Notes: generated from the letters alone by a model not told the origin. A stretch of DNA of 29,718 nucleotides from a virus (IMGVR_UViG_3300030433_001380:1-29718), one strand, 5' to 3'; positions 1 through 29,718 are shown, counted from the stretch's first letter. Numbers and translations: made by a program.

Positions 1-3000
1 AACAATTCATTTTCCACAACTTCTAATGTTTTCTTTCCTCTTTTCTGAATACTTTTGATGTCTTTTCTTATAGACCTAAACTTATTACCATAAACTATAA
101 TTTCGTTATAGAAATCTAGTGTTGATTTTAGTTTTTTATAATCATAAATTTCAAAATCCTTTTGTCTCCCTATGCCTGTTTGTGGCTTAGAAACATCACT
201 AATAACTATTCTAGAATAATAAGAATTATCATCAGCATCCTTTATTGTAAATACGCCATCCTCAACAGTTAATTGTTTATCTTTTTTATTTAGAATGAAG
301 TTAAGTGCTGAATACAAATCAACTCCTTGAAAGTTAGGGGCCATAAATAATGGATAATCAGACTTTGTTAAATCAAATGTAATATCATTTTCTTCTAATA
401 AATCATTAACAATAACTTCTGATTCATTACTTATGTGAGCAACCGTTCCAATCATTAGGCGTTTTACATCTGTATTAATTTCATTATTTACTGTTATATT
501 CATGGTTTCTGAAATACTTGTTACTCCCAAAAGAGTTTTCATTTCATCAAAGATAAGTCCTTTTCTAAAAGAATCAGTTCCTCCAACATAATTAACTGAA
601 GTCTTAAACATTGTATCTCCATCAGAAAGACACATAGTATGGTCTATATCAGATATTAACTCTTCAATTTTATCTTTTCTAAGAACCAAATAATCACTAG
701 TGGTTTGTCTATCAGGGTCAACAATAACATACATAGATTGAACTGCATCATCATTATTTATTTCATCATCATCTCCCGTTTTATCATGTAGTGCGAAATT
801 AATAATACCTGCTTCATACATTTTATTTTCTCTTGGCTTTTTTGTATAAGAAGAACTCATAAAGTTCGGTATGATAGTTTTAGGCCCGAAACTGTGGAAA
901 CAAGTGTGATTCGGTTGCATTATCCTCATTGGATTATTATGGTCAAATTCTGTATCTAATATTATAATATGTTCTTTATCAGCACTTTGGGTGGTTCCAT
1001 AATTTGTATTTACTTCATGTGAAATAACATAGCATATTTTTGTAGGATACCCGTCATTAATACTTCCCCATAATTTTGTCGATTCGACTCCATTTTTATT
1101 TAGTTTAGTAGCATCATTAGAAACTAAATAACAACCTGTTAAGTCAAAGTGATTTAACCATAATTGTCCATCAGCAGCAGTTATTAAATAAGTATGCACA
1201 TCTTTATCTCCAACTGTTTTATTTTCAACACCTGTTAATGTGCTTAAACCTCCACCACTAGCATAATTTTTATGTGCAACTGTCATTCTTAATTGAGGCT
1301 TAAATCCAAAAATAACACCATCTGCTGTTTTATCATATGTTCTTCCTATTGTGTCATCTATATGTTCTCTTTCTGCAAAATCATTTTCAAGTGCTAAACC
1401 TATTAAACCAGTAGTTTTTTGAGAATAGTTAGGAACTATTATTCTTATGCTTCCTGTTTCAACTTGGCCCCCTACCATTCCTATATCTGCCTTTGAACCG
1501 CCTCCATCTTCAATACTAAACCTATCAAAAATTACGGGTAAAAATCGTTTATATAATTCATCTCCTGTTCCTTGACCTATTGCGCCACCATCATGTGTTT
1601 CCATATTACTAATATCTTGTAAAACTGATGAAGGGAAAGTAGTATGAGAAACTGTTCCATCTGAAGTATGACTAACAGAAGGAGTATAAGGAGTTTCTAG
1701 ATTTCCAATTCTAACAGGAAGAAATATATTAAAAACTCTTGCTGCTGATGGCGGGTCACTTGTTGTTGAGTTTCCTCCGCCAACATAATAATTATTATAT
1801 GTATCATAGAAAACTGAAGTATTATCTCCATAACCTGCTACATTACCACTACTATAATATCCCGCCCTTAACATAACTGCTGATTTTAACATATGAAGTC
1901 CTGTATTTTCTTGAACAAAGGTATCTGATTTTCCTACCCCAAATATTTCATTACTACAACCGCCATATTCTGCTCTAGGTATTCTTCTTATATTCGCAGA
2001 AGTAAAATAATTTAAGCCATCTGTCTTAAAAGCATCTTCATATAAAGTAACTGTTATATTAGGACTACTGCCTGTAATTGTTTTTACTCTGCCAATATAT
2101 CTTCCATTTGTGTCACAAAGAACATCATCAACAACAAAAGGATGACCTGTCGATATATTTCTTATTTCATCGCCTATAAGATAATTAGGATTACTACTAT
2201 CTGTTATTTGAACAGTTATTCCGCTATCAGTCAATCCATTAAATGTTGTCATTCTAAATTTAGGAATAGTTTTATTATTTTCAATAACATTTTCAGGGTC
2301 TATTTGATTAAAAGCCCAATCTAATACCACTTCAGTTAATCTCATCATAGAGAATCTTTTTAATGAATTAATTGTTTTTTCAGCAGAAATAATATTACCA
2401 TTTTGAAAATCACTATCTGTTAAACTCATAGTAGTTGTTCCTTGATTAGCATTTGCTTTAATATCTGACCTGTTTCCTTTAGTTGGACTTTTAAGAGCCA
2501 AGACACTATATTTAGTTAAATCTCTTGGTTGTGTAAAAGTTAGTGTTTGGCTGGATTTACTTCCTCCGGTAGTTGATACAGATAATTCAAATTCTGTTGA
2601 ACTAGTAATGCTTGAAACAGTTGCACCATCCGGTATTCCATCACCGCTAACTGTCATTCCTACGGTAATAATATTAGATGAAGTATGGGTAATAGTTGGG
2701 TCATTATTATATGATGCACCGCCTACAACAACTTTTTGCATTAGGCTATCTTTTCTTGTCGAAGAATAAGGCAATAAATCAGAGTTAGAAAACAAAAACA
2801 TTCTTGATATTTTTGGGTCATTTAAAGATAAACAAGTTTTTGTTTTATGAGGAAAAATTACTCCAGAATCAGCACCACTATATTGTAAAGAAGAAATTGT
2901 TGGATTAGCAGGATAAAGCATATCAATATATCCAAACTGAGTAATAAACTCTCTATCCCAAAATCTAGAACCTAAAGGAGATTGATTTCCTCTAGTTTCA

Positions 3001-6000
3001 ACTAATGTATGAGTATTGTCCTCATCAGAAGTTAAACCTGCACCAACTACTCCACTTAAATATGCACCGCTATTTATTCTATAAGATGCGCCAAACTTAT
3101 ATGCCGAAGCATAGTAACGAATCTTGCTTGGTATTTGTGAATAATAATCTTGAATAGAAGCATTTACAGTATCAGACAAAGATGATATTTTTACAAGAGG
3201 ATGAATTGTTGAACTATAATTTCCTTTTTCTAAATTATATATTCTATACTGAGAAACTCCCATTTTTGTTGTATAAGAATCGGCTCTTGTTCCTCCGAAG
3301 TTTATGGCAAAATCATAATGCCCTGTTATAGATTCAGAATTATTCGTTTTAAGTAATGGGCTAACTAATGAAATTATCTTTCCTGTATGTAAATGCCCTC
3401 CATTTAATAAATTAAGTTCATGTGTTAATTTGCTTGTTTCTCCACTATTTGCATAAGTTAGGGCTTGCACTGTTCCTCCGCTTGTGGTTACTTCTCTATC
3501 TAAAAATATTCTAATAGTTTCGCTACCTAAAGTATAATTGTTAAAGAATGTAGCCGACATAAACATTCCTACAAAAGTTCCATCAATATATATTGGTTTT
3601 TTATGATATTTTCTAGGACTAGAAATAGAAGATAATGGCTCACTAAATACAGGCGCACTCCCGCCATTAGAAATATCTATCGTTAAAAATCTTGAATTAG
3701 AAGCAGAAGCACAAGTTCCTAAAGTAGTAGTGCTAAATGTAGTATCTTCTGTATTAGCATAATTAATGTCAACTCTTCCTAAAGTCAAAGGAATATGAGG
3801 TGCTATTTCTAATACAGTATTATCAAAATCATCTTTTTTAACGCTTAATACATTAAAGTCTAATAAGGTATTAACAACATCATTAGTATAATAACTTTTA
3901 GTTGAGGCATCATCATCTAATCTTGATTGAAAATAATTATCAGATTCCATGCCCATTGTTTCACTAATATAATATCCTACTGCTTCAGGATTAGTCGATA
4001 TACTAGAACCGCCTAAAAGTTCTCCTTCTGCACCATTAGAGCCTATTACTACTCCACCATCGAAAAAGACCCCTTTATTTGCAGCCCCTAACAAAGAAGA
4101 AACAGAAGTATCTAAATGATTAGAAGATAGTGCTTTATTAAATACATAATTTTTATTTGATGATTTATATAAATTATTTCCATTAGTATTTCTCGTATTT
4201 GGAAAATCAACTAATTCAAAATTAGAGGCTGTTCTATTTGCCGCTACTTCTCCTAAATAAATTAAATTTTGACTAGTAGCATCAGTTTCAATATAGATTC
4301 TATCTCCTGCACTAACTGTAATACTACCTGAACAAGTAACTGTTTTATCATCAAAATCACAAGTAGCAGTTACTCCTAAAGCAGTTACTTTATTGTATGG
4401 ACTATTAGAAGAATAAATAATATCAGTGGAAAACAAAGTGTCTTTATTTACAATAGGCGAAAGTAATTTATTAAACTTATCTCTTCCACTTATTTCCATA
4501 AAGGTTTGTCCTTTATCATGATAAGCGTCTATTGTTTCTATTTCTCCATTAAATCTTTCTATCTCAATGTAATAGGTTCCCTTTGCATAGTCTAAAGAAT
4601 TATCACTAAAGTATGCAGCATCATCAAAAGTAACTGCCATTAATCCTAATTCAGTATCAGTAGCAGAAACATCTCCTTCAATAAAATTAAAACCGCCAGC
4701 CGCTATCTTAATTTTAAGATTTGTTCTATTTGGAACTAAAGAGAAGGTTGTTAATATATTGTTGCTTGCTCGACTATATGCCCTTCTATACACTTTAGCA
4801 CCTTCTGTTGGGCGTTTAGAAGAACTTATACTACTGAAGAAATCTTCAGTATCTTTTAATCTAGTTTGATATAAATCAAATTTTTGTATTCCTCCGCTAA
4901 CAGCACCTTGTTTCCCACCAACAATGTATATTCTATCTCCTATTAGTAATTCATCATATAGTCCGAATAATCTTAAATTAACAGGAGTAACGGGTTGTAA
5001 ATCATTAATAGTATCAAAACTATAATCTGTGCTAGAAAGATTATACGAATTATAAGTAATTCCTGTATCAACCCACTCATCTAACTTAGCCTTGAATACT
5101 CTATGCCTTGCTTTATACTCATCAAACTCATTTATTTTTTTACCTAATATTTTAGCAGGGTCAATCATTTTAGTTTCACATAATCCACCTTTTCCACCAA
5201 TAGAATCATATATTTGATTAGACATTACATTAGATAATGAATTACATTTATTTGGTGAAAAATCATAATGAACATATCTATATGGCCCTGCTAAATCTTC
5301 AATGTCAGAATTATAAGCATGACCGTCAAGAATAATTCTATCATCTAATTCTCTTCTAGAGTTATAAAAAGACCCTGAATAGTTACTACCATTATGCGCC
5401 CATGTGGAAGAATATCCTTCATTATTTGTATTAGCATAAGCATTACTATCAAGTGTTCTTAAATTATCTGATAGAGTAACATTTAATTCATATTTACTAT
5501 AATCAATTATTTTAGTCCCAAAATCAGGAACAGTAATAGCAGTAGTTATATCATTTATTGTTAGTGTTGTTGAAGGAGATGATGTTGCAACATGACCTCC
5601 CATTCTAAATTCATATTTTTTATTATGGTCTAATTCATTTTTCTTATCTAATTTATCATTATAAAAGTAAAAGTGGGGTCTAGAACAAAACATTCTATTT
5701 TTATTGCTATAAGAAGTTTGAGATAAAAGCCCAATGCTAAGTGCTACTATTTTACTAGTATTTTCGACTCGATATAACATAAACTTAGTATTTTTTGCAA
5801 TTTCATTTCCTAATCTTGGTTCAAACTCAAAAGCATCACCGCTTACATCTTCTGTTAAGGATTGAGTAAGTTTAGCAAAATGATGTTGTAAATAGTCATC
5901 AGAATGAATTAACACAAAGTAATCATAACTATTAAAATCAAAAGCATTTATTCTAAAACCTGTTTGTGTAGCATCATCAAAACATTTAATTCTATATCCT

Positions 6001-6230
6001 TCTGTTGTTGATAAATTATTATATTGAGTTCCAGCAGAAGAAGCCTGTTCAATAACAATGGGCGCAGTTCCGGTTGCATCTTCTGTTATATATGCAGCAA
6101 TACGAGCAAAACTCGCAGTTGCAAAAGAACCAGCACCATCAACTAATACAGGATTAGTAGGAACATTAAATCCTGAATTACTATTACTTGGAATAGTAGT
6201 AAGAGCAATTCCTTTATTAAATACTCTCAT
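1..6230 (-). CDS. Giant tail-tip / baseplate-hub-like protein (>2076 aa, 3' end outside window)
   Basis: Not in the ORF track. ATG at 6230 overlaps the upstream TGA (ATGA) and follows GAGGAGGTTGA. Translates MRVFNKGIALTTIPSNSNSGFNVPTNP...; the same frame is open where I spot-checked it (about 4560, 2530 and positions 3-60), and no terminated ORF is listed, so it runs off the edge. Hub-like segments ERFNGEIETI...MEISGRDKFNKLL (about 4450-4560) and FYNEIIVYGN...DIKSIQKRGKKTLEV (about 20-120). Last gene of the tail module. Confidence 0.8.
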   Translation of the reverse strand, partial: MRVFNKGIALTTIPSNSNSGFNVPTNPVLVDGAGSFATASFARIAAYITEDATGTAPIVIEQASSAGTQYNNLSTTEGYRIKCFDDATQTGFRINAFDFNSYDYFVLIHSDDYLQHHFAKLTQSLTEDVSGDAFEFEPRLGNEIAKNTKFMLYRVENTSKIVALSIGLLSQTSYSNKNRMFCSRPHFYFYNDKLDKKNELDHNKKYEFRMGGHVATSSPSTTLTINDITTAITVPDFGTKIIDYSKYELNVTLSDNLRTLDSNAYANTNNEGYSSTWAHNGSNYSGSFYNSRRELDDRIILDGHAYNSDIEDLAGPYRYVHYDFSPNKCNSLSNVMSNQIYDSIGGKGGLCETKMIDPAKILGKKINEFDEYKARHRVFKAKLDEWVDTGITYNSYNLSSTDYSFDTINDLQPVTPVNLRLFGLYDELLIGDRIYIVGGKQGAVSGGIQKFDLYQTRLKDTEDFFSSISSSKRPTEGAKVYRRAYSRASNNILTTFSLVPNRTNLKIKIAAGGFNFIEGDVSATDTELGLMAVTFDDAAYFSDNSLDYAKGTYYIEIERFNGEIETIDAYHDKGQTFMEISGRDKFNKLLSPIVNKDTLFSTDIIYSSNSPYNKVTALGVTATCDFDDKTVTCSGSITVSAGDRIYIETDATSQNLIYLGEVAANRTASNFELVDFPNTRNTNGNNLYKSSNKNYVFNKALSSNHLDTSVSSLLGAANKGVFFDGGVVIGSNGAEGELLGGSSISTNPEAVGYYISETMGMESDNYFQSRLDDDASTKSYYTNDVVNTLLDFNVLSVKKDDFDNTVLEIAPHIPLTLGRVDINYANTEDTTFSTTTLGTCASASNSRFLTIDISNGGSAPVFSEPLSSISSPRKYHKKPIYIDGTFVGMFMSATFFNNYTLGSETIRIFLDREVTTSGGTVQALTYANSGETSKLTHELNLLNGGHLHTGKIISLVSPLLKTNNSESITGHYDFAINFGGTRADSYTTKMGVSQYRIYNLEKGNYSSTIHPLVKISSLSDTVNASIQDYYSQIPSKIRYYASAYKFGASYRINSGAYLSGVVGAGLTSDEDNTHTLVETRGNQSPLGSRFWDREFITQFGYIDMLYPANPTISSLQYSGADSGVIFPHKTKTCLSLNDPKISRMFLFSNSDLLPYSSTRKDSLMQKVVVGGASYNNDPTITHTSSNIITVGMTVSGDGIPDGATVSSITSSTEFELSVSTTGGSKSSQTLTFTQPRDLTKYSVLALKSPTKGNRSDIKANANQGTTTMSLTDSDFQNGNIISAEKTINSLKRFSMMRLTEVVLDWAFNQIDPENVIENNKTIPKFRMTTFNGLTDSGITVQITDSSNPNYLIGDEIRNISTGHPFVVDDVLCDTNGRYIGRVKTITGSSPNITVTLYEDAFKTDGLNYFTSANIRRIPRAEYGGCSNEIFGVGKSDTFVQENTGLHMLKSAVMLRAGYYSSGNVAGYGDNTSVFYDTYNNYYVGGGNSTTSDPPSAARVFNIFLPVRIGNLETPYTPSVSHTSDGTVSHTTFPSSVLQDISNMETHDGGAIGQGTGDELYKRFLPVIFDRFSIEDGGGSKADIGMVGGQVETGSIRIIVPNYSQKTTGLIGLALENDFAEREHIDDTIGRTYDKTADGVIFGFKPQLRMTVAHKNYASGGGLSTLTGVENKTVGDKDVHTYLITAADGQLWLNHFDLTGCYLVSNDATKLNKNGVESTKLWGSINDGYPTKICYVISHEVNTNYGTTQSADKEHIIILDTEFDHNNPMRIMQPNHTCFHSFGPKTIIPNFMSSSYTKKPRENKMYEAGIINFALHDKTGDDDEINNDDAVQSMYVIVDPDRQTTSDYLVLRKDKIEELISDIDHTMCLSDGDTMFKTSVNYVGGTDSFRKGLIFDEMKTLLGVTSISETMNITVNNEINTDVKRLMIGTVAHISNESEVIVNDLLEENDITFDLTKSDYPLFMAPNFQGVDLYSALNFILNKKDKQLTVEDGVFTIKDADDNSYYSRIVISDVSKPQTGIGRQKDFEIYDYKKLKSTLDFYNEIIVYGNKFRSIRKDIKSIQKRGKKTLEVVENEL

Positions 6231-7411
6231 ACATCAACCTCCTCGAATCTTAGATATACTAAAGTTTTATCAAAATTAGGTAACAAATTGAATAAAGAAG
6301 TAAATCTAGTTTTAGATATAGAAGTAATCGCTAATTCGTGAAACTCTCCCATAAATTGTTTATTAGTTGTAGCCGAATTAGCCCCCGTTGCACCGCTACC
6401 ATTAGCCCCTATAAAATAATCCTCTTTACTAAAACTATAATCACCTGTTTCAGTATGAATAGTTGATTTAACTAAAGCCCCATTAAAGAAAATATCAATC
6501 TTTTTTGAAGCATTATCATATGCACAAGCAATATGAAATGCGTCATTTATGTAGTTTGGATGATTATAAGCCCTTGTAAATACCATAGTTGTGTCAGGTA
6601 TCTTTGTAGCAATTGCGCCACTTAGGGTTATCGTAGTGCCGCTTTTATTCGTGGTGGTTCCTATTGACTCATAGATAAATGGGTCAGCACTTGAGCGAGT
6701 TATGAATAACTCTTGGCCTTCTGCGTGGAAGTTTGTTGCATCAGCACTTCCTGTTATATCAGCGGCAGTAAAGGTATTGCCACCAGCACTATGATTGAGT
6801 ATAGTGCCTAATGCTCTAAATTCGTGGTTTCCATCTTTATTTAATCCATAAGCCTCAAGAGTCGGATTATTAACAGTTTGTTTATATCGGTGTTCTTTTA
6901 ATGGTTTAATTATAACTCCGGTATCTATTGTATCTGTTGTGCTACCTATTTTTAGTCTAACTCTAATTTTATATTCAGCCGGTTGATTTTCATTATGTCC
7001 GGTAACATTTACTAAACTGATTTGAAAATTAGTGCTATAAAATATCATCATTTCATGTGTTATTCTCGATGCTCTAGGCAAATAAACTTCACTTTGAAAC
7101 TTACCTTCTTTACTCGCATCAAACTCTGATTGAGAAATTCCGGGCATTATCTTTTTACTAGCGGTAACTGTTGGTGCAGTCAAACCAGAATATGTTCCAT
7201 ATCCATTAATGTCATAAGGAGTAATTACCGATTCAAATGTAAATGAACCTGTATGCGCCCAAATACCATAAGCGACATCATCAGTAGTGCTTACATCTCC
7301 TGAAGTATCAACGATATTATCTGAATAGTCTAATTTAACATGAGCATTACACATTACAGGAAAAACTAAACTTCTTTGTTTTCCCGCTAATATATCATAC
7401 ATGAATATCAC
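6227..7411 (-). CDS. LamG / concanavalin A-like tail protein (putative receptor or glycan binding)
   Basis: GSFTFESVITP near the N-terminus, and FHIACAYD...IDIFFNGALV...YFIGANG...FMGEFHELAI at the C-terminus, are typical Laminin_G_3 strands; tail-tip position. Confidence 0.75.
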   Translation of the reverse strand: MIFMYDILAGKQRSLVFPVMCNAHVKLDYSDNIVDTSGDVSTTDDVAYGIWAHTGSFTFESVITPYDINGYGTYSGLTAPTVTASKKIMPGISQSEFDASKEGKFQSEVYLPRASRITHEMMIFYSTNFQISLVNVTGHNENQPAEYKIRVRLKIGSTTDTIDTGVIIKPLKEHRYKQTVNNPTLEAYGLNKDGNHEFRALGTILNHSAGGNTFTAADITGSADATNFHAEGQELFITRSSADPFIYESIGTTTNKSGTTITLSGAIATKIPDTTMVFTRAYNHPNYINDAFHIACAYDNASKKIDIFFNGALVKSTIHTETGDYSFSKEDYFIGANGSGATGANSATTNKQFMGEFHELAITSISKTRFTSLFNLLPNFDKTLVYLRFEEVDV

Positions 7412-8112
7412 GGCCCAATTCTTGCTACTTCAAATTGCATAGAGAAACTTAAATCAACTGATTCGGCTTCCATATTAAAACTAAAACTGCTAACAAATCC
7501 TGTTAATCCTACATCAGAATTTTTATCAGGAAAATTGGAGTTTTTAAACAATACTCCTTCATTATCTCCAAAACTAGTGTCACCTCTTGAACCAAATGAA
7601 AGAGGAATTAATTGTGATTCTGTTGGTGCAGTAGTAGTCCAAGTTCCACCTGCCGCTTCACAAGTAGTTTTATTGTAATTTCCACTAATTGAGCAGGTTC
7701 CTCTATAATTATAATCATCTGCTACATTAGATGGCATTAAAATTACCAACTCTTTAAATGATTGATTATCTTGTAATCCTGTCGAATCAACACCCGATGC
7801 AATTATTTGTGCTATTTCATGTGCAGTAAAAGTTAATGCAGTAGTAACTTCAGATTCACCAGAAGCCCCTGTTCTAGTTTTTTTAATTGTAGTATCACTA
7901 ATAAATCCCTGTAAATCAATTGTTTTTGTGCACATTCCTAAATCTAAAGCAGCAGTTACAGATTCTCCTGTAACTACACCCGAAAAAGGAACAGGGAATG
8001 CAGGTATGGCTTTTGAAACAGAAACTCCTACACTTGTTACATTTAATGGAATAGTATTAACTGTTAAATCTGTTCCATCATATTTTCCTGTTTTAAGATA
8101 TACATAACTCAT
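7408..8112 (-). CDS. Distal-tail (Dit)-like / tail-tip protein
   Basis: Immediately downstream of the tape measure gene. Beta-rich tube-fold pattern (KTIDLQGFI; GLTGFVSSFSFNMEAESVDLSFSMQFEV). GGTGA RBS. Confidence 0.55.
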   Translation of the reverse strand: MSYVYLKTGKYDGTDLTVNTIPLNVTSVGVSVSKAIPAFPVPFSGVVTGESVTAALDLGMCTKTIDLQGFISDTTIKKTRTGASGESEVTTALTFTAHEIAQIIASGVDSTGLQDNQSFKELVILMPSNVADDYNYRGTCSISGNYNKTTCEAAGGTWTTTAPTESQLIPLSFGSRGDTSFGDNEGVLFKNSNFPDKNSDVGLTGFVSSFSFNMEAESVDLSFSMQFEVARIGP

Positions 8113-8116
8113 TTAA

Positions 8117-9865
8117 TCACCCCATGCTACCCGAAGATGTTCTTCTATTTATTTTATTATTTACCATATTACCAATCTTATCAGCAATTCTTCTTAATTC
8201 AGCATCAGAAGTATCTCTTGCATTTATTGTTATATTGATAGTATTTCCTCCGCCCGAAGAAACCATTTTACGGCTATCTTTGTTTGAAGTAACTCTAGCA
8301 CCTGCTGGTAATTTAACTAATTCCGGCCCTTTTTCTCCAACAACTGCCATTCCTCCACCGGAAACTCCACCTTCGGAAAAGTAATCAAACTTATCAATTA
8401 GCCATTTAGCAACTCTATAAATACCAGCGATAAGAACAACTCCTATCATAATAGGTAAAGCATAAATACCGGCTAATTGTAAACCTATTCCTATAAAGTA
8501 TTTAAGAACTAATGCTGCAATTAAAACACCTGCTACTTTCATTAATAGAGGCCCAAGTATGTCAAACCCGCCATTAAATAAAAAGTCTATAAAATCAAAT
8601 AATCCTGCCCAAAGAGCGAAAACTAAACCTACACCCATCTTAAAAATAATCATTAATCCTGTTACTAATAACTCTAAAACAACTAAAAACAATTCATTTA
8701 ACTTAGCAAATCCTTCTTCGACTCCGCCATCTAAAAATGCAGTAATTGTTCCAAATATTAATCCTACTGCTTCAAATAATAAACTACCAAAAGTCATAAT
8801 ATTTTCAACAATACCTAATGCTTTAAATTCTCCCCAAGCAGTATATAAGAAACCGGCTAATACTGCAAAACCAATAAAAGCCATGATACCGAATACTAAA
8901 TATTTAAATGCCATGTTTAATACAGGTTTAACACTTTCTGAAAACTTTTGTCCTTTTAGTGCTATTTTAAGTCTCATTCTATTCATTTTTTCATTTAAAG
9001 CATCATAACTTTGTCTTAAACTCGCTTTTTTTCTTAAATCTTTTAAATTACCAACAACACCCTTTTTAAGTTGTTTTCTAATTTTATTTGGCTGAATAAT
9101 TTTATTTAGCATCTTCGCTCGGCTTTTGAGAAGTGCTTTTTGGTCTGTTTCCATAGCACCCTTTTCTGCTTCTCCAGCCGCTTTTCCAGCCGCTTTTACA
9201 TCATCTTTACTTAATCCTTTTCCTTTGGCTTCTTTTTCTGCTATTTTAGTTGCAATATCTATTCTTTTTTGGTCAAAAGCATATGCTTGTTTAGCGGCTT
9301 TTGTCATTTTTTTATTTTGCTTATTTAATTTTTCCATCTGAGAATCCATTTTTATCATAGCAGATTCAGCCGCTAATCTTTCATCATTAGTGGCGGCTAA
9401 TACTCTTTGATATTCAATGGTATTTTCAATAATTCCTAATAATTTTTTTTCTTCATCTTTTAAGGCGGAACTTTCCATAGCCTGAGATAAAGTCATATTT
9501 CTTACTGATAAATATTCTAAAGTTTTGCCTAATTCATTATATTCTTTTTGAATTGTTTTAATTCCTTTTCTTTGCTCAACAAATTTTTCATTTATTTCTT
9601 CTTGTCTTTTAGTATTCTCTTTTGACCTTTGTTCAAAACCACCAAGAATAGCCAAATATGCTCTAAATTTATTTTGAATGGCCCAAAGAGGACTACCGGA
9701 AACTAATCTGCTAAATACTGTCCATTTTTTTCCAGCCTCACTAGTAGCGTCAGCCGCTACAATTAATGATTTAGTAAAGCCTTCAAATTCAATGCCGGAT
9801 TTAATAGTAGCCTTATTTAAGTCCTTTAGACCAGAAATGGTGTTATCTAAAACTTCGCCCACCAT
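8117..9865 (-). CDS. Tail tape measure protein (582 aa)
   Basis: Helical/coiled-coil N-half, long hydrophobic G/A/L/F-rich stretch, C-terminal FSEGG...VVGEKGPELV and GGGNTINITIN motifs typical of tape measure C-termini; lies after the tail chaperone pair. Confidence 0.85.
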   Translation of the reverse strand: MVGEVLDNTISGLKDLNKATIKSGIEFEGFTKSLIVAADATSEAGKKWTVFSRLVSGSPLWAIQNKFRAYLAILGGFEQRSKENTKRQEEINEKFVEQRKGIKTIQKEYNELGKTLEYLSVRNMTLSQAMESSALKDEEKKLLGIIENTIEYQRVLAATNDERLAAESAMIKMDSQMEKLNKQNKKMTKAAKQAYAFDQKRIDIATKIAEKEAKGKGLSKDDVKAAGKAAGEAEKGAMETDQKALLKSRAKMLNKIIQPNKIRKQLKKGVVGNLKDLRKKASLRQSYDALNEKMNRMRLKIALKGQKFSESVKPVLNMAFKYLVFGIMAFIGFAVLAGFLYTAWGEFKALGIVENIMTFGSLLFEAVGLIFGTITAFLDGGVEEGFAKLNELFLVVLELLVTGLMIIFKMGVGLVFALWAGLFDFIDFLFNGGFDILGPLLMKVAGVLIAALVLKYFIGIGLQLAGIYALPIMIGVVLIAGIYRVAKWLIDKFDYFSEGGVSGGGMAVVGEKGPELVKLPAGARVTSNKDSRKMVSSGGGNTINITINARDTSDAELRRIADKIGNMVNNKINRRTSSGSMG

Positions 9866-10091
9866 ACTTAGAACTCTCCGTAGTCTTTTTCATTTTTTCA
9901 AGTTCTTCGGCTTTCATTTCCTCTGCGACAAAGTGAATAGTTAATAAATCTTTAACTAATGATACAGGCATTTTGTATATTTCTAAAGGACTAATTCCTA
10001 ATGCTTTAGATAAAGAATAAACGACAATCAAAGATGTTAGTTTAGGGTCTGTTGTTTTTCCCCCAAACGCATCTTTAATTAGTCGTTTTTT
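9843..10091 (-). CDS. Tail assembly chaperone, frameshifted C-terminal extension (gpGT-like)
   Basis: The listed ORF 9843..10031 extends upstream without stops (KKRLIKDAFGGKTTDPKLTSLIVVYSLSKALGISPLEIYKMP) into the -1 frame of the slippery site at 10085-10091. The LGISPLEIYKMP motif resembles gpT-type segments. Confidence 0.8.
   Translation of the reverse strand, partial: KKRLIKDAFGGKTTDPKLTSLIVVYSLSKALGISPLEIYKMPVSLVKDLLTIHFVAEEMKAEELEKMKKTTESSKYGGRSFR
10026..10091 (-). promoter_or_regulatory. Programmed -1 ribosomal frameshift signal (A AAA AAC plus 3' hairpin)
   Basis: Minus strand GGA AAA AAC GAC TAA. Four nt after the heptamer, AATTAAAGATG-C-GTTTGGGG pairs with CCCTAAAC-TAA-CATCTTTGATT around a 13-nt loop. 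Confidence 0.8.
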
Positions 10092-10444
10092 CCTTCATCC
10101 TCCTGCATTAGATTCATTGGATTAGGAAGTATTTCTTTAAGTTGATTACCCACATATGGGCTAAGACGCAACATATCAACAGTTGATAATGAAGGTTCTG
10201 TCTTTTCAATAAAGTTTTCGACCATATAGCGATACATCGCATTTAGGTCTAAGTCAAAAGATTGAGTCTTAGAATCAATCTTCATAACTGAGTTCAAGGC
10301 TTTTTCGGCTTCTAGCCAAGTAGGTTCTTTGACCCATACCTTGAGGTATTTTTCTAATTCGGGTGACACTTTAATATAATGTAGTGTCGATTCGCTTAGT
10401 GCAAATAGCACATTCTTATCTGTTATAATTTCTTTATTTAACAT
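10079..10444 (-). CDS. Tail assembly chaperone (gpG-like)
   Basis: Lies between tail tube and tape measure and ends in a slippery heptamer. Start revised to ATG 10444 (MLNKEII) after AGGTGG. Confidence 0.8.
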   Translation of the reverse strand: MLNKEIITDKNVLFALSESTLHYIKVSPELEKYLKVWVKEPTWLEAEKALNSVMKIDSKTQSFDLDLNAMYRYMVENFIEKTEPSLSTVDMLRLSPYVGNQLKEILPNPMNLMQEDEGKND

Positions 10445-10493
10445 ATTATCCACCTTTTTTACCAACAAACAAACTAACGGTGTTGGTGGAATA

Positions 10494-10601
10494 TTATTCT
10501 GCTAACTGAGACTTCTTAGGAGTTTCCTTCTTTTCTTTCTTCTTCTCTTCTTTAGCCTTTTGCATTTCAAGCAATTTACTGTAAGGATAGCCTTGACCCA
10601 T
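10494..10601 (-). CDS. Small Lys/Glu-rich protein (35 aa), below the ORF-track cutoff
   Basis: GGGGTGATTAA-ATG; MGQGYPYSKLLEMQKAKEEKKKEKKETPKKSQLAE*. Fills the gap after the tail tube gene. Confidence 0.6.
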   Translation of the reverse strand: MGQGYPYSKLLEMQKAKEEKKKEKKETPKKSQLAE

Positions 10602-10605
10602 TTAA

Positions 10606-12177
10606 TCACCCCATTAATGCTGCGTGTGTAATAATAGTGCAGCCGTTTTCTTTTAATTGTCTTGGCATAACTGTTGCTTCAACAGTAATTGGCCCTTTAT
10701 CATCAGGAACAGTCCAATTAGCGGCACTTGTAAAGTAGTTTTCAAATTCTAACTTAATTTGTTCACCGTTACTCTTATCAAATTGTAGTGTAATGTCATT
10801 GGTAATTTCTTCATCTTGGTCTAAGAGTTCTCTAAATAATGTATCATCAGTAACCATAGCAGTAAAAGATAATTCATAAGTTCTTTGTGCAGGAATACCT
10901 TCTTTAACAGATTTGTTACCTATTCCTAAATATCTCTTATCTTGTATATTATTGTTAATAGTTAAAGTAAAGTTTGTAATTTTAAGGAAGTCTTGATTAT
11001 AAATTGTAAATCTTCCATCACTAAAGAAGAATGGCTCTAAGTGACTTGCAATTGCACCCTTTCTGTTAGTAAAGTTTTCAACATCAGAAACATTTCTGCG
11101 AGCATACATTTCTTCGTCAACATCTAATGCAGTTACAGTGCTTGTATTCAAGTCCATAGTCATTTTAACTTCTTCGTTTTCATTAGCGGTCATAGTAAGA
11201 GTATTAATTCTATTTCCTCTAGCAATACGAACAAAAGTATGGCTTTCAGTTGCAGCCGAATCAGTATCAGTTAAAAATGTATCTGTGCTTTCTAATTTAG
11301 ATATAGAGTGTTCTAAAGCAAACGATGGTAATTTAACAGTATCTTGTTCATTGATAGTATAAGTAATAAAATTAGTAGCAAAATCAGAATCAGTTAAAGC
11401 ATTTAGATGAATTAAATCTCCTACTGTTGTATCTGTCGGCATTAATGGAGGAACAATTTCTGTTCCAATTGTTCTGTAAAAGATTGGGCCATCTTCAATA
11501 TGTGCGCTATCATCGTGAATAAACTTATCTTGGTCTGCACTATTTACATCAAAAGGCTCAGAAAAACCGCTACTTGTTAAAGCAGTTCTAATGTTAGAAG
11601 GAACAGTAGTAGCGGTGCATTTACCTAAAGCGTAATAAAGCCAATGTCCTTGATGAGTCATTAAAGCAATATTTCCTCCACTTGCAGTTTCAATACCTTT
11701 GTATTGGTGAGTAAAGTTTCTTGAACCGCCAAGAGCCAAATTAAGTTGTTTCATCTCAACTTCAAGATTAGGGAAAGTAGCAGATTCAACAAGACCAATA
11801 AAATTATCGGAATTTAAAGTTGATTTGCTAGAAATAGCAGGTGCAGGGCAAGGTGCTGCATATCCTCTAATAACATAATAATCATTAGTAGCAGTTGATT
11901 TTGCTTCAGGAGTAAAAGTTATTGTTGCTGCGGCAGTTCCACTACCAGAATTAGCAGTAATAGTATGAGTTGATTGATATACATTAGAATTATTATATCT
12001 ATCAATAGTGCAACCAACATATAAATCTTTAATTAAGCGAAAATGAGTTTGGTCAGCATGAAAAGTGATTGTTGATTCATTACCACTAACTGCTGTCTTT
12101 TTAACATAATAATCCACTTCGGGAACAAACGCTAGTGTTGCCCCACTTCCTACAAATATTTCTTCATTTACTGCCAT
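10606..12177 (-). CDS. Major tail tube protein with inserted domains (523 aa)
   Basis: GGNIALM...WLYYALG, LPSFALE, RINTLTMTA, ITNFTLTINNNI, RTYELSFT and ITVEATV match the tail-tube fold pattern; lies between terminator and chaperones. Confidence 0.8.
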   Translation of the reverse strand: MAVNEEIFVGSGATLAFVPEVDYYVKKTAVSGNESTITFHADQTHFRLIKDLYVGCTIDRYNNSNVYQSTHTITANSGSGTAAATITFTPEAKSTATNDYYVIRGYAAPCPAPAISSKSTLNSDNFIGLVESATFPNLEVEMKQLNLALGGSRNFTHQYKGIETASGGNIALMTHQGHWLYYALGKCTATTVPSNIRTALTSSGFSEPFDVNSADQDKFIHDDSAHIEDGPIFYRTIGTEIVPPLMPTDTTVGDLIHLNALTDSDFATNFITYTINEQDTVKLPSFALEHSISKLESTDTFLTDTDSAATESHTFVRIARGNRINTLTMTANENEEVKMTMDLNTSTVTALDVDEEMYARRNVSDVENFTNRKGAIASHLEPFFFSDGRFTIYNQDFLKITNFTLTINNNIQDKRYLGIGNKSVKEGIPAQRTYELSFTAMVTDDTLFRELLDQDEEITNDITLQFDKSNGEQIKLEFENYFTSAANWTVPDDKGPITVEATVMPRQLKENGCTIITHAALMG

Positions 12178-12208
12178 AATTAAACTCCCCTTTACCTTTA
12201 CAAACTTA

Positions 12209-12721
12209 CTAAGGGACTGTTAATGCGAATCTTTTTGCTTCTAATGTAACTTTGTAACCGAACAAACGCTTTGCTCTATCATTACTTTCATTTCTTGAGC
12301 CTACAAATAATTGATTGAAATTAGAACCATCACTTGCGGTATAACCCTTGCGTTTGCTCTCAAGAACCCTACGCAGTATCAAGTATATAGCCCTTAGCCT
12401 ATCCTTGCCATAATCAGCATCGGTTCCTCCCCTTTCATCATGTAATACTCTAATATGAATAGTAAATGAATATGTTTCATGTCTTACATCAAAATGCACT
12501 GTTGGGTAGGTTAAACTTTGTGAATCTTCAAAAACTACTATTGTTGCAGGTGAACGACTTAAATCGACTCTTACACCTTTATTCTTTGTAGTATTTCTTA
12601 TATCTAAAAATTCAGGAGTAACTGCATGAGAAGAGGAAATAGTTCCAGCACTTACTAAAGCAGTTGCCGCACTACTCCATCCATTTGAAAGAATATCTAA
12701 GACGAGACTGACTTCATCCAT
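12209..12721 (-). CDS. Putative tail terminator / tail completion protein
   Basis: 170 aa, directly upstream of the tail tube; alpha/beta pattern (ATIVVFE...YSFTIHIRV...LRRVLE...FGYKVTLEA). Confidence 0.6.
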   Translation of the reverse strand: MDEVSLVLDILSNGWSSAATALVSAGTISSSHAVTPEFLDIRNTTKNKGVRVDLSRSPATIVVFEDSQSLTYPTVHFDVRHETYSFTIHIRVLHDERGGTDADYGKDRLRAIYLILRRVLESKRKGYTASDGSNFNQLFVGSRNESNDRAKRLFGYKVTLEAKRFALTVP

Positions 12722-12906
12722 TTCTCTAATTCCTCCACTATTTTCTTTTCAACATCTTTACAAAATGCTTCTTCAGCATTTCTAATTATTTCTTCATCAC
12801 TAAAACTAATATCTATTCCTATTTGTTCAGACAAGTCTTTCATTACTAGTTGTCTTTCTTTTTGAATATTTAAATATTCTTCAAAGGATTTAGTATTTAT
12901 TTTCAT
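12697..12906 (-). CDS. Small hypothetical neck-region protein
   Basis: ORF in operon order. Start revised to ATG 12906 (MKINTKSF), which forms an ATGA overlap with the upstream stop. Confidence 0.6.
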   Translation of the reverse strand: MKINTKSFEEYLNIQKERQLVMKDLSEQIGIDISFSDEEIIRNAEEAFCKDVEKKIVEELEKWMKSVSS

Positions 12907-14144
12907 TTTATCGGAACCTTTCGCATTACTTCCTTCCAAGAAGCCCTTTTAGGGTTTAATGGTTGAGGTGTTGAACCTGTTGGAACATTTATGTTTTGTG
13001 CGGCTTGTCTAGCAGCATAAGCAGTTCTTGGGTCTATTCTAGAAGTTGCTGAAGGAGTGGCCTTTGGTATGTTTAATTTTGCTGCACTTGCTTCACGATT
13101 TTGTTGAGCAGTTGCGGCATCTTCTCTTTTTGCCCTTTCTATTGCTTCTTGCCTTCTTAAATACTCAGGAGTTATTCTTGCTGGTTGTTTTTGTTGTTGT
13201 GGTTGTTTTTGCTGTTGTTGTTGATTTACATTTCTAAATGCTCTTTGTTTATCACTAGCAACAATAGGTTGAGTTAATCTTTCAGGAATTCTAACAACAG
13301 GTTTATTCACAACAGGTTTATTCAAATTCAATCCTTGTGGCAAAGGCATTGAAACACCTTTATCTTGAGGAAGCGGTATTTTTCTAGCAGTTGGTGGCTT
13401 TGGTGGTAGTGGCATTTGAGTTACTTCTGTTCCGGTATCGGGTAAAGGAACTCCTTCTCTATTTATTCTATCTTGTTCATCTTGTTTATCTTTAGCCGCT
13501 TGTTCTCGCATTCTTGCTAATTCGGCTTGATATGCTTCTCTTGCTTTTTTCCTTTCAAGTAATTCTTCTTCAGTTTTTTCATTTCGTCTTTCTTTTGCGG
13601 TTTCTCTTTGTTCAAAAGCATAAGGCAAATTTCTTAAAGTTGCTGCACTAGCGGCTTGTTGTCTTTTTGCTTTCCTTTCTGCTAATTCTTTATTTTTTAG
13701 TTCTAACTTTTGAGCATCCTTTCTTGCTTTTGTTTCCTTAGCATCTCTAATTGTTTGGTCTTGAACGGCAGGTAATTGACTTCTATAATCCTGTTCATCC
13801 TCTCTTCTAAGTTGTTGTTTCCAATTTTCCATGTCTAATTTATTTTGTTTAGCCTGTTCTTGAGCATCTAGATATTGTCGTCTAGCATCATCAACTTGTT
13901 TTTGATTTCTTTTTTCTCCGAAATAATCCTTTACTCTTCCAAAAAGATTCTTTTTACCTACATCTGGAACATCAAAATCTCTTTGAGTATTTCTTGCTTT
14001 ATAGTCTGCAATTCTTTTTTTGTTTCTTTCAAGTTTAGCGGCTCGACCCTTTTTCCTTTGTCCTGCTTTAACATCTTTAGGAGTTTTTCTTCGGGTAGCC
14101 CTTCTTGAAGGGTCTTTAAGGATTTCAAACCATGCTTCTGCCAT
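12903..14144 (-). CDS. Low-complexity R/K/Q/P-rich protein with N-terminal WFEILK motif (413 aa)
   Basis: GAGGGAG RBS; charged coiled-coil N-half, PLP repeats and a poly-Q tract; no recognisable domain. Confidence 0.7.
   Translation of the reverse strand: MAEAWFEILKDPSRRATRRKTPKDVKAGQRKKGRAAKLERNKKRIADYKARNTQRDFDVPDVGKKNLFGRVKDYFGEKRNQKQVDDARRQYLDAQEQAKQNKLDMENWKQQLRREDEQDYRSQLPAVQDQTIRDAKETKARKDAQKLELKNKELAERKAKRQQAASAATLRNLPYAFEQRETAKERRNEKTEEELLERKKAREAYQAELARMREQAAKDKQDEQDRINREGVPLPDTGTEVTQMPLPPKPPTARKIPLPQDKGVSMPLPQGLNLNKPVVNKPVVRIPERLTQPIVASDKQRAFRNVNQQQQQKQPQQQKQPARITPEYLRRQEAIERAKREDAATAQQNREASAAKLNIPKATPSATSRIDPRTAYAARQAAQNINVPTGSTPQPLNPKRASWKEVMRKVPIK
13294..13323. repeat. Perfect 15-bp tandem duplication (acaacaggtttattc x2; encodes NKPVV x2)
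   Basis: Read directly from the sequence. Confidence 0.85.
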
Positions 14145-14153
14145 AATACTCCC

Positions 14154-15461
14154 TCAATCAATAAAATAGACTATATCGCCTTTTCCTTTCAGTATATCCA
14201 TTCCTTCTTTTTTCAGTATGTCATACTTTTCCTTAGTGCTGATATTACCACCCGTTTCAGTTATAAGAATACTTTGGTCGTCATGTCTTATAATTTCAGC
14301 AGCCACTAATTTTGTAGTCGCTTCGTGAATTGTTGCCGGAACCCTACCATCACCTGCTAAATAAGATACTATTACTGAATTTCTAGTATTATAAGGATAA
14401 TCTTGTAAAAAGAATATACGGCCTTCTTCGTTCAAAAGCCAATAGTCACCTAATCTTCTCATATCTTCTTTATCAGTAAATGCAGTTAAATTACAAACTG
14501 TTGGTATATTTCCTGTTGTAGTAAAGGTTAATGTATTTGTTCCGCTACCCGTTGCAGTTCCGCTTAATTCAACAGTAGTCGAATCAGTAATTGAAGCGAT
14601 AGTAATTGTCCCACTAATGCCTGTTCCTGTTACAGTCATACCTACGGCTAATTTAGAAGAATCTGCGACAGTAAGCGTAGCATCTGCATTTACTGTTGTG
14701 CATGACTGTTTTATTGTTGCTTTGATAACACAATCTGCCCCATCATCACCGGAAAGTAGGGATGATATGAAAACGACCTTGCCATTTTGGGTGTCCTTTT
14801 GAGCATAGAAAAAGTCAGAAATGGAAAGTGAAGAAGAAGTAAGTGCTTTAGGTGCAGTTGCACCTGTAAAGGTTGATGTGGAAGAAGGGAATGATTCATT
14901 TACTAATGAAACTATTTCATTATTTGTCGTCTTTATTCCAAATGTATTACAAAACTCATCGTTACCTAAACTAGCAACAGTGTTCTCAGCAGCCATTGTA
15001 AATGATACTCCACTATCAGGTAATTGTAGTATAATAGAATCCAAATCTCTAAAGTTTTCTAATAATTCAATTTGTGCTTGGGCTGAGGCTAATTCTTTAT
15101 AATCAGTTCCATCCCATACTTGTAATGAAACTACTTTTCTAATTTTCATTTGAGTTAATTCAATAAAACCAACATAGCCTCCATAAAGAGTATTTCCAGG
15201 AACATTTCTATATTCAAAATTATGAAACTCTTTTTTAATTAATAAAGGTCTAAATGAACGCTTAACCTTTTCATCAACCATTCCTTCGACTCTTTTGATA
15301 ATTGCACCAACTTGGGCTAAAGTTGGGTAAGTGTTAGTGGCATGAAAAGCAGGGACTTGAAGTAAATTAGCCACTTCTGTTGCATCAGTATAAAAGCCCC
15401 TGCCATCTGAATAACTAGGATTAATAGAAGTATAGTCACTAGGGGAAATAGTTAAACCCAT
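14154..15461 (-). CDS. Head-tail adaptor (connector) protein with inserted beta domains
   Basis: N-terminal YTDATEVANLL...IIKRVEGMVDEKVKRSF and C-terminal VIVSYLAGDGRVPATIHEATTKLVAAEII resemble the gp6/gp15-type adaptor pattern; lies between head and tail genes. Confidence 0.7.
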   Translation of the reverse strand: MGLTISPSDYTSINPSYSDGRGFYTDATEVANLLQVPAFHATNTYPTLAQVGAIIKRVEGMVDEKVKRSFRPLLIKKEFHNFEYRNVPGNTLYGGYVGFIELTQMKIRKVVSLQVWDGTDYKELASAQAQIELLENFRDLDSIILQLPDSGVSFTMAAENTVASLGNDEFCNTFGIKTTNNEIVSLVNESFPSSTSTFTGATAPKALTSSSLSISDFFYAQKDTQNGKVVFISSLLSGDDGADCVIKATIKQSCTTVNADATLTVADSSKLAVGMTVTGTGISGTITIASITDSTTVELSGTATGSGTNTLTFTTTGNIPTVCNLTAFTDKEDMRRLGDYWLLNEEGRIFFLQDYPYNTRNSVIVSYLAGDGRVPATIHEATTKLVAAEIIRHDDQSILITETGGNISTKEKYDILKKEGMDILKGKGDIVYFID

Positions 15462-15463
15462 TA

Positions 15464-17056
15464 TTACTCACCTGCTATATTTAATCTTTTTAGTTTCTCA
15501 TATCTGTTATTAAAGTCTGAAATAATATCTCTAAAATCTTCATTAACTCCTTTTGCCCCTCTTTGTCTAAGATAAGGGTTAAAGTCGAATTCATATCTTT
15601 TTCTTTGATAGTATTGCATTTTAAGAGTGGCATCTTTTAAGTAATCATATAATCCTTCTCCATCATAAGAAAGATTTTTAGGAGGACTTTTAATAGTTAA
15701 TTCTATCTTAAATTGATATACTACATCAGTATCTCTTAATGTTTTCTTAGCACTCTCAAATATATCTGATTGCTCAACCCATTTTGTTATTTCAGGAATA
15801 AAGAACTCATCAAAATCTAAAACATTTTCATCAAAGTATTTAATTTTAGTTCCAGCAAAAGAAATTATTTCGTATCTCTTTCCTCTCCAAATAAAATCAT
15901 TTCTTTTATCATCAAGCAAACTATAATTAGCCGCACCAAGAGCAGCATCATCCACTATATCTTTATATTCTTCTTCTGAAACAGATATTTTTTTAACTTT
16001 TGTCCACTTATACTTTTTTTGTCTTTGTTCTGCATCTGTTATTCTCATTTCTTGGACTTCATCCCAATTTTCCACAAATCTGTAATTAATATCAATAATT
16101 TTATCTTTGTTTTCTTCTTGGAATTTTTCAAAGGCTTCCATAATTTCAGTTGATTCTTCTTCATTTTGAGGCTCTAAAAGTTCTCCTTGACCTTCTTCTT
16201 GAACAGGTCTAAAGGTTAAATGCTTTTGGTCTTTCTCTTTTATTCCTTTTAATTCTGGAATATCTAAACTAATATCTATTTCTTCTTTTTGTCCTGCTTT
16301 GAATGCACCTGCATTTTCGGCTCTAAAGATTCCATTAGTTACACCATCAGATTTTATTTTTTTATCTTTTAAGTCTTTTTCTATTTTTATGTTTGATTCA
16401 CTAGGAAATGTTATTACTACATGCTTACCTAAAGGCTTTCTAGGCGCAATAGAATAGGTTTCTTTTTTAGTAGTAATATCGAATTGAACATCCATATTAT
16501 ACCAATCTTTACCAAACATTTGTTTATAAGTTTTACCAAACTTTTTAATGTCTTGCAAATCTCTTCCATATTTAGTAAAAGTTATTCCTTGTAAATCATT
16601 TACAAAATTATCATCATTAACTAAAGCAATTAATTTTTTTCTATTTAGCAATTTATTAACCTTTTCTTCATCAACAACGCTTTTAACACCCTCTTCTTTT
16701 CTTTCTATTCTCTTTCCCTTTTCTCTATCTATTATTGTAGCAAATTGACCTGAGCCAACTTGTTTCATATAACCAGACTTAAATTGTCTTAGACCAGAAG
16801 CACTCTTTTTAAGAAATTCAATAGATGGAGTTTCTTTAAGAATAGAATTAACTATTTCTTTTAAGTCCCTCATCATCTCATCAACATAAGGTTCTTCTCC
16901 TTGTGTGGGATTTTTAGCATACTTTTTTGCTTTTCTAAAATTAGATAAAAAGGTTCTATCATTATCTAACAAAAAGGCTTTAATCATTATTTCTAATTCT
17001 TCTCGACTATCAACAGTGTCTATTGACCTAGAACCAAAGTTACGAAGAAGAACCAA
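15464..17056 (-). CDS. Hypothetical protein (530 aa, K/E/D-rich)
   Basis: Long ORF; TTG start after GAGGTGAATTAA; no motif recognised. Confidence 0.7.
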   Translation of the reverse strand: MVLLRNFGSRSIDTVDSREELEIMIKAFLLDNDRTFLSNFRKAKKYAKNPTQGEEPYVDEMMRDLKEIVNSILKETPSIEFLKKSASGLRQFKSGYMKQVGSGQFATIIDREKGKRIERKEEGVKSVVDEEKVNKLLNRKKLIALVNDDNFVNDLQGITFTKYGRDLQDIKKFGKTYKQMFGKDWYNMDVQFDITTKKETYSIAPRKPLGKHVVITFPSESNIKIEKDLKDKKIKSDGVTNGIFRAENAGAFKAGQKEEIDISLDIPELKGIKEKDQKHLTFRPVQEEGQGELLEPQNEEESTEIMEAFEKFQEENKDKIIDINYRFVENWDEVQEMRITDAEQRQKKYKWTKVKKISVSEEEYKDIVDDAALGAANYSLLDDKRNDFIWRGKRYEIISFAGTKIKYFDENVLDFDEFFIPEITKWVEQSDIFESAKKTLRDTDVVYQFKIELTIKSPPKNLSYDGEGLYDYLKDATLKMQYYQRKRYEFDFNPYLRQRGAKGVNEDFRDIISDFNNRYEKLKRLNIAGE

Positions 17057-17066
17057 TTAATTCACC

Positions 17067-17714
17067 TCACATTAACCATTTAGCCCAAGCCGCACCTTTT
17101 TGAATTGCTGAACCTAATCCTAAACCTGCTGATGGCGGTTCATACGACATTTGGCCGTTAGCATCAATCCAATAAGGTCTGCCATATCCGTCTGTTCCAT
17201 TTGGAGGAACAGGATAACCTGTGCCATTATTCATAGCACCTTGCATTTGCTGATATTGCTGAGTTTGCCCTGTTAAACCAGCAATTGCCATACCTGCGGT
17301 TGGGCCAGCACCTCCAAATCCTTGAGATTCAAGATATTGTTGTTTTGCTAGTTTTCTTTGATTTACTACTTCTGTATTAATAGCAGCATTCAATAACTTT
17401 TGAATATCTAAATCAATATTTTCTTGAGTAATTCTTTCAAACTCTCTCATAGCATCTGAGTTAATAGTTACATTACTTCCATTTTGAGTAAAAGATAATT
17501 TACTTAACATTTGACTAACTACTCTTTGAACTACATCTTCCATTAGTTTTTCAAGAGCAACTAAAAATTGTTCTCCATGATATTGAAAAAACTCTTCAAC
17601 ATGGTTATCCTGTAAAGATAACAAATTATTCATAGATTTAAATTGTTGTTCTCCTTGTTGCTGAACAGCATTCATTACTGTTCCATTACTTGTTCCTAGT
17701 ATTCCCATACTCAT
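17067..17714 (-). CDS. Q/G-rich helical protein with C-terminal amphipathic helix
   Basis: Helical core, G/Q/P/Y-rich tail, ends LGSAIQKGAAWAKWLM; start at or next to the ATGA overlap with the upstream gene. Confidence 0.7.
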   Translation of the reverse strand: MSMGILGTSNGTVMNAVQQQGEQQFKSMNNLLSLQDNHVEEFFQYHGEQFLVALEKLMEDVVQRVVSQMLSKLSFTQNGSNVTINSDAMREFERITQENIDLDIQKLLNAAINTEVVNQRKLAKQQYLESQGFGGAGPTAGMAIAGLTGQTQQYQQMQGAMNNGTGYPVPPNGTDGYGRPYWIDANGQMSYEPPSAGLGLGSAIQKGAAWAKWLM

Positions 17715-18373
17715 TCACCCTTTTTATTTTCCGTTACCGGCTTAATTTCATTATTAGCCTTGACTCCCTCTTTAATCATCAAATAGTTAAGTCTATCTGT
17801 TAGTATATTAATCTGTCCAACTACTTCAATTGCTTCATTGGTTGGACTCCTGTTATCCCCTAATGTGGGTGGCTTTATTAAATAACCGCTTGCCGTGAGC
17901 GAAGCAATATCCTCTTTAGATAAATGAGTAATTGGGCCACTTTTGAGCATTTTAGGCATTTTAGGTTTAAATGAAGCAAAAGCAAGCCCATGCTTATCAG
18001 CAAGTATTGTTTGTTGTAACATTTCTAACTGCATAAACATAGAAGCGTGTTTTGGGCAATATGTTCCTGCTAATGGCCTACCTTTGATTACTCCATCTAA
18101 AGGAATAGGAGGCCGCCTATAATCCCCACTTTCCCAAACATGGTGCATTCCACAAACAACGCATCTATCTTTCAAATTAAACTTTTTTCCATAAGGTAAA
18201 CCAAAAAATTTCTTTTTTTCTGGAGTTAAAACTTTAATTAATTCTTTTAATTGTTTTTTAGGTTTAATTGCTACAAACTTATATTCTGTAACAACTCCGC
18301 TTGCTCTTGCTGCTTTTAATGGTGACATAAAAACAGGCGGTGTCGTTTGTCCTATTAATTGGTTTTGATACAT
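17711..18373 (-). CDS. Putative zinc-binding protein (CxxC...CxxH)
   Basis: RCVVCGMHHVW ... TYCPKHA; directly downstream of the GTPase. Confidence 0.65.
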   Translation of the reverse strand: MYQNQLIGQTTPPVFMSPLKAARASGVVTEYKFVAIKPKKQLKELIKVLTPEKKKFFGLPYGKKFNLKDRCVVCGMHHVWESGDYRRPPIPLDGVIKGRPLAGTYCPKHASMFMQLEMLQQTILADKHGLAFASFKPKMPKMLKSGPITHLSKEDIASLTASGYLIKPPTLGDNRSPTNEAIEVVGQINILTDRLNYLMIKEGVKANNEIKPVTENKKGE

Positions 18374-18383
18374 CTTTCATTCC

Positions 18384-19052
18384 TCAGTAATCTTTTATCA
18401 TTGTCATTACGCCTCTATATACCATTTCGGGGTCTGACTTTGCTGAAACTATATACTTAAAACAAGGTATTCCTTTATCATTTAATTGTCTCATTCCATA
18501 CTTAAATGGCTCAAATATTCTATGTTTATCTATGGTTTGTCCTTCTTCTAATGGATATTTTTCTCCCCATATATCATATTTATTAGCCCATATACCTACT
18601 GCCATCGGATAATCTGAATCTCTTTTTTTTCTGTTAGTGGGCCAAGTATTAGAACAAATTGTATCAACTAAAAATTTCCATGCTACTTGATGGTCTAGAT
18701 TTGCTTCATTATCTAAATGTCTATGGTCTATCATAAATATAACATACTTAACTCTTCTTTTTTGCATGTCTTTAACCCATTCTTTCCAATAAATTGCTTC
18801 ACCGCCTAAATCTGCACTTTTTATTGTGTGTGAATCTCCATCAATTTTAACGCTTTTTCTTGAGGCTCTATGTAATCCAACTGTTCTTTCATTAATTTGC
18901 GGCACTTCTCCCCTTGTTCTTAATTGATGACTTAATGTTGTTTTACCTACCATTGTTGCACCATAGACTCCAAAATTAATCGCATATATTTTTTTCCAAA
19001 AGCCTATCATCGCTTCACCGACAAGGATAGCAAATCCCGTCATCATTGACAT
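18384..19052 (-). CDS. Ras-superfamily small GTPase, Arf/Sar1-like
   Basis: All five G motifs present: G1 GATMVGKT, G2 RTVG, G3 DLGGE, G4 NKYD, G5 SAK. Hydrophobic/amphipathic N-terminal extension; Trp in switch II (DLGGEAIYWKEW). Confidence 0.9.
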   Translation of the reverse strand: MSMMTGFAILVGEAMIGFWKKIYAINFGVYGATMVGKTTLSHQLRTRGEVPQINERTVGLHRASRKSVKIDGDSHTIKSADLGGEAIYWKEWVKDMQKRRVKYVIFMIDHRHLDNEANLDHQVAWKFLVDTICSNTWPTNRKKRDSDYPMAVGIWANKYDIWGEKYPLEEGQTIDKHRIFEPFKYGMRQLNDKGIPCFKYIVSAKSDPEMVYRGVMTMIKDY

Positions 19053-19053
19053 A

Positions 19054-19269
19054 TTATATCTCCCATGAATGCCAAAAAGTATCTAATATCCATCCGAGGA
19101 TATTAATATCAAAAACACCCATTATATTTCCAATAAAGAATGCTGAAAGGGTAGCACAACTACCCCAAAACCATGCTCTTATCTTGAAAAAGAGCATGTC
19201 TGCCGAATGCGCCCTTGATTGATTATAGATATAATCATTATCAGTAAGGCCCATAAGGTCATTTAGCAT
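19054..19269 (-). CDS. Small membrane protein (71 aa)
   Basis: GAGGTGG RBS; hydrophobic segment AWFWGSCATLSAFFIGNIMGVF followed by an amphipathic Trp-rich tail. Confidence 0.7.
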   Translation of the reverse strand: MLNDLMGLTDNDYIYNQSRAHSADMLFFKIRAWFWGSCATLSAFFIGNIMGVFDINILGWILDTFWHSWEI

Positions 19270-19278
19270 TTAACCACC

Positions 19279-19677
19279 TCATTGAAGAGTAGCGGCTAAA
19301 AATTCACTCCCAACGGTATTATCATCTGTTTCTGTTGGTATGTTAGCATAGGGATTAATGAAAGTAGTATTGTATTGTTTTGCACTTTCTCGCATTTTAT
19401 TGCGTTGTTGTTCATCTCTTGCTTTTCTTTCCCAATAGGCAGCAATCTTTCTATCAAGTAGCCACATCTCGATACGGTCATTAAGTGCCAAATCGAATAG
19501 TGCCTTCATAACCATAATTGAGCCTATTGTTCCTAACCCAAACAAAGTAGCGTGGGCTAAAGTAGTATAAGGGAAACCTGTTCCATAATTAGCATAAACC
19601 CAAACATTTGCACCACTTAAAGCACCCACAAACAATATAGTCATAACTAATCTAGTATCTTGATTCAATACTGCCAT
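19279..19677 (-). CDS. Two-TM membrane protein with charged cytoplasmic tail (holin-like architecture)
   Basis: GAGGTGA RBS; hydrophobic helices LVMTILFVGALSGANVWVYA and ATLFGLGTIGSIMVMKALF, then a charged helix. Confidence 0.7.
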   Translation of the reverse strand: MAVLNQDTRLVMTILFVGALSGANVWVYANYGTGFPYTTLAHATLFGLGTIGSIMVMKALFDLALNDRIEMWLLDRKIAAYWERKARDEQQRNKMRESAKQYNTTFINPYANIPTETDDNTVGSEFLAATLQ

Positions 19678-19687
19678 TTAATTCACC

Positions 19688-19978
19688 TCAAGCAAATTCA
19701 ACGGAAACTGCTGCGCCTGTTCCTCCACCTGTGGATATATCTAAATATAACCCATTGAGTGCTAATACGCCATGCATATCAAATTCAATTGTTTCATTAG
19801 GGTTTTCCATAATAATTCTTGCTAACTCTGTCCCACTAGCGGCAGAAGCATTATCAAATACTTTAACTGTTGTTGCCGCAACACCTGTAAGTTGAGCATG
19901 AATACTAATTAATTTACATCTTCCAGCATTAACTACTGCACTAGCAGTTTGAACGCCACTACTTCGACAAGTTGGCAT
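19688..19978 (-). CDS. Small beta-sandwich virion protein (putative capsid spike or decoration)
   Basis: 96 aa, beta-rich (TVKVFDNASAASGTELARI...GLYLDI...VSVEF); lies after the capsid genes. Confidence 0.5.
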   Translation of the reverse strand: MPTCRSSGVQTASAVVNAGRCKLISIHAQLTGVAATTVKVFDNASAASGTELARIIMENPNETIEFDMHGVLALNGLYLDISTGGGTGAAVSVEFA

Positions 19979-19994
19979 AATAAATCTCTCCGTC

Positions 19995-20040
19995 TAATCA
20001 ACCTATGTTACCTATCCTTCTTAACCCTGTTGGTTGATTA
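19995..20040. other. Intergenic inverted repeat (TAATCAACC ... GGTTGATTA)
   Basis: Perfect 9-bp arms at 19995-20003 and 20032-20040 in one of the few intergenic gaps. Confidence 0.5.
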
Positions 20041-20364
20041 TTCAACCAAAGAGGATTTTTTAGGCTTAGGTGTGGTTTTCTTGGGTTTTGGTTTAACCAC
20101 AGGAGGTAACAATAGATTTGCTAACTCAATGTGTGTTAGGATTTCTTTATCTAATTCAACACTAATAAGCGGAAATAGTTTAGTATCGAGTTTCATTAAC
20201 TCTTCTCTATCACTTTCTTCAAAAGAAAACTCTAGGTTTTTGTCACCTAATCTAACTAAAGCGGCTTCTAAACCAATAGGGGCCGAAACCTCCCTGCTGA
20301 TTTTATTTCCCAGCAGGGAGGCTCGATAAACCGTAGCGTTTTCAGATAATTTAACTGAAACCAA
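20038..20364 (-). CDS. Hypothetical protein with K/P-rich C-terminus
   Basis: TTG start after AGGTGATTTAA; in operon order. Confidence 0.65.
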   Translation of the reverse strand: MVSVKLSENATVYRASLLGNKISREVSAPIGLEAALVRLGDKNLEFSFEESDREELMKLDTKLFPLISVELDKEILTHIELANLLLPPVVKPKPKKTTPKPKKSSLVE

Positions 20365-20374
20365 TTAAATCACC

Positions 20375-20710
20375 TTAAAGCAATCCATATACTCTTACAC
20401 GAACCATTCCTTCATCTCCGGTTCCGCTTTGTTGGGCTGAACCTGTTGAAAGAATTATCTTTACACTTGAAATAGATTCATAAGCACCGGTAGTTGAAAT
20501 AACTGCTCTTGCTGAATGACCTATTTCTTCAACACCTGTTACCATTACTTGTGTAATTTGGCTTAATCCTACTTCTGTTGCAGTTAGAGTAATTCCTCCC
20601 GCTACATAAGCAGTAATGTTGATTAGTGCATCAACTTGATATTCGTCACCATTCGCTTTAGGCTTTGTAAAACCTTTATGGTCTGCCAATAGGGTTACAG
20701 TGTGTGCCAA
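20375..20710 (-). CDS. Putative head decoration / cement protein 2
   Basis: Small, beta-rich, second gene after the capsid gene; YVAGGITL...VGLSQITQV...VRVRVYG; TTG start after GAGGTG. Confidence 0.55.
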   Translation of the reverse strand: MAHTVTLLADHKGFTKPKANGDEYQVDALINITAYVAGGITLTATEVGLSQITQVMVTGVEEIGHSARAVISTTGAYESISSVKIILSTGSAQQSGTGDEGMVRVRVYGLL

Positions 20711-20720
20711 TTAAAACACC

Positions 20721-20987
20721 TCACTGTTGCCCTATTGCCAACCAATAAAGAACATCTCCGCTTGTGCAGATAACATTAATGTTACCATCACTATTAGGTA
20801 GTGTTTCTTTAATTACTGCCGCATTTGCTTCAACTGCTGAACCGGAATGAGTGAATAAAAACGCATCCACGCTTGATAGTCCGGTAGCAATATCATCATC
20901 TGCTGAATCAGTAGTAGTCTTACCAAAAGTCATTGTTCGGTTTCCTTCAATCTTCATTTCAAAAAGGGTTTCTGTTGTCCATGCCAT
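20721..20987 (-). CDS. Putative head decoration / cement protein 1
   Basis: Small, beta-rich, directly after the capsid gene; IATGLSSVD...LYWLAIG; AGGAGAG RBS. Confidence 0.55.
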   Translation of the reverse strand: MAWTTETLFEMKIEGNRTMTFGKTTTDSADDDIATGLSSVDAFLFTHSGSAVEANAAVIKETLPNSDGNINVICTSGDVLYWLAIGQQ

Positions 20988-21018
20988 AATAATCTCTCCT
21001 TATTTATCTCCATAAACC

Positions 21019-22359
21019 TCAAAGAAGGTTTGTAATCTTCCCCTGTCCCTTAAAGTAGGAACAACCAACTTCAGCAATTGTTCGGTATAGAGCCTTGTTT
21101 CCTAGAGTTCCTACACCAAATGGGTTTCCGTTAGAAATACCATCCTCAAAGTATTGAGTAGGCTTCATTACAGACAACCAAAGATGGTCGGTATCTAAGA
21201 ATAGCATATCGCTGATACAAGATGAATTAACACCTGTTGATGGCATAGCCGCAACAGGAATCAAAGGAATGTCGTAATAAGTTGAAACTCTAAATCCAAC
21301 TTCTTGACCCTTTACACCTCTAACTCCATTAACAGTAGGAACAATTTCCTTTCTATCCATGAATCTTTCTTGTGCTTGCAATAGGTCAGACAAGGTTTGA
21401 AGTGTATCATATCCTGTTAGAATGACCTTTGGTGAACCACCAGCAACTCTCAAATCTCTAATCATGTTATTTAGAACAGTTAGAGTCAATTGACGAGCAG
21501 ATGCAGAAGCGTATGATGCCCCGAAATCAACTTGTGAATCAAGGAAAGAATCATTATCACGGTTAGAACCGTAAATGTGACTTACTGCGGTTGTAGTAGC
21601 GGAACCCAAAAGATTTGCAGTTGCCATAGCATCTAACTCATCTTCAGAACAAATAACCTTGTATAGAGAAGTATAGTTTCTATCAATGTTTGCTACTGTT
21701 GTTGTTGCTACTGCTGAACCAGCATCATAGTTTTCTAATGGCATTACCAGCATAGCGTTTTGAACTTCAGCGTGGTGCTTGCCCATATCTTCACGCAATT
21801 GCGCTCTAATATCTCCAATACCATCATCAATTGCCGCCATTTCCATAGCCAATTCGCTGAAATCAAATTGATGAGCAACGATTTTTGGGCTTGTAAATAG
21901 TGTAGTGTATGTTGGTGCAATTGGGCCAAGTCCATCATTTGCAGTATTTAGACCTGCATTTTCAGGAACACCACCAATTAGGTCTGCTCTAAGAGTTGAA
22001 GCACCCAAAGAATCTAAAGAAGTAGTTCCGGTAACTCCAATAGATAGAGAATTACCGCTACCACCGGCAGGTCTATCCGAAAGGACTCTCCAACCGCTTG
22101 AAGTGTATGGTCGCTTTGAAATTACTGATAGAGCATTACATTCTCTATTTAGCATAGACCAAACCTTTTGGCCGTATAATACTTGGTAAAGATTACCATT
22201 AATACCGCTTGTTGGGCTTGTCTGTGTAGCCGCATCATGTCCAGCATGAATACCGCTTAATCCGCCAGCAGCCTTCAATAGTTGATTATTGAATGCGCCA
22301 CCTGCAATTCCATATGTTTGTGCTTCTAAATCTGCAATAGTGTTAATATATCCAGCCAT
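21019..22359 (-). CDS. Major capsid protein (HK97 fold)
   Basis: Follows the prohead protease. Motifs YGQKVWSMLNRECNALSVISKRPY..SGWRV, GGVPEN, PKVILTGYDT, YYDIPLIP, DMLFLDTDHL and QGKITNL resemble halovirus/magrovirus capsid proteins. Start revised to ATG 22359 (MAGYINTIADLE) after GGAGG. Confidence 0.9.
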   Translation of the reverse strand: MAGYINTIADLEAQTYGIAGGAFNNQLLKAAGGLSGIHAGHDAATQTSPTSGINGNLYQVLYGQKVWSMLNRECNALSVISKRPYTSSGWRVLSDRPAGGSGNSLSIGVTGTTSLDSLGASTLRADLIGGVPENAGLNTANDGLGPIAPTYTTLFTSPKIVAHQFDFSELAMEMAAIDDGIGDIRAQLREDMGKHHAEVQNAMLVMPLENYDAGSAVATTTVANIDRNYTSLYKVICSEDELDAMATANLLGSATTTAVSHIYGSNRDNDSFLDSQVDFGASYASASARQLTLTVLNNMIRDLRVAGGSPKVILTGYDTLQTLSDLLQAQERFMDRKEIVPTVNGVRGVKGQEVGFRVSTYYDIPLIPVAAMPSTGVNSSCISDMLFLDTDHLWLSVMKPTQYFEDGISNGNPFGVGTLGNKALYRTIAEVGCSYFKGQGKITNLL

Positions 22360-22360
22360 C

Positions 22361-23590
22361 TTAAATTCCTCCTGCCATCTTGTGAATGTCCGACCAATCC
22401 ATTTCAGCCAATTCATCCATTGTTGGGAGTTGTATTTGTGACTCTTCTTGAGCCTTTAGAATTGTTTCCTTTTCAGCAGTTAAAGACTTTCTTAGTGCTG
22501 TAAATTCATCCTTTAGTGAAGCAATTTCAGACTTTGCATCATAGTTTGCCTTAGCAATTGCATCATGTCTTGATGAAGTTTCGGCTTCAAACCTTGCTTC
22601 AAATTGCTTTTGAAGATTATCGTATGCTAACTTTTCAAGTTGTTCTTGACGGAAAGCATCATAAGCCTTCTCAATGTTAGCAACGGACAAATCAAGAGTT
22701 TCTAATTCATCGTTGTTAAATGCCTTAACAACCGGCAAATCAGACGCTCTTGGCTTACCGTTATCAATGACGATTCTATCTGCTGGTTCACCGATTTCGA
22801 TACCGCCAGCATCAAGAGTGTTTAGAACTGCTTTGTTGGAATCATCCGTGTATTCAGCCTTTTCATCCATCATCTCTTCTTCATCTTCTTTATCCATGTG
22901 ACCGCCATAGCCGCCTTTATCCATATCTTCTTTCATATAATCACCTTTTTCATTTTCAGTCATCATACTCTCTTCTTCTTCTTTCCTAAGCGTATTAACT
23001 TCTTCCATTAAAGAATCTAATTCCGCTAGGGCTTTTTCTAGTTTGCTCATATTATTCGCCTCTTTTTCTTGTTTAAGAATATCAAACTTTGCTTCAGGGT
23101 TTATTCCTTTTTCGCAGATTGTAACCTCATGTAGTTCTAGTTTGCTTATTTCATTGTAATCTCCTAACTCTGGATGGTTTTTCTTTACTTTATGTATTGC
23201 TTGCCCTCCAATGCTAAATGACCTCAATGAACCTTTTCTAATGCCTCTATTTATTTCTTTGGCTTTTTCTATATCATCTCTTAATTTTATTACTACAAAG
23301 AATCCAACATCATCAACTTCAGTTTTCCATATCTTTCCGTTTTTATCTCGATAAGATTTTACTACTTCACCAACTTGAACATTAGAATGGTTTGTCATTA
23401 CATTTCTAAACTTTGGGTTCTCCATATACTTTTGAACTGCTTCATTAAGAGCCTTGAGTGTAATTAAATCATTTTGTTTATCAACGATTTCTATTGAAGC
23501 ATATCCACCAATCATTAAGTCATCATTTGATTTTAGAATCATTAATTCATCAGCAGTATCTCTTTTTATTAGAAGTGACATTTGCTTCAT
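22361..23590 (-). CDS. HK97-type prohead protease fused to a C-terminal scaffold
   Basis: IGGYASIEIVDKQNDLI, catalytic His (MTNH), catalytic Ser (RSFSIGG), LHEVTICEKGINPEAKF; then an acidic coiled-coil scaffold. Start could be 23605, 23590 or 23581. Confidence 0.92.
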   Translation of the reverse strand: MKQMSLLIKRDTADELMILKSNDDLMIGGYASIEIVDKQNDLITLKALNEAVQKYMENPKFRNVMTNHSNVQVGEVVKSYRDKNGKIWKTEVDDVGFFVVIKLRDDIEKAKEINRGIRKGSLRSFSIGGQAIHKVKKNHPELGDYNEISKLELHEVTICEKGINPEAKFDILKQEKEANNMSKLEKALAELDSLMEEVNTLRKEEEESMMTENEKGDYMKEDMDKGGYGGHMDKEDEEEMMDEKAEYTDDSNKAVLNTLDAGGIEIGEPADRIVIDNGKPRASDLPVVKAFNNDELETLDLSVANIEKAYDAFRQEQLEKLAYDNLQKQFEARFEAETSSRHDAIAKANYDAKSEIASLKDEFTALRKSLTAEKETILKAQEESQIQLPTMDELAEMDWSDIHKMAGGI

Positions 23591-23610
23591 CTCCCTCTTG
23601 TCCATCCGAG

Positions 23611-23618
23611 TATATAAA
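23611..23618 (-). promoter_or_regulatory. Candidate archaeal TATA box (TTTATATA) for the protease-capsid transcript
   Basis: Sits in the short gap after the ligase stop, about 25 nt upstream of ATG 23590. No clear BRE. Confidence 0.5.
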
Positions 23619-23624
23619 GAACAC

Positions 23625-26144
23625 CTAATTTTCGGTAGGTATAGTCAATTTGCTAAACTTATCCTCATAGATATTCCATAGACCAGCATCGCTTTCTTCA
23701 TCAGCAGGTTCCTGTTTGTAGCCTGTCCATGCCAGCCACATTCTTTTGCCCTTTACAGGTATCACTCGGATATGTAGTTTAGTTTGGAATTTGTTTCCTT
23801 CTAAGAAGTATTCGTGATAACCATTCTTTTGAACACCTAATTTAACTTCTCCTGAATCAATAACCTTTTCTCTTTCAAAAGACCTTGCAACTTCAGCAGG
23901 ATATTTACCTGCTTTACCAAACAAATCAAACAATTCCTCTTCATCATCTAAGTCAATGTTCCAATTTATTGTTTCATCACCTAATTTCATAACTACATTT
24001 ACATTATCATCTTGCCTAGCATATATTTTAAACTTACCAGATTGATATTTTTCAGGAGTTTTGTATTCTTTCATAATACTGTCTGTTTCTAGCAGTATTT
24101 TGTCATTTTCTGCAAATAACTTTCCTTCTTCAAAACCTATGCCATCTCTATTTTCTGTCCAATTTTTAAGTTTCTTACTATCAGATTCTAAAATATCTTC
24201 ATACAGAGAAGATACATTCTTAACTAAGTAATTATGAAGTTCTTTAGGAGTTTTTGCACCATTTTGTTTTAAGTAGTTAAAAATAGTAACAGTTAATTTA
24301 CTTTGTTTTGTTTTCATTATGGCTTCTGCTTGAGTTTTCCACATATCTAAATCATTTAAAGCATTTTTAGACATTAGATTATCTTCTTCAAAACCATAAA
24401 TAGTAAAGCCATCCATGTCAGATTTAATAATAACAGTAGTTTCTCCATGAACATAATCAGTAACTTTGACTCCTTTTTCTAAAGCCTTTACATCATAATT
24501 CAAAGACTTCTTAGTATCTTTTGATAGCAATTCTAAAGTAACTACTTTATCCGGCATAGTAACTTCAGGGACTTCTATTACTTTCGCTGAAAACAAAGTA
24601 TATCTTTCACCGGACTTTTTAACTTCATCAACCTTAACTCTAATAATATCTCCAACATCAACAGAAATCTTAGTATTGAGTGCTTTTCCTACATTCATAT
24701 ACTTCTTACCTTGTAACTCTTTAATGTATTTTCCTTCTTCATCAGTTGGGCCTATATCAATACCAAGAGTATAAGAATACAAGTTGCTCTTTGTCTTTTT
24801 CTTATCTAATACAATAACATCTAAGTCAACAAACTTTTTCCATTTAATCCATTTTGGATTTTTTCTTGTTCCTATATAGTATGTTGAAGTAGCATCTTTA
24901 ATTACAACTCCTTCAGAAGTAGGCATATCCATAATTGCTTTAGAATATTCTTCAATATCTTTTATACTATCTGCTTCTCTAGTATCTTTTTTAGATGGGA
25001 AAACTAAAGCATCTGATGAGCGAGAAGAATAGTTATTAAATAATATTTTCATTCTTTCTGATAATTCTTCTTCAACCATGTTATCATCTTCATGCCTCAT
25101 AATATCAAAGACATGACACTTTAGTTTTGCATCTTTGTATTTACCTTTGAATACATGAGCGATAGTATCGGCTCTATGTAGTGCTTCATCACCATCAAAT
25201 AGAATCAATTCAGCATCTAATATGCAATCACCGAAATGTTTCTTCTTTAATTCCTTTACTTGCTCTTTACACTTATCGGTAATATCTTTTTCATTATAAG
25301 AGTATATTTTAATATTATTATCTATTTTATGTAATTGAACTCTCATTCCATCGTATTTTTCTTGAACATACCATTCGCCACTAAATCCTTTTAGTTCTTT
25401 AATATCATTTATTTCAAAGATTCTATACATAGGTTTGTTAGGTATTATAAAATCACTGATAGATTTTTCTGTAATTCCTGATTTAGTCTTGGATTTTTCT
25501 ATATCCTTTAACTCTTCTAATTCTTCTTTGCTATTCTTAGATAACATTAATAAATCTAATAGTTCCATACCAGCCTTTACTTTAGATTCGACCTTCTTTG
25601 AGTCTTTTCCATCCCCGTAATGCTCGATAATATACAGGGCAATATCATCCACTTCTAGGTCAAGTCCCGAAAGACCCACTGTAATATCGTCAGGTTCGAT
25701 GTCTTTAACAGCCAAAATGGAAGGTTCAAGCACTTTTTTGTCGTTCCTTAAAGCATAATGAATAAATTTGAGCATAGTTTCAGGATTATCTAGCAATTCT
25801 TCAAGAACACTACCCCTAAATCTTTTAGCGAATGGGTCAGAAACTAAATCAGAAGAATATCTAATCAACTTTATTTTTTCATAGATTTCTTTAGCCTGTT
25901 CAGATTTAGGATTCTTTGCTTCTTTACTATCTAGTAAATCATCATCAATAGTTTCTTTTAATTCTTTACCTGCTGCATCTAATTCATTATAAGATTCTCT
26001 AATAGTATCAATAGTATTGCGCCAACGACCACCGTATTCATCGGGGTCAGTTCTTGCAGAAAGATAAGCCATTCTTGTTTTTTCAAACAATCTAAGGATT
26101 TCCTCCGAAGGCTGCTTATCTTTCTCTATTTCAGAGAGATTCAT
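23625..26144 (-). CDS. lig: ATP-dependent DNA ligase with extra N-terminal helical region and C-terminal LigD-phosphoesterase-like domain
   Basis: Motif I QEKYDGMR, III ILDAEL, IIIa VFDIM, IV EGVVIK, V WIKWK, then an OB fold (MNVGKA...DIIRVKV). Confidence 0.92.
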   Translation of the reverse strand: MNLSEIEKDKQPSEEILRLFEKTRMAYLSARTDPDEYGGRWRNTIDTIRESYNELDAAGKELKETIDDDLLDSKEAKNPKSEQAKEIYEKIKLIRYSSDLVSDPFAKRFRGSVLEELLDNPETMLKFIHYALRNDKKVLEPSILAVKDIEPDDITVGLSGLDLEVDDIALYIIEHYGDGKDSKKVESKVKAGMELLDLLMLSKNSKEELEELKDIEKSKTKSGITEKSISDFIIPNKPMYRIFEINDIKELKGFSGEWYVQEKYDGMRVQLHKIDNNIKIYSYNEKDITDKCKEQVKELKKKHFGDCILDAELILFDGDEALHRADTIAHVFKGKYKDAKLKCHVFDIMRHEDDNMVEEELSERMKILFNNYSSRSSDALVFPSKKDTREADSIKDIEEYSKAIMDMPTSEGVVIKDATSTYYIGTRKNPKWIKWKKFVDLDVIVLDKKKTKSNLYSYTLGIDIGPTDEEGKYIKELQGKKYMNVGKALNTKISVDVGDIIRVKVDEVKKSGERYTLFSAKVIEVPEVTMPDKVVTLELLSKDTKKSLNYDVKALEKGVKVTDYVHGETTVIIKSDMDGFTIYGFEEDNLMSKNALNDLDMWKTQAEAIMKTKQSKLTVTIFNYLKQNGAKTPKELHNYLVKNVSSLYEDILESDSKKLKNWTENRDGIGFEEGKLFAENDKILLETDSIMKEYKTPEKYQSGKFKIYARQDDNVNVVMKLGDETINWNIDLDDEEELFDLFGKAGKYPAEVARSFEREKVIDSGEVKLGVQKNGYHEYFLEGNKFQTKLHIRVIPVKGKRMWLAWTGYKQEPADEESDAGLWNIYEDKFSKLTIPTEN

Positions 26145-26153
26145 TATCCTCCC

Positions 26154-26675
26154 TCATCTAAAGCGTTGGGTTGGTTTTGACATTACTTCGGGAAGATTAA
26201 TTTCTCTAATCAAATCCTGCATTTTTTCTTTATAATCCTTTTGATTAATTTTACCAGATTTTAAATCTGAATTTAACTTACTCATATCTTTATTGACTTG
26301 AGTAATTAATTCTTCAATTTCTTCTTCCTTCTCTTTATCTAGAATAGGATTACTTTCTCCCCCGCCTCTTTCAGAACGCCCATATCCACGAATAGTTTCT
26401 TTAAGAATATCTAAAGATTTTTTAAATTCTAAAATTTCTCCAGCAGTTTTATTTTGACCTAATCCAAAACCACTGTGCTTTCCTTCAGAATACTTTTTAC
26501 TCTTATCTTTTTCAGCCTTTGGTCTTGTAACCTTAACTTTATCCATAATGTTATCTTTTTCCAAATCACTACGGTTATTATCATTTAATGAAGCCAATAG
26601 TTCTTCTTTTGCGCTTCTTGCCTTTTCAATAGCAAGACTTACTGTTCTTTCTTCTCTTGTGACTCTTTCCGGCAT
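26154..26675 (-). CDS. Hypothetical charged head-region protein
   Basis: TAATG overlap with the upstream gene; GGTGG RBS. Confidence 0.7.
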   Translation of the reverse strand: MPERVTREERTVSLAIEKARSAKEELLASLNDNNRSDLEKDNIMDKVKVTRPKAEKDKSKKYSEGKHSGFGLGQNKTAGEILEFKKSLDILKETIRGYGRSERGGGESNPILDKEKEEEIEELITQVNKDMSKLNSDLKSGKINQKDYKEKMQDLIREINLPEVMSKPTQRFR

Positions 26676-26911
26676 TAGTTACCACCTGCTCTTTCAACCA
26701 TTTTATGAATCTCAGACCAATCCATATTATCAACATTAACAGTGCTAGTATTATTATCCATCATAGGAGTAGGACTTTCTGCTACCACTAAACCTGCCTT
26801 CATTAGAATATTATCTTTAGCATAAAGAGTTTTCTCTAATGCTTCGACCTTTGCAGTTAGAGCCTTTACTATCTCTAACATCTCTTGATTAATTGTATTT
26901 TCTTCTGTCAT
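26675..26911 (-). CDS. Small coiled-coil protein with a scaffold-like C-terminal motif
   Basis: 78 aa; C-terminal MDWSEIHKM matches the protease/scaffold C-terminus MDWSDIHKM. Confidence 0.75.
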   Translation of the reverse strand: MTEENTINQEMLEIVKALTAKVEALEKTLYAKDNILMKAGLVVAESPTPMMDNNTSTVNVDNMDWSEIHKMVERAGGN

Positions 26912-27273
26912 TTCTTTTCCTCCTTTTTGCCTCTAGGATAAACTAAATCTCTTAATTGTCTGTAAAGTAATTCATACTCTTTACGAAGTTTCGTAGCAGT
27001 AGCCACTATATCAATGTTCCTTTCATCCATTGACTTTACTTTCTTATTTAACTTCTTGTCTGATTTCATTAGGTCTAATTCTTTAAGTGTATCAATTAAT
27101 TCACCTAACTTAGTAAAGTCTTGTCCAAAAAATTCAGTTGGTTCAGCAGATTGAAGAGTCTTTTTTAGTTTCTTTCTTCCTTTACCATCTAATGAATCAA
27201 GAATCTTTTTAGGAACTTTTTTCTTTTCTTTAAGAATAAAATCTTCACCTTCTCCGTAATAATCCCATGTCAT
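26908..27273 (-). CDS. Hypothetical helical protein
   Basis: Start revised to ATG 27273 (MTWDYYG) after AGGTGA; K-rich and helical. Confidence 0.7.
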   Translation of the reverse strand: MTWDYYGEGEDFILKEKKKVPKKILDSLDGKGRKKLKKTLQSAEPTEFFGQDFTKLGELIDTLKELDLMKSDKKLNKKVKSMDERNIDIVATATKLRKEYELLYRQLRDLVYPRGKKEEKK

Positions 27274-27274
27274 T

Positions 27275-29089
27275 TTAATCACCTATAAAATCTCTTAATT
27301 GTGACTTTAATCTATCAATATTTTCATAATCTCTTGATAGTTTCAAGGATAGTTTTTCTAATTGACCAATATCTCTATTATCATAAGTATCTATAACATC
27401 TCTGTTTTCAGCAATCATTTGTAGCCATTCACTATCTGTTTCATTAATAACAGGTCGCCTACCTGCTTCTCCTTGAACCCATTCTTTGAACTCTTCTGCT
27501 TCAAAATCACTAACTTTACTTATTAGTTTAGATACTTTCTTTAATTTATAGTGAATGCTTTCAATTGTTTCGCCTAATGAGATTAGGTTTTTAACTCTTC
27601 TATCCCATTGTTCTTTGAGTTCCAATTGTCTTTCTTGTTCCTCTCTTTCTTCGCCCTCTTTTATACCTTTAGGCACTTCAGGAGGATTAGGGAATCTTTC
27701 AAAAATTTCGATATATTCACCTAATTCTCCCCTAAATTGATTCATTCGCTCAATACTTTCTTCGACTCTTTCTAATTTAGCCTGTTCCTTTTGCAAATCC
27801 CTTTGAACATCTTCAGTGGCTTCTTCTAATATATCAGTCTTTCCTTCACGAATTTGATTAATAAGTTCAGTTAATTCACTTATTTTTCCTTCTTCACCCT
27901 TTTTAGGTCGAAGAACAGTTTCTGTAACTCTTCTTCCTGTTTCCGTTTCAGTTTCGGGAATGTCTCTAAATCTAGTTTTTTCTTCATATAAGGCTTTAAT
28001 ATTTTTAGTTAACCTTTCTATTTTATTAGCAATAATACTATCGGTTCCACCTTCTAATAAAGATTCAAAAATACGAATATATTCTTCTATTTTTTCTTTA
28101 TCCTCGCCCAACTTATCATATTCTTTTTGAATAGATTCTATTGTCTTTTTCATTTCCATAGCAATATCTTGGTCAGGCATAGATAACTTTCTAGCAATTT
28201 CTTTTGACCTTGCTGTTTGTCTTGCAAACTTGCCTTTATTTTGTTTAATAGCAGGATTCTTTTCTATTTCATTAATATGTAAATTAACTAAAGCATCATA
28301 CAAAGATATTTTTTCATTAGAATCTTCAATAGGAAGCATTCTTTCATTTAATTCTTTTAGTTGAGTAACTATTTTTTTAATATTAACAGACTTACTTCTT
28401 GTTATCTTGCCTTTTTTATTTTTAGTTTCTAATACTTCTAACTTACCATCAGCAGTTAAAAATTCTTTATACCTATCATAGAAAAAATTCTTTTCATCTG
28501 ATGTTTCTTTTTTAAGAATAGTTAAGATAGCAAGTAGTTTATTAGAATCATCTTCATTACCTCTTCTTCCTACCCAAGATGCAAAGTTTAAAAACTTATA
28601 TCCAGATAAAGTTCTCCTACTCTTTTTAACTTTAATGTTATTAGCAAGAACTTTGGTAGCATCAAGTAACTTAGATATATCCTTTAGTTCTCTAATAATT
28701 CTTTTATGCTCAAATTTTCTTCTTCTATTCTCTTTATCCTGAAATACTTCACTAACAACTTTAGATTCTTCATCGACCTCTAAATCTTTTGTTTGACTAA
28801 TTCCGGTTCCTCCACCACCTGTAACAGTAGTAGCCATAGATTCATCTAACTCTTCTTCTAAATCATCTCTAATTTCTTCATCGCTTCTTAACTCATCTTC
28901 TTCATCTTCGGCTTTAGCAATATATTTTCTGTATTGCACCATGTTAGATGAATTAAGATTTTCTATTAGTGAATTTTTAATAGCACTAATATGAGCATCT
29001 GCTTTCACTAAAGACATAGTATCATTATCTATGTTAGCCTTTAACAAAACATTTCTTAAAGACTTGTCCTTAGATAATTCTATAATCAT
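27275..29089 (-). CDS. Large coiled-coil E/K-rich protein (604 aa)
   Basis: GAGGTGA RBS; heptad-rich, with an acidic N-terminal linker. Confidence 0.75.
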   Translation of the reverse strand: MIIELSKDKSLRNVLLKANIDNDTMSLVKADAHISAIKNSLIENLNSSNMVQYRKYIAKAEDEEDELRSDEEIRDDLEEELDESMATTVTGGGGTGISQTKDLEVDEESKVVSEVFQDKENRRRKFEHKRIIRELKDISKLLDATKVLANNIKVKKSRRTLSGYKFLNFASWVGRRGNEDDSNKLLAILTILKKETSDEKNFFYDRYKEFLTADGKLEVLETKNKKGKITRSKSVNIKKIVTQLKELNERMLPIEDSNEKISLYDALVNLHINEIEKNPAIKQNKGKFARQTARSKEIARKLSMPDQDIAMEMKKTIESIQKEYDKLGEDKEKIEEYIRIFESLLEGGTDSIIANKIERLTKNIKALYEEKTRFRDIPETETETGRRVTETVLRPKKGEEGKISELTELINQIREGKTDILEEATEDVQRDLQKEQAKLERVEESIERMNQFRGELGEYIEIFERFPNPPEVPKGIKEGEEREEQERQLELKEQWDRRVKNLISLGETIESIHYKLKKVSKLISKVSDFEAEEFKEWVQGEAGRRPVINETDSEWLQMIAENRDVIDTYDNRDIGQLEKLSLKLSRDYENIDRLKSQLRDFIGD

Positions 29090-29098
29090 TAAATCACC

Positions 29099-29323
29099 TC
29101 AAAAAGGAATATTTTCTTTCTTTCCACGCCTTTTAGGAGGAAGAGTAACTACATCAGGAATATCTGCTGATGAAGGAGAAGCCTTATGACTATTATCCGC
29201 AGGGAATCCCATAGTCATATCTTTACTCTTTTTTACTCTAGTATCTTTATTAGCGTTTATTGCTCTTACTTGAGCCAATTCTTTGCTCAATCTTCTTTCT
29301 TTTTGTCTTAAATCTTCTGTCAT
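29099..29323 (-). CDS. Small basic hypothetical protein
   Basis: Likely start MTEDLRQ at 29323, just after the upstream stop. Confidence 0.65.
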   Translation of the reverse strand: MTEDLRQKERRLSKELAQVRAINANKDTRVKKSKDMTMGFPADNSHKASPSSADIPDVVTLPPKRRGKKENIPF

Positions 29324-29324
29324 A

Positions 29325-29576
29325 TTAATCATCCTTCCTCATAACTTCAAGTAATCTGCGTTCTAATTCATCTAATGCCTTAGTTCCGCCAAGCATTTTA
29401 TTTTTCTGTCTAATAGCACTAAGTAATTCTTTCTCACTACCTTTAAATCCTTGACCCTGACTAAAATCCCTTTTGATTCGTCTAACTTCAACTTGTCTTT
29501 CGTGCGCTCTATCCATCTCTCTAAAGTCACCAAAAGCCATTTCATCTTCTTTTAGAATTATTTTCCATTCTTCCAT
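29325..29576 (-). CDS. Small protein with N-terminal WKIILK motif
   Basis: Start revised to ATG 29576 (MEEWKIILKE), one nt after the stop of the upstream partial ORF. Confidence 0.6.
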   Translation of the reverse strand: MEEWKIILKEDEMAFGDFREMDRAHERQVEVRRIKRDFSQGQGFKGSEKELLSAIRQKNKMLGGTKALDELERRLLEVMRKDD

Positions 29577-29577
29577 T

Positions 29578-29718
29578 TTAACCAACTCTTCTTTCGGTTC
29601 TTCTATCAACATTTTGATTTCCAGCATCTAACGGTAATCCTGTTAGTCGCTTATCCGGCCCTTGATTCATAGAGGGTTTATTTCTAGTTGCCGGTGGATT
29701 TTCTTGTGGAGTTGACAT
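29578..29718 (-). CDS. C-terminal end of an upstream gene, probably the portal protein (partial)
   Basis: Open frame from the window edge: ...MSTPQENPPATRNKPSMNQGPDKRLTGLPLDAGNQNVDRRTERRVG*. The portal call rests mainly on gene order and the disordered tail. Confidence 0.4.
   Translation of the reverse strand: MSTPQENPPATRNKPSMNQGPDKRLTGLPLDAGNQNVDRRTERRVG

Follow-up and report, generated by a model that had tools for sequence, protein, structure and literature searches.

The stretch of DNA analyzed here, referred to as the window, is a viral record of 29,718 nucleotides (IMGVR_UViG_3300030433_001380:1-29718; 29.7 kb, about 32% complete by estimate). Pfam and PHROGs profiles identified a prohead protease, an HK97-type capsid protein, an embedded DNA ligase, a tail tube protein, and a tape measure protein, and the window corresponds to the structural block of a magrovirus (Magrovirales; Aoguangviridae, YSH_150918), with its embedded DNA ligase gene. 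An initial annotation of the sequence had reported five tightly packed genes at 17067..19677, and all five ORFs were found there on the minus strand: gene A, coding for a two-helix membrane protein (19677-19279, 132 aa); gene B, for a one-helix membrane protein (19269-19054, 71 aa); gene C, for a small GTPase (19052-18384, 222 aa); gene D, for a Cys/His protein (18373-17711, 220 aa); and gene E, for a Gln/Gly-rich protein (17714-17067, 215 aa). The gaps are 9 nt (A-B), 1 nt (B-C), and 10 nt (C-D), and D and E overlap by 4 nt. As the flanking genes are packed just as tightly, at 10 nt on either side, we set the limits of the block by synteny rather than by packing.

The HK97-type major capsid gene (21019..22416, minus strand; PF17236 and phrog_24667) lies upstream of the cassette, and the tail tube gene (10606..12177, minus strand; PF18906, E = 3e-16) lies downstream, both on the cassette strand. 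The capsid protein is about 25% identical to that of halovirus HCTV-1. The cassette had been described as sitting inside the virion operon, between head-decoration and neck genes. Its position between the major capsid and tail tube genes bears this out for the window, but the immediate neighbors match no named family, and the placement is clade specific and differs elsewhere. None of the 27 window proteins matched a holin or endolysin family in Pfam or PHROGs, in agreement with the earlier remark that the window, part of a record only about 32% complete, shows no endolysin. Because C shares 75% identity with gp088, a hypothetical protein by annotation in Poseidoniales virus YSH_150918, Marine Group II archaea are the likely host.

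The five genes had been expected to co-occur in related viruses, and they do. Our GTPase-anchored sample held 178 loci (the best 80 of 264 near the window, one GTDB contig, the best 80 of 145 from a distant clade, and 4 and 13 from two others), of which 143 were fully covered, with at least 1.5 kb upstream and at least 2.6 kb downstream of the GTPase. The order A-B-C-D-E was found in 143/143 of these; the 35 shorter loci carried all five genes (18 loci) or a contiguous subset (17 loci). To avoid selection on the GTPase, we also sampled by capsid similarity (best 80 of 596 loci), and the ordered block was present in all 35 loci that reach 5.5 kb past the capsid gene; 10 loci reaching 2.6 to 5.5 kb had four or five cassette genes, and the 35 others were too short. 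The sampled loci contain near-duplicates and do not represent independent events.

Median identity to the window in the capsid-anchored set was 85% for C, 80% for E, 76% for A, 68% for D, and 67% for B, with the capsid protein at 74%. Median pairwise dN/dS, obtained with a simple counting method for pairs at moderate synonymous distance in the GTPase-anchored loci, was 0.075 for C, 0.12 for A, 0.14 for E, 0.16 for D, and 0.18 for B, compared to 0.20 for the capsid gene and 0.37 for the two upstream neighbors. The values of 0.075 to 0.18 rule out a pseudogene or chance ORFs. These sequence comparisons support the view that the five genes are conserved together as a unit and are under purifying selection. 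Gaps of more than 150 bases occur between B and C in 10 loci and between C and D in 11 loci of the window clade and 19 of another clade; the A-B and D-E junctions have none. In some tailed genomes a small MazE-family gene lies between C and D. The variable genes inserted beside C encode proteins that start with MWxx[ILV][LI]K, a start that none of the five cassette proteins has.

The GTPase had been judged intact, and the copies at hand confirm it. The window protein carries GxxxxGKT, the switch I Thr, DxxG, NKxD, and SAK, and G1, DxxG (G3), a Trp 11 residues past the G3 Asp, and NKxD (G4) are present in 181/181 full-length copies. Thr57 is invariant across the alignment (A2, 29 rows). At G5, 82 copies read SAK, and most of the rest read AT[KRN] or S[SA]Q. 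DxxG is followed by Gln in 56/181 copies and by Glu, His, or Asp in the other 125, so that hydrolysis by C may need a partner. By its G-domain fold and its G1 to G5 boxes, C is a Ras-superfamily small GTPase, for which the motifs predict GTP binding and hydrolysis; homologues across clades are clear (HHalign probability, 99.9%).

The AlphaFold model of C (pLDDT, 89) consists of a G domain and a helix at residues 2 to 22. When it was compared with 48,161 chains in VIA-align, Arf6 (Z = 18.4; rmsd, 2.5 over 163 residues), Sar1 (17.8), and SRbeta (17.8) were the tied nearest folds to the model, and the best Rab proteins scored 16.6 and lower; Foldseek, unlike VIA-align, places Rab proteins on top. 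A profile search of the PDB, once P-loop-only (RecA-type) matches were set aside, gave 8OUN (E = 2e-6), which we take to be Asgard ArfR, followed by Arl8. A Trp 11 residues past the G3 Asp is a trait of Arf and G-alpha proteins, and the 8OUN alignment carries it as well. The structural Z-scores of the model and the switch II pattern support placing C closer to the Arf/Sar1/SRbeta side than to other small GTPases.

Likeness to the Arf family (Arf6, Arl8, Sar1, and Asgard ArfR [8OUN/8OUM]) and SRbeta extends to the G-domain fold (Z = 17.8 to 18.4; rmsd, 2.4 to 2.5; 156 to 166 residues), the N-terminal helix, DxGG with its Trp 11 residues after the Asp, NKxD, and, in the window clade, a SA[KR]-type G5 box. 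8OUM, an entry related to 8OUN, is cited for Asgard Arfs (PMC11914678), and the same source gives as Arf family traits a Gly at the third position of G3 (DxGG) and Leu-Asp at positions 2 and 3 of G1. DxGG is found in 164/181 copies of C, including that of the window, and DxAG in 17; positions 2 and 3 of G1 are AT, PT, ST, PS, AS, or PP in the eight commonest forms (158/181 copies), and the Leu-Asp pair is absent from all 29 aligned rows. C differs from the Arf family further in its identity of 14 to 20%, in the frequent replacement of the Gln after DxxG by Glu, His, or Asp, in its insertions, in lacking a myristoylation Gly, and in being virus encoded beside four orphan genes. It also falls below the Pfam Arf cutoff: the window protein had no PF00025 match at E = 0.1, and the GTPase of genome G010 reached 18.6 bits against a cutoff of 22.3. 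The automatic JGI label on some copies is “GTPase SAR1 family protein.” C resembles an Arf-type switch in build, yet we do not assign it to the Arf family.

In Arf proteins, a two-residue interswitch shift couples GTP to release of the N-terminal helix, and membrane binding depends on the nucleotide (bioRxiv 2024.02.28.582541). An N-terminal hydrophobic helix region is present in all 29 aligned viral GTPases. In the window protein it is hydrophobic and then amphipathic, with an 11-residue hydrophobic moment of 0.47 (0.36 to 0.85 among the 29). Because its first 17 residues are also strongly hydrophobic (1.51; range, 0.89 to 2.48), the helix, longer and greasier than a plain amphipathic one, may be a fixed anchor.

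The GTPase had no match in a phage collection (two queries) or in plasmids. A GTDB scan, which picks up close relatives only, gave a single match, a 12-kb contig in a Maricaulis bin; as it has the same length and identity as viral contig L010, we read it as binning contamination and rejected it as a cellular homologue. Giant viruses of eukaryotes encode Rab/Ras GTPases with the same superfamily fold, and these were the best BFVD matches (E = 5e-10 and weaker), but they are only 12 to 20% identical to C, serve viruses of eukaryotic hosts, and were not seen to share a cassette with it.

Genes A and B had been described as coding for a protein with two transmembrane segments and a Trp-rich protein with one, and hydropathy agrees. 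In A, two hydrophobic stretches of 19 residues (Kyte-Doolittle, 1.74 near residue 10 and 1.59 near residue 43) are predicted to be membrane helices and are followed by a charged helical tail; the protein is holin-like in build only. B has a soluble N-terminal half, a single hydrophobic stretch (1.68 near residue 44) predicted to be a membrane helix, and a Trp-rich end (5 Trp in all). Neither matched a holin family in Pfam or PHROGs, and A matched no family at all. A is probably homologous to the first cassette gene of other clades (HHalign probability, 57%; E = 1e-4; 76 columns; controls, at most 6%). For B the sequence match is weak (HMM E = 0.01; HHalign, 4 to 7%), and its tentative equivalence to the second gene of other clades therefore leans mainly on position and build. 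A sixth gene, F, coding for a two-helix membrane protein, follows E in tailed genomes of the G001/G002/G004 type and is also present in G010 and G011; a search run without a positive control did not find it in five near-complete genomes of the window clade.

Gene D encodes a basic soluble protein with clear homologues across clades (HHalign probability, 94%), in which Cys71, Cys106, and Pro107 are invariant and His109 is nearly so (alignment A3). It had been called a Zn-finger protein with a KKKFFG patch. The Cys and His residues constitute a possible Zn site, but neither the patch nor a CxxC finger holds up as a general feature: exact KKKFFG occurs in 2/175 proteins, KKF[FIL]G in 48/175, and CxxCG in 89/175. 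D had no meaningful match in Pfam, the PDB, or the ESM Atlas, with Atlas matches all below 0.9, and we infer that it is a candidate regulator or effector of C. E, also with clear homologues (63 to 95%), has a helical core with Gln/Gly/Met-rich low-complexity ends on both sides (alignment A4); a PDB search gave no match below E = 0.07, and its build makes it a candidate scaffold. E is Gln/Gly rich, as had been noted, but the terminal helix described as amphipathic is specific to a clade, with a WAKW end in 69/166 E proteins. Of the membrane-interacting elements suggested earlier for every member, those of D and E are clade specific.

The tailed genomes G001, G002, and G004 carry the block on the capsid strand, about 21 kb upstream of the capsid gene; in G001 and G004 it precedes the terminase by about 10 kb. 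In all three, the capsid gene is followed by homologues of genes found downstream in the window, with no cassette between. The cassette and capsid strands coincide in the window and in 3/3 located tailed genomes. In two related archaeal tailed viruses, HCTV-1 (haloviral) and vir335 (methanogen-viral), the GTPase profile had no match (0/2), so tailed archaeal viruses can exit without the cassette.

One GTPase locus led to a genome, G003, that encodes PolB, primase, an Rpb1-like RNA polymerase subunit, resolvase, thermosome, and a 238-aa FtsK/HerA-like ATPase; none of the 48 ORFs scanned matched terminase, portal, or capsid. With the most conserved protein of G003 (204 aa; 85% identity to its G005 counterpart) as the query, we obtained three complete records, all bearing direct terminal repeats and estimated at 100% completeness: G009 (140 kb), G010 (128 kb), and G011 (129 kb). 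The cassette genes A to E are in order in all three, with one extra acidic gene between B and C in G010 and G011. None of the three matched PF17289 or PF04860 (terminase and portal; 0/3, versus 2/2 tailed controls), the magrovirus capsid or protease profiles, or the tail tube, and 12 structural-block queries gave no blastp match. The small ATPase aligns in part with the PHROGs family “terminase large subunit” (about 165 residues out of 555 profile positions), and short matches link two G011 proteins to “tail fiber” and “major tail” families; we consider that these reflect a shared ATPase domain and adhesin domains rather than head-tail genes.

Magrovirus group D has been described with PolB, thermosome, resolvase, and RNA polymerase A and without a head-tail block, and its nature was left open (PMC5434244, PMC10160649). 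In gene content, G003 and G009 fit this description. G010 and G011 share the thermosome, resolvase, ATPase, and a beta-rich block, but we call them only group D-like, since they have no PolB match and at most a partial Rpb1. Here the cassette lies after glycosyltransferase genes on the strand opposite to the putative virion block; 11 metagenome loci of the G010/G011 lineage have the same gene order as far as they are covered, and glycosyltransferase neighbors recur in metagenome loci. In G003 and G009 the cassette lies 10 to 16 kb downstream of a putative capsid gene, beside the thermosome gene. This capsid candidate is the 204-aa protein, for which the model (pLDDT, 41) gave no Foldseek match under E = 0.001 and a best Z of only 5.8, with the jelly-roll capsid proteins of P23-77 (VP16), HCIV-1, SPV1, and HHIV-2 among non-viral beta-sandwiches. 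The GTPase tree, built from cassette GTPases, rejects a single clade for the five group D and group D-like GTPases (p-AU = 6e-63) on long branches and with a poorly supported backbone, and for these reasons we claim no direction of transfer. Judged from gene content and genomic position, the cassette is not confined to the virion operon and is best explained as a self-contained module that moves between viruses with different particle genes.

One parallel is cellular. In Haloferax a small GTPase drives vesicle formation (PMC10927574). The same source describes ArvA/ArvB/ArvC (OapABC) as including an archaeal small GTPase with a predicted N-terminal amphipathic helix and, in the same operon, a Zn-binding protein proposed as a GAP, and it links the system to membrane budding. 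ArvABC differs from the cassette in being cellular and in having three genes, with DUF2073 and DUF2072 partners; the viral block adds two or three membrane proteins. DUF2072 and DUF2073 had no match in window D or E or in 19 D proteins, which rules out membership in ArvABC. Among viral systems, holins and virus-associated pyramid proteins are, like A and B, small membrane proteins that have one or two helices plus a charged tail (PMC10791045), but A and B match no such family and have no adjacent endolysin in the window. The available part of PMC10791045 does not describe holin and pyramid systems as using a GTPase, and it calls the lysis genes of tailed archaeal viruses, and holin genes in archaeal virus genomes, elusive.

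What the cassette does has to be read from where it occurs. It is unlikely to be an ordinary head-tail part, since the block is also present in G009, G010, and G011, which have no detectable terminase, portal, or HK97 capsid gene; because it is not tied to the virion operon either, a function at the host membrane is favored. Being kept whole, strongly selected, relocated, and common to elements with and without head-tail genes, the cassette most likely serves the host cell that these elements share. The presence of two or three membrane proteins, and of a greasy helix at the N terminus of the GTPase, points to the membrane as the site of action, and in tailed genomes the location on the same strand as the capsid gene suggests that expression is late. 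In lytic viruses, membrane functions that come late are usually concerned with exit. We therefore propose, with a probability of roughly 45%, that the cassette is a GTP-timed host-membrane device that opens or buds the membrane for progeny release. A and B, with F where present, would insert in the cytoplasmic membrane; C would dock there by means of its N-terminal helix; D, whose gene is always the next core gene after C, would act as its regulator or effector; and E would scaffold the assembly. Late in infection, a switch in nucleotide state would then trigger a lesion or budding.

Several observations run against this egress reading. The opposite strand and the glycosyltransferase genes upstream in G010 and G011 do not suggest late co-expression. 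The Foldseek ranking with Rab first, the lack of a holin family for A and B, the lack of a GTPase match in HCTV-1 and vir335, and the greasy N-terminal helix of C, which may be a fixed anchor, also count against it. So does the enrichment of group D reported for the cell fraction (PMC10160649), which fits a non-lytic or plasmid-like life. As to expression, one marine metatranscriptome contained 0.05 of the words and six short contigs, one of which matched B over 160 bases without differences, a result with no bearing on timing or co-transcription; a sigma-70 promoter scan, a method unsuited to archaea, found fewer sites than in shuffled sequences.

The same glycosyltransferase neighbors and strand in G010, G011, and metagenome loci would suit a membrane-anchored hub for host takeover, which would reorganize the host membrane or surface (superinfection exclusion, receptor removal, or a division block) and release no progeny. 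Viruses with unlike particles need the cassette, as such a hub would explain, and the MazE-family gene between C and D in some tailed genomes points the same way; the cassette's constant location in tailed genomes, within the structural block or upstream of it and always on the capsid strand, and the lack of a match to PHROGs host-takeover families do not, and we consider this reading unlikely. We give still less weight to a membrane platform for virion assembly or a viral factory, on which A and B would tether a GTP-regulated scaffold (D and E) for capsids or replication compartments and which in group D could recruit membrane for an inner lipid layer. Such a platform would agree with the low complexity of E and with the location of the cassette, which in the window clade is within or close to the morphogenesis genes and in G003 and G009 is downstream of the putative capsid gene. 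A single platform would, however, have to suit two capsid types that are unrelated; the related virus HCTV-1 possesses capsid and tail genes but no GTPase match, and tailed virions are not known to contain lipid. In the window clade, the position of the block between the head genes and the tail genes, together with the membrane helices of A and B, might instead indicate packaged proteins that act on the membrane at genome delivery, but that position is not kept in other clades, the block is common to genomes without head-tail genes, and the cassette proteins lack the MWxx[ILV][LI]K start, all of which makes virion-borne entry proteins very improbable.

The egress reading can be carried a step further, to a GTP-timed, Arf-like egress machine that is common to tailed HK97 viruses and to tailless jelly-roll viruses infecting the same marine archaea and has crossed virus realms, although we hold this extension to be doubtful. 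The literature that we searched on magrovirus or Poseidoniales virus GTPases yielded no description of the cassette: the main texts of PMC11706807, PMC10160649, and PMC5434244 do not contain “GTP” (the annotation tables of PMC11706807 may name the gene), and the ICTV profile of magroviruses names no GTPase (PMC10768690). The gene system is undescribed in that literature, and its GTPase is a divergent member of a known superfamily to which a function is assigned by inference.

The exit route of tailed archaeal viruses is an open question, for which the cassette provides a small, expressible candidate. Both Marine Group II archaea and the viruses that infect them abound in surface oceans, and the route of lysis therefore bears on carbon turnover. 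An Arf-like switch with a membrane helix in viruses of non-Asgard archaea bears on the spread of such switches, and the sharing of the cassette with group D links that unexplained element to magroviruses through a non-replicative module. If the proposal is true, an egress machine found across tailed and jelly-roll viruses would be a new kind of viral exit in prokaryotes.

Unrelated variable genes inserted next to the gene for the Arf-like small GTPase (gene C of the cassette) have a common start, MWxx[ILV][LI]K (13 families counted), as exemplified, among other loci, by L004:6666-7235, L006:5445-5996, L052:5706-5999, L057:6675-7139, and L072:3814-4317. The start of a variable 413-aa gene in the window (12903-14144) resembles this motif, which is possibly a packaging or targeting signal. 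On the basis of their motifs, we take some of these genes to resemble acetyltransferases, a nucleotidyltransferase, a metallopeptidase, or ADP-ribosyltransferase folds; these likenesses were not backed by Pfam.

Extra genes also occur within or after the cassette. Some members of one tailed clade carry a small gene of the MazE/AbrB family (PF04014, above the cut-off) between C and D, as in L145:2306-2527 and roughly ten related loci. The D-like lineage has an acidic, Asp/Glu-tailed gene between B and C (G010:66019-66768 and G011:124946-125851). A sixth gene, F, which encodes two membrane helices, comes after E in the D-like lineage as well as in two tailed clades (L116:10178-10435, L167:10374-10622, and L250:19301-19585) and was not found in the window clade or in the group D genome G009. 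In the window, the next gene after E encodes 530 aa (15464-17056); it is present in most close relatives and yet is very divergent: tblastn matched it in 9 of 80 loci, and clustering grouped it in 53. Downstream of the baseplate genes, a minus-strand open reading frame of at least 2,076 aa (window positions 3-6230) continues past the window's end. One cassette-bearing contig, L081, was found in a GTDB bin labelled Maricaulis, where it probably represents viral contamination.

The group D genomes G009 (38529-43523) and G003 (L187:14377-19212) encode an Rpb1-like RNA polymerase subunit of 1,600 aa on the strand opposite to its neighbours. Group D and D-like genomes also have in common a block encoding an FtsK/HerA-like ATPase, a conserved beta-rich protein of 204 aa, and more beta-rich proteins (G009:1647-4190 and 138396-139124, G003:64982-72133, G010:78332-86876, and G011:19917-28205), to which G003 and G005, another carrier of the 204-aa protein, add an Arg/Lys-rich protein with membrane helices. 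We suggest this block as a candidate tailless virion module, for which the fold evidence is weak.
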